DNA of 64,000 nucleotides, from assembly GCA_963723515.1 (NCBI GenBank), contig CAVRQT010000002.1:736001-800000 (forward strand). Reading direction: 5' to 3'. Below, one piece after another: positions 1 to 64,000 of this stretch. The notes under the pieces were generated by a model that was given only the letters and a program-made list of their open reading frames with translations, ran no database searches and was not told the DNA's origin. The translations under genes and the position numbers were made by a program. The number at the start of each line of letters is the position of its first letter. The stretch's first letter is position 1. The DNA is from Vulcanimicrobiota bacterium. GTDB taxonomy: Bacteria > Vulcanimicrobiota > Vulcanimicrobiia > Vulcanimicrobiales > Vulcanimicrobiaceae.

Positions 1-509
1 GGATCTTTGCGGAAGAACTGCGGTTCAACCGGCAATGCCGCCGTGTGATAAATGATCTGGTAGAAGCTGCGAGTCGAGATGTCCACGGAAGGCGGCGCGA
101 TCAGCTCGTTCATCGCGTAGGCTACCCCAAACGCGCAGATCCCAAAGAGCAGCGGCGTCAAACAGATGCGCCACAGCGAGATGCCGGCGGTTCGCAACGC
201 ATTGATCTCGTTGTCTGCGGAAAGGCGGCCAATCGCTAAAAGCGTTGCAAAGAGCGCCGCAAAGGGAAACGCAAGTGGAATGCTTTGCGGAATCCTAAAG
301 AGCACGAACCGCAAAACTAAGAAAAACGGCGCGTGGGCGTTGATCAGAAAGTCGGCGGCCAGATAGAAGATATTGACGCCCCAAAACAACAGAAACGCGA
401 AGAACGCAAAGCAGAATGGCCCGACGAACTCGCGCAACAGATACGAGTCCATCAACGGAATCCGGATCAAGGGGCGTGGAAGCGTAGCGGCGTGCGCGGC
501 CGTCGCCAT
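1..509 (-). CDS. LptF/LptG family LPS export permease (5' part; runs off the window)
   Basis: Own translation (not in ORF track): MATAAHA...MDSYLLREFVGPFCFAFFAF...PLAFPFAALFATLLAIGRLSADNEINALRTAGISLWRI, the typical YjgP/YjgQ N-terminal pattern. Confidence 0.85.
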   Translation of the reverse strand, partial: MATAAHAATLPRPLIRIPLMDSYLLREFVGPFCFAFFAFLLFWGVNIFYLAADFLINAHAPFFLVLRFVLFRIPQSIPLAFPFAALFATLLAIGRLSADNEINALRTAGISLWRICLTPLLFGICAFGVAYAMNELIAPPSVDISTRSFYQIIYHTAALPVEPQFFRKD

Positions 510-523
510 GAACTTAGTCTAGT

Positions 524-1012
524 CTAGTAGCTGCGGTAAGCGTTGAGCACGCGCGCAACGTAGGCGCGCGTTTCAGCATACGGCGGCACGCCGTGATAGC
601 TGTCGACCGCCGCAGGGCCTGCGTTATATGCTGCCACCGCCAAGGTCACATTATTGCCGTACCGCGCCAGCAGATCGTGCAGATATCGCGTTCCTCCATC
701 GACGTTGGCGCGCGGATCGAACGGATTCGCGACGCCGTAGGTGGCGGCGGTACCAGGCATCAATTGCATGAGACCTTGAGCGCCTGCGGGGCTGATTGCG
801 CTCGGGTTGCCGCCCGACTCCGCCATGACGATAGCACTGGCCAAGGCCGGCGGTACGCTATTTCGGGCGGCGGCTTCGCCGACGATCGTTTGAAGCTCGA
901 CGGGCGCAAGCGCGTGCGGAGCATAGGGCAAGTAACCCGCGTCACTGCAGCCATATAAGAAGGTAAGTAAAAGTGCTGCGTACGCAGACTTTCGGATCTT
1001 CATGCGCACCAT
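524..1012 (-). CDS. SLT-domain lytic transglycosylase, probable lipoprotein
   Basis: ES, GAQGLMQLMP and AAYNAGP motifs; LYGC lipobox-like signal; start at 1012 or 1003, not 1204. Confidence 0.9.
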   Translation of the reverse strand: MVRMKIRKSAYAALLLTFLYGCSDAGYLPYAPHALAPVELQTIVGEAAARNSVPPALASAIVMAESGGNPSAISPAGAQGLMQLMPGTAATYGVANPFDPRANVDGGTRYLHDLLARYGNNVTLAVAAYNAGPAAVDSYHGVPPYAETRAYVARVLNAYRSY

Positions 1013-1093
1013 AGGGACTGTGGATAGCCCCTTTACTCCCGACCCGCGTCGTCGCCCTGCGTAGAACGATAAGCCCTCGGCTCTAAAGGCCGC

Positions 1094-1122
1094 TTGCATC
1101 GCCCCTCGCAGGGGCGTATAGT
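1094..1122 (+). promoter_or_regulatory. sigma70-type dcw promoter
   Basis: TTGCAT(1094-1099)-N17-TATAGT(1117-1122) upstream of mraZ. Confidence 0.7.
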
Positions 1123-1146
1123 GGAGCAAAGTGGTGCCTCGTGGTG
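1121..1146 (+). promoter_or_regulatory. MraZ binding boxes
   Basis: GTGGAG-N4-GTGGTG-N4-GTGGTG with 10-bp period, overlapping the -10/TSS; matches known GTGG(A/T)G MraZ operators. Confidence 0.85.
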
Positions 1147-1162
1147 TGCTGAGGAGGGCTTC

Positions 1163-1606
1163 ATGCACGCGGACTTGCCGCGTTTTTCGGGCTTCGTCGA
1201 GCATGCCCTTGACGACAAGGGCCGTCTCATCGTGCCCGCCCGCTTTCGCGAGCGCCTCGGAACCGGCTTCGTGCTGACGGTCGCCCCGCCCGATCCATGC
1301 CTAGCGCTCTACCCGCAGGGACAATGGGATATCTTCTGCAGCCGCTTGCAATCGGCGCCCCGCAAGGATGAGCAGTACCGCCGGATGGTCCGCCATCTTT
1401 TTTCGCACACGGAAGAAGTTGCATGCGATACGCAAGGCCGGCTCGTCATTCCGGCAACGCTGCGCTCGTACGCCGGCATCGAGCGCGATGTCGTCTCGAT
1501 TGGGTCGATGACCCGCATCGAGATTTGGGCGAAGGAGCGGTTCGCCGCGCATTCGGAGCCCAAGGGCGAGGTCGGCGATTTCATGGCTGAGCTGGGCCTC
1601 TACTAG
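1163..1606 (+). CDS. mraZ: division/cell wall cluster transcriptional repressor MraZ
   Basis: Two repeats (DDKGRLIVP, DTQGRLVIP), IEIW motif; GAGGAG RBS before ATG 1163. Confidence 0.97.
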   Translation: MHADLPRFSGFVEHALDDKGRLIVPARFRERLGTGFVLTVAPPDPCLALYPQGQWDIFCSRLQSAPRKDEQYRRMVRHLFSHTEEVACDTQGRLVIPATLRSYAGIERDVVSIGSMTRIEIWAKERFAAHSEPKGEVGDFMAELGLY

Positions 1607-1771
1607 TGGGTCGTCTCCGACATAGCTTTACAGTCATGGCGCCGCTTCTGCGCCACAGCTTCGTTCCCGCGCACCTTAAATGGCGCTGCCATTCCGCGGT
1701 ACGCAGCGCCTCGCTGCGGCGCAGAATCGACACCATTTCGTGCAAACCTATGGCGGAGCCGACCCACTAGT
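1602..1771. ncRNA. candidate long rod-shaped structured RNA (or MITE) between mraZ and rsmH
   Basis: 12-bp perfect terminal inverted repeat ACTAGTGGGTCG/CGACCCACTAGT and nested stems through the whole 170 nt. Confidence 0.55.
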
Positions 1772-1791
1772 GTGCCGGTTTCTCTTCGCCG

Positions 1792-2655
1792 ATGACTCAT
1801 GTACCGGTTCTGCGTGCGCAAGCGCTCGAGTTCTTGGCGGTGCGCCCAGATGGCATCTATGTCGATGCAACCTTCGGCGCGGGCGGCCATACGAAAGAGA
1901 TCTTGAAACGCATGGCTTCCGGGCGGCTCATTGCTATCGATCTCGATCCCTCATGCCAGCACCGCTTCGAACATCCGGCGCTCACTTTTGTGCGCGACAA
2001 CTTTCGCAACCTCGATCGAATTCTCGATGCGCACGAGATAGCGCAAATCGATGGGGTGCTTTTCGACTTAGGGGTCTCCTCGATGCAGTTTGATCTTCCT
2101 GAACGCGGCTTTTCGTTTCGAGAAGCCGGCCCATTGGATATGCGCATGAACACGGCCGCGGGCGCGAGCGCTTACGACATTCTCGCAACTGCCAGTGAAT
2201 CTGAACTCGCCGATATCTTCTTCAGATATGGGCAGGAGCGAGCGAGCCGTAGACTCGCGCACGCGGTCGTACTCCGGCGCAAAGCGGGAGCGCTCCCCAC
2301 GACGACCACGGAATTTGCCTCGCTCGTCAGCGGCGTGCTGCACCGCTCAGGGCATCGAGAGCGGATCCATCCGGCGACGCGGGTCTTTCAAGCGCTGCGC
2401 ATCGCGGTCAACGACGAGCTGCAGTCATTGCGCGAAGGGTTGCAAGCGGCGGCCGGCCGGCTTCGCGCTACAGGCCGCATCGTCGCGATCAGCTTTCATT
2501 CGCTGGAAGACCGCATCGTCAAGAACGCATTTCGTGACGATCGCCGCCTCAACGTTCTAACGCGCAAGCCGATCGTTCCCTCGGCGGATGAAATCGCGGA
2601 GAATCCACGCGCGCGCAGTGCAAAACTACGCGCCGCCGAGCGAAAAGCAAGCTAA
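1792..2655 (+). CDS. rsmH: 16S rRNA m4C1402 methyltransferase RsmH (MraW)
   Basis: HVPVL, DATFGAGGH, DLGVSSMQ, PLDMRM, FQALRIAVN, SFHSLEDR, NPRARSAKLR. Confidence 0.98.
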   Translation: MTHVPVLRAQALEFLAVRPDGIYVDATFGAGGHTKEILKRMASGRLIAIDLDPSCQHRFEHPALTFVRDNFRNLDRILDAHEIAQIDGVLFDLGVSSMQFDLPERGFSFREAGPLDMRMNTAAGASAYDILATASESELADIFFRYGQERASRRLAHAVVLRRKAGALPTTTTEFASLVSGVLHRSGHRERIHPATRVFQALRIAVNDELQSLREGLQAAAGRLRATGRIVAISFHSLEDRIVKNAFRDDRRLNVLTRKPIVPSADEIAENPRARSAKLRAAERKAS

Positions 2656-3089
2656 TGGTCGCGCCGCGACTCATCGAGAAACCGCGCGTACGCAACGTGC
2701 GCACTGCACGCGTCGCGGCGGTTCAGCGCCGGAACCGGCCCGCGAACATGCGATGCGCAGCGCTGCAGCGCTTCTTCATCCTGTTCACGGTCATACTGGC
2801 TTTCTTGATCGGATACGTGATGCTGATCTCCGATCTCACGGGCCTCGATTACGCCGTCGCGCGCGCCGAAGCCCAACGCGTCGCACTGCAAGACGAAACC
2901 GCGCGACTCGACGACCGCATCGCACTGTTGCGTTCGCAAGAACGCCTCGCTGCGATCGCTGCTGAGTTCGGCATGAAGGATGCGCAGCAGTTCGCGATCG
3001 TCACCGTACCGCCGTCGCAGCAGCCTCGCGCGCCGCATCCACGCCTAGCGTGGCTTTCGACCTTCGGTTCACTCGGAACAACCCACTAA
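2655..3089 (+). CDS. ftsL: FtsL-like cell division protein
   Basis: Single TM followed by a coiled coil; canonical position between rsmH and ftsI. Confidence 0.65.
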   Translation: MVAPRLIEKPRVRNVRTARVAAVQRRNRPANMRCAALQRFFILFTVILAFLIGYVMLISDLTGLDYAVARAEAQRVALQDETARLDDRIALLRSQERLAAIAAEFGMKDAQQFAIVTVPPSQQPRAPHPRLAWLSTFGSLGTTH

Positions 3090-3113
3090 AGTGCGCCACT
3101 AGTTCTTTTTTAA

Positions 3114-4890
3114 TTGCATCCGAGAACATTCACGCGCATCGGTCCGCTTCGTGCGAAGCTGATCTTTTACGGCGTCTTCGCGATCGCGCTCTTCCTGACG
3201 TGGCGGCTTTGCGATTTTCAGATCATTCAAGGGCCCGTGCTTGCCAAAGAGGCGCTCGAACAGCGTTCCAACACGATCGAAGTTTTCGCTCGGCGCGGCA
3301 ACATCTACGACAAGGACGGCAACGTTCTGGTCCGGTCGTTGCCCTCTGAAAGCATTTATGCTGTTCCCAGCCAGCTAAGCGATCCTGACGCAACCGCGCG
3401 AAAATTAAGCGCGATACTAGGAACCCTCGGACCGGCGGTGATTTCGGGCTTACACGATCGTCATTTACAGTTCACGTGGGTCGCGCGCAAAGTTTCGACG
3501 GACGTTGCGGCACGGGTGCGCGCTGCAAATCTGGAAGGGATCGATTTTAAAGCGGAGGATACCGGGCGCCGTTACGATACCGTTGGCCATCTCGCATCGA
3601 CGGTGCTTGGCTTTGTCGGCATCGACGAAAACGGGCTCGACGGCGTCGAATATCAATACGATTCACTCCTGCGCGGGGACACCGGACGCATCTCGCTTGA
3701 AACCGACCAGTTCAAACGCCCGATCCCCTTCGGCGACCAGATCGTGTTGCGGCCGGCGAAGCCCGGGTACAGTGTCGCCCTCACGATTGACTCGTATTTG
3801 CAGTACCAAACGGAGCGCGTGCTCGCCGAACAGGTCAAAGAATTTTCTGCGGAAAGCGGCAGTGCGCTGGTCATGGACCCATGGACCGGCGCAATTTTGG
3901 CGCTGGCCAACGTTCCCGACTACCAGCCGAACGATTTTTCACATGCGTCGCCGGATGCGCGGCGGGATCGGGCGGTCATGGATGCCTATGAGCCCGGCTC
4001 AACATTTAAGCTCGTGACGGCCGCCGCGGCGCTCGAAAGCGGCGCGGTGACGACCGAATCTCGGTTTCCCGCGCGCGACAGTTTGGAGATTGGCGGCCGC
4101 GTGCTGCATAACGCGGAAGATGGGTTCATGGCCGGAACCGGCGGCAGTGAAACGCTCGAGCAAATCATCGAATACTCCCACAATATCGGGGCCGCAGAAG
4201 TCGGCTTACGCATCGGCGCACATCGGCTTTACAACATGATCCGCAACGCGCAGTTCGGCGAGCCCACGCAAATTGGATTGCCTGGCGAAAACCCCGGCAT
4301 CGTGCCGGCGCTCAACGATTGGAGCTCCTCATCGTTACCCACAATCGCCTTTGGGCAAGGCGTCTCTGTGACACCGCTCGCGCTCGCGCGGTTTTACGCG
4401 GCAATTGCGAACGGCGGCGTCTTACTGCGTCCGCGGATTCTCTCGGCAATCTTCGACGAACATGGGAACGTGATCTATCGTTACGGTCGCGAGGTCGAAC
4501 ATCGCATCTTCTCGCGCCGGACCGCGGCGACGCTGCGCCGATTCTTGCGGTCGGTCGTCTTGCGCGGGCACTGGTGATCCGACCGCACAGATTCCGGGCT
4601 ACACCACGGCCGGAAAGACCGGGACGGCGCAAGTCGTTGAAAACGGCGATTATGCGCCCGGCGAGTACGTCGCGTCCTTTGTCGGAATGGTGCCGGCCGA
4701 ACATCCGCGGTACTTGATTCTTGTTAAAGTCACAAAACCGCGCGGCGCGATCTACGGGAGCGTCGTTGCGGCGCCAGGGTTTGCCAAGATCGCGATGATT
4801 GCAATGCTCCACGCGGGAGTATTGCCAAACGTGCCGTCGCCCTCGCCCGCGCCGGTTCGCTTGGTTCGCCGGGTCAAAAAGGCGAACTAG
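3114..4890 (+). CDS. ftsI: class B penicillin-binding protein FtsI/SpoVD-like (frameshift near 4570, probably an error)
   Basis: RGNIYD, EPGSTFK (SxxK), SHN (SxN); the KTGTAQ motif is in the shifted frame, which ends at 4890. Confidence 0.9.
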
Positions 4891-4896
4891 CCCGCC

Positions 4897-6319
4897 GTGG
4901 CTTCAGCGGCACCATCATTTCCCGCGACAGAAATCGTGCGCGGCGCTTCCGCTTTGACGGTTGACTCTCGCAGCGCATCCGAGGGTGCAATCTTTGTGGC
5001 GATGCGCGGCACGCGTACGGACGGACATCGGTTCATCGACGACGCGATTGCGCGCGGTGCTCGCACGATCGTCATGGAGGAGCGCCGTGAATTGCCACCG
5101 GGCGTGCGCGGCTTCATCGTTGCGGATTCGTCGCAGGCCCTTGCGGAGCTCGCCAGCGCGTTTTACGGCGCGCCTGCGTCCGGACTGACGCTGATCGGCG
5201 TCACGGGAACGAACGGCAAGACCACAACCGCGCACATGATTGCATCGATCTTCAATGCGTCCGGAAAGTGCACCGGTGTCGTCGGTACGCTCGGCGCATC
5301 GTTGCCGAATTACCACCTGCCGCTCAAGAACACGACGCCGCTTGCGCATGAGCTGCACAAGACACTCGCCGATTTACGTCAACACGGCGCGCAAACGGTC
5401 GTCTTGGAAGTCAGTTCCCATGCGCTTGCGCTTGGGCGCGTTGCAGGCCTTCGGTTCGCCGTCGCGGCCTTGACGAACGTCACACGCGACCATCTCGACT
5501 TCCACGGCACATTTGAATCCTATGCGACGGCAAAGCGCGCGCTCTTCGGTGCATGCGAGCGCGCCGTCTTCAACGTTGACGATGAATGCGGAGCAGCGTG
5601 GGCCGGAAGCTTCGATGCGTCACGAACCCTGACATACTCGCTGCGCTCTCATGCTGATTTCGTCGCGGAAGATATTGCGTTGCGCAGCGACGGCTGCGGC
5701 TTCTCCGTCGATGGCATCCGGTTCGAAATTCCGATCGCCGGCCGATTCAACGTTGCCAATGCGCTCGCCGCAATAGCCGTAGCGCGCGCTTTGGATGTTC
5801 CACTCCCGTCCGCCGCACGGGGCTTGCGCGAATTGCATGCTGTGCGCGGGCGAATGGAAGCGCTTCAACCAAGTGGGCTGCAGGTCTTCATCGACTACGC
5901 GCACACGCCGGACGCACTTTCTGCCGCGCTCCGCTCGTTGCGCGAGCTCAGGCCGAAGAGGCTGACCGTGGTCTTCGGTTGCGGCGGTGATCGCGATCAG
6001 GGAAAGCGCGCGCAAATGGGCGCGATTGCGGCACAACTCGCAGATCACGTCATCGTGACGTCCGATAACCCTCGCAGCGAAGCGCCCGCCGCTATTGCCG
6101 ATGCCATCCTCACAGGGATCGGATGCCGCGAAACATGAGGTGATTTTGGATCGGCGTCAGGCGATAGAACGTGCCATTGAACGCGCAGACCTTAACGACA
6201 TCGTGCTCGTTGCGGGTAAGGGGCATGAAGCTTATCAGATCATCGGCGAGCGAGTCGTCCCGTTCGACGATCGGCAGATTGCTGCCGATGCGCTACGCCG
6301 CCGAAGTGACGGAACCTAA
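4897..6319 (+). CDS. murE: UDP-MurNAc-tripeptide ligase MurE, meso-DAP type (frameshift near 6125)
   Basis: GVTGTNGKTT, EVSSH, DYAHTPD, FGCGGDRD, DNPR; AGKGHE C-terminus in the next frame. Confidence 0.95.
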
Positions 6320-7695
6320 TGTCGCTCAGCTTCGCGGAAGCGGTTGACGCAGTGAATGCAAAGCCGCCGGCAAAACGCAATGGTCCTTCCCAAGTCGTCG
6401 TCTCCACGGATACGCGTACCATTCATACCGGAGAGACGTTCTTAGCGCTTCGTGGCGAGCGGTTTGACGGTCATCAGTTTGTCGACGCTGCACTGCAGCG
6501 CGGTGCGGCCGCGTTGATCGTTGAAGAGCCGCCAAAGGAGTCGCACGGCGTTCCCGTTCTCGTTGTCGACGACACACTATCGGCTTATATGAAGCTGGCG
6601 GCTGTCGCCCGCGCGAAGTTGCGCGCCACGATCGTTGCGATCACCGGCAGCAATGGAAAGACGACGACGAAGGCGCTCTTAGGCCAGTTGCTGCAGCGAA
6701 ATTTTGGCAACGCGATTGCCGTTTCGCCGTCGAACGAAAACAATGAGATCGGCGTCAGCAGGTTGTTCTTGAACGCGCCGATTGATGCGCGCGTCATCGT
6801 TGTCGAAATGGGGGCGCGGCATTATGGCGACATCGCGACGCTGGTCAACATCGCGCGGCCCGATATCGGTGTCTTGACGAACGTGCGTGAAGCACATCTC
6901 GAAATCATGCAGACGCCGGAACGATTAGCGCAAACAAAGTGGGCGCTGTTTTCAACCGGCGCGCGTGCGGTACTCAACGCGGGCGATGGAGTGTCGCGGG
7001 AGCGCGCCGCTACACTTGAGCGCCCACCGCGATGGTTCGGCGCCGGAAATATTGCGTGGCCTCAGATGCACAAAGGAGAATCGGGCGTCTTTTTCGTTGA
7101 TCGGCAGACGCTTCGACTCGTCGAAGGCGGTCGTGAAACGACGTACGAGGTGAATGTGAATCTGCCGGGCGACTACAACTTAGAGAATCTCGCCGCAGCG
7201 ACTGCGGCCGCGCTGGAAGTGGGTTGCGAACCGCAATCTCTCCTGGGACAACTTGCGCAGCTCACGTTGCCGGCTGGCCGCTACGAGACGATTTGCATTC
7301 CGAATCGTCCCCGAATCATCTTCGATGCGTATAATGCGTCGCTAAGCGCAATGATGGCGACGCTTGATGCTTTCGCGAAGGAAAATGCGCGCCTGAAGAT
7401 TGCGGTCTTAGGAAGTATGGCCGAATTGGGGGATGCGTCGGCGGAATTTCACCGGCAAGCCGGCGCGCATGCCGCAACGGCGGGCATCGGCTACCTCCTA
7501 GTAGGTGGAGAGAATGCCGGCGATCTGCGACGCGGCGCCCAAAGCGCGGGTTTTAGCGCGGATCGCATCATCGAATTTAAAACGAATGGTGAAGCGGCGC
7601 AGTGGATTGGCGAGCATGCGACTCCAAGCGATGTCGTCTTCCTCAAAGGATCTCGCCGCTACAAACTTGAGGAGATCATCGAGGCGTTGCGTTAG
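6319..7695 (+). CDS. murF: UDP-MurNAc-pentapeptide ligase MurF
   Basis: DTR, ITGSNGKTTTK, NNEIG, EMG, DAYNA, MAELG, KGSR. Confidence 0.96.
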   Translation: MSLSFAEAVDAVNAKPPAKRNGPSQVVVSTDTRTIHTGETFLALRGERFDGHQFVDAALQRGAAALIVEEPPKESHGVPVLVVDDTLSAYMKLAAVARAKLRATIVAITGSNGKTTTKALLGQLLQRNFGNAIAVSPSNENNEIGVSRLFLNAPIDARVIVVEMGARHYGDIATLVNIARPDIGVLTNVREAHLEIMQTPERLAQTKWALFSTGARAVLNAGDGVSRERAATLERPPRWFGAGNIAWPQMHKGESGVFFVDRQTLRLVEGGRETTYEVNVNLPGDYNLENLAAATAAALEVGCEPQSLLGQLAQLTLPAGRYETICIPNRPRIIFDAYNASLSAMMATLDAFAKENARLKIAVLGSMAELGDASAEFHRQAGAHAATAGIGYLLVGGENAGDLRRGAQSAGFSADRIIEFKTNGEAAQWIGEHATPSDVVFLKGSRRYKLEEIIEALR

Positions 7696-8403
7696 GTGAG
7701 CCGCCCGCTCGTGCTTGAAAGGCCGCAAAGGTTGCAGGGCGTCGTTGCGATTCCCGTGCGCACGCGGGTCGTTCAGCCGGGCGATGATTTCTTGACGACC
7801 GTTGCGGATGCGGTACGTGGAATCGCTGTAGCGGGCGACGTCGTGGCCGTCTCTGAAACTGCGCTCGCCATCGCGCAAGGCCAGACGCTGCCGGCGCAGG
7901 CGGTGCGTCCATCGAACCTCGCGCACTTCATCTGCCGCTACGCCGCACCGCTGGCGACGGTGAATCAGCCGGAGTCGCTGCAAATCGTCATCGATCGCGT
8001 TGGGGCGCCCAAAGTCGTTTTGGCATGCGTCGCGCAAGTGCTGGGCCGGCTCGTTGGGCAGCGCGGACTTTTCTATCGCGTTATGGGACCCGCGCTTACC
8101 GCCATCGACGGATATACCGGCACGATGCCGCCGTTCGACCGCGTGATCGTCTTTGAACCCCACGAGCCCGATGCATTTGCGCAATCGTTTTTCGAACGTA
8201 CCGGCATCGACTGCGCGATCGCCGACGCAAACGACCTCACACCGGCAAAGCTCTTGGGTGCTTCGCGCGATGTAGCGCGCGAGGTTGTCGCTCGTGCACT
8301 CGATGAAAATCCACACGGTAATTCGGACGAGCAAACGCCGATTGTCGTACTGAAGTGGCGGGGCGAGGGAGCCAGTCCGCTACGCGTGAGCGAGACGGCG
8401 TGA
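7696..8403 (+). CDS. F420-0:gamma-glutamyl ligase (CofE/DUF129) superfamily protein
   Basis: IPVRTRVVQPGDD, GDVVAVSE..AIAQG, DANDL, NPHGNSDEQTPIVV motifs; abuts murF and overlaps the mraY start. Confidence 0.8.
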   Translation: MSRPLVLERPQRLQGVVAIPVRTRVVQPGDDFLTTVADAVRGIAVAGDVVAVSETALAIAQGQTLPAQAVRPSNLAHFICRYAAPLATVNQPESLQIVIDRVGAPKVVLACVAQVLGRLVGQRGLFYRVMGPALTAIDGYTGTMPPFDRVIVFEPHEPDAFAQSFFERTGIDCAIADANDLTPAKLLGASRDVAREVVARALDENPHGNSDEQTPIVVLKWRGEGASPLRVSETA

Positions 8404-9377
8404 GCTGGTCGAGCATACTGTTGGCCGTTGCGTTCGGCTTTGCGATCACATTGGCGGCAGGTGCGCTGCTGTTGCGTTTGCTGCCTCGGTTCCAACTGCG
8501 ACAGACTGCGTATGAAGATGCGCCGCGAACGCATCAAAGCAAGACTGGGACGCCGACGATGGGCGGCCTTGCAATTCTCGCGGCGATGATCCCGCCGTTG
8601 ATTCTGTTCGCGTCGAGTGATCGTCTCGGCGAGGCGCTCGTATTGCTCGTCTTCGCTTGCGCCGCAATCGGCTGTCTCGATGATTATCTCGGGACGCGTA
8701 AAGGAAAGGCGCGCGGCCTTCGCGCGCGCACGAAGTACCTTGCTACGGCACTTGCGGCGGTCATTTTCTTACGGTACGTTTCGGCCGTGCTGCCTCACAC
8801 CGGCAGCGCCTATCCGCTCTTTTCAGCGGGCACGCTGACCCTGAACGCACCGCTTTGGTTGTGGCTCACGCTTGGCACGCTCGCCATCACGGGCACGATT
8901 CACGCCGTTAACCTGACGGATGGGCTCGATGGTTTAGCGGCGGGCGCGATCGTCGCGCCGCTCGCTGCAACGTTCGCGATTGCGGTTTCTTTCCACGAGT
9001 TCACCGCAACGGGCTGGCCGCTCTTGCTGTTGCTTGCCATCGGCGCCTGTCTCGGATTCCTCGTATATAACTACCATCCGGCCAAGATGTTCATGGGCGA
9101 CACGGGGTCGCTAGCGCTCGGTGCGCTGCTCGCCGGGGCTGCGATCTTGAGCGGCGAGATGCTCATGCTGATCCTTATCGGCGGCGTCTTCGTCGCTGAA
9201 GCGCTTTCGGTCATCCTGCAAGTGGCGTATTTCAAGTTGACGCACCGCCGAATCTTTCGGATGAGCCCGCTTCATCATCACTTTGAGCTTGGCGGATTGA
9301 ACGAACCAATCGTCACGCTTCGCTTTTGGACAGCCTCGATCGTCTGCTCACTTGTCGGATGGGCAGTCGTTCGATGA
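8400..9377 (+). CDS. mraY: phospho-MurNAc-pentapeptide transferase MraY
   Basis: KTGTPTMGG, LDDY, NLTDGLDGL, FMGDTGS, MSPLHHHFE; GTG start in a GTGA overlap. Confidence 0.97.
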   Translation: MSWSSILLAVAFGFAITLAAGALLLRLLPRFQLRQTAYEDAPRTHQSKTGTPTMGGLAILAAMIPPLILFASSDRLGEALVLLVFACAAIGCLDDYLGTRKGKARGLRARTKYLATALAAVIFLRYVSAVLPHTGSAYPLFSAGTLTLNAPLWLWLTLGTLAITGTIHAVNLTDGLDGLAAGAIVAPLAATFAIAVSFHEFTATGWPLLLLLAIGACLGFLVYNYHPAKMFMGDTGSLALGALLAGAAILSGEMLMLILIGGVFVAEALSVILQVAYFKLTHRRIFRMSPLHHHFELGGLNEPIVTLRFWTASIVCSLVGWAVVR

Positions 9378-10741
9378 ACGCCGTGTTGGTGATTGGAGCG
9401 GGCCGCACGGGACAGGCCTGCGCGGAAATTTTGGGTGCTCGCGGCGTGCGCGTCTTCGTGACCGATGAAGAAGCCCCGAAAAAATTGGAGCGCGCAATCG
9501 CCACAATTCGCTCCGCGGGCGCCGAATTTGTTCCAGCCCAACAGGTTCAGGCGTTGCTGCCGGAGGTCCACCGTGCGGTTCTCTCACCGGGCGTTCCGCT
9601 GCAGGGTGCGTTCGCGCAACGTATCGCTGCCAGCGTGCCTGTTGTAAGCGAAATCGAACTCGCGTACGAGTTGTCCAAGGCGCCGATCATCGCCGTGACG
9701 GGAACGAAGGGAAAATCGACCACGACGGCGCTGATTGCGCACCTTTTGCGGTGCGCCGGCAATTCGGTTCGCGTCGGCGGCAACATCGGGAATCCGCTCG
9801 TGCGCGAAGCCTCCGCTGCGACGAGCGGCGACTGGCTCGTTGCTGAAGTTTCCTCGTTCCAATTGGAGACGATCCGAGCGTTCAAGCCTCGCATCGCCGT
9901 CCTGCTGAACATTTCCGACGATCACTTGGACCGCTATCCGTCGCTTGAAGACTACGCACGCGCGAAATATCGGGTCTTTGAGAACCAAGACGCGGACGAC
10001 GTCTTCGTCGGGAATCGTGATGATACGCGCGCTGCCGGCGCAGCGCAAACCATTCGGGCGAAACAACTCTGGTTCACGATGCGAAGCCCGGCTTCCGATG
10101 CCGCTGCCTTCGTGCGAGATCAGGCGCTGTGGTATCGGCCCCTAAAGGCGCCGCCGGAACGCATAATCGACCGCTCGGACATCGCATTGCCAGGCGAGCA
10201 CAATCTGCAAAATGTCTTAGCGGCAATGCTGGTGGCGGTTGCTTCAGGTGCTACTCCGCAATCCATCCGGGAAAGCATACCGTCGTTCGAACCGATGGAG
10301 CACCGCCTCGAAACGATCGGTGAAATCGGCGGCGTGCGGTACGTTGACGACTCCAAAGCGACAAACCCCGCCGCTGTTATCGCGGCGCTTAGCGCGTTCA
10401 AATCTCCCATCGTGTTGATTGCTGGAGGCAAATCGAAAGGCGCGGATCTTTCGGAGCTTGGCCAGATGATCCGCAAGCGCGTCAAGGCGCTCATTCTGCT
10501 TGGCGAATCCGCCGATACGCTGGCGCGGGCGAGCAGCCCGACGCCGTCGACATGCGCTTCGACGATCGAAGAAGCTGTTCAGCTCGCGCGTGAGCGTGCA
10601 GTCGCCGATGACGTCGTGTTGCTTTCACCTGCTGCGGCTTCATTTGACATGTTCGCTTCCGCTGAAGAGCGCGGCGATCGCTTCGCCGCGGCGGTCCGTA
10701 ATCTCGAACGTGAAGGCATGCGGGAAACGGCCGATGCGTAG
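9374..10741 (+). CDS. murD: UDP-MurNAc-L-Ala:D-Glu ligase MurD
   Basis: SPGVP, GTKGKSTTT, GGNIG, EVSSFQL, DHLDRY, HRLE, DDSKATN, LSPAAASFD. Confidence 0.97.
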   Translation: MNAVLVIGAGRTGQACAEILGARGVRVFVTDEEAPKKLERAIATIRSAGAEFVPAQQVQALLPEVHRAVLSPGVPLQGAFAQRIAASVPVVSEIELAYELSKAPIIAVTGTKGKSTTTALIAHLLRCAGNSVRVGGNIGNPLVREASAATSGDWLVAEVSSFQLETIRAFKPRIAVLLNISDDHLDRYPSLEDYARAKYRVFENQDADDVFVGNRDDTRAAGAAQTIRAKQLWFTMRSPASDAAAFVRDQALWYRPLKAPPERIIDRSDIALPGEHNLQNVLAAMLVAVASGATPQSIRESIPSFEPMEHRLETIGEIGGVRYVDDSKATNPAAVIAALSAFKSPIVLIAGGKSKGADLSELGQMIRKRVKALILLGESADTLARASSPTPSTCASTIEEAVQLARERAVADDVVLLSPAAASFDMFASAEERGDRFAAAVRNLEREGMRETADA

Positions 10742-11888
10742 CGCCGCGGCGCTCGAAGATCGGCGCTCGCCGGCGATCCGTTCCTTCATTACTGCGCCCC
10801 CTGACGCGGTGTTGATCTCATCGATCGCGATCTTGGTCGGCATCGGACTCGTGATGATCTTCAGCGCTTCAAGCGCGCTCGCGTTCGCCGTTCATCATGA
10901 CGCGACGTACTACCTCAAACGCCAGGCTCTCTGGCTCGCAGTCGCGCTCGCTTTGGCATATGCGGCTTACCGTCTCGACTACAACAAACTGAAGGCAGTC
11001 TCGCCGTTGCTCTTCATTTTGAGCGTCATCAGTTTGCTCGCCGTGCTCGTTCCGCATGTCGGCATCGTTGTCAATACGTCACGGCGCTGGCTGGGTGCCG
11101 GCTCGCTTGCGGTGCAGCCTTCTGAATTTGCGAAGCTTGCGCTCGTACTGTTCTTGGCGGCGAAACTGAGCTCGCGCGGCGAGCGCATTACGTCGCTCGT
11201 GCGCGGTGTCGGGCCGCTTTGCATCGCCATCGCGATTGTCGTCATGCTGGTGCTCAAAGAGCCGGATATGGGAACGGCCAGCTTGCTCGCAATCGTCGCG
11301 TTCACGATGCTCTTTGCCGCCGGCGCGCGGATCGATCATCTGATCCTGATTTTGGTCTCGACGGTGCCCATCGTCGCCCTGGAACTACTGGCCGATCCAT
11401 ACAAGCGTGCGCGCGCGCTTGCGTTCTTGAATCCGTGGAAGGATCCGCAGAATACCGGCTTCCACATCGTGCAGTCACTGCTTGCGCTCGGCAGCGGCGG
11501 CATCTTCGGCGTGGGTCTAGGCGCTTCGCGCGCCAAGTTTTTCTATTTGCCCGAGCAGTACACGGATTTCATTTACGCCGTTCTGGGCGAGGAGCTGGGG
11601 TTGATCGGCGCCGTCGGTGTCATTCTGCTCTTCATCATCTTCGCGCATCGCGCAATTCGGATTGCACTCAGTGCTCCCGATCGCTTCGGATTCTTTCTCA
11701 CGATCGGCTGCACCGCGTTGATCGTTTTCCAAGCGCTGCTCAACATTGGAGTCGTTACATCGTCATGGCCCGTCACCGGAGTTCCGTTGCCGTTCATCTC
11801 GTTCGGCGGCAGTTCGCTGGTGGTGTGTCTCGTCGCGGTCGCGCTCATTCTGAACGTCGGACGAGCGCGCCGCGTCGGCGCGCGGTGA
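10734..11888 (+). CDS. ftsW: SEDS family peptidoglycan polymerase FtsW
   Basis: RRWL, QPSEFAK, EPDMG, YLPEQYTDFI, PVTGVPLPFISFGGSS. Confidence 0.96.
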   Translation: MRSAAALEDRRSPAIRSFITAPPDAVLISSIAILVGIGLVMIFSASSALAFAVHHDATYYLKRQALWLAVALALAYAAYRLDYNKLKAVSPLLFILSVISLLAVLVPHVGIVVNTSRRWLGAGSLAVQPSEFAKLALVLFLAAKLSSRGERITSLVRGVGPLCIAIAIVVMLVLKEPDMGTASLLAIVAFTMLFAAGARIDHLILILVSTVPIVALELLADPYKRARALAFLNPWKDPQNTGFHIVQSLLALGSGGIFGVGLGASRAKFFYLPEQYTDFIYAVLGEELGLIGAVGVILLFIIFAHRAIRIALSAPDRFGFFLTIGCTALIVFQALLNIGVVTSSWPVTGVPLPFISFGGSSLVVCLVAVALILNVGRARRVGAR

Positions 11889-13006
11889 GGGTGACGTTTG
11901 CCGGCGGCGGTACGGGCGGACACCTCTATCCGGCAATCGCGATCGCCGACGCCCTCGCGGAAAAAGGAAAGTTACGCGCGCAGCCGGTTGACATAGGATT
12001 TTTCGGCGCCCGAGATCGTCTTGAAGCGCAAATCGTGCCGGCGGCCGGCTACAAATTGCACTTCGTGCCCTCATCACCGCTTGGAAAGCGTAGACCGCTC
12101 GATTTTGTATCCGCAGCGTTGCTCAATGGCGCCGGCACTTTCGCAGCGATTGCACTATTGCTCAAAGAGCGGCCGGTTCTCGTGGTTGCGACCGGAGGAT
12201 ACGTTTGCTTCCCGGTTGTGATGGCGGCGCGTCTCTTACGCACGTTGCGACTGCTTGCAAGCCCCATCGTTCTTTTGGAAATCAACGTGCGGCCGGGTCT
12301 CACGAATCGCACGCTGGCGCCGGCCGTCGATGAAGTTTGGGGCGCCTTCGACGATGAGCCACGCGAATTTGCCGGCCGATATCATGTGACCGGTGTGCCG
12401 GTGCGCGCGTCATTGCGGCAGTTGCCGCAGCGCGACTCGGCAGCACGACGTCTCGGTTTGGATCCGCTGAAGCGTACGTTGCTTGTCATGGGCGGCAGTC
12501 AAGGTGCGCGCTCGATCAATGACGCGCTGTTGGGGTTGCTCGCAAGTGAAGGCGTGCCGAGTGGATGGCAGGTGCTGCACCTTACGGGTGAAGCCGACTT
12601 TCGGCGCGTCGCAACCGCGTATCAAACACTTTCCGTAGCCGCAAAGACGATTGCGTTCCTAGCGGATCCGGCAGATGCGTATGCGTGCGCGGACCTCGTG
12701 CTAGCGCGCGCGGGGGCGGCGACGCTTGCCGAACTCGCAGCCGTAGGCTTGCCCGCGATCCTCGTTCCCTATCCGCACGCGAGCGAGGATCACCAGCGGA
12801 TCAATGCGCGACGCTTTGAGTCCGCAGGAGCGGCGAAAATCATCGAAGACCGTGCTTTGGATGGCGGCACGTTGCATCAAACCTTGACGAGCGTTCTCGA
12901 TCCGACGAGCTTGGAGCGGATGGCGCAAGCGGCCAGGCGGCTGAGCAAGCCCGACGCGTTAGATGCGATACTGGGTCGCGTTCACGAACTCACGGGTGCG
13001 CTTTGA
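11885..13006 (+). CDS. murG: lipid II GlcNAc transferase MurG
   Basis: GGGTGGHLYP, TGGYV, GGSQGA, RAGAATLAE, HQRINA; GTG start in a GTGA overlap. Confidence 0.96.
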   Translation: MRVTFAGGGTGGHLYPAIAIADALAEKGKLRAQPVDIGFFGARDRLEAQIVPAAGYKLHFVPSSPLGKRRPLDFVSAALLNGAGTFAAIALLLKERPVLVVATGGYVCFPVVMAARLLRTLRLLASPIVLLEINVRPGLTNRTLAPAVDEVWGAFDDEPREFAGRYHVTGVPVRASLRQLPQRDSAARRLGLDPLKRTLLVMGGSQGARSINDALLGLLASEGVPSGWQVLHLTGEADFRRVATAYQTLSVAAKTIAFLADPADAYACADLVLARAGAATLAELAAVGLPAILVPYPHASEDHQRINARRFESAGAAKIIEDRALDGGTLHQTLTSVLDPTSLERMAQAARRLSKPDALDAILGRVHELTGAL

Positions 13007-13028
13007 AGGCAGTCCGAAGAAGGCGCGC

Positions 13029-14408
13029 GTGAAAGGGGCGCTTCACTTCGTCGGAATCGGTGGTATCGGTATGAGCGCTATCGCGCGTATTCTGATGACG
13101 CGCGGCGACCGCATCAGCGGCTCCGATCTCCACGAGAGCCATCTCACGGAGCAATTACGTGGCGATGGCGCACACATCACGATCGGACACCGTGCGCGAA
13201 ACGTTGACGGGGCGCGCGCCGTCGTCATTAGTTCCGCGATTGGGCCGACGAATTGCGAATTTGTTGCCGCGAGCGAACGCGGGCTTGCGATCTACCGGCG
13301 TGGCGAAATGCTGGCACAACTGATGCGCGGTCGCCGCGGCATCGCAGTCGCGGGAACGCATGGCAAAACGACGACCACGGCGATGATTGCGTCGATCCTG
13401 AGCGGCGCGGGCCTCGATCCAACGGTGCTCATCGGTGGTGAAGCGATCGAGTGGGGCAGCAATGCACGCGATGGAAGCGGCGATTGGTTTCTTACGGAAG
13501 CCGATGAGTCGGACGGCTCGTTCATGGAGCTCGTTCCGGAAGTTGCGCTCGTCACAAATATTGAGAACGACCACATCGCCAGCGATGAAGAGCTGCCGCG
13601 CCTGCGCAGCGCTTTCGCCGGCTTCCTGCGTCGTTTGCCGGCGAACGGCGTGGCCGTTATCGGTGTCGATAATCCGGAAAGCGCGGCGCTCGCACGGTTG
13701 TCTCGCGTGGCACGAACGTTGACGTTCGGTTTATCGGAGCGCGCCGACATCCATGCGAAGAACGTGCGATACGAGCGCTTCGGATCGGCCTTCGATGCCG
13801 TGGCGGGCAAGAAGCGGATCGGCAGCGTGCAGTTGCGCGTTCCGGGAGAGATCAACATCTTGAACGCTCTGGGTGCGATCGCGATCGCGCAAACGCTCGA
13901 TGTTCCCATCTCCAAGACTGCCGCCGCGCTTTCTCGTTTTTCCGGCGTGCGCCGGCGTTTCGAGGTTCTCGCGCGCACGCCAAAGCTCACCATTGTCGAT
14001 GACTACGCGCACCACCCTACGGAGGTCAAGGCGACGATCGCGGCGGCACGCGCCTACCACCACGGGGAGCTGATCGTCGCATTCCAGCCGCATCGTTATA
14101 CGCGCACCGCGTACCTAGCGCATGATTTTGCGGATGCGCTCCGTGGAGCGCAGGCCGTTTTTCTCGTGCCGGTTTATGCCGCTTCCGAAATGCCGATTGA
14201 CGGGGTGAGCGAACGGTCGATCGGCGAACCGCTGCGGGCCGACGGCGCCGAAGTGCATTACGTTTTGGATCTCGACCAACTTCCACAGCGCATTTTAGAG
14301 CGTGCGTCACCCGGTTCGCTGGTGTTGATGCTTGGCGCGGGTGATATCACCGAGTATGCTGCAATGCTTGCCGGGCAGCTTCAAGAACGCACGCCGGTCA
14401 TCGCGTAG
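13029..14408 (+). CDS. murC: UDP-MurNAc:L-Ala ligase MurC
   Basis: HFVGIGGIGMS, AGTHGKTTTT, EADESDGSF, DDYAHHPTE, FQPHRYTR. Confidence 0.97.
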   Translation: MKGALHFVGIGGIGMSAIARILMTRGDRISGSDLHESHLTEQLRGDGAHITIGHRARNVDGARAVVISSAIGPTNCEFVAASERGLAIYRRGEMLAQLMRGRRGIAVAGTHGKTTTTAMIASILSGAGLDPTVLIGGEAIEWGSNARDGSGDWFLTEADESDGSFMELVPEVALVTNIENDHIASDEELPRLRSAFAGFLRRLPANGVAVIGVDNPESAALARLSRVARTLTFGLSERADIHAKNVRYERFGSAFDAVAGKKRIGSVQLRVPGEINILNALGAIAIAQTLDVPISKTAAALSRFSGVRRRFEVLARTPKLTIVDDYAHHPTEVKATIAAARAYHHGELIVAFQPHRYTRTAYLAHDFADALRGAQAVFLVPVYAASEMPIDGVSERSIGEPLRADGAEVHYVLDLDQLPQRILERASPGSLVLMLGAGDITEYAAMLAGQLQERTPVIA

Positions 14409-15358
14409 TGGCGATCGTGATGCAGCGCAGCCTGCTCTCCGATCGCGATCGCTCAGAACTTCGTGCTGTTTGCGGTGATTTCGTACGCTTCGATGAGCCG
14501 CTTGCGCCATACACGTCGTGGAAGATCGGCGGCCCTGCCGACGCGTGGATTCTCTGCGAGAGTGAAGCGCAAGTTGCGGAGGTGATGCGTTTCTGTCTGC
14601 GCCGCCGTCTGCCGTGGTTTGTTTTAGGCAGCGGTTCGAATCTGTTGATCGGTGATGGTGGCATTCGTGGCCTCGCCTTGCGTCTGGCAGGCGATTTTCT
14701 CTCGATCGACGCCGCCGCAACAGACGATGAAGTGGTCGTTGAAGCCGGTGCATCGGCTACGATGGCATTAATGACGGCAAAAGCCGCCTCGCACGGCGCG
14801 ATCGGCATCGACTCGCTCGTCGGCATTCCCGGAACGGTCGGCGGATCGCTGCGAATGAACGCCGGCACCGATCGTGAGATCGGCGAATTCGTCCGCAACG
14901 TTTGGGTGCAGTCGGTCTCGAAGCCGGAGCCGAGCGGCGTCAGCGTGCAGTATTACTATCGCCACACGTCGCTCGCCCGGGACGCAATCGTTTCGCGCGT
15001 GACGCTCGCATTTGAGCGCGGCGATCCCAAAGTCGTGCGTGAACAAGCGCAACGCCGGCTCGTACGCCGCAAAGAGACGCAGCCGATCGCCTTACCCAAC
15101 GCCGGATCGTGTTTTCGCAACCCACCCGATGATAAAGCGGCGCGGCTCATTGAAGCCGTCGGTGCGAAAGGCTGGCGTGAAGGCAATGCAGAGGTCTCGC
15201 CGCTACACGCCAACTTCATCAACAATCTCGGGGGTGCGCGCGCAAGTGACGTCGCGTCACTTTTGACGCGCGTGCGCCGCGCGGTGCACGAGCGGTTCGG
15301 AGTCGAGCTTCAGCTCGAGGTGCACCTCGTCGGAGTTTTTACGGCCGAAGATGGCTAG
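14408..15358 (+). CDS. murB: UDP-N-acetylenolpyruvoylglucosamine reductase MurB
   Basis: IGGPAD, GSGSNLL, GIPGTVGG..MNAG, NAGSCFRNP, HANFINN; start may be 14420. Confidence 0.96.
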   Translation: MAIVMQRSLLSDRDRSELRAVCGDFVRFDEPLAPYTSWKIGGPADAWILCESEAQVAEVMRFCLRRRLPWFVLGSGSNLLIGDGGIRGLALRLAGDFLSIDAAATDDEVVVEAGASATMALMTAKAASHGAIGIDSLVGIPGTVGGSLRMNAGTDREIGEFVRNVWVQSVSKPEPSGVSVQYYYRHTSLARDAIVSRVTLAFERGDPKVVREQAQRRLVRRKETQPIALPNAGSCFRNPPDDKAARLIEAVGAKGWREGNAEVSPLHANFINNLGGARASDVASLLTRVRRAVHERFGVELQLEVHLVGVFTAEDG

Positions 15359-16292
15359 CCGTCCCAAAGTCGCCGTCGTCATGGGGGGACCGAGCTGGGA
15401 GCGCGAGATTTCAATCGCATCCGGTTCGGAAGTGATGCGCGCGTTGCAGAACCTCGGTTACGAAGCCAAATCGCTCGATTACGATGCGCGCTTCGTCGAT
15501 GCGATCCGTAAGCTGGCGCCCGATGTCGTCTTCAACGCGTTACATGGGCCCGGCGGCGAAGACGGCCAGATTCAGGCCGTGCTCGACTGGCTTGGGATCC
15601 CGTATACGGGCAGCGCGATGCAAGCCGCGGCGGTTTCGATCGACAAACATCTGACGAAAAAATTGCTTGCCGCCGAAGGTCTGCCAACGCCCGTTTGGGA
15701 TCTCTTCGATCTTTCCGGCGGCACATTGCCGCTCTTACCGGGCGCCCTCAATTTGCCGCTGGTGGTCAAGCCGCGCTATGAGGGTTCAAGCGCCGGCGTT
15801 TCAATCGTGCGTTCGCACGAGCAGTGGAGCGCCGCAATGATCGATACCGCAAAAGAATTCGCTCAGGTGATTGCTGAGGAATTTGTGGGCGGACGGGAGT
15901 TTTCGTGCGGTGTCTTGGGTGAGGAAGCTTTGCCGGTTGCCGAAATCATTCCGACCCAAGACGAATTTTACAATTTCAACGCCAAATACCGGCCCGGAGC
16001 AAGCCGCCACCTGATCCCGGCGCCGATTGACGACGATCTTGCCTCGCGTTTGCAGATGCTCGCGCTTTCCGTGCATCGCATGATTGGGCTGCGGGACTAC
16101 TCCCGAACCGATTTCATCGTGACCGATGAAGGGCGACCTTATATCCTCGAAACGAATGCGCTTCCCGGCTTCACGCCGACGAGCATCATCCCTGATGAAT
16201 GCCGCATGATCGGCATGTCGTTCGAAATGCTGGTCGAGCGATTGATCGAGTTCGCGATGCAGCGCACCGAAGCGCAAGCCGTCGCCGGCTAG
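15351..16292 (+). CDS. ddl: D-alanine--D-alanine ligase
   Basis: GGPSWEREIS, LHGPGGEDG, PYTGS, GSSAG, AKY, ETNALPG. Confidence 0.96.
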   Translation: MASRPKVAVVMGGPSWEREISIASGSEVMRALQNLGYEAKSLDYDARFVDAIRKLAPDVVFNALHGPGGEDGQIQAVLDWLGIPYTGSAMQAAAVSIDKHLTKKLLAAEGLPTPVWDLFDLSGGTLPLLPGALNLPLVVKPRYEGSSAGVSIVRSHEQWSAAMIDTAKEFAQVIAEEFVGGREFSCGVLGEEALPVAEIIPTQDEFYNFNAKYRPGASRHLIPAPIDDDLASRLQMLALSVHRMIGLRDYSRTDFIVTDEGRPYILETNALPGFTPTSIIPDECRMIGMSFEMLVERLIEFAMQRTEAQAVAG

Positions 16293-16305
16293 CGACGTTA
16301 CGGCC

Positions 16306-16356
16306 CTGTCACCCTGAGCTCAGCCTGTCCTGAGCAACGTCGAAGGGTCGAAGGGC
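16306..16356 (+). repeat. REP-like palindrome, self-nested copy
   Basis: CTGTCACCCTGAGC-TCA-[GCCTGTCCTGAGCAACGTCGAAGG]-GTCGAAGGGC. Confidence 0.85.
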
Positions 16357-16580
16357 AACTGTAATCATGGCGTCGGGCCTCTATAAAATGCGATAAATGC
16401 GCCCAATAGCGAGAGCAGCATGCCGGCAGTCCACCATATGTGCTGCAAACAATATTTCGCTGGCACGCGAAGACCGCGATCCACGAAATAGTTTAAAGCC
16501 AACCACCGTCGATGCGGCACCGTCAAGTATAACGATGACGCCGACCATTATTTGAAGGAATACCTTCGAGATTACGATGG

Positions 16581-16630
16581 CGCTTCGACCCTTCGACGTT
16601 GCTCAGGACAGGCTGAGCTCAGCGTGACAG
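16581..16630 (-). repeat. REP-like palindrome, inverted partner of 16306-16356
   Basis: Near-exact reverse complement with a compensatory CCC/GGG to CGC/GCG change; followed by partial copies to about 16664. Confidence 0.85.
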
Positions 16631-16658
16631 ACACAAGCTCAGGGCAGACATAGACAAC

Positions 16659-17090
16659 TCAGCGTCGCACGTTAGGAAACATCTCCGCGTCGTCTGCTTC
16701 TAACACATCCACAAGATAATGTAGCTCCGGCCTACGCTCGACGACCGGATAGCGTTTCGCGAAGGCCTCGCGATCGGCGACGTCATCGAGTGAGCGTTTC
16801 GTAATGTAAGACGTGAAGTCGGCGTAGGCGGAAGTGTTTGCATTCTGGCGCAGCCATGCGACGACGTCGTCCTCGGTTTCGGCTTTTGAGACGGCATCAC
16901 GAAGTTTGTCTTCCGTAACGCCGATCGCATCGAGCATTCGCTGGCTGAACCCTTGGATGCGATACGGTCCGAGATTGCCGCCGGGCAAGGTCGCGCGAAT
17001 TTTGTCGATCGTGCGCGGCAACATCGCGAGTCCGTCGAGTTGCAGTTTCGGGCTGCGTGGCGGTCCTTGCGAAAGATCTAACGGTTGCAT
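16659..17090 (-). CDS. DUF5069-like protein
   Basis: DLSQGPPRSP...LPRTIDKIRA...LGPY N-terminal pattern. Confidence 0.7.
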   Translation of the reverse strand: MQPLDLSQGPPRSPKLQLDGLAMLPRTIDKIRATLPGGNLGPYRIQGFSQRMLDAIGVTEDKLRDAVSKAETEDDVVAWLRQNANTSAYADFTSYITKRSLDDVADREAFAKRYPVVERRPELHYLVDVLEADDAEMFPNVRR

Positions 17091-17205
17091 TCAGCGGCCC
17101 TTTCCCGAGAATTTCGGAGCGCAACAAGCGCTGAATACTAATGAAAGAACGACCCGGAGGCGGCCTGCATGGAAAACGCCTCTAAGCCGGAAAGGTGGCC
17201 TTCCC

Positions 17206-18396
17206 ATGTCTACCGGATCAACGCCGGCCGGTACCGTCGTGAACCGTGGCCTTGAAGGCGTCGTCGTTGGAACGACCGACCTGAGCAACGTCGAGGGTCA
17301 GCTCGGGCGGCTGACTTACCGCGGCTACGACATCGACGATTTAGCACCCAATGCGTGTTTCGAAGAGATCTGTCATCTCTTCTTGTATGGCCGGCTTCCG
17401 ACGAAGAGCGAACTGAGCGAGTTGCAAAAGGAGCTCGCCACGCATCGCATGCTGCCGGAGCCGCTCGTCACCGCTATGGAGCGCGTTCCCGCCACGGCAT
17501 GGCCGATGGATGTGCTGCGGACGATCACCTCGGGCCTCGCGCTCTTCTCGCCCGTAAACCCAACGGGCGAGCACGTCTCAGATGTGCACACCGCAATCGA
17601 GCTCATCGCCAAAATGACGACGATAGTTGCCGCCTTCGATCGCGTGCGTCGCGGCCTGGCGCCGATTGAACCGCGTCACGACCTCTCGCACGCGAGCAAC
17701 TTCCTTTATATGCGCACGGGAGAGGAGCCGACCGACACTGAGGCAGACGCGCTCGATACGTATTTTGTGCTGCTCGCCGACCACTCGTTCAATGCGTCAA
17801 CGTTTGCGGCGCGCGTGACCGCGTCGACAAGAGCCGACATGTACGCGGCTGTCACTGCTGCGCTCGCAACGCTTGAGGGCGAATTGCACGGCGGTGCGCC
17901 CAGTGCGGTTATGAAAATGATCCTCGAAGTCGGTCAGCCGAAGCGAAGCGAAACCTACGTGCGCGAAGTGCTCGCGCGCGGGGCTCGGATCATGGGTATG
18001 GGGCACCGGGAGTATAAAGTACGCGATCCGCGCGCTAAGCATTTGGAGAAAATGGCGAAGCAGCTTGGCGCCGCGAGAGATGCGCGTTGGTATGCGATCG
18101 CCCGCGCGCTCGAGGATGCCTCTCAAAAGGTGCTGCAAGAACAGAAGCCGGATCGCAAAATCTTTGCAAATGTCGAGTTCTACACCGCTCCGACACTGGC
18201 GTCGCTCGGCATTCCCGCCGATGAGTTCACCTGTCTGTTTGCGTGTGGACGCATCGCCGGTTGGTCGGCACACGTTCTGGAGCAGCTCGCCGACAATCGA
18301 TTGATTCGGCCGCAAGCATCGTATACCGGTCCGAAGGTTCACGAGTTCGTGCCCATCGAGCTGCGCTCGAATGGGCAATCCGAAAAGCCTGCCTGA
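17206..18396 (+). CDS. citrate synthase (or methylcitrate synthase)
   Basis: GLEGVV, LTYRGY, DHSFNASTF, LHGGA, MGMGHREYK.RDPR, NVEFY, RLIRP. Confidence 0.95.
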   Translation: MSTGSTPAGTVVNRGLEGVVVGTTDLSNVEGQLGRLTYRGYDIDDLAPNACFEEICHLFLYGRLPTKSELSELQKELATHRMLPEPLVTAMERVPATAWPMDVLRTITSGLALFSPVNPTGEHVSDVHTAIELIAKMTTIVAAFDRVRRGLAPIEPRHDLSHASNFLYMRTGEEPTDTEADALDTYFVLLADHSFNASTFAARVTASTRADMYAAVTAALATLEGELHGGAPSAVMKMILEVGQPKRSETYVREVLARGARIMGMGHREYKVRDPRAKHLEKMAKQLGAARDARWYAIARALEDASQKVLQEQKPDRKIFANVEFYTAPTLASLGIPADEFTCLFACGRIAGWSAHVLEQLADNRLIRPQASYTGPKVHEFVPIELRSNGQSEKPA

Positions 18397-18400
18397 GTCG

Positions 18401-19120
18401 ATGCTCGTCATTCCGGCGATCGATTTGCACCGCGGCAAGTGCGTCAGCATGCGGCAAGGCGATCCGACGCGCGAAACGCAGTATGATGACGACGCCGTTG
18501 AACGCGCGCACAGCTACGTTGAAGCCGGTGCGCGGCGTTTGCAAGTGATCGATCTCGACGGGGCGCTTGGCTCCGGCGAAAACAAAGCGACGATCGCTTC
18601 GATCTGCAAAGCGGTCGACGTACCGGTCGAAACCGGCGGCGGCATTCGAAGTCTCGCCGATGCACAGCGGCATTTAGATGCCGGCGCCTCCTACGTGATT
18701 CTCGGGACCGTTCTCGTCGAGGATGAGCGCAGCGCTCGCAACATCATCGGCGCGCTGGGGCAAAAAGTGATTGCGGGCATCGATTCACGCGGTGAAAACG
18801 TCCGCATTCACGGGTGGCAAGCCGGCAGCGTCGTGCATCGTGATGCGTTGATCAAGCGCGTCGCCGGCTGGGGCGTTAGCCGGATCATGCACACCGAAAT
18901 CGGGCGCGACGGGACAGGTGAAGGCTACGATCTGGAGGCGCTCAAGACGATCGCACAGTTGGGCGACTTCAAAGTGACGGCGAGCGGTGGCGCAAAAACG
19001 ACCGATGATCTCCGCGCTCTTGCGGCTGCAATGCCGCCAAACGTTGACGCCTGCGTCATCGGGCGTGCGCTGCACGAAGGAACGATCGATTTGGCGGAAG
19101 CGATCAAAGCGGTCGCTTAA
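18401..19120 (+). CDS. hisA: HisA (ProFAR isomerase)
   Basis: VIPAIDL, DLDGA, GGGIRS, RDGT..G, ASGG, GRAL. Confidence 0.9.
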   Translation: MLVIPAIDLHRGKCVSMRQGDPTRETQYDDDAVERAHSYVEAGARRLQVIDLDGALGSGENKATIASICKAVDVPVETGGGIRSLADAQRHLDAGASYVILGTVLVEDERSARNIIGALGQKVIAGIDSRGENVRIHGWQAGSVVHRDALIKRVAGWGVSRIMHTEIGRDGTGEGYDLEALKTIAQLGDFKVTASGGAKTTDDLRALAAAMPPNVDACVIGRALHEGTIDLAEAIKAVA

Positions 19121-19134
19121 CAGGGACTACATCG

Positions 19135-20271
19135 TTAATTACCGCCGTTCACGTACTCCCGAGGAATTTCGCTCGGTAAGCGCGTCACAATCTCGTAGTT
19201 GATCGTATCGGCCCACTGGGCCCAATCATCGGCGCTGACCGTTGCCTCGCCGTCGCGCCCGATCAGGGTAACGGTGTCGCCTGCGATCGCTTCCGGCACC
19301 GCCGACACGTCCATCATCGTCATGTTCATGCACACGCGTCCCACGATCGGGCAGCGCGAACCGCGAACGACGAACGCACCCCGGTTGGAAAGGAGCCGCG
19401 GAATGCCTTCGGCATAGCCGACCGGTACGATCCCGATCTTCATCGCATGCGGCGCGTGAAATGTTGTGCCGTATCCAACGGGATCGCCACGTTCCACTTG
19501 ACGGACCTCGACGAGCGAGCTCAAATACGACAGCGCCGGCACTAGCGTCAGATTGCTGCCTTCCATCGCTTCGCGTGTCGCGGGAGAAGGCCAAAGACCG
19601 TACAGCGCAATGCCGACGCGCACCATGTCGAGGCGCGTCTGAGGCCACAGCATGGCGGCGGCCGATGCGGCAATGTGACGAATGGCGCGTGCTTGCTTGG
19701 CGAGCGCATCTTGTACCGGCACAAGTGCACGCTCGAACGTGGCGAGTTGTGTCAATGTGAACGGCGAGTCCAGCTCTTCAGCCGATGCAAGATGCGAGAA
19801 GACGCCCGCCATCTCAATTTCGGATAGGCGAAGGTAATCTTCAATTGCGTCCGCCGCGTCGCGCGGCGCAAGTCCCAGCCGGTTAAGACCGGTGTTGATT
19901 TTGACGTGCACCGGAACGCGTGCGTTGCGTCGCCGAGCCGCCGTAACGACTTCGCGCACGTAGCTTTTCGTATCCCAGAGCGCGATCGCGGCTTTCGCCG
20001 AGACCGCTTTATCCAGGTCGTTGGGCGGCACGGGCCCCATGACGAGAATCGGTTTGTGAATGCCGCTGTGGCGCAGCGCGATCGCTTCATCGACACCATA
20101 GACGCAGAAGCGCGCCGCTTGCGGCTCGATTGCCAGCGCCGTTTCTTCTAGGCCGTGTCCATAGGCGTTCGATTTGATGGCGAAACCGATCGCTGTCGGA
20201 TCGACCAACGCGTGCAACTGACGCGCGTTCTCGCGCAGCGCCGCAACGTCAATTTGCAGTTTCGCCTGCAT
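19135..20271 (-). CDS. alr: alanine racemase
   Basis: IKSNAYGHG, HVKINTGLNRLG, VRVGIALYG, VGYAEG, GRVCMN, TINYE; start MQAKLQ at 20271. Confidence 0.96.
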   Translation of the reverse strand: MQAKLQIDVAALRENARQLHALVDPTAIGFAIKSNAYGHGLEETALAIEPQAARFCVYGVDEAIALRHSGIHKPILVMGPVPPNDLDKAVSAKAAIALWDTKSYVREVVTAARRRNARVPVHVKINTGLNRLGLAPRDAADAIEDYLRLSEIEMAGVFSHLASAEELDSPFTLTQLATFERALVPVQDALAKQARAIRHIAASAAAMLWPQTRLDMVRVGIALYGLWPSPATREAMEGSNLTLVPALSYLSSLVEVRQVERGDPVGYGTTFHAPHAMKIGIVPVGYAEGIPRLLSNRGAFVVRGSRCPIVGRVCMNMTMMDVSAVPEAIAGDTVTLIGRDGEATVSADDWAQWADTINYEIVTRLPSEIPREYVNGGN

Positions 20272-20729
20272 TACGTTGGTTTCGCGCGGCTGACGTAGAT
20301 CGCGACCGGCAGACCAAAGAAGACGCAGTGCGCGACGAGCAAGCTGAGGAAGCCGGTCGCCGTTAAGGGCAACTTCACGCCCGCTGCGAGCTGAACGAAC
20401 TGCATGATGATCATGACGATGAGGCCGTAAACCGGCCCGCTGATGTACGGGTGGTTCGCGATCGCGGCCCGGGTGGCGGCTGTGTAGGCGTATCCAATAC
20501 CCCATGCGATGCTGACGCAGAAGTGGATGAGCAGCCCGAGCCACGGGCTGGCGACTGCGTGGGCAGTAGCCGTCGCGCTGATGGTCGCCCACAGCGCCGT
20601 GATCGGCTGGTGGACCGGCAGCAAGAGCGCTATATAAAGGAAGACGTCGATCAAAATCCCGCCGATGACGCCCGCGCCGACGCCCGCGATAGCGATGCGC
20701 CGCCAGTCGGCCCGAGCCAGAGTTGCCAT
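20271..20729 (-). CDS. 4-TM hypothetical membrane protein
   Basis: Hydrophobic helices with conserved-looking His residues (IHF, AHCVFFG); stop overlaps the alr start. Confidence 0.7.
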   Translation of the reverse strand: MATLARADWRRIAIAGVGAGVIGGILIDVFLYIALLLPVHQPITALWATISATATAHAVASPWLGLLIHFCVSIAWGIGYAYTAATRAAIANHPYISGPVYGLIVMIIMQFVQLAAGVKLPLTATGFLSLLVAHCVFFGLPVAIYVSRAKPT

Positions 20730-20781
20730 CAGGCGCGCCTTTCGACCACGGGGCAGAACCGCCCTAACGCCACCTTGGCCC

Positions 20782-20809
20782 TTGCACTCCCTCGCCACTT
20801 TGCTACTAT
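20782..20809 (+). promoter_or_regulatory. groES promoter
   Basis: TTGCAC-N16-TACTAT with a TG extended -10. Confidence 0.6.
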
Positions 20810-20816
20810 GGCGTGG

Positions 20817-20843
20817 CTGGCACTCTCTAGTTGAGAGTGCCAA
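20817..20843. promoter_or_regulatory. CIRCE element (HrcA operator)
   Basis: CTGGCACTC-N9-GAGTGCCAA upstream of groES. Confidence 0.92.
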
Positions 20844-20879
20844 TTCCCAGCGTTTATGGAAAATTTTGGAGGGTTTTAC

Positions 20880-21185
20880 GTGAATCTGAAGCCTTTGGGC
20901 GATCGCGTGGTCGTCGAGCACGTCGAGCAGGCGGACAAAAGCGCCGGCGGCGTCTTTCTTCCCGACACCGCCAAGGAAAAGCCCCAAGAGGGCATCGTTC
21001 GAGCGGTTGGTTCCGGCCGCACGCTCGACAGCGGCACGAAGCTGCCGATGGATGTGAAGTCCGGCGATCGCATCATCTACTCAAAGTACTCGGGTAGCGA
21101 AGTCAAAGTGGACGGTAAAGAGTACCTCATCATCTCGGAAAAAGACGTCCTCGCAATCGTGGACAAAGTTCCGGCCGGCGTTTAG
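20880..21185 (+). CDS. groES: co-chaperonin GroES
   Basis: [28 protein letters not shown] then GTG. Confidence 0.98.
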
Positions 21186-22853
<1,668 letters not shown>

Positions 22854-22860
22854 CGAACTG

Positions 22861-22903
22861 CGTCACCCTGGCCCTGAGCGGCGTCGAAGGGTCGAAGGGC
22901 GAC
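22861..22903 (+). repeat. REP-like palindrome, nested and partly deleted copy
   Basis: CGTCACCCTG-[GCCCTGAGCGGCGTCGAAGG]-GTCGAAGGGCGAC. Confidence 0.8.
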
Positions 22904-22910
22904 CGTAATC

Positions 22911-22939
22911 GAGCCCCGCATTAGTGCGGGGCTCTTTTT
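22911..22939 (+). terminator. intrinsic terminator of groESL
   Basis: GAGCCCCGCA-TTAG-TGCGGGGCTC followed by a T-run. Confidence 0.9.
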
Positions 22940-22968
22940 TACGCCTTTAGGATCGTAGGACGCTAAGA

Positions 22969-23721
22969 TTGCAGATGACGTTCTTGTTACCGCTCGCACT
23001 CACGATTGCAGCCGCCGCATCGCCTGCGCCGTCCCAATACATGACGTTTGCCGGCGTAACGCTCGGCGAAAGCGCGACGCAGCTTGTTGCCCAGATGGGC
23101 GAACCGGTCTCGCGATCGGCGGATGGAAGCGCGTATGTGTATGTTGGGCCAGGCAGCACAAGAGAAGTGGTCCGTCTCTCAGGCGGCGCCGTTCGCGAAA
23201 TCGAGCTGAATGCGCTGCAAAGCGTGGATCCCGGCGCCGGCAGCGCGCCTTCGTTGCTGGGCATCACGGTTCGCGATCCGGAGTCGAAGCTCGACGCACT
23301 TGGGACCGTTGGATTGATCGAAGATCGCCGCGTAGCGAGCGATCGGCTGCGACTGTACCGCTTGGATTCGTCAACCTCCGTGGCATTCGTGACTTCAGCG
23401 AACGTGCAGGGCGTTCGGGCGATGCTCCTAGTTCTTCGCGGCGACGCCGCACCAAGCGATAAAAGTGTGCCGCCTCTGCATGGCGGGACGTCGTTTAACG
23501 ATGCCGTCGTCCTCAAAGCACCGACTGAAGCGCAGGGCGTAATGAGCGAATACGTATGGCTCGCAAGCCATCCCTGCAGCGGCGGAACGTGGAAGCCGAC
23601 AAAGCAATCGTTGGTAAACCACAACGGCAATCCGTACGACGTCCTAAGCGTATCCTGTTCAAACGGTTCCACGAGCCGCGTGGTCTACTTTAACATCGCA
23701 GGCTTTTTCGGTAGCCGCTAA
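22969..23721 (+). CDS. hypothetical secreted protein
   Basis: Signal-peptide-like N-terminus, C-terminal domain with a Cys pair; family not recognised. Confidence 0.65.
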   Translation: MQMTFLLPLALTIAAAASPAPSQYMTFAGVTLGESATQLVAQMGEPVSRSADGSAYVYVGPGSTREVVRLSGGAVREIELNALQSVDPGAGSAPSLLGITVRDPESKLDALGTVGLIEDRRVASDRLRLYRLDSSTSVAFVTSANVQGVRAMLLVLRGDAAPSDKSVPPLHGGTSFNDAVVLKAPTEAQGVMSEYVWLASHPCSGGTWKPTKQSLVNHNGNPYDVLSVSCSNGSTSRVVYFNIAGFFGSR

Positions 23722-23769
23722 CAAACGGTGTCCCGCTTTTCGCGTGATGGTGAAGCGCGGCTGTCCCTG

Positions 23770-23821
23770 TGTCACACTGAGCTAGCCTGTGCTGAGCGAC
23801 GTCGAAGCATCGAAGTGTGAC
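23770..23821 (+). repeat. REP-like palindrome, self-nested copy
   Basis: TGTCACACTGAGC-TA-[GCCTGTGCTGAGCGACGTCGAAGCA]-TCGAAGTGTGAC. Confidence 0.85.
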
Positions 23822-25523
23822 TTTGCAAGTGTGACGCAGCTTACGATGCTCGTTCGGATATCCGCTACTTCGATCAAACCGCGCTCGACGGTGAAGGTGA
23901 CCGTTGCGTCGACCGGCTCACCGCCGGCGCCGGTAACGCGTTGCTTGTCCACGCACTGTTGAGCCCCGAACCTCGCGTGAAACGATCTCCGTGTGGAGCG
24001 CCGGAAACGCATTGAACCGCTTGGCGTAGTACGCTTCAATGTCCGCGCGCGATTGCGTGAGCATCTCACCGTCCCGCACGAGGCGGCGCATGCGGTGCGT
24101 AAAACCCCGCAAAGACGTGCGCGTTGCGAACGTTGAACGCGTTGGCTTGCCGCTGGACGATATCACCGACGCTGTCGCGCGCTAATGCAGCGGCTCGATA
24201 AGCGACGCCGCCCTTGATCACATCGCGAACGGTTGCGATCGCACGAATGTCTTTCGACGGATCTTTCTCCAGAATGGCGAGGTCGGCGAGTTTGCCGGCG
24301 GCGATCGTTCCGAGATCTCGGCTGCGGTTCGTTAGCATCGCGCCGCCTTGCGTCGCCGTCTTCAACACGTCGCGCGGCGACAACCCCGCCTCAACCATCG
24401 CGATCACCTCGTCGTAAAACGATGAGGCGTGCTGCGTGCCGATGTTGCCGGCGTCCGTCCCGGCGGCGATCGGTACTCCGGCGTCATGGACTTTCTTCAG
24501 ATTGCGCATCGCGGCGAGGGGCGGCTCCGGCGCGCGTCTCGCGCGAATCGCCGAGAGCGTTCCGGGCGGCAGCGCCGATTCAATGTCTTGCAGTTGAAAG
24601 AGAGTTTCGACGATATCGGGATTCGCGAGCCGCAGATCGTATTCCGAGAGATGCGGCCTCCCGTGAAATGTATAGCCGTAATTGCCGGCGACGAGCAGCG
24701 TTGGGGTGTAGATAACCTTCCGCGCGCGAAGCAATTCCAAGAACGCGTCATCAACATCGGTGTCGAAAACGCTGTGCGCGAGGATGTCGGCTCCGGATTG
24801 AACGGCAAGTCTTGCGGTTTCGAGCTCCACTGCATGAACGATTACGCGCGCGCCATGACCGTGTGCATGATCGATCGCTGCGCGCGCAACCGGCTCGAAT
24901 GCCTGGGCGGGCTTATCGGGCAGCACGACCCACCAGAGTTTGATGAAATCCGTTTCCTGCGCCAACTGCCGATCAACAAAAGCAGTCGCTTCTGCTGCCG
25001 TATCGATTTTGACGATCGGCGGATCGCCTAACGGATCGAGGATTTCACGCGAAACGCTCGAGAGCAGCGGTCCGGCAACGACGACGCGCGGCGCAATAGC
25101 GGTCCGTTGTGCTCGTGCTCGGACATCATAATTCCAGAACGGTCCTCCGACGTCGGCAACGGAGGTGATGCCGGCACATAGATAGCGCGCAAAGGTGTCG
25201 TCCAAATCGCTCTTAATCCGCGCCAGCTCATCGGTGTACGGGCGAACAGTTCGTAAGTCGATCGTATCCGGACGCGTGTAGAGTCCGCCGGACTGAAAGA
25301 AGTGAACGTGCGCGTCGCACAAGCCGGGGATCGTATACGTATGACGTGCATCGATGCGGAAGGCGTTCCCCGGAATCTGGAGGGTGTTGCCGCGGCCGAC
25401 CGACGCAATGCGATCGCCTTTGATTAAGATCGTCGCATCCGAAAGCGGTTGCAGATCATTGCTGACCAGCGCTGTCGTGTGCTCGATGGCCGTCCACTCG
25501 TGATCCGCATTCAAACCAAACAC
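23782..25523 (-). CDS. metal-dependent amidohydrolase with a C-terminal SnoaL/NTF2-like domain (two apparent frameshifts near 24085 and 23960)
   Basis: PGLCDAHVH, AGTDAG, GKLADL; then VQRQANAFN...YYAKRF...VDKQRVTG across shifted frames. Confidence 0.8.
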
Positions 25524-25654
25524 ATCGCGGCACCGTTCGCCTTCGCATCGGCGACTTCATAGGAAGTGCTGAAACGTCCTCGAACGACGTGGCGCACCGT
25601 ATGGCTTGATGCATCACATGGTCAGCGCTACCCGACGTTTTGCACTGCGGGAGA

Positions 25655-26902
25655 TTGCCTCAAGAACCGATAGCGCGCCGTAGCGCACGTTCTCTCTTAA
25701 GAGATCGCGACTTCGTCGCGTACTTTGTCGCGCGGCAATGTGCGATCGCCGCCTTCGGCATTGAATCCGCTGCAATCGCGTGGCAAATCTGGCTGCTGCG
25801 GCGTTCCGCTTTCGATCTTGGCCTGATTGGCTTGCTGTTGTTCGTTCCGGCCCTGGCGCTGGCATTGCCGGCGGGGTACCTGGCGGACCGCTTCAATCGA
25901 AAAACGGTGTCTGCCCTTGGAGCAGCCGTCGAAATGCTGGCGCTGCTGATCTTTGTGGCGCTGTCCCTTTCGCATACGCGTTCGGTCACGATCTACTTTG
26001 CGGCGGTATTTCTGGTCGGCATCGCGCATGCGACCGGTGTTGCCGCAGAGCGATCGCTCTTGACGAACATCGTTGCGTCCGGTTCGTTTGTGCGCGCGAC
26101 GTCGCTCTCGCAATCCGCGAATCAGATCATTACGGTTTTTGCGCCTGCGGTCGCCGGCGTATTGATCTCCGTAAGCTCGAGCGTTGCGTTTGCGTGCGCC
26201 GCCGCACTGTACGGCATCGCGGCCGTCGCGTTTTCCCTCTTGCGTGCGACCTCGACGGATCAGAAAGATCGTCTAACCTGGCGCTCCTCGCTCGAAGGCG
26301 TCCGTTATATCTGGCGCGAGCGCACGATCCTCGCCGCGATTTCCCTCGATCTCTTCGCCGTACTCTTTGGGGGCGCCGTTGCGTTGCTGCCGATCTACGC
26401 AACGCAGATTCTACACGTCGGACCAACCGGCTTCGGCGCCTTGCGCGCCGCGTCGGGCGTTGGTGCGGCGCTGGTGGCGGTCGCTATCGCTCGCCGCCCG
26501 CTCAAACGCCGTCTTGGATTGCTGCTGTTTTGGTGCGTCGCCGGATTTGGTATCGCGACGGTCCTCTTCGGCGTTTCGAAAATTTTCTGGCTATCACTCG
26601 TGATGCTGGCGCTCGCGGGCGGATTCGATATGGTCAGCATGGTCGTTCGCAATGTCGTGGTGCAGTTGGGCACTCCGAACAATATGCGTGGCAGGGTCAG
26701 TTCGGTAGAAAACGTTTTCATCGGCGCGTCTAACGAACTGGGCGCCTTTGAATCGGGAGCCTTGGCTGCTTGGCTGGGCGCTGAAGCATCGGTCGTCATC
26801 GGCGGCTTCGGGACGCTGCTCGTCATCGTACTCTGGGCTTACTTCTTTCCGCAACTGCGCCGCTACGATGCGCCGGCGCAGCAGTTATCTTGCGCTCCTT
26901 GA
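25655..26902 (+). CDS. MFS transporter (H+ antiporter/EntS-like)
   Basis: GYLADRFNRK motif A, LDLFAVLFGGA.ALLP, MRGRV, SNELGAFESG; start uncertain. Confidence 0.9.
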   Translation: MPQEPIARRSARSLLRDRDFVAYFVARQCAIAAFGIESAAIAWQIWLLRRSAFDLGLIGLLLFVPALALALPAGYLADRFNRKTVSALGAAVEMLALLIFVALSLSHTRSVTIYFAAVFLVGIAHATGVAAERSLLTNIVASGSFVRATSLSQSANQIITVFAPAVAGVLISVSSSVAFACAAALYGIAAVAFSLLRATSTDQKDRLTWRSSLEGVRYIWRERTILAAISLDLFAVLFGGAVALLPIYATQILHVGPTGFGALRAASGVGAALVAVAIARRPLKRRLGLLLFWCVAGFGIATVLFGVSKIFWLSLVMLALAGGFDMVSMVVRNVVVQLGTPNNMRGRVSSVENVFIGASNELGAFESGALAAWLGAEASVVIGGFGTLLVIVLWAYFFPQLRRYDAPAQQLSCAP

Positions 26903-26963
26903 AGAATCAACAACCAGCCGCTTTTCCCACTGAAGGGAGCGGTTGCGTGATGTGCTGGAGCGT

Positions 26964-29900
26964 ATGCAAATGTTGCGATCGAATCGATGGTATGTCGCAA
27001 TCCTGGTTCTCGCATTTGCCGTGCAATGGTGTCCCGCTGCCTTTGCCGGAACGACCGGAGCGCTATCGGGCTACGTCCGGGATGTAGCGACCGGTGCTGC
27101 GATCGTCGGTGCGACGGTTACGTCAACGAGCCCCTCGCAGACGGCGTCCACAACGACGGACCAAGGCGGACATTTTGTTTTTCTTTCGCTTGCGCCGGAC
27201 ACGTACACATTAACCGCACAAGCGAACGGCTACGAGCGTTTGAGCGTCAATGGTTATGCCGTCTTTGCGGACCAAACGCAAAACGTGCAAATGACGCTCC
27301 GCAAGACCTTACGGGAAATCGGCTCCGTGACGTCGCGATCGTCGCTCAATCCCGTAAAGCCGGGAACGACGACCGATGTGTACTCCGTCAATCCATCGCT
27401 TTCCGCAGCCGCTTCGCCGATCGGCGGTGGAGGCGGCCTCAACAATGCATATTCCGCGATCGCGTCAATGCCGGGTTCATTTGTGCCACCCGGGCAGATC
27501 GGCGTCAACCAGTCGGTGTACATCCGCGGCGGATTTTACGATCAGATTGGTTACGAATACGATGGCGTCCCGGTGAACCGGTCGTTCGACAATTATCCCG
27601 GCCACTCGGCGGCCTCGCTCGGACAGCAAGAGTTGGAAATCTTCACCGGCGGCGGTGGCGTCGCGACGAGTGCGACGGGCTTGGCCGGCTTCATCAATCA
27701 AGTGATCAAGACGGGCACATATCCCGGCACCGGTAACTTTTCGACGCGAGTCGGCGCGCCGACGTTCTACCACGATTTCCTTGCGGAAGCCGGTGGAGCA
27801 ACGCCCGATCACATGTTTTCGTACTACTTAGGTTTTGACGGCTACAATCAGCAGTTTCGCTATTTCGATCAGAACAACGGCGCCGGATTGATGAACGAAT
27901 TCCCATACACGATCGGGCCCTCAAACCTGACGACGAACCTGCACTTCTATCCCGCCGTTTATCCGAATTGCATCGGCGGCGGAGCGACCGATCCATTTGC
28001 GAGCGGGGCGATACCCTCTCCGCCGTTCTTTAATGATCCCGGCTGCTTCTCAGCGATGAGCCCGGTTTATAGTAGCGTCAGCGGCATCGCGGGTCGCGAG
28101 TTCGTATCCAACTTCCACGTCGGCATTCCGCACAAGCGCGATTCGGGCCGCGATGACGTGCAGCTGCTCTACACGTCATCGGCACAGTACCGTCAATTCT
28201 ATAGCGGCGTGAACGACGCCGGGCAGGCGCTGGTCAACAGCCTGGTGCAAAACGGCGACATCGATCCGCCGCACTGGCCGGATTATGTTACCTTTCCCTC
28301 CGGCACCGGCTTCTTGGCGCCCGCGGGCAACACGCCGATCGTTCCATACTACTTTCCGGGTTCACCGACACAGCGCTGTGCGAATCAATCCTTGAGCTTC
28401 ACAACGCCTTTACCGGCGCCGTTCTGTCCCGTCGACGCGAACGGCAACGAAGCGTGGTCGGCGTTCCCGAACGACTACCGCGACGCGCGTTGGGATACCG
28501 CGAGCGTTGCGAAACTTCAATACCAGCACAACATCGGAAGCAACGCCTACTTAAGATTACTCGGGTACACGTTTTACTCGAACACAAATCGGAGCGGCGC
28601 AGCGCGGCGCGGCATCGGCAGCGGCTTCGGTGCGACGAACTACGATTATGAGGTCGACTCGCACACGCGCGGAGCCGAACTCCAGTTCGCCGACCAGCTC
28701 AACGAACACCATCAACTCACGGGAACGCTGAACTACGTGACGGCGACGACCGTGCGCGTCAACAACTTCAATTATTTCAACACGCCGGGGCAGCAAGTCA
28801 GCAATCTCACAAATGGCCTGCAATGTTTTGCTTACCGTTCCGGCACGCTGGATAACGGCATCGACCTCGTCAATGCCGGAGATCCCGCGCCGTGCAACGA
28901 CTCCAGCACGCAAGGGACCTTTGATTCACCGGTTCCCGGACTCTCGAATCCTTGCACGCTTGGACCGACGACGCCGGCCTGCCGTGCGCATGCACAGTGG
29001 GGTATCACTTATACCGGCAATCAAGGGCCACTCAATACCGTCCGTCCGACGTTTACTTCGCTCGCGCTCAACGACGACTGGCGCCCAAACGATCGTCTCG
29101 ATATCAACCTTGGATTGCGAGAAGACCGCTTCCAATTCGATCTCGCGAACACCGATACGCCCGGCAAGAATTTCTGGTTTACCGCAGCCCAGCAAGAGTT
29201 TTGCTACAACCCGGTGACACTGCAGCCGGTGTTTGTACCGCAGCCGCCGCAAGATTTCAGCTTGCAGATTCCATACGTCACCTTTACGTGTCCGATCGAT
29301 TATTCGTCCGGCTCACCGGTGCAAACGGTCCATCCCGACGGCTTGAACGGCCACGTTTTGCTTTCGAACGAGTACAGTCACCAAATCGTTCAGAACGTCT
29401 TTCAGCCGCGCTTAGGGGCGACGTACACGGTGAATCCTGATACCGTCTTCCGCTTTTCCGCGGGCCGCTACGTTCAGCAGCCGCAGAATTATGAAATTCA
29501 GTACAACAGTTTGGAAGAGAATTTAGCGGCGCAACTGATCGGGTTCTTCCCGTACGGATTCTTCACGCCGCGTCACGATCCGCAGCCGCAAATCTCGGAC
29601 AACTATGACTTCTCCTACGAGCGCCATTTCAAAGGCACTGACATGGCGATGAAGCTGACGCCGTACTATCGTTATGCATCCGGACAGCTCTACGGAATTT
29701 CGGCGGCCGGTTCATCCGCATCGATTAACACCGGCATCCAATCGAACGTCGGCGTGGAGCTCCAGTTCACGAAAGGCGACTTTAACCGCAACGGGCTCTC
29801 CGGGATTTTCTCTTACACGTATCTGAACTCAAAGGAGAAGTGGGCGAACTTTGCGGGCACCAATCGCAATCCGGTCGACATCTTCAATGACTACATCACG

Positions 29901-30740
29901 GAATACAACGCGCTCACGCAGGCGAACGGCGGCGCTCGCTGCTACGACTACAATCCGAATGCGGGCACCGCACCGGGAGTGAATCCCGTGATTCCGGATC
30001 CAAAATGTTTGGGCAGCGGCGGATATCCCGCGGTTCTCAACCCGTATTACACGAATGCGCCGCAGCCGCTCTTCGATCGCAACGGCTGGTATGACAGCGG
30101 GTTAGATGTGCCTTGGACCTCGCCGAACGTCTTCGCGCTCGTGATGAACTACCGCCACAATAAATTTGCGATCACGCCCGCGATTACGCTCAACGAAGGC
30201 ACGTCGTACGGCGCGCCGAGCGACGTCATCGGCGTCGATCCGCGCACCTGCAAGAGCAATCTTGCAGCCTCCGGCTTCGCGACTGGAAATCCGCTTTCGG
30301 CAGACTACACGTCATGCAAAGCGGCCGCGACGCCATCGGGCAATCTCTACATTCCAAATCCCGAAACCGGTCATTTCGATGGCTTCGGCGAGTTTCGTCA
30401 ACCCTGGCAGCTCAATGCCGGCTTGCAACTCACCTATGACTTCACGGACAAGATCCGCGGAAATTTGATGTTCACGAACATCTTGAACCGCTGCTTCGGC
30501 GGTTCCAGCACTCCGTGGACGCAAGCCTATCCGCCAAACTCCCAAGTCTGCGGCTACCTCGCAAACACGTTTTACATTGCGAATTTCTACAACGGCAGCG
30601 GTCCGAACGACGTCGTCGCCAACGGCGTGCCACTGAACCCGTATTTTGCCCACTCTTTCGTGCCGGCATACGGTGATGCGAGCTCGTTCAACTTCCCGAT
30701 TCCGTTGAACGTGTACTTTCAGCTGCAAGTCAAACTCTAA
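26964..30740 (+). CDS. TonB-dependent-receptor-like outer membrane protein with an N-terminal carboxypeptidase-regulatory-like domain
   Basis: Signal peptide, GALSGYVRD...LAPDTYTL, YIRGG plug, QPRLGATY, C-terminal beta strand VYFQLQVKL. Confidence 0.85.
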   Translation: MQMLRSNRWYVAILVLAFAVQWCPAAFAGTTGALSGYVRDVATGAAIVGATVTSTSPSQTASTTTDQGGHFVFLSLAPDTYTLTAQANGYERLSVNGYAVFADQTQNVQMTLRKTLREIGSVTSRSSLNPVKPGTTTDVYSVNPSLSAAASPIGGGGGLNNAYSAIASMPGSFVPPGQIGVNQSVYIRGGFYDQIGYEYDGVPVNRSFDNYPGHSAASLGQQELEIFTGGGGVATSATGLAGFINQVIKTGTYPGTGNFSTRVGAPTFYHDFLAEAGGATPDHMFSYYLGFDGYNQQFRYFDQNNGAGLMNEFPYTIGPSNLTTNLHFYPAVYPNCIGGGATDPFASGAIPSPPFFNDPGCFSAMSPVYSSVSGIAGREFVSNFHVGIPHKRDSGRDDVQLLYTSSAQYRQFYSGVNDAGQALVNSLVQNGDIDPPHWPDYVTFPSGTGFLAPAGNTPIVPYYFPGSPTQRCANQSLSFTTPLPAPFCPVDANGNEAWSAFPNDYRDARWDTASVAKLQYQHNIGSNAYLRLLGYTFYSNTNRSGAARRGIGSGFGATNYDYEVDSHTRGAELQFADQLNEHHQLTGTLNYVTATTVRVNNFNYFNTPGQQVSNLTNGLQCFAYRSGTLDNGIDLVNAGDPAPCNDSSTQGTFDSPVPGLSNPCTLGPTTPACRAHAQWGITYTGNQGPLNTVRPTFTSLALNDDWRPNDRLDINLGLREDRFQFDLANTDTPGKNFWFTAAQQEFCYNPVTLQPVFVPQPPQDFSLQIPYVTFTCPIDYSSGSPVQTVHPDGLNGHVLLSNEYSHQIVQNVFQPRLGATYTVNPDTVFRFSAGRYVQQPQNYEIQYNSLEENLAAQLIGFFPYGFFTPRHDPQPQISDNYDFSYERHFKGTDMAMKLTPYYRYASGQLYGISAAGSSASINTGIQSNVGVELQFTKGDFNRNGLSGIFSYTYLNSKEKWANFAGTNRNPVDIFNDYITEYNALTQANGGARCYDYNPNAGTAPGVNPVIPDPKCLGSGGYPAVLNPYYTNAPQPLFDRNGWYDSGLDVPWTSPNVFALVMNYRHNKFAITPAITLNEGTSYGAPSDVIGVDPRTCKSNLAASGFATGNPLSADYTSCKAAATPSGNLYIPNPETGHFDGFGEFRQPWQLNAGLQLTYDFTDKIRGNLMFTNILNRCFGGSSTPWTQAYPPNSQVCGYLANTFYIANFYNGSGPNDVVANGVPLNPYFAHSFVPAYGDASSFNFPIPLNVYFQLQVKL

Positions 30741-30742
30741 AC

Positions 30743-31781
30743 GTGAAGGCGGCTGCCGCTTTCTTATTCGCGGCAGCGTGCTGCGTTGCAGCGAGCGTGA
30801 CCGACGCCGGACCGCAATGCCGCTCGACGACGTTTGCGCCGGCCGGGCGTTACGTTCATAGTGCCGCGCTGAGCGGCCCGGGTCTGCTGCTCGCGGGAAG
30901 CGGCGGTTTGACGATGCCGCGGAGCGCATTAGCATGGACGCATGCGCGGCTCGGTTTCGGCAAGGCGCGTGGTGGGAATGTCGTGGTCCTTCGCGCGAGC
31001 GGCGACAACGAATACGATCGGCCGTTCTATCGTGCCGGGAAGTTCGCATCCGTGCGAACGGTCATGATTCCGCCGTGCGCATCGCGAGCCGTCGTCAATA
31101 GCGCTGCACGATACGTCAACGCTGCCGATGCGGTCTATTTCTCCGGCGGCGATCAGTCGAAATATGCGGCTTGGAACGGAACGCAATTGATGGCGGCTGT
31201 CAAGGCGCTCTATGCGCGCGGCGGCGTTGTCGGCGGCGGCAGCGCGGGCCTCGCGATACAGGGCGCGGTCGTCTACGATGCGATTGCGGCAGACAAATAC
31301 AACAACGACACGCACACCGCAGACGCCGTCAAGTATCCGCTCGAGCGACGCATCAGCTTCACGACTGGTCTCTTCGCCTGGCCCGCGCTCGCGCGAACGA
31401 TTACGGATACGCATTTCGTCGCGCGCAATCGTTTTGGACGACTGGCCGTCTTCTTAGCGCGGATATTGCACGATCGTCTGCTGTCGCCCGGCGGAAGCGT
31501 CTACGGCCTCGGCGTCGATCAAGAGAGCGCCGTCGTTGTCGACCCTGATGGTATGGCAACGGTGCTCAACACGGGAAAAGGTCGCGGCGCTTACCTTCTT
31601 CGCGCGCCGGCGAATTCGGGCCGGCACGCTGAGGGGGCCGATCCGCTTTACCGTCGTTGTATCGCACATGGCGCGCAATGGCGAATCGTTCGATTTGCTG
31701 GACAAGCGCACGCACGAGCCGTGGTACCCGGTGACGGTGAACGGCGCGGGTTCTCAGATCTACAGTCGGACTCCGTATTAG
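30743..31781 (+). CDS. secreted cyanophycinase-like peptidase S51 (frameshift near 31620)
   Basis: YFSGGDQSKY, GGGSAG nucleophile, DTHFVARNRFGRL, GVDQ; signal-like N-terminus. Confidence 0.85.
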
Positions 31782-33403
31782 ATGCGTCGCTTGATCCGCG
31801 CGCGCGGCGTCGCCGTGCTGCTGTCGTTTGGACTATTCCTCGCTGCATGTGCGCCTGTCGCTCGCCACGCGCCAAACGATCAGCTCGTCATTGCGCAACA
31901 GCGGGAACCGATGGCGCTCAATCCCGCGCTTGAAAACGGTGCCTCCGCGACCGAATGGGGACTGCTGCTCTTTCAATACTTGCTCAAATTTGACGATCGA
32001 GGGCGGCTAATCGCCGATGCCGCCCGCGAAGTGCCGATCTCTGCAAAACGGCGGCATTAGCCGCGATGGTCGCACGATTACGTACCATCTGCGCTCCGGA
32101 TTGCGGTTTGCCGACGGCGTTGCCGTAACCGCGGCCGACTGCGTCTGGTCCATTGCGGCGATCAACAATCCGCGCAACAACGTGCAAAGCCGCTATGGCT
32201 ACGATCGAATCATCCACGCCGATGCGCCGAACGACAAGACGCTCGTCTTGCGCCTGCGCGCGCCCTTTGCGCCGCTCCTTACGCTGGTGCTGGCGCCGCA
32301 AGGCTTTCCGATCCTACCGGCGCATCTGCTCGCGCGGTACCCCGACTTCAACCATTTGGCGTTCAACGCGCAACCGATCGGTTCAGGGCCATACGTTGTC
32401 GTCAATTGGCAACACGGCGACCGCGTTGAGATGCGGGTCAACCCCTATTACGGCGGCGAGAAGCCGCACATCGCACATCTGACCATTCGCTTCGTGCCGG
32501 ATCCGCAATACCGCCGTCAATCTCCTGCAAACCGGTGAAGTCGGCGGCTTCTTCAACGATGAAGATCTTGGAAATTATCCGATACTGCAACGGATCACCG
32601 GTGTGCGTGTGAGGAGCACGCCCTTCAATGCAGTCGGAGCGATCATCTTTAATACGCGCGATCCTTTGACGAGCGATGCTCGCGTTCGTCACGCGCTGGC
32701 CGAAGTGATCGACATTCCCGCCATGATCGCGAAGGCGTATCGCGGCGCGCTGACGAGTAAGGCTGCGGGCCGCGGCCTCTTCATCTGGGCATACTCTCCG
32801 GCGGCCTATCCCGATATTCCAACCGATCCGCAGCAAGCCGCGCGCTTGCTCGACTCCGCCGGCTGGAAACTCGGCGCGGACGGCATACGTCGCCGCGACG
32901 GCCGGCCGCTGGAACTCTTGTTCATCATTCAGGCACAGACGCCCGGCGATCAGATCATCGGAAGCTTCGTCGCTGAAGCGGCGCGCAAGATTGGCGTTAC
33001 CGTCACGCTCAAGCAGTACAACATCACGCAGTTTGTTGCGCCGGCAAACCTCGGCGGCCCGGTATATGGCGGAAAATTCCAAATGGCGCTCTATCCGTTC
33101 GTAAACGGCGATGATCCCGACGTGACGGATCAGTTTGCGTGCCGAAATGTTCCGCCGAACGGTTACAACAAGTCGCGCATCTGCGATCCGCAGATCGACG
33201 CGCTGCTTCGTGCCGGAAGAGAGACCTACGACATAGGGAAACGCAAGGCGATCTACATGGCGTTAGAGCGGCGTCTCTACGCGGAGTTGCCGATTGCGCT
33301 GATAAATCAGCGCCGCGAAGTGGATGCATTTACACAACGGCTGCAGGGACAGACCACCTCGCTCTCCGGCGCCTTTTGGAATGTTGCGCATTGGCGACTT
33401 TAG
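31782..33403 (+). CDS. peptide ABC transporter substrate-binding lipoprotein, family 5 (frameshifts near 32035 and 32505)
   Basis: LAAC lipobox, NGGISRDGRTITYHLR..FADG, PIGSGPY, LLDSAGW. Confidence 0.88.
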
Positions 33404-33477
33404 TCGCTTTGAAGAGGAGCAAGCAGGCCGAATAGCAAGCAACTGCGCCTGCAAAACCGAAACATATCCCTTCGTAG

Positions 33478-35298
33478 ATGACAGCTGACACCAAAACCAA
33501 CGACTTCACGCTGCGCATCGCAACGGTCAACGGTTCGGGAAGTCAATCTTCAAATCTCGTTCTGACGAACGCGATCTTTCGGCTCGGTATACCGGTCGCG
33601 CCGAAGAATGTCTTTCCTTCGAATATCGAGGGCCTGCCGACGTGGTTTGACGTGCGCGTTTCCGCGGACGGATACCAATGCCGAACGCGCAACATCGACA
33701 TTCTCGTCGCGCTCAACCCGACGACTTGGCACAGCGATGTGCCGGGCGTCAAACCGGGCGGCATGATCGTGTACGATTCGAGCTTCGCGCGTACCGGCGT
33801 GACGGAACGCGCCGATGCGACGTATTATGCGGTTCCCTTCACCGAACTCGCGAAGACGCGGATCGAACAAGGTGCACTGCGCAAATACCTGACCAACATG
33901 ATCTACGTCGGCGTGCTCGCGGAGCTCCTCGGTGTCGATCTCGAGGTCGTCGAGCAAGCGGTGCGCACGCAATTTAAGAGCAAAGCTGCTGCCGTCGAGA
34001 GCAACATGATGGCGGTGCGGCTGGGCGTCGACTACGCGCGCGAAAACTTTCAAAAACAGAACACGTACCAACTCAAACCGCTCAACGGCAAAACGCAAGG
34101 GCAACTACTGCTCGACGGAAACAGCGCCGCGGCGTTAGGATGCATCATGGGCGGTTGCACGGTCGCCGCGTGGTATCCAATTACGCCGTCATCGTCGCTC
34201 TGCGAAGCGTTCATTTCGTATAGCGATAAGTATCGCACCGATCCAAAAACCGGCGAACGGAAAGTTGTCGTCATCCAAGCGGAAGATGAGCTCGCTGCCA
34301 TCGGAATGGTTTTCGGCGCAACCTGGGCCGGAGCTCGGGCGATGACGTCAACATCAGGGCCGGGTCTTTCGCTCATGGCCGAATATGCTGGTCTTGGCTA
34401 TTTTGCCGAGTTGCCCGGAGTGATCTTTGACGTGCAGCGCGCCGGGCCGTCAACCGGCTTGCCGACGCGCACGATGCAAGGTGACGTCCAATTTGCGTAT
34501 CTGCTCTCCCACGGCGACACGAAACATATCGTCATCCTGCCCGCCACGGTCCAAGAAGCGTACGAGCTAACGATGGACGCATTCGATCTGGCCGATCGGT
34601 TTCAAACGCCTGTCTTCGTTCTCAGCGATCTCGATCTCGGCATGAACAGCTGGATGACGCAGCCTTTACCGTATCCGCACAAGCCGTTCCATCGCGGCAA
34701 AGTGTTGCGCGCAGAAGATCTCTCGGCACTCAAATCATGGGGCCGCTATCGCGATATCGATAAAGACGGGATCCCGTATCGCACGTTGCCCGGTACGGCA
34801 CATCCGAATGCCGGCTTCTTCACTCGCGGTACGGGCCACGACGAGGAAGCGCGATATTCCGAGTCGCCTGAGGTCTGGCAACGTAGCCTCGACCGGCTGT
34901 CGCGCAAACATGAGACCGCGCGCGCGCATGTTCCTGATCCGGTGATCGACGAGACTGGGGCAGCGGCCGCAATCGTCGCCTACGGAACGACGCATCATGC
35001 GGTTGTCGAGGCGCGTGACCTGCTGCGCGACCAGGGGTTGGAGCTGGACTACCTGCGCTTGCGCGCGTTGCCGTTTTCCCCCGAAGTTGCGGCATTCATC
35101 CAGCGCCACGAGCGTGTCTATGTCGTCGAGCAGAATCGCGACGGTCAAGTCTACGGCATTTTGCGTCAAGAGCTGCCAACACACTTGGTTTCGCGGCTCG
35201 AGTCGGTGCGGCATTACAACGGCGTGCCGATCGATGCGCATGCAATCATTGAACCAATCTTTGAAGCGGAGCGCGAGCCCGCGGTCGCTACGGAGTAA
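33478..35298 (+). CDS. 2-oxoacid:acceptor oxidoreductase alpha subunit
   Basis: NGSGSQ, YPITPSS, QAEDELAA, TSGPG, QRAGPSTGLPT, VVEQN. Confidence 0.95.
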   Translation: MTADTKTNDFTLRIATVNGSGSQSSNLVLTNAIFRLGIPVAPKNVFPSNIEGLPTWFDVRVSADGYQCRTRNIDILVALNPTTWHSDVPGVKPGGMIVYDSSFARTGVTERADATYYAVPFTELAKTRIEQGALRKYLTNMIYVGVLAELLGVDLEVVEQAVRTQFKSKAAAVESNMMAVRLGVDYARENFQKQNTYQLKPLNGKTQGQLLLDGNSAAALGCIMGGCTVAAWYPITPSSSLCEAFISYSDKYRTDPKTGERKVVVIQAEDELAAIGMVFGATWAGARAMTSTSGPGLSLMAEYAGLGYFAELPGVIFDVQRAGPSTGLPTRTMQGDVQFAYLLSHGDTKHIVILPATVQEAYELTMDAFDLADRFQTPVFVLSDLDLGMNSWMTQPLPYPHKPFHRGKVLRAEDLSALKSWGRYRDIDKDGIPYRTLPGTAHPNAGFFTRGTGHDEEARYSESPEVWQRSLDRLSRKHETARAHVPDPVIDETGAAAAIVAYGTTHHAVVEARDLLRDQGLELDYLRLRALPFSPEVAAFIQRHERVYVVEQNRDGQVYGILRQELPTHLVSRLESVRHYNGVPIDAHAIIEPIFEAEREPAVATE

Positions 35299-35308
35299 CT
35301 CAAACCTT

Positions 35309-36340
35309 ATGGCAAGCAACGCACCGCCCGTCAAACTGAACCTCGCCGGCCAGAGCCGCGAAGTCTACAAGGGCTTACCGACGACGCTCTGTGCCGGATG
35401 CGGACACAACTCGATCACGAACCATTTGATTAAGGCGCTTTACGAGTACGGCGTTGAGCCGCACAAGTTAGCGAAGATGAGCGGTATCGGATGCTCGTCG
35501 AAGACGCCGGCGTATTTCGTCGAACAGGCACATGGTTTCAACGGTGTGCACGGCCGCATGCCCTCGGCAGCAACCGGCGCGAAGGTCGCTAATCGCGAAC
35601 TGCTGGTTCTCGGCATCAGCGGCGACGGTGATACCGCAAGCATCGGCTTGGGACAATATTGCCATTTGATTCGCCGCAACGTCGATATGACGTATGTCAT
35701 CGAGAACAACGGCTGTTACGGGTTGACCAAAGGGCAATTCTCCGCAACAGCCGATGTCGGCTCGGTACAAAAACGCGGCTCCGTCAACGAATATCAGACG
35801 ATCGATGTCTGCGGCATCGCCATTGAGCTCGGCGCGACGTTCGTCGCGCGTTCGTTCTCAGGCGACGGGAAGCAGTTGGTGCCGATCTTACAAGCGGCGT
35901 TTTCGCATCGCGGTACGGCTGTGTTGGACATCGTGAGCCCCTGCGTAGCGTTCAACGATCACGTCGGCTCGACGAAAAGCTATACCTATATCAAAGAACA
36001 TTCGTTCACGCTGCATACACCAGACTTCATCGCGCCGGCGAAGGAGATTGCAGTCGATTACGAGCCGGGAGAGGTGCAGCAAGTCGAGTTTGAAGACGGT
36101 TCGCGCATCTTGCTGCGTAAGGTCGGTCAGGATTACGATGCAACCGATGCATTGCGAGCCTTGCAGACGGTCCACGAGACGCGGGAGCGCGGCGAACTAG
36201 TAACGGGGTTGCTTTTTGTGGACCCGAAATCGAAAGATTTTTGCGAGCGCGAGCATCTGCCGCGCAAGCCGTTGGCGTCGTTGCGTGAAGCGGATTTGCG
36301 AATGAGTCGCGAGGAGTGGAACAACTTGATGGCCGTGTGA
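35309..36340 (+). CDS. 2-oxoacid:ferredoxin oxidoreductase beta subunit
   Basis: CAGCGH, SGIGCS, HGR, GDGD, NNGCYGLTKGQ.S, SPC. Confidence 0.95.
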   Translation: MASNAPPVKLNLAGQSREVYKGLPTTLCAGCGHNSITNHLIKALYEYGVEPHKLAKMSGIGCSSKTPAYFVEQAHGFNGVHGRMPSAATGAKVANRELLVLGISGDGDTASIGLGQYCHLIRRNVDMTYVIENNGCYGLTKGQFSATADVGSVQKRGSVNEYQTIDVCGIAIELGATFVARSFSGDGKQLVPILQAAFSHRGTAVLDIVSPCVAFNDHVGSTKSYTYIKEHSFTLHTPDFIAPAKEIAVDYEPGEVQQVEFEDGSRILLRKVGQDYDATDALRALQTVHETRERGELVTGLLFVDPKSKDFCEREHLPRKPLASLREADLRMSREEWNNLMAV

Positions 36341-36401
36341 GGCGGCGGCTCGCTGCTAGGATGGGTATAACGCTACCGTCCCTTCCACGAAAGGAACTGT
36401 C

Positions 36402-36737
36402 ATGATACGATCTCTACGAATACTGCTCGCAACCGCAACAGCGGTTGCACTGCTGACTCAGGCGGCCTTTGCAGCTGTCTTCTATGGCATCACCGTGCAT
36501 GTTTCGACAACGAACCTCAAAGTGCACGATCCGAAGTCTGGTCAAACGTTGGGCTTTACCGTTACGCCGAAATTCAAGAACGTCTTCTCGCAAGACGGCA
36601 AGACGACGTACCAAATGAATGCGATCAGGGCCGGACAATACGTGAAGGTCTACTACGATCAGCACTTCATCGGCATGCGCCATGCCGACAAGATCTACAT
36701 ACTGACGAGCCACAACTACAAGATGGGCGCTCAATAG
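36402..36737 (+). CDS. hypothetical small secreted protein (OB-fold-like)
   Basis: AAGGA RBS, signal peptide ending AFA, beta-rich mature part. Confidence 0.7.
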   Translation: MIRSLRILLATATAVALLTQAAFAAVFYGITVHVSTTNLKVHDPKSGQTLGFTVTPKFKNVFSQDGKTTYQMNAIRAGQYVKVYYDQHFIGMRHADKIYILTSHNYKMGAQ

Positions 36738-36781
36738 AGCCCATCTGACACCTTTCCGGGCGTTCGGCGGTAGTTCCGTAC

Positions 36782-37258
36782 ATGAACCGACTATCGCCGA
36801 ACGCTTCTTTGTGGCTGACGCTCGGCCGAGTCTACCTCGGCGGCTACTGGCTGATTCACGGCCTCTCGAAACTGCTCAACCATAGCGCTCTCCGGATCCC
36901 GACGTCGTATCATGGCGCACTCGCGGGGCCGATTGCGCAGAACCTCCGATGGACTGAGCCGACGATAGCGGTCGGCGAGACGCTGATCGGCGTGCTGCTG
37001 ATCCTGGGCCTGATGACGCGGATCAGCGCCCTCGGCGCAGCCGCTTTAGGCGCCGGCTTCCTTTTGATGAAGGGCGGTTACGCCGATTACACGGTCTTGG
37101 CGACGAGCGCGGCGGCAGTGACCGTCCTCGCGCTGGTCATTTGTGCCTGCGCGCCCGGCTTAGGCGTCGACCATCTCAGCCGCTATGTGCGCGAGCGAAG
37201 CGCGCAACGCGTGCAGCGCGTTCGCGCCACACCTGTTGACGTGGCGTGGCCTGATTAA
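36782..37258 (+). CDS. DoxX family membrane protein
   Basis: GRVYLG...HGLSK, GETLIGVLLILGLMTR, GVD. Confidence 0.8.
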   Translation: MNRLSPNASLWLTLGRVYLGGYWLIHGLSKLLNHSALRIPTSYHGALAGPIAQNLRWTEPTIAVGETLIGVLLILGLMTRISALGAAALGAGFLLMKGGYADYTVLATSAAAVTVLALVICACAPGLGVDHLSRYVRERSAQRVQRVRATPVDVAWPD

Positions 37259-37998
37259 GAAGCGGCAGGCGATTCGCTGGAAAGGGACGCGGCGAATTGC
37301 CCGACGATATCGCAGAATTGCTTGGGACGGCGTAGTGGAAAAACGTGGTCGGCCCGGGCGATGGTCGCTAATAAATCGCGTTCGCGCGGTACGAACTCCG
37401 GCGCTCGCATGCGAAAGAGAACGTCCCATTGACCGTTGACAACGCACACCGGTTTTTCGTAAGACGCTAACATCTGCCGGAACGGCAGCGTACTGAATTC
37501 GCGATAGGCTTCTTCAAATGCGCGCGGATCGAACGGGCTCGCAATGATGCGTTCTGCCAAATCGCGCGGCAACGTTGCTTTGAAGAATGCCGTGCTGCCG
37601 AATTCGAACAGTCGTGCGGGGAAGCGCATCTTCATCGTCATGAAGGTGCGAAACGCAAAGCGCCGCCAGGCGGCGGGATCCACCGATGTTCCGCAAAGCA
37701 GCAACGCGCGCGTGTCTTGCGGCCGATCGTTCGTTAAGAGAACGCCGACGTAGCCGCCGAGGCTGTAGCCGACGATCAGCGGCGCGCGATCGAGCACCTC
37801 GGTCGTAATGTGGCGCAATTGTCGATCGAGGTTTTCACGCGTGAATGGAACGTCGGCGAGCACGCCGTGTCGCGGAAGATCGATCGTGACAACACGAAAG
37901 CGCTCTCGCAAAATCGTGACGTGTGGAACCCATGAGAATCGTCCGAGATGGATGCCGTGAATGAGCAGAATCGGAGGGGCCGTGACCGGCCCCTCCAT
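37255..37998 (-). CDS. alpha/beta hydrolase
   Basis: LIHG, DLPRHG, GYSLGG, NGQWD, ADH; start could extend to 38058. Confidence 0.88.
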   Translation of the reverse strand: MEGPVTAPPILLIHGIHLGRFSWVPHVTILRERFRVVTIDLPRHGVLADVPFTRENLDRQLRHITTEVLDRAPLIVGYSLGGYVGVLLTNDRPQDTRALLLCGTSVDPAAWRRFAFRTFMTMKMRFPARLFEFGSTAFFKATLPRDLAERIIASPFDPRAFEEAYREFSTLPFRQMLASYEKPVCVVNGQWDVLFRMRAPEFVPRERDLLATIARADHVFPLRRPKQFCDIVGQFAASLSSESPAAS

Positions 37999-38026
37999 CG
38001 AGTACGATTCCGCTAAGCGGGATGCG

Positions 38027-38455
38027 TCAAGCGGCACGAACGCGACTTCGCCAGCCACCGACGATTGCGCCTACGATGGCGAAGCCGGTGACGGGAATCG
38101 CGGCATTCATCAGCCACAAACCGAGCGGTCGCCGTTCGAAGACGTACTCGGTCAGCAGGATCGTCGCAAATATTCCGATGCCTATGAAGAGTGCAAATCC
38201 TATGCCATGCTGGGCCGTAGGACGCGAGCTGTCCGCAAGCGCAATGGCGGTGACGTATGCTAAGACAAGCGCCATGATGAAACCGACGATATAGGGCGCG
38301 GGTGTCGGACCCATCGCCGCGCGCGCATTTGCTCCGCTCGACCACCCGACGAGCGCCATCCACTGATTGCCGAAGACGGTATACCAGATCCCTTGCCAGA
38401 TGAAATACGCGATCGCCGCCACAATAACGGCGAGATAATTGATGCTTCCTCGCAT
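38027..38455 (-). CDS. DUF1761-like membrane protein
   Basis: INYLAVIVAA...IWY..FG..W, FERRP..LWL.N pattern. Confidence 0.75.
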   Translation of the reverse strand: MRGSINYLAVIVAAIAYFIWQGIWYTVFGNQWMALVGWSSGANARAAMGPTPAPYIVGFIMALVLAYVTAIALADSSRPTAQHGIGFALFIGIGIFATILLTEYVFERRPLGLWLMNAAIPVTGFAIVGAIVGGWRSRVRAA

Positions 38456-38466
38456 GCTCTTTCCCC

Positions 38467-38592
38467 TTATGCCGCGGGTTCTTTAGACAGTGCGGTTTGC
38501 TCTACCGCTCGCAGCTCGTTGCGAGTCGATGGCAAGAGAAGCCATGAAACGCACAGTGCGATGAAGGCAAGCGCTGCAACTGCGACGTCGAT
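38467..38592 (-). CDS. candidate 41-aa single-TM small protein after amtB (ATC start)
   Basis: GAGGAGG RBS 8 nt before ATC; IDVAVAALAFIALCVSWLLLPSTRNELRAVEQTALSKEPAA*; fills the intergenic gap. Confidence 0.5.
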   Translation of the reverse strand: MDVAVAALAFIALCVSWLLLPSTRNELRAVEQTALSKEPAA

Positions 38593-38609
38593 TTTCTATC
38601 CCTCCTCTC

Positions 38610-39839
38610 TCATTGCGTATATGCCGCTTCCGCGTGCTGGCTCAAATCGAGGCCGAGTCGCTCTTCACGCTCGCTGACGCGCAGCGACGTTACCAGCATG
38701 ACGAACTTGAGAATCACATATGTCCCAGCGCCGGCGAACAACCACGTTGCCGCGACGGCGACCAGTTGCGTCAAGAGCTGCTTCGGATTGCCGTAAAGCA
38801 GTCCGTTTGCACCGGAAGCATTGATCGCAACGGTTGCAAAGATGCCCGTTGCAAGGGCGCCGACGGTGCCACCCAAACCGTGTACGGCGAAGACGTCGAG
38901 CGCATCATCGACGCGAATTCTTTCGCGGATTCCAACTGCCGCATAGCAGACGGCGGCGGCAACGCCGCCGATCAAGATCGCCGCTGCGGGCGTCACGTAG
39001 CCGGCTGCCGGCGTGATCGCCACGAGTCCGGCGACTGCTCCAGCCAACGCACCGACGACGCTAGGCGCGCCCTTGTAAGTCCATGCGATCGTCATCCAGA
39101 CGAGCGCGCCCATCGCCGCAGCCGTATTCGTGTTGATGAACGCCGAAACGGCAATCCCGTTTGCCGCGAGCGCGCTGCCGGCATTGAAGCCGAACCACCC
39201 AAACCACAGCAGCGCGGTTCCTAAGAGCACCATCGTGAGGTCATGCGGTTCTTTCGCCTCGCGGGCATGGAGAATGCGCGGCCCGAGCACTTTGGCAACC
39301 ACGAGTGCCGAGACGCCCGAGGAGATATGTACCACCGTGCCGCCCGCGAAATCGAGCGTGCCCAGACGCGCAAGCCAGCCATTGTGCCCCCAAACCCAGT
39401 GCGCCAGCGGATCGTAGATGAACGTTGCCCACAGCAACGTGAAGATGACAAAGGCCTTGAAGCGTTTTCGTTCTGCGAAGGCGCCGGTGATGAGCGCGGG
39501 GGTGATCACCGCAAACATCATCTGAAAAACGACAAACGCGCCGTGCGGGATCGTCGGCGCGTAGTTCGGGTTCGGTGCGGTTCCGATATTTGAGAGGCCG
39601 ATCCACCGCAAGCTTCCGATCAGCCCTTGCCAATCAGGCCCAAAGGCGAGTGTGTACCCCCATAAGACCCATTGCACGCTGATCAAACATAAGATGAAGA
39701 AGCTGTGCATCAGCGTGGAGAGGACGTTCTTGCGACGCACGAGACCGCCGTAGAAAAATCCGAGCCCCGGCGTCATCAGCATGACGAGAGCGGCGGCAGC
39801 GAGGACCCAGGCGGTGTCGCCGCTGTCGATCTTGCCCAT
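38610..39839 (-). CDS. amtB: ammonium transporter
   Basis: MTPGLGFFYGG, FQMMFA, DFAGGTVVH, WFGWFGFNAGS, DDALDVFAVHG. Confidence 0.98.
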   Translation of the reverse strand: MGKIDSGDTAWVLAAAALVMLMTPGLGFFYGGLVRRKNVLSTLMHSFFILCLISVQWVLWGYTLAFGPDWQGLIGSLRWIGLSNIGTAPNPNYAPTIPHGAFVVFQMMFAVITPALITGAFAERKRFKAFVIFTLLWATFIYDPLAHWVWGHNGWLARLGTLDFAGGTVVHISSGVSALVVAKVLGPRILHAREAKEPHDLTMVLLGTALLWFGWFGFNAGSALAANGIAVSAFINTNTAAAMGALVWMTIAWTYKGAPSVVGALAGAVAGLVAITPAAGYVTPAAAILIGGVAAAVCYAAVGIRERIRVDDALDVFAVHGLGGTVGALATGIFATVAINASGANGLLYGNPKQLLTQLVAVAATWLFAGAGTYVILKFVMLVTSLRVSEREERLGLDLSQHAEAAYTQ

Positions 39840-39946
39840 AGATGAACGATAGCCGGTTTACGCAAGAATCGCATTAGACGCGCGACTAACGTTCCGCAGA
39901 TTTTTTCGGACAGGTGTAGGGTCCGCGCTGCTCGCGAGCCGAAGCA

Positions 39947-40453
39947 ATGCCACCCATGATGATTTTAGCGACGGCAGCGCTGCTCTTGAGCAGCGCACAA
40001 ATTGCTCAAGCGCCGAGCATGGCGCAATCGGTTGACACTCGCGGCCCGTGTCTTGACTCACCAAAGTCAGTGCCCAATGTGCTGGGCGATCCATTCGAAC
40101 GGACGAGCGAAGTCGTGCGTATCGACAAAGTCGTTTCAACCCGTACGATGATTGCCAATGAAGTGATCGGATTTCTCTATACTCGCCAAGACGGCAAGAC
40201 ATTTTTGGGCACGCGGACGGCGCCGTTCACTTCGCCGGCAACTGCCGCGCAGCTCAATGCGGTGCTGGCGTCGACGCACACTCCCGAGGTGAAAGACACA
40301 TCCTTTCCGCCGCAGACACGTCTGGGCGTCAAGACGAGCGGGCCTGCGTTCTTGGGCGTCAGGATTCCATCGTCGGCGTGGGACCCGTTGGGCATCCGCC
40401 TCGACCCCTGCGTGAGCTGGCCGTCGAGTTCGGCTTTGCCGGACCCGACCTAG
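39947..40453 (+). CDS. hypothetical secreted protein
   Basis: Signal-like N-terminus, two Cys; no family recognised. Confidence 0.6.
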   Translation: MPPMMILATAALLLSSAQIAQAPSMAQSVDTRGPCLDSPKSVPNVLGDPFERTSEVVRIDKVVSTRTMIANEVIGFLYTRQDGKTFLGTRTAPFTSPATAAQLNAVLASTHTPEVKDTSFPPQTRLGVKTSGPAFLGVRIPSSAWDPLGIRLDPCVSWPSSSALPDPT

Positions 40454-40482
40454 AGGCGACTGCCGGGCAAGGAGCTTTCGCT

Positions 40483-40509
40483 CTGGCACTCTCCGCATCC
40501 GAGTGCTAA
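40483..40509. promoter_or_regulatory. CIRCE element upstream of hsp20-lon
   Basis: CTGGCACTC-N9-GAGTGCTAA, overlapping the extended -10 TGcTAAAAT. Confidence 0.9.
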
Positions 40510-40580
40510 AATAGGCGGGTTATGGTGACCGTGACCTGCGCGCAGCGGGACGAAGCGACCTGTCCTGAGTTCGACGAAGG

Positions 40581-41006
40581 ATGACCTCAGAGAAGCTCGA
40601 GTTCGAGCGCCTGCTGGCCGATCTCACGCGTCGCATTCGCGGTCCGCACTGGTCACCGAACACCGACGTCTTCGTCGACGAAGACCGTGGTGAGGTGACC
40701 GTCAAGGTCGAGCTTGCAGAAGCGGATCTCAATCGGTTGCACGTCGGCGTCGACGACCGCTACCTGTTCATCTTCGGCCGGCGTACCGACGGCAGACGCT
40801 TCACCCGCGGTTCTTTCTTACAGAAGGAAATCGAGTACGGCGATTTTCTCAAGAAGATTCACTTACCGGTCGGGATCGAGCGCGAAAACGTTTCAGCGAC
40901 GTACGGGGCCGGCATGCTCACGATCTGCCTGCCGATTGCGACGCAGCAAACCGTACCTGCAAGCCGGACCGAGATTCGAATGATCGTCAAAAGGACACTC
41001 GCCTAA
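40581..41006 (+). CDS. Hsp20/alpha-crystallin small heat shock protein
   Basis: WSPNTDV, VKVELA, EIEYGDF.K.I.LP, ATY..GML.I.LP. Confidence 0.92.
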   Translation: MTSEKLEFERLLADLTRRIRGPHWSPNTDVFVDEDRGEVTVKVELAEADLNRLHVGVDDRYLFIFGRRTDGRRFTRGSFLQKEIEYGDFLKKIHLPVGIERENVSATYGAGMLTICLPIATQQTVPASRTEIRMIVKRTLA

Positions 41007-41012
41007 GAAATC

Positions 41013-43484
41013 ATGAGTTCAGAACAAACGACCCGCGAAGACAACGGCCTCATCGGCATCTTGCCGCTTCAGGAAGCGGTGCTCTTTCCCAGCACCGTGA
41101 TTCCGCTCGCGGTCGTGAAGAAGCCAGGCATCATCCTCGTCGAGACGGCGCTTCGCGAAGGACGCCCGGTCGGACTTACCGTTTTGCGCGACAAAGACAA
41201 GGAAGATCCGGGGCCGGAAGACATCCAACGCGTCGGCACGATCGGCACGATTCAAAAGATGCTCAAGGTCCCAGACGGGACGCTGCGCTGCATCGTCGCC
41301 GGGCAAAGCGTCTTTCGCATCGACCACGTCATGCAAACCGAACCGTATATGGTTGCGGCGTATTCCGAATTGCCGGACATCACCAAAGAATCAGAAGAAC
41401 TCACGGCCATGCATCGCAATCTCGCCGGTCTCTTTCAGAAGCTGCTCGGCTATTTGCCGCAAGCACCGCGCGAGATGGAGATGGAAGTCCAGAACATCAC
41501 CGATCCGAATCTGCTGACGTATTTCGTGGCGTCGACGATGCGGCTCGAAACGGCCGATCGGCAAGCGATCCTTGAAGAACGCAACACCGAGAAGCGGATG
41601 CGCAAACTGACGATCTTGCTGACGAAAGAGCTAGAGGTCGTCGAACTGGGCCACAAGATCCAATCCGACATTCAGCGCGAGATGGAAAAGAATCAGCGCG
41701 AGTTCTATTTGCGCCAGCAGCTGCATGCGATTCAGGAAGAGCTTGGCGAGACCGATCCGCAGCAAGCCGAGACGAACGAGCTGCGTCAGAAGATCGAGGA
41801 AGCGCAGATGCCCGAAGAGGCGCGCAAAGCCGCGGACCGCGAGCTCGACCGGCTTTCAAAAGTTCCGCAGGCGTCGCCCGAATACAGCGTCATTCGGACG
41901 TATCTTGATTGGCTCGTCCAGATGCCGTGGAGTAAGACGACGACCGATCAGATCGACATCAAGAACGCGCGCACGATTCTCGACGCCGATCACTACGATC
42001 TCGAAAAAGTTAAAGATCGCATCGTCGAGTATCTGGCGGTCGGAAAATTGCGCAAGCGCATGACCGGGCCGATTCTCTGCTTCGTCGGACCGCCCGGCGT
42101 CGGTAAGACGTCACTTGGCCAATCGATTGCCCGCGCAATGGGGCGTAAATTCGTGCGGCTTTCAGTCGGCGGAGTACGCGACGAATCGGAGATCCGAGGA
42201 CATCGCCGCACCTACATCGGCGCCATGCCCGGCACGATCATTCGGGCAATCCGCGATGCGGGCACGCGCAACCCCGTCATGATGATCGACGAGATCGATA
42301 AGGTCGGCAGCGATTTCCGCGGGGATCCGCAATCGGCGCTGCTTGAGGTACTCGATCCGGAACAGAACCACACGTTCCGCGACCACTATCTCGATCTGCC
42401 GTTCGATCTTTCGCACGTGCTCTTCATTTGCACGGCGAACAGTTTAGATTCAGTGAGCCCGCCGCTGCGCGACCGCATGGAAATCATTCAGCTGGCAGGT
42501 TACACGGAGTTGGAAAAGATTCAGATTGCCAAGCGCTATCTGCTGCGCAAACAGCGCCTGGCGAACGGGCTGAAGGATTCGCAGGCGCAAATCAGCGATG
42601 CGGCGCTGCGCGCGATCATCACCGATTACACGCGTGAGGCCGGCGTTCGCAATCTCGAGCGCGAGATCGGGACGGTATTCCGCAAGATCGCACGGAAGAT
42701 CGCCGAGCATCCGCGCTTCAAGGGCCGGATTAAGCCCGAGAGCCTTAACGAATATCTCTCGCGACCGCGCTTCTACAACGAAGTCAAGAAGCGTGTTGCG
42801 TCAATCGGCGTTGCGACGGGAATGTTTTGGACGCCCGTCGGCGGCGACATTCTCTTCATCGAGGCGACCGCAATGCCGGGCAGCGGCAAACTGACGTTGA
42901 CGGGGCAACTCGGTGACGTCATGAAAGAGAGCGCAACCGCAGCCGTTTCATTTTTGCGAGCGCGCTCCGGCGAGTTAGGGATGAGCGAAGATTACTTCGG
43001 CAAGCATGACATTCACGTGCACGTGCCGTCCGGAGCCGTACCCAAAGATGGTCCCTCCGCAGGCGTGGCAATTGCGTCGGCGATCGCATCGATGCTGACC
43101 GGCTTAAAGGTTGATTCTGACCTCGCGATGACCGGCGAAATCACGCTGACCGGTCAGGTTTTGCCGATCGGCGGTCTCAAAGAAAAAGTGCTCGGTGCCA
43201 AGCGCGCCGGCATCAAATGCATCATCCTTCCGAAGCGCAACGAGAACGATCTGGACGACATACCGAAGGAAGTGCGCGACTCGATGACCTTCATCGCCGT
43301 CGAGGAACTCTCCGAAGTCTTCTACCAGGCGCTCGGCAAACGCGTGATCACGCCCGTGATGCTCGGTGCAGATTCCGCGCGCCGGTCAAACAACGTTGTT
43401 CCGCTTCGGCGCGGCGCCATGAAACGCGTGCGGATCGAGCGCAAGCCACGCCGCACACCCGCCACGGCATCTCGTAAGCGCTAG
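41013..43484 (+). CDS. lon: ATP-dependent protease La
   Basis: DHYDLEKVK, GPPGVGKTS, GHRRTYIGAMPG, PKDGPSAG, IGGLKEK. Confidence 0.99.
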   Translation: MSSEQTTREDNGLIGILPLQEAVLFPSTVIPLAVVKKPGIILVETALREGRPVGLTVLRDKDKEDPGPEDIQRVGTIGTIQKMLKVPDGTLRCIVAGQSVFRIDHVMQTEPYMVAAYSELPDITKESEELTAMHRNLAGLFQKLLGYLPQAPREMEMEVQNITDPNLLTYFVASTMRLETADRQAILEERNTEKRMRKLTILLTKELEVVELGHKIQSDIQREMEKNQREFYLRQQLHAIQEELGETDPQQAETNELRQKIEEAQMPEEARKAADRELDRLSKVPQASPEYSVIRTYLDWLVQMPWSKTTTDQIDIKNARTILDADHYDLEKVKDRIVEYLAVGKLRKRMTGPILCFVGPPGVGKTSLGQSIARAMGRKFVRLSVGGVRDESEIRGHRRTYIGAMPGTIIRAIRDAGTRNPVMMIDEIDKVGSDFRGDPQSALLEVLDPEQNHTFRDHYLDLPFDLSHVLFICTANSLDSVSPPLRDRMEIIQLAGYTELEKIQIAKRYLLRKQRLANGLKDSQAQISDAALRAIITDYTREAGVRNLEREIGTVFRKIARKIAEHPRFKGRIKPESLNEYLSRPRFYNEVKKRVASIGVATGMFWTPVGGDILFIEATAMPGSGKLTLTGQLGDVMKESATAAVSFLRARSGELGMSEDYFGKHDIHVHVPSGAVPKDGPSAGVAIASAIASMLTGLKVDSDLAMTGEITLTGQVLPIGGLKEKVLGAKRAGIKCIILPKRNENDLDDIPKEVRDSMTFIAVEELSEVFYQALGKRVITPVMLGADSARRSNNVVPLRRGAMKRVRIERKPRRTPATASRKR

Positions 43485-43506
43485 TCGATCGGAATTAAAA
43501 CCTGCG

Positions 43507-44079
43507 CTAAGTTTGCGCTTCCGGTCCCCGATTGCGGTGTTCCACCAGCGAACAAAGCTGGTCGCTTCCAACATCGAAAACGCGGTTGGAACGAGCGCGT
43601 AAGTTTTCGAAGCCCGCAATAGCTGCTAGCTCGATGAGTTGTTCTTCCGAGAAGTGCCGGCGTAGTTCGCCGTAAAGGTCGTCGCTGACGTTCGCCGGCG
43701 TTTCCGCGAGCGCATCAGCCATATGCAACAGCGCAATCTCCGCCGGCACAAATCCATCGAAGCCGCCGGATGTAATTGTCGAGAGCTCGGCATCGCTGAG
43801 TCCGTACATTCTGCCACCTGCAGAATTCGCATCGATTCAGAATGGGCATCCGACGCGTGCCGCGGTTCTGAGCGTCACGATCATGGACTGACGCTGAGGC
43901 ACGGCTGATTTCTGAAACAGCAGCCAGTTGGCGAGAGCGTGAAACCAAAAAACACGAGGAACGCGTGCCGCGATTTTGAGCGGCGTAAGGTCACGCCCTA
44001 CCGCCTTGCGGACCATACCAAAGACGAGCCGCATGGGAAGCGAGACTCGCTTCGGGTCAACTCCATCGATTCGTGCCAC
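43507..44079 (-). CDS. AhpD/carboxymuconolactone-decarboxylase-like candidate selenoprotein, CxxU (UGA at 43837-43839)
   Basis: The two listed ORFs are in frame across one TGA: RVGCPF-U-IDANSAGG...VSDDLYGELRRHFSEEQLIEL...ENLRARSN; hairpin follows the UGA. Confidence 0.85.
43808..43826 (-). promoter_or_regulatory. candidate bacterial SECIS of the AhpD-like gene
   Basis: ATTCTGC-AGGTG-GCAGAAT hairpin starting 11 nt after the UGA, G-rich loop. Confidence 0.6.
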
Positions 44080-44105
44080 GCTAATTCTCCGTTATAAAGC
44101 CCGAG

Positions 44106-45147
44106 CTAAGCGACTTCGATTCCATCCCCAACGGATACGCTGCCGATGTGGGCGGCAAGCACGCCGCTTTCCTGAAGCGACTCCCTTAGCGCATCGGCGC
44201 GCTCAGGGGCGATCGCGATCAGTAGACCGCCTGAAGTTTGTGCGTCGAAAAGCGCGAGCCGCCGATGCTGCCCGACCGTAGCGTGAAAATGTGACCGAGT
44301 CTTCGTACGCCCGCGCATTATCGTGGCTTCCCGACGGAACATGACCTTCTGCAATAGATTCAAGGACGCCGTCCATCAGCGGCACAGAATTCGCAACGAT
44401 CTTGAGCCGCACGCGTGAGGCGCGCGCGATTTCGAGTCCGTGACCGAGGAGGCCGAATCCCGTTATGTCGGTTGCCGCGCTCGCACCATGCTTGACCATC
44501 GCTACGGCAGCTTTGTCGTTTAGTTGCACCATCCAGCGGACGGCTTGTGCCATTTGGGCGGCGTCGATCGCGCCATGCTTGAGCGCGGTGGAAAGAACAC
44601 CGGTTCCCAGCGGCTTGGTGAGCAACAGCACGTCGCCGGGTTGCGCGCCGGCGTTCGTGACGATCTTGCTCGGATCGGCGATTCCGACGACTGCCATCCC
44701 GTATTTCGGCTCCGGATCTTTGATCGTGTGACCGCCGATGATGGCGACCTTTGCTTGTTGCGCGATCGCCGCGCCGCCTTCGATGATCCGCTCCAGGATT
44801 CGAATGTTGAGTTTCTCGGTTGGAAATGCGGCGATGTTCAGCGCTGAAATCGGCGTTGCGCCCATCGCATAGATGTCGGAGAGACTGTTCGCGGCCGCAA
44901 TTCGCCCGAAGTCGAACGGGTCGTCAACGATGGGCGTGAAAAAATCAACGGTCTGCACGAGTGCCAGATCGTCTTTGAGCCGATAGACACCGGCGTCGTC
45001 GCTCGTAGCGACGCCGACCATCACACTTTCGTCAGTAGTTGCGGGCAAGCGGCGCAAGACTTGCGCCAGCTCGGCGGAGCCGAGTTTGCTTGCTCAACCC
45101 GCGCATGACGAAAATTCGGTAAGACGCACGGTCTCAAAGGACTGCAT
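44106..45147 (-). CDS. selD: selenide, water dikinase SelD, candidate Sec at codon 18 (UGA 45094-45096); frameshift near 44280
   Basis: MQSFETVRLTEFSSCAG-U-ASKLG, DDAGVY, QTVDFFTP, SDIYAMG, GGHT, TDITGFGLLGH, DAQTSGGLL. Confidence 0.95.
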
Positions 45148-45197
45148 ACGGCCTAATACAACATTCGCGCACAGAGGTCCGCGCGGAGGCGTCAGAA

Positions 45198-46428
45198 ATG
45201 AAACGCGAGTTGCTGTTTATCCCAGGCCCCGTCACCGTCTCGCAGCCGGTGTTGGCTTCGCTCGCAAGGCCGTTAATCGATCATCGCGGTCCGGCATTCG
45301 CGCAATTAATCGAGCGCATTACGCGTCAACTGCAACCGCTCTTCGGCACCTCGGGAGCGATTGCAATCCTCGGCTCCTCCGGAACCGGCGGCATGGAAGC
45401 GGCGCTCGTCAGTCTCTTTTCACCCGGAGACCATCTCTTGGCGTGCCCGGTTGGACTGTTCGGATTGCGCTTTGCAGAAATTGGACGGGCGTACGGGTGT
45501 GACGTCGAGATTCTCGAGACGCAAGGGGGCCATGCGCTCGATCCGCAGCGGTTCGCTGAGCGGCTTCGTGCGGATCGAAAGCACCAGATCAATGGCATAC
45601 TGCTGACGCACAACGAGACGTCGACCGGCGTTCAAAACGATTTGCTTACGCTGAGTCGTATCGCCGCCGAGCACGGTGCAATAACGCTCGTCGATTCCGT
45701 CAGCGGTCTCGGCGCGAGCGACGTGCGTATGGACGAATGGAGCCTTGATGCGATCGTGGCCGCATCGCAAAAAGTCTTAGCGGCTCCGCCGGGCGTTGCG
45801 ATGGTTGCGCTCAGCGATCGTGCCGTCGAGCGTCTTGCCGCTGCGGAAGTCCCTTCTTTCTACTTCGATTTGCGCAAAGCGCTAGACTTTTATGCGCTTG
45901 GCCAGACGCCGTGGACGCCGCCGGTTTCAGCGCTCTTCGCGCTTGAAACGGCGTTGGAACGCTACGCGGCAGAAGGCGCATCGAACGTGCGGGAACGACT
46001 CGGTCTCTATGCTGGCGCCATTCGAGCCGGTGCCAAAGCGCTCGGTTTAGAGCCTTTCTCGCGTCATGATGCACATTCGAATACCGTCGTTGCGCTAAAG
46101 GCACCGCCGAACGTCGATCTGGCGCACGTTGTGCGCGCCTTACGCGAGGAATATGGAATCGTAATCTCCGGCGGCCAGGAGCATCTCCGCGGCAAGATTT
46201 TGCGCATCGGCACGATGGGCGATATCGCGCAAACCGACATCATCGCGTCTGTTGAACGCGCTCGAAGAAGTGCTAAGCGAAGCGGGCGTTTCGGTTGAGC
46301 AAGGCGCAGCGGCACGAGCGGCGCTCGACGTCTTCGTACGCTTTGAAGAGACGACGTTGCCTACACGCGGTGACGGGCCAAGAACGGATGCACGAACGGG
46401 CGCGCAAACCATGGCAACGCTGACGTAA
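45198..46428 (+). CDS. class V aminotransferase (alanine-glyoxylate/serine-pyruvate type); frameshift near 46250, end approximate
   Basis: FIPGP, SGTGGME, HNETSTG, DSVS, ASQK..AAPPG, RIGTMG. Confidence 0.9.
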
Positions 46429-46897
46429 TCGCTCCATCGATTCGGCCGTCCGGCTGAGTCAGCAGCGCCACAAGGCGCGAATTGTGGAGATCGTTGCGGA
46501 TGTCGCGCGAAAGCGGAAAGAGCAGCGCGACGTACAGGATAAACCAGAGGAAGACGATCGATTTCAGCAGCCCAACGCCGCCGCCTGCTAGAGCATTTCC
46601 CAATCCGAGAAACGGAAGCTTCGCGAAGCGATTGAGAAACCAAGCCACTGCGATGACCGCAATGTAGGTGAGAAGGCCGACGACGAACATCGCAACGACA
46701 TGCGCGGATCCCGGTCCTAAATGCACGTAGCTTTGAAGTGTTTGGTCCGCAAAGCCGTTATACCAAAACGGCGTAATCAAGGCGGCGAAGAGCGCGATGC
46801 CGCCGGTCAGCTCCGAAATGAAACCGCGTTTGTACCCCTTGAGCGTCGCGATCAAGACGATCGCGCCGATGACCAGGTCCGGCCAAACGAGTCCCAT
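46361..46897 (-). CDS. CvpA family (colicin V production) membrane protein
   Basis: D..I...GYKRGFISE, N..AG...GLLK pattern. Confidence 0.85.
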   Translation of the reverse strand: MGLVWPDLVIGAIVLIATLKGYKRGFISELTGGIALFAALITPFWYNGFADQTLQSYVHLGPGSAHVVAMFVVGLLTYIAVIAVAWFLNRFAKLPFLGLGNALAGGGVGLLKSIVFLWFILYVALLFPLSRDIRNDLHNSRLVALLTQPDGRIDGAITSALPWFARPFVHPFLARHRV

Positions 46898-49259
46898 CAG
46901 GTGCGAAGCGTTGCGCCGAGCTTTTGTTGCAAGGCTTTAACGACGCGCTCGACGACCTCGTCGGCTTGCGAGTCGGTCATTGTCGTGTCGTCGCGGCCTA
47001 AGATCATGCGTGCCGCGAGACTCTTGCGCTCCGGACCGATTTGCGGCCCTCGGTATTCATCGAAGACGCGCACCCCTTTGCACAGCGGCCCCGCGGCCTC
47101 GAGCGATCGCTGCTTCGAGATGTGCCGCAGTGACGTCGAGCGGAAGGATCAACGCCAAATCGCGATCCGTTGTCGGGAAGCGCGACGGCACGGTGAAGCG
47201 CGGCGCAGTCTTCGGCGGCAAATTCTCAAGTTCAATGCCGCCTGCGTAGACCGCAAGCTCGATGTCGTAGGCGCGCGTCAGTCGTGGATCGAGAGTGCCG
47301 ACATACGCCACGCGCCGTTCGTCGAGCGATAACACGGCGGTTTTTCCGGGGTGGAAACCACGCAATTCTGCGGCCTGCTCCTCGGGCGTTCGGCCGGTCA
47401 ATTCATGAACGAGCGCTTGCGCGTGCCCCTTAGCGCGCAGAAAGTGCGAATCGCGCCACGGCGGCTCGTCGAGTCGTTTTGCCGTGAAGGCAAAACCGAC
47501 GACCGCATGTTCGTCAACCGGAGCGCTTGCCTCGAAGACATGTCCGATCTCAAAAATCTTCATCGGTTCGCGCAACCGTGCAAAGTATTCGAGGAAGCCG
47601 GGTTCTAAAGCGCGTCGTAAGTAGCGCTGATCCTCGGAGAGCGGGTTGCGAACTTCGGCCAGCGGCACATCGGGTAAACCGGCTTGCGCGCTCTTCTCTT
47701 GCACGCGCGATCCATGCAACGAGTAAGAGACGATCTCATGGTAGCCCAGCGCAGCGAGGGCGCGGGCGGCGCTGCGTTCGCGCAAGTATTCAGCGCTCGA
47801 AATGTCGCGGGGCGCCAGCTCCGGAAACTCGGCCGGCACATTCGCATAGCCGGCCATCCGCGCGATCTCTTCGACGATGTCGGCTGCATACGTGACGTCG
47901 CGTCGCCAAAGTGGCGGCGTGACGTCAAGCATGTCACGAGTTGGGCGATGTGACGGAGAAGCCAAGACCCTCGAGATAGGCTTCGACCTCGCCTTGCGGC
48001 AGTTCGAAGCCGAGTAAACGCTTGACCTCGCCGAGCGGAAAACGGATCGACGGCGGCGCTTCAATCGGCTTGCCGAAGATCAGTGCCGGATGCGGCGTAG
48101 CGCCTTCGTCCGCAAGAAGATTTGCGGCGCGTGTGGCGCCGTAATCGGTGAGGATCGGCGCAAGGCCTTTCTCGTGGCGCGCTGAGGCTTCGGTGCGCAA
48201 ACCTAAAGCGGCGCTCATTCGGCGAATGCGCGCGCCGGCGAAGTTCGCGGCCTCAAGAATAATCGATGTTGTCGCCTCGGTGACTTCAGTTCTTTGGCCG
48301 CCTTTGAGACCGGCGAGCCCTTGCGCTCCGGCGTCATCGGCGATGACGAGATCGCGCGACGACAGCTCGTACTGCATGCCGTCGAGCGTCGTTAGCCGCT
48401 CCTTGTCGCCGGCGTCGCGCGCGATCAGATGGCGGCCCGTGATCTTCGCTGCATCGTAAAAATGCAGCGGCTGACCGACTTCGAGCATGACGTAATTCGA
48501 GATGTCGACGACGTTATTGATTGGCCGCTGTCCGGCGAGCGCGAGGCGCACGCGCATCCAAAGCGGCGAGATGCCGATGCGCACGTCGCTGAACCGTTGA
48601 GCGACGAACCGTGGGCAGTCTTTCGACTTGAGCGTAACGCTGACGCCTTGCGGATCCTCGCCGCCTGGTACGACTTCTTGCATGCCGGCCGGAGGCCGCA
48701 GCGGCGTGCGGTATGCGGCCGCAAGTTCGCGCGCCAGGCCAAAGATCGACATCGCATCCGGCCGGTTCGTCGTGATCTCGACGTCGAGGACATCGTCGCT
48801 CAACTGAAGCCACTGCACGACGTCTACGCCCAAGCGCGCGTCGCCGTTCAGCTGCAAGATACCGTCTTCGAACCATTCCGGTGGAAGCCCGAGCTCGTCG
48901 GCTGAGATCATCATGCCCTCGGATTCAAAGCCGCGCATCTTGCGCCGCTCGATCGTGAGGTTGGGAAGTCGTGCGCCTATCGTCGCAACCGCAATCGTTT
49001 GATCGACTGCGACGTTCGTTGCGGCGGTCGCAACGTTTAGCCGCCGCTCGTTGCCGACGTCAACGCCGGCGACCAACAGCCGATCGGCATTCGGATGCCG
49101 CTCGAGAGTCGCGATTCGACCGATGACGATGCCGGAGAGCGCCGGTCGCTTGACGATGTCTTCAACGGGGAAGCCAATCTCTGCCAAACGATCGGCGATC
49201 GCTTGCGAATCGGCGGGCAAATCGACGAACTCGCGCAACCACGCAATGGGAGTTCTCAA
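46897..49259 (-). CDS. pheT: phenylalanine--tRNA ligase beta subunit (frameshifts near 47950 and 47080)
   Basis: WLREFV, HPNADRL, ITTNRPD, NNVVDISNY, GQPLHFYD, DIVEEIAR, NPLS, SRFP..RD. Confidence 0.95.
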
Positions 49260-49375
49260 TTAGACGGCGCTCCGCTCTAAGCTACGCGCCCCCCAGCCGA
49301 GCTGGGGCCCCCAGGCCATCGCTCCCTCGCGAATGTCGAAGAAACACCATGCCCCGTGGGGTCGCGGAAGAAACA

Positions 49376-50410
49376 TTATCGTAGCTGCTCCAAGAATTGC
49401 GGGTCGTTTTCAAAGAAGCGGCGGATGTCGTCGATCCCGTAGCGCCGTAGTGCGATGCGCTCAAGGCCAAAGCCGAACGCCCAGCCGGAGTAGACGTCAG
49501 GATCGTACTTCAAGTTGCGCAAGACGTTCGGATGCACCATCCCGGAACCGCCGAGCTCGATCCATCGCGCGCCGCCGCACATCCGGCAAGCGCCGCCCTC
49601 ACCTTTGCAAACGGGACACCGCGCATCGACTTCAGCGCTCGGTTCGGTGAACGGAAAATATGACGGCCGAAAGCGCAGGTCGGTCTCAACGCCAAAGAGC
49701 TCACGGCACATGCCGATCAACATTCCCTTGAGATGTCCAAAGTGGATCGCCTCGCCGACGAGCAGTCCCTCAACTTGATGGAACATGAACGAGTGTCGTG
49801 CATCGACCGCGTCGCGCCGATAGCATTTTCCCGGCACGATCACGGCCACGGGCGGCGCAAACGCTTCGAGCGTGCGAATCTGCATCGGCGAGGTATGGGG
49901 ACGTAAGAGCATCGTGTCGCTCAGATAGAACGAATCAAAGCCTTCACGCGCCGGATGGTCCGGCGGAATATTCAGCGCATCAAAGTTGTAGTAATCCGGC
50001 TCCGCTTCTGGACCAAGCACGATCGCAAAACCGTGCCGTTCGAAGTATGAGGCGATGTCTTCCATGACTTGCCGAATCGGATGCAGCGAGCCGAGATCAG
50101 GCTTTTCAGCCGGAAACGTTACATCGATCGACTGCTGAAGCGCCGCTTCAAAGCCCCTGTTTTCCGAGCTTCGCAGCGCGTCATCGAGCGCCGCTTCCAT
50201 CTTAGCCACGGCTTCGTTGATGATCCGACCGGCATCTGGGCGCTGGGCGGCCGGCAACGAACCGATCGCGCGGCGCACTTTGGTGACCTCTCCGTTGCGG
50301 CCGAGGAAGGAGACGCGCACCGCGTCGAGCGCTTTGCCGTCCAATGCAGCAGCGAGCGCATCGTCAAAGCGCCCTCGCATTGCTTCCAACTGCTGCTCTA
50401 AATCGCTCAT
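49376..50410 (-). CDS. pheS: phenylalanine--tRNA ligase alpha subunit
   Basis: NFDALN..HPAR, LRPHTSP, FHQVEG, FPFTEPS, Cys4 insert, GFGLER. Confidence 0.98.
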   Translation of the reverse strand: MSDLEQQLEAMRGRFDDALAAALDGKALDAVRVSFLGRNGEVTKVRRAIGSLPAAQRPDAGRIINEAVAKMEAALDDALRSSENRGFEAALQQSIDVTFPAEKPDLGSLHPIRQVMEDIASYFERHGFAIVLGPEAEPDYYNFDALNIPPDHPAREGFDSFYLSDTMLLRPHTSPMQIRTLEAFAPPVAVIVPGKCYRRDAVDARHSFMFHQVEGLLVGEAIHFGHLKGMLIGMCRELFGVETDLRFRPSYFPFTEPSAEVDARCPVCKGEGGACRMCGGARWIELGGSGMVHPNVLRNLKYDPDVYSGWAFGFGLERIALRRYGIDDIRRFFENDPQFLEQLR

Positions 50411-50416
50411 TACAAA

Positions 50417-50450
50417 TGAAAAAGCGCCCGGCTGGTTTTTCCGGGCGCTC
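50417..50450 (-). terminator. intrinsic terminator or attenuator directly upstream of pheS
   Basis: Minus strand AGCGCCCGG-N9-CCGGGCGCT-TTTT, ending about 8 nt before the pheS ATG. Confidence 0.8.
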
Positions 50451-50475
50451 TTGAAACTCTACCTTTTTTCGCGCT

Positions 50476-50577
50476 TTAGGACGGATTCGGACTCGGATGG
50501 AGCTGCCGATAAATCAGGTAAGCGTTGATCGACCCGGTTGTCTTGAACAGCTTCCAAAAAAAGTCGCAGGTGGCCAT
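50476..50577 (-). CDS. YqzL-like 33-aa peptide
   Basis: MATCDFFWKLFKTTGSINAYLIYRQLHPSPNPS fits the DFxWxxFxxTGxIxxYL pattern; AAGGAG upstream; extended -10 TGcTATACT at 50642-50650. Confidence 0.75.
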   Translation of the reverse strand: MATCDFFWKLFKTTGSINAYLIYRQLHPSPNPS

Positions 50578-50719
50578 ATGTGCGCTGCTTCTCCTTCTCA
50601 TCGGTCGGTCCGCACGCCGGTAGGGCTCTGTGCGTGCGAAGAGTATAGCATGCGACTTTTCCACAGGGTAGTCTTGACAGATTGTCCGATTTGGACTGTC
50701 TTGACAAACTCCTGGCCGC

Positions 50720-51502
50720 TCAGCTTCCGCTCCTGGACGCCTCGTACAATGCAACCGTGCCGGCCATGGCGGCATTGAGCGATTCAGCCGTTCCAGCCGT
50801 GGGAATAGCAAGCAGCCGGTCGCACGCATCTTGCCAGCGTCCTAATCCGTGCCGCTCGTGCCCAACCACAATCGCCGATTTCGGCGCTAGCGCAAGGCGA
50901 TCGAGCGGCTCTCCCTCACGCGAGAGTCCGAACACCGTCCAGCCGTGAGCTGTTGCAAGCTCGGAACATTCGCGCGGCGGCGCCTGAGCAATCCGCGCGC
51001 GAAAGAGCGATCCCATCGCAGCTCGCACCACTTTGGGGTGGTGCGGCTCGACGCCGGCGTCGCCGAACAGCACTCCGCGTACGCCGAATGCATCGGCGGC
51101 ACGCACCAGCGTACCGGCATTGCCGGGGTCATTGAGATCGGCCAAAACCAAGATGCGGCCGCCGGCTTCGAAGAGCGCTGCGGCTTCTAAGAGATTCGCT
51201 TTTCCGATCGCGACGATGCCTGGCGGTGTCACCAGATCGGAAAGCGATTTGAGCGTGCGAACGTCGACGAGGTAAATCGGCGGCTCTTCACGCCGATCGA
51301 TCTCTTGAAGCAGCGCGAACGTTTCAAACGCTTGGGCCGTCGCGAAGATCGCCTCCATTTCTACGCTTGAGGAAAGCGCTTCGGCGAGCACGGTCGGGCC
51401 TTCGAGCAAGAAGTGTCCCTGAGAACGCCGTTCCCGACCCTTTAGTAGGCGACGCGCCTCGGTTAAGCGCCGGTTGTGCGCCCCCAGCACTTGCGGACTC
51501 AT
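50720..51502 (-). CDS. TrmH/SpoU family RNA methyltransferase
   Basis: FLLEG, DPGNAGTLVR.A, KVVRAAMGS, GHE..G, ESLNAA. Confidence 0.93.
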   Translation of the reverse strand: MSPQVLGAHNRRLTEARRLLKGRERRSQGHFLLEGPTVLAEALSSSVEMEAIFATAQAFETFALLQEIDRREEPPIYLVDVRTLKSLSDLVTPPGIVAIGKANLLEAAALFEAGGRILVLADLNDPGNAGTLVRAADAFGVRGVLFGDAGVEPHHPKVVRAAMGSLFRARIAQAPPRECSELATAHGWTVFGLSREGEPLDRLALAPKSAIVVGHERHGLGRWQDACDRLLAIPTAGTAESLNAAMAGTVALYEASRSGS

Positions 51503-51696
51503 CGGCGAAACCGGCGGATGTAGAAGAGGTAGCGCACGAAGATCGTGAGCATCCCGACGATGATGCTCGCGAGCATCAAGACGATGATCGGATTGTAATG
51601 CCGAGGAAGCAGCATCGCATTGAGCACGCTCAAGAACGCGACGAAGAGTACGATGAAAAGCACCAAGAATCCGATCTCTGCTTTGATGCCGGTCAC
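51499..51696 (-). CDS. small 2-TM membrane protein
   Basis: 65 aa, two hydrophobic helices, basic tail; ATGA overlap with the TrmH gene. Confidence 0.6.
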   Translation of the reverse strand: MTGIKAEIGFLVLFIVLFVAFLSVLNAMLLPRHYNPIIVLMLASIIVGMLTIFVRYLFYIRRFRR

Positions 51697-51755
51697 GATG
51701 CGCTCTTGCGGCGTCGCGCAGGCGTTCCCTCGCAGCGAGAAAATTTACCGCAATC

Positions 51756-52304
51756 GTGACTGAAGAGCGACCGCAAGTCATTTCCTCGGAGCCGGTTTTT
51801 GAGGGGCGCGTCTTCAACGTGCGGGTTGACGTCGTCAGACAGAACGGTAAGGCGTGCCGCTATGACATCGTCGAGCACCCGGTCTCTTACGCGATCGTTG
51901 CGCGGCCCCAAATCGATAAAGTACTGCTGATCCGGCAGTATCGGCATGCTACGGGCGGATATTTGTGGGAGTTGCCGGCCGGATCTTCGGAGCCCACTGA
52001 AGAGGCAATTGACGGCGTTCGGCGCGAGCTCCGAGAGGAGACGGGCTACTCGGCGGAGTCCGTTCGCGAAATTCTCTCGACGTACATGACGCCAGGTTTT
52101 TGCACGGAAGTGATGCGATTTTTCGTCGCTGACGGGCTCACGAGCGGCCCGACGCAGTTCGATGAAGATGAAGATATCGAGACGCAGACGTTCTCGCTCG
52201 CCCAAGCAATCGAAATGATCCGCAACGGCGACATCGTCGATGCAAAATCGATCGTCGGATTGCTCTACTTCGAGCGGTTTGCGCACGGCAGCGTAAGCGC
52301 GTGA
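51756..52304 (+). CDS. NUDIX hydrolase (ADP-ribose pyrophosphatase-like)
   Basis: RQYRH, ELPAG..E...RRELREETG Nudix box, TPG. Confidence 0.92.
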   Translation: MTEERPQVISSEPVFEGRVFNVRVDVVRQNGKACRYDIVEHPVSYAIVARPQIDKVLLIRQYRHATGGYLWELPAGSSEPTEEAIDGVRRELREETGYSAESVREILSTYMTPGFCTEVMRFFVADGLTSGPTQFDEDEDIETQTFSLAQAIEMIRNGDIVDAKSIVGLLYFERFAHGSVSA

Positions 52305-52361
52305 ATCGGGCGCCGATCGTCGTGTTCGCCACTAGGCTGGCCGCCTGGGCTAGCAGTGCGA

Positions 52362-52433
52362 GGCGACACGGTCCGCGCAGCCGACGTCGACCGCCGGTGG
52401 ATCGGCTGGCTCGCCCACTATTTGCGTTAGCGA
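52362..52433 (+). repeat. 72-bp direct repeat, copy 1 (duplicate of the 3' end of the second S9 peptidase)
   Basis: Matches 55998-56069 with 2 mismatches; offset 3636 bp. Confidence 0.92.
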
Positions 52434-52450
52434 GAAATCGCGTTTAACCC

Positions 52451-53953
52451 CATCTCGATGCCTTTGAAGTCGGCGACAACGACTATCTGAGGACGGAAGC
52501 CTCCGTTCCCTCGCATTTGTGGATCATTGCCGCCTCAGGTGGAACGGCAAAGCGGCTCACGGAGGGAACCTTCAGCCTCTCCACTGTCGATCCGGATGTT
52601 GGGTCCGAACTATCCTGGTCTGCCGACGGCCGATATATCGCCTTCAATCGTTTGCCCAATGCGATCTACGGCGACTCGCTGGGCAGCGTCATCGCATTCT
52701 ACGATTTGCGCGCGCATCGATTGCGCAGACTGACGACGCATGCCGGTTTGGAAGGTGATCCGCTGTTTGCACCACGCGGTGACTTGATCGCCTATGGAAG
52801 ACCGACGAACGGCGATACAACCGCTGGCAGCGGCGTCACGCTCACCCGCATCGGCGGCGGAAACGGTTCCGATATTCGGCGCAATCTCGATCGCAACATC
52901 GACGCCAAAGAATGGCTGCCGGATGCAAGCGGCATGTTGCTGTTCGGCATCGATGACGCGCATGATGCGGTGTGGATGCAACCACTGAATGGCTCGGCAC
53001 AGCGTCTTCCGCTTGGAAGCCTGAACATCGCGCAATCCGGCAACATTGCACCCAGCGGCGCGATGCCGTTCGTCGCAACACGCTCGAACCACCCATCCGA
53101 GCTGTTCTACCTGCCATCTTTGCGCGGCAAGCCGGTCGCGCTCACAAACGCAAACGGCTTCATCGATGCTCTGTCGCTCGGTCATGTTGCGACCGTGACG
53201 TGGCGCGGGCCAAATGGCTTCATAGAAGACGGCGTCCTGACGACGCCACCCGGATTTGTAAGAGCGCGACGCTATCCGCTCGTCTTGCTGATTCACGGCG
53301 GACCGCAGTCGGCTTCCACGGAGAATTGGAATACGCGCCGCCTGTTGATTGCGTCGCGCGGTTATGTCGTCTTCGAGCCAAATTATCGCGGAAGCACGAA
53401 TCTGGGCGATCGATACGAGCGCGCGATTTCACGCGATGCGGGTGAAGGGCCCGGCAAGGACGTGATGGCCGGCGTTCAGAGGGTACTGCAAATGGGCTTT
53501 GTCGATCCCAACCGCATCGCGGTTTCGGGATGGTCGTACGGCGGTTACATGACGTCGTGGCTCGAGGGTCATTATCATCTCTGGAAAGCAGCGGTTGCCG
53601 GCGCGGCGCTCAACGACTATTTCGATGACTACAACGTATCGTTTTACGTGAAGACGGATGTGCCGTGGTTTCCAGGGCCGCCGACAAACCGAAAATTTGC
53701 ATGGATGTGGTGGCAGCAATCGCCGCTGGCATACGCCGCACAAATCAATACGCCGACGCTTATCTTGCATGACACCAGCGACAACAACGTGACGATCACG
53801 AATTCGTACAAGATGTACCATGCCCTTAAGGATCGCAACGTTCCGGTCGAGTTTATCGGGATTCCGGTCGAGGGACACGTTCCATCGGATCCGGTGCGTT
53901 TGGAAGATGTGAACCGCTATTGGATCGGCTGGCTGGACAAGTACTTGAAGTGA
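52451..53953 (+). pseudogene. 5'-truncated S9 family peptidase (dipeptidyl/acylaminoacyl peptidase)
   Basis: HGGP, NYRGS, GWSYGG, D and H triad intact; homology to the neighbour begins abruptly at HLDAFEVGDNDYL with no signal peptide or first propeller blades. Confidence 0.7.
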
Positions 53954-56066
53954 AATACCGCCACGGCGAAACGATAAAGCATCACGGCGAAATGCTGAAC
54001 TGTCACGTTGAGCCCGTCGAAGCGCCACGATTAGGGCTGCCCTTCGACAAGCTCAGGGTGACAGGCATTACATTGCCACTCGTTACGGCGATATTTTTCA
54101 TTGCTGCCTTAGCGCCCGCACAGGCTCGCAAAATACAACTCGAGGACTTCAACCGGATTATCAATGTCTCTGATGTGCAGATTTCGCCGAACGGCAAGCA
54201 CATCGTATATCTTCAAGGGCGCGCGAATTTGAAGGACGATCGCTTCGAGCAACGGCTTATGCTATACGACCTCGCGACGCGGTCCGAACGGCCGTTGACG
54301 CTCGAACGACGGGGCCTAGGCTCGCCGCGGTGGTCGCCGGACAACTCAAGAATCGCATTCTTGGCATCCGCTGCGCCGAAGCGCGAACCGCAGCTTTTCG
54401 TTTTAGATCTGCGCGGCGGCGACCCGATGCGAATCACCAGCGCCCAGCGCGGTGTTGAGCAGTTCGCATGGCGGCCGGATTCGCAAGCGATCGCGTACGT
54501 TACCGCGGACGAGCCGGCAAATCAAAAGCAGATCGAAAAGCACCACGATCTCTTTGTCGTCGGCGACCAAGATTATCTCTCGACGCAGAGACCCACGCCA
54601 AATCACATCTGGCTCATCAACGTCGACGGTACCGGGAATCGACGCTTGACGTCGGGCCAGTGGAGTCTGCCGGGAAGCGAGCCGCCGAGCTCGCCCGCCT
54701 CTCCAATTTCGTGGTCCCCAGATGGTCGCTCGATTGCATTTACAAAGATGCCGAACGCCTATGACGCGGACAGTGATTTCGCGATCGTCGCCACAATTGA
54801 GATCGCAACCGGCACAATACGGCCCTTTACATCGCACGGAAAGCTCGAAGGTTATGGCGAGTACTCGCCGGACGGCAGTAAGGTTGCGTATTGGTATCCA
54901 TACAACGGTGACGGTGCCGCGCAAAACGACATCTACGTTGCGCCGGCCGAAGGCGGCGATGGAAACGATATTACTAAGGACGACATCGATACGAACGTTG
55001 AGCGCGCAATCTGGATGCCGGATTCAAAATCGCTGCTCGTCTCCGGACATAAAGGCACCGACGCAGCGCTCTGGATCAAGCCGCTTAGCGGACCGGCACG
55101 ACGCCTTTCATTGAACGGCGTTCAGCCGGTCCAGGCGTATTGGCTTGACGCGAGCGTCAGCAACAACGGGGCGCTTGCGTTTGCAGCCACCGAGCCGCAC
55201 CATCCAGTCGAGCTTTACTACATGCAAAGCTCGAACGCTGAACCGATCCGTCTCACAAACCACAACGATCCGATCGCTGCACTCGATCTCGGCAAAGTCG
55301 AATCGATCTCGTGGACCGGACCAAATGGATTTCAAGAAGACGGTGTATTGACATATCCGCCCGATTTTGTCGCCGGCAAACGCTACCGCTGGTGCTGAAC
55401 ATCCACGGCGGTCCGAATTCCGCGTCGATCGCGAGCTTTGGCGGCTTCTCGCAACTGCTTGCGGCGCACGGCTGGCTCGTCTTCTCACCGAATTATCGCG
55501 GAAGCGACAACCTTGGTGAAACGTATTGGCACGCGATCGTCGGCGACGCTGGTGATGGTCCGGGCAAAGATGTGGTTGCCGGAGTCGAAGCGATCAAGCA
55601 AAAAGGGATTGTCGATGACTCGCGCATCGCCGTTTCCGGATGGTCGTACGGCGGTTACATGACATCGTGGCTGATCGGACATTACCACTTCTGGAAGGCC
55701 GCGGTTTCCGGAGCAGCGGTGAATAACCTGATCGATCAATACGCCTTAGCTGACAATGGCGTGGGATGGCGCTACGAATTTGGTGGTAGGCCATGGAGCA
55801 GCCCGAAGATCTTCGCGCAATATCGCGCTCAGTCGCCCATCACGTACGCGTCGAACATCACCACGCCGACGCTGATCTTAAGCGACACCGGCGACGCACG
55901 CGTGCCGATCACCGAATCGTATGCGATGTTTCGCGCTTTGCGCGACCACCATGTGCCGACGCGTTTCTTTGCCTATCCGGTTGAGGGGCATTTCCCCGGC
56001 GACCCGGTCCGCGCAGCCGACGTCGACCGCCGGTGGATCGGCTGGCTCGCCCGCTATTTGCGTTAG
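53950..56066 (+). CDS. secreted S9 family peptidase (frameshift near 55390)
   Basis: WSPD propeller repeats, HGGP, GWSYGG, DARVP, EGHF; start uncertain. Confidence 0.9.
54001..54064. repeat. REP-like inverted doublet
   Basis: TGTCACGTTGAGCCCGTCGAAGCG ... CCCTTCGACAAGCTCAGGGTGACA. Confidence 0.85.
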
Positions 56067-56069
56067 CGA
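55998..56069 (+). repeat. 72-bp direct repeat, copy 2 (coding)
   Basis: See 52362-52433. Confidence 0.92.
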
Positions 56070-56077
56070 CGGCGCGT

Positions 56078-56461
56078 TTACGTCCGAGCGGCTCGGCGCG
56101 GCTCCTCTTTTTGACCGGCTTTGGCGACCTTCAAGAGTGATGCAAAGGCGGCACCATCGCTAACCGCGAGTTCAGCAAGCGTCTTGCGGTTGAGCGTGAC
56201 GCCCGATTTCTTCAAGCCGTTCATGAAGACGCTGTAGGTCATGCCCTCTTTGCGCGCGGCGGCATTGATCCGGCTGATCCAAAGCGAGCGGAAATCGCGC
56301 TTGCGAACGCGCCGGTCGCGGTACGCGTACGCGAGCGAGTGCAGAAGCGCTTCGTTTGCAACGCGGTAATTGCGGCGCCGTGCCGCACGAAAGCCCTTGA
56401 CGAGCTTCATGACTTTGCGCCGGTGTTTGATGCCGCCAACACCGCGCTTGATGCGTGCCAT
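56078..56461 (-). CDS. rplT: 50S ribosomal protein L20
   Basis: MARIKRG, AYRDRR.RKRDFR.LWI.RINAA. Confidence 0.99.
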   Translation of the reverse strand: MARIKRGVGGIKHRRKVMKLVKGFRAARRRNYRVANEALLHSLAYAYRDRRVRKRDFRSLWISRINAAARKEGMTYSVFMNGLKKSGVTLNRKTLAELAVSDGAAFASLLKVAKAGQKEEPRRAART

Positions 56462-56475
56462 CTCTCTTTATCCTC

Positions 56476-56682
56476 CTACACCAAGTATGGAATCGTCGGC
56501 GCCAAACGCTTTAAGTCGCCCTTGAAAATCGGTTGGTCTTTGCGGAATTTCCGCTTGCGTTTGCGCGTCTTCTTGCTAAGAATGTGACCGCAACCGCTGA
56601 ATTGATGGCGGTGCGTTACCTTGCCGGTCGCACTAACCTTCACGCGTTTTGCGGTACCACGGTGGGTACGGATCTTAGGCAC
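56476..56682 (-). CDS. rpmI: 50S ribosomal protein L35
   Basis: MPKIRTHRGTAKR...HILSKK. Confidence 0.97.
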   Translation of the reverse strand: MPKIRTHRGTAKRVKVSATGKVTHRHQFSGCGHILSKKTRKRKRKFRKDQPIFKGDLKRLAPTIPYLV

Positions 56683-57247
56683 TGGTCGCTTCCTTTACCT
56701 TAGTGTTCTGAGGAGAAAATTTCGGTGGTCCGGTCGGCACCGCGCGGGGCGCCAAAATCATAAACATGTTTTTGCCTTCGAGTCGTGGCTCGCGTTCAAC
56801 CGTTGCGATCGGCGCCATGTCGACGACCATGCGATCGAGCAGGCGGCGTCCGAAGTTGGCGTACGTGATCTCTCGCCCGCGAAACATGATCGTCACTTTG
56901 ACTTTCCCGCCGTCCATCAAGAGCCGCTCGGCCATTCGCGCTTTCGTCTCGTAGTCGTGCGTCTCGATCTTCGGGCGAAGTTTGACTTCCTTTAACTCCC
57001 AGTTTTTCTGCTTGCGGCGAGCATCTTTATCTTTCTTCGATTGCTCGTACTTGAGCCGGCCGTAGTCGCCGATTTTGCAGACCGGGGGACTCGCGTTCGG
57101 AGAAACTTCGATCAGATCGAGCCCTGCCGTCCGCGCCGCATCTTGCGCCTCCTCCGTCAACATGATCCCAAGTTGTTGACCGTCTTCGCTGATCACGCGA
57201 ACTTGTCGCACACGGATCTGGTCGTTCACTCGCAGCGGTTTTGCTAT
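56675..57247 (-). CDS. infC: translation initiation factor IF-3 (ATA start)
   Basis: NDQIR...PPVCKI.DYG..KYE, KEVKLRPKI..HDY; AAGGAG RBS 7 nt before ATA. Confidence 0.97.
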   Translation of the reverse strand: MAKPLRVNDQIRVRQVRVISEDGQQLGIMLTEEAQDAARTAGLDLIEVSPNASPPVCKIGDYGRLKYEQSKKDKDARRKQKNWELKEVKLRPKIETHDYETKARMAERLLMDGGKVKVTIMFRGREITYANFGRRLLDRMVVDMAPIATVEREPRLEGKNMFMILAPRAVPTGPPKFSPQNTKVKEATSA

Positions 57248-57299
57248 CCTTACTCTCCTTTTACATTGCGTTGAACTAACGCTCAACGCTTGCCGCCAA

Positions 57300-57410
57300 A
57301 TAAAAAATGGCGCCGCCGAAGCAACCCCACTACTGAAAAGAACCTGCCGGCGGTCCCTTCGTGAAGACCGGATCGCTCGAGAGCATCCGGTGAGGATTGC
57401 GTTTGCATCC
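57300..57410 (-). ncRNA. L20 leader-like cis-regulatory RNA
   Basis: 5' UTR of infC-rpmI-rplT with GCAATCCTCAC/GTGGGGTTGC pairing, CTCACC and GGCAGGTT segments resembling the Firmicute L20 leader, and a U-rich end. Confidence 0.6.
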
Positions 57411-57425
57411 CACTTCGGCTCGGGC

Positions 57426-57455
57426 AGTATAACAGGAGGCCTTCGGGACTGTCAA
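57426..57455 (-). promoter_or_regulatory. infC operon promoter
   Basis: TTGACA-N18-TATACT with TG extension. Confidence 0.85.
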
Positions 57456-57472
57456 ACGCCAAAGTGCCCGCG

Positions 57473-57982
57473 ATGGATGAACCGAGTACGGGCGAGCACG
57501 AGCTTTCCGGAAAAGCCGCAGCCTTGCCGCCGTGGATGCCGCTCGCGCTGCTCTGGGCGGAACGGCTGGTTTTCTTCGTGGTCGGCGTGCTGTTGTTTAT
57601 CTCCGCGCTTGTCTTAGCGTTCAGAAGCATCCAAGTCTTGGGCCAGCTCTTCAACGGCACGGTATCCGATACGGTCTCGTTTACGGCCGAATTCTTGGAT
57701 ATGGTCCTGCTGATCTTGATGATCGTTGAAATTGCGTACACCGTCTCGCTTTCGTTGCGCGGCGCGATGTTGCGTGCGCAACCTTTCTTGATCGTCGGAC
57801 TGATCGCGGTCATTCGGCGCGTGCTCGTGCTCACAGTGCAAGAAGTGCGCGACCGAGGAACGCCCGTCGCCGGCGGGTTGATTTCACGTCCAAACATCGA
57901 ACTGGCGGTTCTTGCGCTGGTGGTAATGGTCTTCGTGCTGGCGATCTATCTGCTCAGAAATAAGGAACCGCTGCACGAATAG
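57473..57982 (+). CDS. phosphate-starvation-inducible PsiE family membrane protein
   Basis: LLILMIVEI..TV, PFLIVGLIAVIRRVL. Confidence 0.8.
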   Translation: MDEPSTGEHELSGKAAALPPWMPLALLWAERLVFFVVGVLLFISALVLAFRSIQVLGQLFNGTVSDTVSFTAEFLDMVLLILMIVEIAYTVSLSLRGAMLRAQPFLIVGLIAVIRRVLVLTVQEVRDRGTPVAGGLISRPNIELAVLALVVMVFVLAIYLLRNKEPLHE

Positions 57983-57984
57983 CG

Positions 57985-59197
57985 CTAGCGCGCTTCAGTA
58001 AGTACCTCTTCTAAGGTCGCGGCGAGAAACTCGAGCTCGGGTCGTTCGATAATCAGCGGCGGAGCGATGCGCAAGACGTGCTCATGGGTCTCCTTTGCGA
58101 TGATGCCTTTCTCCAGCAGACGTTCGGCGAGGAAGCGCGCCGAGCCGAAGACTTCGATTCCGATCAGCAAGCCGCGTCCTCTGACTTCCTTTATAGACCG
58201 GCCTTGCAGCGCGATGAGGCGCTGATGCAACATGGCTCCCGATTCCCGCGCGCGCTCGGGAAGCCGCTCATCCACGATAACATTGATGGCCGCTTCGGCG
58301 ATCGCGCACGCCAATGGATTGCCGCCGAAGGTGCTGCCATGTTCGCCGGGCCGGAAAAGCAGCATCAGGTCGCGACTGGCAAGCGTTGCCGAAACTGGAT
58401 AGACGCCACCGCCGAGCGCCTTGCCGATGGCAAGAATGTCCGGCTTGACGCCGTCATGATCGCACGCAAAGAGATCGCCGGTTCGGCCGAGGCCGGTTTG
58501 AATTTCATCGGCGACAAAGAGCACATTGCGTTGCGTGCACAGCTCGCGCGCGGCGCGCAGATAGCTGGCCGGCGGCACGAGAACCCCGCCCTCACCCTGA
58601 ATGGGTTCGATCAAAATCGCTGCCGTTTGCGGTGTGATCGCCGCTTGAAGCGCGGCGATGTCGCCGTACGGAATGTTGACGAAGCCGGGTGCGAACGGTC
58701 CGAAACTGCGGCGGTAGTTTGGTTCTGACGATGCGCTGATTGCCGCCAGCGTGCGTCCATGAAAATTGTTGGCAAAGACAACGATCTCGGCGGAGTTTTC
58801 AGCGATGCCTTTGCGGTCATAAGCCCAGCGCCGTGCGAGCTTTATGGCCGTCTCGATCGCCTCAACGCCCGTATTTGACGGCAGCGCCATCTCGTAGCCG
58901 CAAAGGTGCGTCAGCTTCTCGAGAAATTCACCCAGGCGTGCGTTGCGAACGGCACGCGAGACGAGCGAAACGCGTTTCGCTTGCTCACGTCAGAGCCGCA
59001 ACGATGCGAGGATGCGCGTGGCCTTGATTGACCGCGGAGTAGGCGCTGATGCAATCGAGATAGCGATTCCCGTCGACGTCGTAGAGCCAAACGCCATCGG
59101 CTCGGGCGATGACGACGTTTAGTGGATCGTAATTGTGCGCGCCGTATTTCTCTTCGAGATCGACGAACTGTTGCGTATGCGGGTTGGCCGTGTGCAT
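57985..59197 (-). CDS. rocD: ornithine--oxo-acid aminotransferase (frameshifts near 58900-58990)
   Basis: [61 protein letters not shown]. Confidence 0.93.
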
Positions 59198-59290
59198 CGC
59201 TGCTGGACTTAAGGACGGCGCAGGCCGCTCCTTTTTCGGCTCGCAAGCAGGGCGAAGGCGCGCGCAAATGTCATACGTTAAGCGTTGCAG

Positions 59291-60139
59291 ATGATTTCAG
59301 GAACTCAGGCGCAGGCGCGCCGCATCTTCGATCGCGATACCGCCGATCTCCGGGAAGAAGGCCGCTCGCTTGTGCTATCGCATGGCGAACGGCGTTCGAA
59401 GGCGGCGTTGCTGCTGCACGGAATGACCGCAAGCCCGTGGCAGTTCATTGAAGTCGCCCGTTCGCTTCACGAGCGTGGATATAACGTCGTCGTGCCGCGT
59501 CTGCCGCGACACGGCCATCGCGATCGTCTGACGAACGTGCTGGTCGATCTCTCTTCCTCCGAATTGAAAGCGACGACGCAAAGCGCGATCGAGTTCGCGC
59601 GCGACTTAGGCAGTCGCTTGACCGTCATCGGTTTTTCGCTCGGCGGTCTTCTCGCAGCCTGGGCTGCGCAGCACTATGCAATTGAACGAGCGGTCTGTAT
59701 CGCTCCATTTCTCGGCGTGGCGCTCGTCCCATCGCACATTGCGCGGCATGCTTCGCGGATCGCATTGCGCCTGCCGAACTGGTTCGGGTGGTGGGATCCG
59801 ATCCGCAGGGAACGCCAAATGCCGGCCCACGGGTATCCGCGGTACTCAACGCACGCCGTGGCGCGCGTGCAGCAGTTCGCCGGTGAGGTGTTAGAGGAAG
59901 CGCGCTGTGAACCGCCGCGCGCAAATTCGGTGCTCTTCGTCACCAATGCGCGCGAAATGACGGTCAATAATGCGCAAACGCGAAAGCTTGCCGAGCGGTG
60001 GCGCAACCACCGTTCGGCAGTCATTGAGATGTTCGAGTTCAAAGATCTCCCGTTTTGCCATGACATCATCGAGCCGTCCAGACATCCCGGCGTAACGGCG
60101 CGCGTCTATCCCAAACTGTTGCAACTGATCGATCGGTGA
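59291..60139 (+). CDS. alpha/beta hydrolase (esterase-like)
   Basis: LLHG, PRLPRHG, GFSLGG, HDII. Confidence 0.85.
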
Positions 60140-60695
60140 AGCGTCGCTGTGCTTGGGCGCGCAGCGATCTCATGATCGCCTACCACGATGGCGAGTGGGG
60201 CGTGCCGGTGCATGACGATCGAACGCATTTTGAATTCCTGATCCTTGAGGGCGCGCAGGCCGGCCTGAGCTGGGAAACGATCTTGCGAAAACGGGATGCG
60301 TATCGCAAAGTCCTTTGCCCAGTTCGATCCGAGACGCGTCGCGCGATTTCACCGATGCGAAGATCGAACGGCTCTTAGGCGACGCCGGCATCGTGCGCAA
60401 TCGCGCCAAGATCGAGTCGGCACGCGATAATGCCCGCGCTTTTCTGAGCGATTCAAAAAGAGTTCGGCAGTTTCGACGCTTACGTTTGGCGTTTCGTCAA
60501 GGGAAAGCCGGTCGTCAACCGCCCGAGAAAGCGGCCGACGTTCCGTCCAAGACGCCGCTCTCGGATGCACTAAGCAAAGACTTACGCAGCCGCGGTTTTC
60601 GATTCGCCGGCTCGACGATCTGCTACGCGTACATGCAAGCCGTCGGCTTGGTCGACGACCACGCCGCTGGCTGTTTCCGCGCCAAGCGCCGCTAG
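60136..60695 (+). CDS. tag: DNA-3-methyladenine glycosylase I (2-3 frameshifts)
   Basis: RCAW, YHD.EWG.P, LEGAQAGLSW, IVRNRAKI, RGFRFAGSTICYAYMQAVG...H...C. Confidence 0.92.
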
Positions 60696-60699
60696 AGTC

Positions 60700-61599
60700 A
60701 TGCTTCTGCAACCGCCGTCGCGTCCGGCCGCAACGTACGATGAAGCGTTGCAGCGCGTTCGCGCGATGCAGGCGCTCGACGACGGTTCGATCTTGCCCGA
60801 AGCCGGCACGAAGCTCTACGACCATGGACGGCGCACGCCGCTGGTCGCTGTATTGTTGCACGGCTTGACGAATCACGCCGGCCAATACCGCGACTTTGCA
60901 CCCCAGGTCCATGCGCAGGGCGTGAACGTCTTCGTTCCGCGTCTTCCGGAGCAAGGCGACCGCAATCGAATGACGACGCGCCTTGCGACCTTGACGGCGG
61001 AAGATCTCTTGCGAAGCGCAACGGAGGCGGTCGACATCGCACAAGGTCTTGGCGAGCGCGTAGCGCTGCTCGGGATCTCAACGAGCGGCCTCTTGTGTGC
61101 GTACTTCGCGCAGTGCCGCAACGATATCGCGCGCTCGATTCCGGTCAACCCAGTCTTCGCAATGCTGCACTTTCCCTATTTGCTGAGCCGTTTGATCGCC
61201 GCAATCGCTCTCAAACTGCCGAACGTCTACATGTGGTGGGATCCGCGCTATAAGATGAAAGAGTTGCCGCAAACCGGCTACCCGCGCTTTCCGACGCATG
61301 CGCTGGCGCAATGTCTTCGCATCGGCGACGACGTCTATGCTGTAGCCAAGCGGCAACCGATGCGCGCGCAGTCGGTGGTCATGGTAACGAATAAGCGAGA
61401 CCCCGCGGTCAATAACTCCGCAACGCGGCAAGTTGTTCGCGCGTGGCGCAAACGAACGCCCGAGCGCGTTCAGAGCTACGAATTCACGAACTTACCGGTC
61501 AACCATGACATCATCGATCCGCAGAATTCTCAGCCGCGTACCGACATCGTCTATCCGGTTTTGCTATCCTTGATCATGCAGACGCCCTCGGCGGCATAA
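60700..61599 (+). CDS. alpha/beta hydrolase, paralog of 59291-60139
   Basis: LLHG, PRLP, GISTSG, WWDP, GYPR, HDII. Confidence 0.85.
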   Translation: MLLQPPSRPAATYDEALQRVRAMQALDDGSILPEAGTKLYDHGRRTPLVAVLLHGLTNHAGQYRDFAPQVHAQGVNVFVPRLPEQGDRNRMTTRLATLTAEDLLRSATEAVDIAQGLGERVALLGISTSGLLCAYFAQCRNDIARSIPVNPVFAMLHFPYLLSRLIAAIALKLPNVYMWWDPRYKMKELPQTGYPRFPTHALAQCLRIGDDVYAVAKRQPMRAQSVVMVTNKRDPAVNNSATRQVVRAWRKRTPERVQSYEFTNLPVNHDIIDPQNSQPRTDIVYPVLLSLIMQTPSAA

Positions 61600-61612
61600 A
61601 GGAGAATCGATC

Positions 61613-61687
61613 GTGCGCACTTTGCTCATCCTGGCGCTCGCGCTGACCTTGACAACCGCTTGTTCGAACAACGCGGCGCGGCGATGA
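61613..61687 (+). CDS. 24-aa micro-lipoprotein or truncated lipoprotein gene
   Basis: AAGGAG RBS, GTG, MRTLLILALALTLTTA-CSNNAARR*. Confidence 0.4.
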   Translation: MRTLLILALALTLTTACSNNAARR

Positions 61688-61711
61688 AGTGAAAGCGGGC
61701 GGCGTAACGCG

Positions 61712-64000
61712 CTAGCGCGTGCCGGGAAGCTTCAGCGAAGGCCGCGTCTTGATGTCCGGCTTGACGATGTTGTTTTTCTTGGCCAAATCGAGAACGAGTT
61801 CGATCGCGCGCTCCATTTGCGGATCGTTTCCGTCGCGATAATCGTGCGGCGCGATATCAACGTCGTGGTCCGGATCGGTGCCGTAATTCTCGATCCCCCA
61901 ACCGACATCGTTGAACCAGAATGACGCCTCCGGTTGCGTCGTAATCGTTCCGTCGACGAGGCGATGGTAAGGATTGATACCGATGACGCCGCCCCACGTC
62001 CGTTTTCCGATTAACGGACCGATGCCGTAGAGTTTGAAGCAATGGCTGAAGATGTCGCCGTCCGATCCGGCAAACTGGTTCGTTAAGGCGACGATGGGCC
62101 CGGCGATCGATTCGGGCGGATAGGGTTGCGTCGGCGCATAGCGCAGGACGTCATAGCCCACCCGCTTGCGCAGAAGCTTGCCTAGCAGCAACGGTGAAAC
62201 ATGGCCGCCGCGATTGTAACGCACATCGACGATCAAGCCTTCGCGATTGAACTCCGATAAGAAGCCGCGATGAAATTCCGAGAATCCCCACGGCCCCATG
62301 TCGGGGATGTGAATGTAGCCGATGCGATCGCGCGTGCGCCGGTGAACGTTGCGCCGGTTTGTTTCGACCCACGAACGGTAGCGTAAGCGCTTTTCGTCGC
62401 CGAGCGTCTTTACGGCAAAACGCCGCTCGGAAGTCTTGCCGTCCTTTAGCATGACGACGACTTCCCGTTCGGCGAGATTGACGAGCGCTTGATCCGGACC
62501 GAACTCGCGCGTCAGCCGTCTGCCGTTGATGGCAATCAAGACGTCACCTTCGGCGACGTCGGCGCCCGGTTCGGCGAGTGGAGAATCGATCTGGCGATTC
62601 CAGGAATCACCGCGCAAGATGCGCTCGATCCGATAGCCCTGCGCGCGTTCATCCCAAACAAAGTCTGCGCCGAGAAAGCCTTGCGCGTAGTGGGGCGGCT
62701 CGCCGCCAGTCGCCCCCGAATTCGTACGCGTGCGAGGTGCCGAGCTCGCCTTGCATCTCCCAAATCAGATCCGATAATTCCGCGCGCGTTCGAATGTACG
62801 GCAAGACGCGCTCGTAGCGCTCCAGGACGCGATTCCAATCGACCTCCGACATATCTTCGACCCAGAACTGTTCGCGTTGCAGTCGCCACGCCTCGCGATA
62901 CATCTGCGACCACTCTTTGGCCGGCTCGACTTCAACGCCGACGCGCTCGAGATCGATCCAGCCGCTCTTGCGCCCGGGATCAGGCGGCGGCTTCGGCTGT
63001 TCGTCGCCTTCTTCAGGCAGATCCGCGAGCGCATCGATTGCGCGCAGCCGGTCTTGCGAGCGATACAGCAGCGTCCGATCGTCTCGCGCGAGCCGAATGT
63101 CACTGACGTCGCGAGCGATCGGCGCACATCGCATCTGATCGAAGTCATAGGCGAGAAGCGTGCCGGCCTCAGGCTCCTCTTCCCAGCTTAATCCAACCGG
63201 CTCGATGCCTTTGACTTCGAATCTTGTAAAGAGCACGCGTTTGCGAGCCGCAGCAATTTCGCCGTACTGCCCTTCATCGACCGGGAAGCCGATCACGCGC
63301 CCCGTGATGCCGTCAAAGTCGATGTCAACGTGCGCCGGCTTCTTTGCTTTCTTGTCGTTGCCGGCGGCGTCGGCATGTCCGTCGTGATCGCGATGGATCG
63401 GGCGCGGCTTCGGAACGAACGGTGAGGGCACGTCTTTGCGCAGCGTCACGACGTAGGGCCGCGCAGCTTGCGGAAAGCTCAGATCGAACTGCAATGCATC
63501 GTACACCGGATTAAAGTCGCGCGTGGAGATGAAGAACAGATAATTGCCTTCCGGATCCCACGCCGGCGAGTAGTCGGTTCGCATGGGCGGCGTCACATCG
63601 TGCACGCGACCCGATTTCACTTTCGCAACGCGAATGATCGACGTGTCGACAGCTGGCCAAGAGCAGTACGCGAGATAGCGGCCGTCCGGTGAGAAAGAGA
63701 TGTCGGTGACGCGATTTGCCGGGCTCTTGTCAACGACGCGCGCATCGCCGCCCTTTGCGTCGATGAACAGCAGTTCGTGGCGGTGGTTGGCAACTGCTAT
63801 CATGTCGTCAACGGGCGAACAAGCAAGGTCCGTAATCGCGCCCGATATCGCCCTTGGTCAGCAACGCCGGCTTATCGCTTCCGTCTGCCGCATGCAGCTC
63901 GAGTTGTTCGAAGCCGTTGCGATCCGTGACGCAGATGACGTGTTTGCCGTCCGAAGTCCACTCCGTCAATCGATAGCGAGCTTTGCTTCCGGTACCGTGA
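61712..64000 (-). CDS. tricorn-like S41 protease, 3' part (frameshifts near 62680 and 63840; runs off the window)
   Basis: Propeller repeats, GELGTSH, PDZ, GYIHIPDM, DVRYNRGG, AGSDGD, GKRTWGG, IENYG..PD, DPQ. Confidence 0.93.

Follow-up and report, generated by a model that had tools for sequence, protein, structure and literature searches.

What does a homolog of CofE, an enzyme of coenzyme F420 biosynthesis, do between murF and mraY in a bacterial dcw cluster? The question is raised by a 64,000-nucleotide stretch of DNA (the window; 736–800 kb of contig C2) from a genome of the phylum Eremiobacterota, in which a gene that we call X occupies exactly this place. To our knowledge, the list of steps that peptidoglycan synthesis takes in the cytoplasm is regarded as complete. 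An additional enzyme, conserved at the MurF–MraY junction throughout a phylum, would therefore imply a new step of precursor modification or salvage, and the case for a new precursor step is strengthened by the occasional physical fusion of the enzyme to MurF.

Gene X abuts murF and overlaps mraY in a complete dcw cluster

The window contains a complete dcw cluster (1792..16292, + strand) with the gene order mraW, ftsL-like, ftsI, murE, murF, X, mraY, murD, ftsW, murG, murC, murB and ddl, as established by Pfam searches on 13 ORFs and from the ORF list. Upstream of X is murF (6319..7695, + strand), coding for the UDP-MurNAc-tripeptide:D-Ala-D-Ala ligase (458 amino acids, with Mur_ligase, Mur_ligase_M and Mur_ligase_C domains), and downstream is mraY (8400..9377, + strand; Glycos_transf_4 and MraY_sig1 matches), whose frame is open from position 8355 and has a GTG codon at 8400. 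X itself (7696..8403, + strand) codes for 235 amino acids from a GTG start. Its junctions are as tight as the initial annotation of this locus had described: the murF stop codon (TAG, 7693–7695) is followed with zero spacer by the GTG of X at 7696, and the X stop codon (TGA, 8401–8403) is overlapped by the GTG of the mraY frame (8400–8402) to form GTGA. An alternative GTG at 7711 would give a 230-amino-acid form, as in database record P0002, but we favor the start at 7696 because relatives align from residues 1–5 of X.

Three other genes of the cluster call for comment. Two of them, ftsI and murE, each seem to be interrupted by a frameshift. The ftsI frame (window 4380–4900) stops near 4577, and the part containing the KTG motif of the transpeptidase resumes in the next frame. 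Similarly, the murE frame (window 6000–6330) stops at 6138 and the C-terminal end of the protein resumes in another frame; an intact MurE of 495 amino acids is present in a relative (locus L035). With two essential genes broken within 2 kb, indels introduced during assembly seem a better explanation than pseudogenes. The listed ORF of murG (11219–13006) codes for 595 amino acids, with Pfam domains only from residue 225, and overlaps ftsW (10500–11888) by about 670 nt; the real murG start is probably much further downstream.

X is conserved across the phylum and is sometimes fused to MurF

X is a real, strongly conserved gene. We found it in 149 of 151 sampled genomes of the phylum, including 120 of 120 high-quality ones, and the two genomes without it are only 75% and 67% complete. 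(The sample of 151 counts one unpublished genome, G128, and no claim depends on G128 alone.) The gene order murF–X–mraY is present in all 29 loci from the family to which the window belongs and in all four loci from the other two families of its class, so that both position and co-orientation are held in 33 of 33 loci of the class. Furthermore, X can be physically joined to MurF. At locus L035, murF and X form a single ORF of 744 amino acids with the layout MurF–linker–X, and the representative protein P0123 (736 amino acids) has the same architecture. Stop-free frames of 705–829 amino acids extend over the X match in ten genomes of the same class; the single ORF was verified for L035. The linkage to the dcw cluster, on which the initial annotation had made its proposal depend, is thus conserved in the family and in the class, and is reinforced by the MurF–X fusions.

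In the sister classes of the phylum, the X proteins are 33–40% identical to that of the window and are 399–434 amino acids long. Their genes lie outside the dcw cluster in 16 of 16 loci and have variable neighbors (in one locus X follows a paralog of ddl). All 16 of these proteins have one hydrophobic helix at the N-terminus, followed by a beta-sandwich domain and then the CofE-like domain (model pLDDT 87.7), and in 14 of the 16, K and R residues are more numerous on the C-terminal side of the helix than on its N-terminal side. This three-part layout, together with the distribution of K and R around the helix, suggests that sister-class X may have its catalytic domain in the cytoplasm, tethered to the membrane. 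The beta-sandwich domain of the tethered proteins has generic structural matches only (Z up to 8.5); it belongs to no Pfam family in the 16 proteins (L039–L054), and its best matches are Ig-like, including the luminal domain of TMEM106B (Z 8.3). These proteins of about 400 residues also have a conserved 'GDC' motif right after the membrane helix. In a low-GC member of the phylum (locus L042, 296–3945), a NAGPA (phosphodiester glycosidase) gene, a ddl paralog and X lie on one strand and are followed by a DUF188 gene, and a NAGPA gene is also found upstream of X at locus L045.

X has the fold of CofE and a remodeled middle

The CofE-like identity of X, which had been proposed from the sequence of the window, is upheld by both profile and structure comparisons. 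X matches the Pfam family PF01996 with a score of 36.3 bits, above the gathering cut-off of 25, although the coverage is partial: the match includes only residues 21–101, corresponding to profile positions 2–80 of 218. The more specific NCBIfam models are far from their cut-offs, with 20.3 bits vs 180.65 for the CofE equivalog TIGR01916, and 18.9 vs 274 for NF009809. An AF2 model of X, made from a 36-sequence alignment, has a pLDDT of 91.2 and a pTM of 0.87. When this model was compared with the PDB by Foldseek, the matches at E ≤ 0.001 were CofE entries only–2PHN, 2G9I and 7ULD–with E-values from 2.9e-10 to 2e-8 and TM scores of about 0.55. A VIA-align comparison with 48,161 chains gave a Z of 14.4 for 2phn_A (rmsd 3.1 over 180 residues) vs 4.8 for the runner-up chain. 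By hhalign, X matches six true CofE proteins of the same phylum with 98% probability (E = 1.8e-13, 148 columns), with the C-terminal third of X left unaligned. From the Pfam, AF2, Foldseek, VIA-align and profile–profile results we therefore conclude that X is a homolog of CofE and has the CofE fold, which FbiB also has in its N-terminal domain (PF01996, TIGR01916). A search of the ESM Atlas with X returned members of the same family only. We found no Pfam match to Mur_ligase_M or Mur_ligase_C in X, and no hydrophobic segment.

CofE uses GTP and two metal ions to convert a carboxylate into an acyl phosphate, to which the amino group of glutamate is then added (the relevant parts of PMC10861534 and PMC8498797), and the carboxylate on which it acts first belongs to the phospholactyl group (PMC10861534, same part). 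By analogy, X probably has this metal- and NTP-dependent type of carboxylate activation in common with CofE. The two share an N-terminal 'GD...QGR' segment, a P-x-x-P-D segment and the Asp of a 'D-x-x-G' strand. Among 36 diverse members of the X family, the invariant or near-invariant residues are T23, D48, E54, Q61, D138, D177, N179, D180, N205, P206, G208, T214 and P215. Of these, D177 is aligned by hhalign with the invariant Asp in the 'SD(S/T)FGR' segment of CofE; D138 is not placed by hhalign on the Asp of the CofE 'GVD' motif, and D210/E211, which are conserved in X, are unaligned to CofE by the same method.

The differences are also clear. In the strictly conserved 'SKAEGR' segment of CofE, the Lys corresponds to Ile59 in X and the Arg to Gln63 in the protein studied here (the X-family consensus is A-I-x-Q-G-R), and these replacements mean that nucleotide binding by X may be altered, or lost, relative to CofE. 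Residues 92–135 are swapped for helices that carry a family-specific invariant G-x-F-Y motif, as seen in both the alignment and the AF2 model, and about 30 residues that follow the D177 strand in CofE are absent. We regard X as a functionally new version of the CofE fold. It is unlike CofE in failing the equivalog model, in having no 'SK' lysine, in its dcw context and in the lack of an F420 pathway.

X as a candidate ligase acting on cell-wall precursors

X is probably a cell-wall precursor enzyme. We infer its catalytic activity, its ligase nature, and the nucleotide, substrate and added group, and the most economical reading, because of the fold, the acidic residues, the cytoplasmic side and the link to MurF and MraY, is that X is a cytoplasmic amide ligase, dependent on metal and NTP, whose substrate would be UDP-MurNAc-pentapeptide or lipid I. 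We put the chance of this reading at a little less than even. X would then be a soluble cytoplasmic enzyme with the CofE fold, operating outside F420 biosynthesis at the point where MurF hands over to MraY. The NTP and divalent metal ions would be held by D138, D177, D180 and D210/E211 (those other than D177 being putative metal ligands). An acyl phosphate would be formed on a free carboxylate, either in UDP-MurNAc-pentapeptide or, directly after the MraY step, in lipid I, and the activated carboxylate would be coupled by X to an amine, which could be ammonia, an amino acid or a diamine. The candidate carboxylates are the alpha-carboxyl of D-Glu and the free carboxyl of diaminopimelate. Searches of this genome gave no match to MurT_C and none above the cut-off to Mpl, and it therefore has no recognized enzyme for D-Glu amidation or peptide salvage.

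A wider form of this proposal is that X adds an amine or amino acid to a free stem-peptide carboxylate between MurF and MraY so as to create a new, phylum-wide peptidoglycan chemotype, and that the relatives found in Clostridia, Patescibacteria, WOR-3, Armatimonadota and other groups carry out the same or related decorations of precursors. We regard this wider form as possible but rather unlikely. If it were true, X would represent a third class of cell-wall amide ligases, structurally unrelated to the Mur and ATP-grasp classes.

The proposed reaction has parallels in known systems. The Mur ligases MurC–F and Mpl are ATP-dependent amide ligases that act on UDP-MurNAc or UDP-MurNAc-peptides through acyl phosphates; X has the operon of MurC–F in common with them, adjoins MurF and in some relatives is fused to it. 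The folds, however, are unrelated, and X lacks Mur_ligase domains. X does not replace any Mur ligase, because all four are present as well. The MurT/GatD and AsnB1/LtsA systems amidate D-Glu or DAP, and modify the free carboxylates of stem peptides on precursors at the cytoplasmic face of the membrane, as we propose for X. AsnB-type amidotransferases are among the fusion partners of X relatives. The folds of these systems differ from that of X, X itself lacks a glutaminase domain, and MurT_C was not found in the genome.

The initial annotation had also drawn an analogy with Selenomonas and Veillonella, where a diamine is attached to D-Glu at the alpha-carboxyl, a change on the cytoplasmic side at one of the positions that are candidates for X. 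For this analogy we obtained no specific support. Eremiobacterota differ in having the pyruvyl-transferase marker of an alternative SLH ligand (145 of 151 genomes), and an ordinary SLH ligand is therefore to be expected in the phylum. Diamine-modified D-Glu is confirmed in Negativicutes (parts of PMC10628300 and PMC12826042); the available parts of these two papers name no enzyme for the attachment, and the word 'transferase' has 0 occurrences in them. We had considered the presence of SLH proteins without a pyruvyl transferase as a sign of polyaminated peptidoglycan, and rejected it given that PS_pyruv_trans matches occur in the 145 genomes just mentioned, and in 70 of 71 genomes of the family. 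The genome of the window has two SLH frames and no PS_pyruv_trans match, a miss that is most simply due to its 88% completeness. A MurL-type epimerase in place of glutamate racemase was another candidate that we rejected: murI is present above the cut-off, and the part of a MurL review available to us (PMC8788868) gives a different distribution.

Since the phylum has a cultured member (Vulcanimicrobium alpinus; PMC9758169, in part), the function of X is directly testable; the same portion of that paper reports no peptidoglycan chemistry for this organism. Literature searches at the level of listings showed no account of CofE-like genes within dcw clusters, and in a review of F420 (PMC8498797) the terms 'CofE-like' and 'Eremiobacter' both have 0 occurrences.

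In a first alternative, X is not a ligase. The CofE fold would instead bind UDP-MurNAc-peptide or a lipid-linked precursor by means of its metal site, and X could hydrolyze or edit the precursor, transfer a phosphate group, or serve to regulate or chaperone its passage from MurF to MraY. Such a role would be in keeping with the disappearance of the CofE lysine, with the remodeling of the middle of the protein into helices with their invariant G-x-F-Y, and with the partial Pfam coverage, and a fusion to MurF fits channeling equally well. Against it, the acidic and polar residues of X are invariant across phyla, as is typical of a catalytic site, and the solved relatives of the fold are ligases only. 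We consider a non-ligase role unlikely.

Relatives of X in other phyla

An exhaustive search of representative sequences with X as query yielded 649 clusters at E ≤ 1e-3, and a degenerate peptide pattern identified 530 relatives among 557 matching stretches in species-representative genomes. We examined the genomic context of X outside the phylum at 80 loci of the 530 pattern-found relatives. These 80 loci are labeled as Bacillota/Clostridia, Limnochordia, many Patescibacteria groups, WOR-3, Armatimonadota, Thermotogota, Chloroflexota and others. The distribution of X is patchy–for example, it is present in 10 of 121 genomes from the phylum of one Parcubacteria-group carrier. The search with PF01996 did not find X in its bacterial control genomes, and because of this absence the family has gone unstudied.

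Only five of the 80 loci have dcw genes within the DNA that was fetched. Two of them, L122 and L125, are from genomes of about 1 Mb and have the gene order mraY–X–ftsW–murG–murC. In our tree they are placed deep inside a distant clade, far from the Eremiobacteria clade, and therefore represent a second, independent recruitment of X to a position next to mraY. We rejected the idea that X replaces MurD between mraY and ftsW in these small genomes, which keep at least four Mur-ligase frames.

We called 132 same-strand neighbors across the 80 loci. Peptidoglycan genes are neighbors of X in 12 loci: MurJ (L099 and L106), Peptidase_S11 with BlaI (L082 and L115), BlaI/BlaR1 (L128), VanW with PG_binding_4 (L108 and L123), YkuD with Amidase_2/SpoIID (L130), M23/LysM (L134), NamZ (L064), and the MraY/FtsW/MurG genes of L122 and L125. 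The link to peptidoglycan that had been suggested for X from its position is supported by these relatives, which are repeatedly found beside peptidoglycan enzymes, or fused to them; the other 68 of the 80 loci have no such neighbor.

Fusions were surveyed among 24 representatives picked for their unusual length. The partners of X in this set are MurF (1 protein), Amidase_3 (5), an AsnB-type amidotransferase (5), GNAT (1), a dipeptidase of the Sapep/PepV family (1) and Polysacc_deac_1 (1). The Amidase_3 fusions lack a signal peptide, and their domains are not separated by a membrane segment; for one of them (P0142), the closest NCBIfam model is CwlD, below its cut-off. In the deacetylase fusion (P0246), the X domain is followed by a hydrophobic stretch, as read by eye, and then by the deacetylase domain, an order that we count in favor of a cytoplasmic location of X.

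The amidase fusions are relevant to a second alternative, in which X is a salvage ligase, functionally analogous to Mpl, that couples stem peptides from recycling to UDP-MurNAc at its lactyl carboxylate and so feeds MraY in parallel to MurC–F. The chemistry would be the same as in the first step of CofE, an amine plus a lactyl carboxylate (in the part of PMC10861534 already cited). The CwlD-like Amidase_3 fusions, with their lack of signal peptide and membrane segment, and the NamZ, LD-transpeptidase and amidase neighbors are consistent with salvage, as is the observation that the best match to the Mpl model in this genome is MurC, at 174 bits vs a cut-off of 388.7. However, in Eremiobacteria X is not linked to a transporter for recycling or to any other gene of that process, and it would be unusual for a salvage enzyme to sit at the strictly conserved murF–mraY junction or to be fused to MurF. 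We consider a salvage role improbable.

A third alternative is that X has no function in the cell wall at all. The position of X in the dcw cluster does not by itself prove a cell-wall role, because dcw clusters include genes without one, such as rsmH/mraW. X might be a passenger in the operon that is co-transcribed in the same way as rsmH, for example a ligase for small peptides, osmolytes or the tail of a cofactor. The fusions to GNAT, to the PepV/Sapep dipeptidase and to AsnB, the last resembling an NAGGN amidotransferase, would allow some parts of the X family to act on small peptides, and the variable neighbors in the sister classes point the same way. So does a block found in 12 related Bacillota loci that consists of a pyruvate kinase gene, an AIR-synthase-like gene, X and an EamA transporter gene, with no cell-wall gene. 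A mere passenger is at odds, however, with the fusion of MurF to X, with the second independent insertion into a dcw cluster beside mraY, and with the recurrence of peptidoglycan neighbors and fusions in several phyla, and we give this alternative only a small chance. The AIR-synthase-like protein of these Bacillota loci (L063 and L065–L075) scores below every NCBIfam cut-off, its nearest models being ThiL, HypE and SelD, and it is an uncharacterized partner of X from the PurM superfamily.

X is a separate paralog of CofE, almost certainly unrelated to F420

The genome from which the window comes (2.1 Mb in 4 contigs, 88% complete) has one match to PF01996, which is X. Genome-wide profile searches found no match to cofC or cofD, and no F420 genes in the window, in agreement with what the initial annotation had noted for the window. 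Three cofH-like matches, all below the cut-off, lie at 123–168 kb of contig C2, outside the window. Thus, at the 88% completeness of this genome, there is no full F420 pathway that would need X.

True CofE, identified as matches above the cut-off, is present in 39 of the 151 genomes of the phylum, all of them outside the class to which the window belongs; within that class we found it in none of 82 genomes (0 of 71 in family f1, 0 of 1 in f2, 0 of 9 in f3, and not in the genome of the window). Because the 39 genomes with true CofE carry X too, X is a separate paralog of CofE. Similarly, in a quick maximum-likelihood tree the CofE sequences are on a very long branch apart from all X sequences. 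(The very long branches of three sequences, L078, L098 and L139, probably reflect mis-called ORFs; we left these sequences in the tree but based no conclusion on them.) X is almost certainly unrelated to F420. That it could be a genuine but divergent CofE, making the glutamate tail of F420, is suggested by the above-cut-off match to PF01996 and by database names such as 'coenzyme F420-0:L-glutamate ligase', but we give this virtually no credence in view of the equivalog score of 20.3 bits vs 180.65, the unmatched cofD and cofC, the distribution of true CofE (0 of 82 in the class, and beside X in 39 genomes elsewhere), the very long branch between CofE and X, and the occurrence of X in genomes of 0.5–1.2 Mb in the Patescibacteria-phylum sample.

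Public records mis-annotate the X family under the database name just quoted, which inflates the F420 capacity inferred for genomes of Eremiobacterota, Clostridia and Patescibacteria. At 123021–125952 of contig C2 there are two adjacent radical-SAM frames whose scores against the cofH model, 309 and 264 bits, are below its cut-off of 374; our guess is that they may be related enzymes of the menaquinone (futalosine) pathway.
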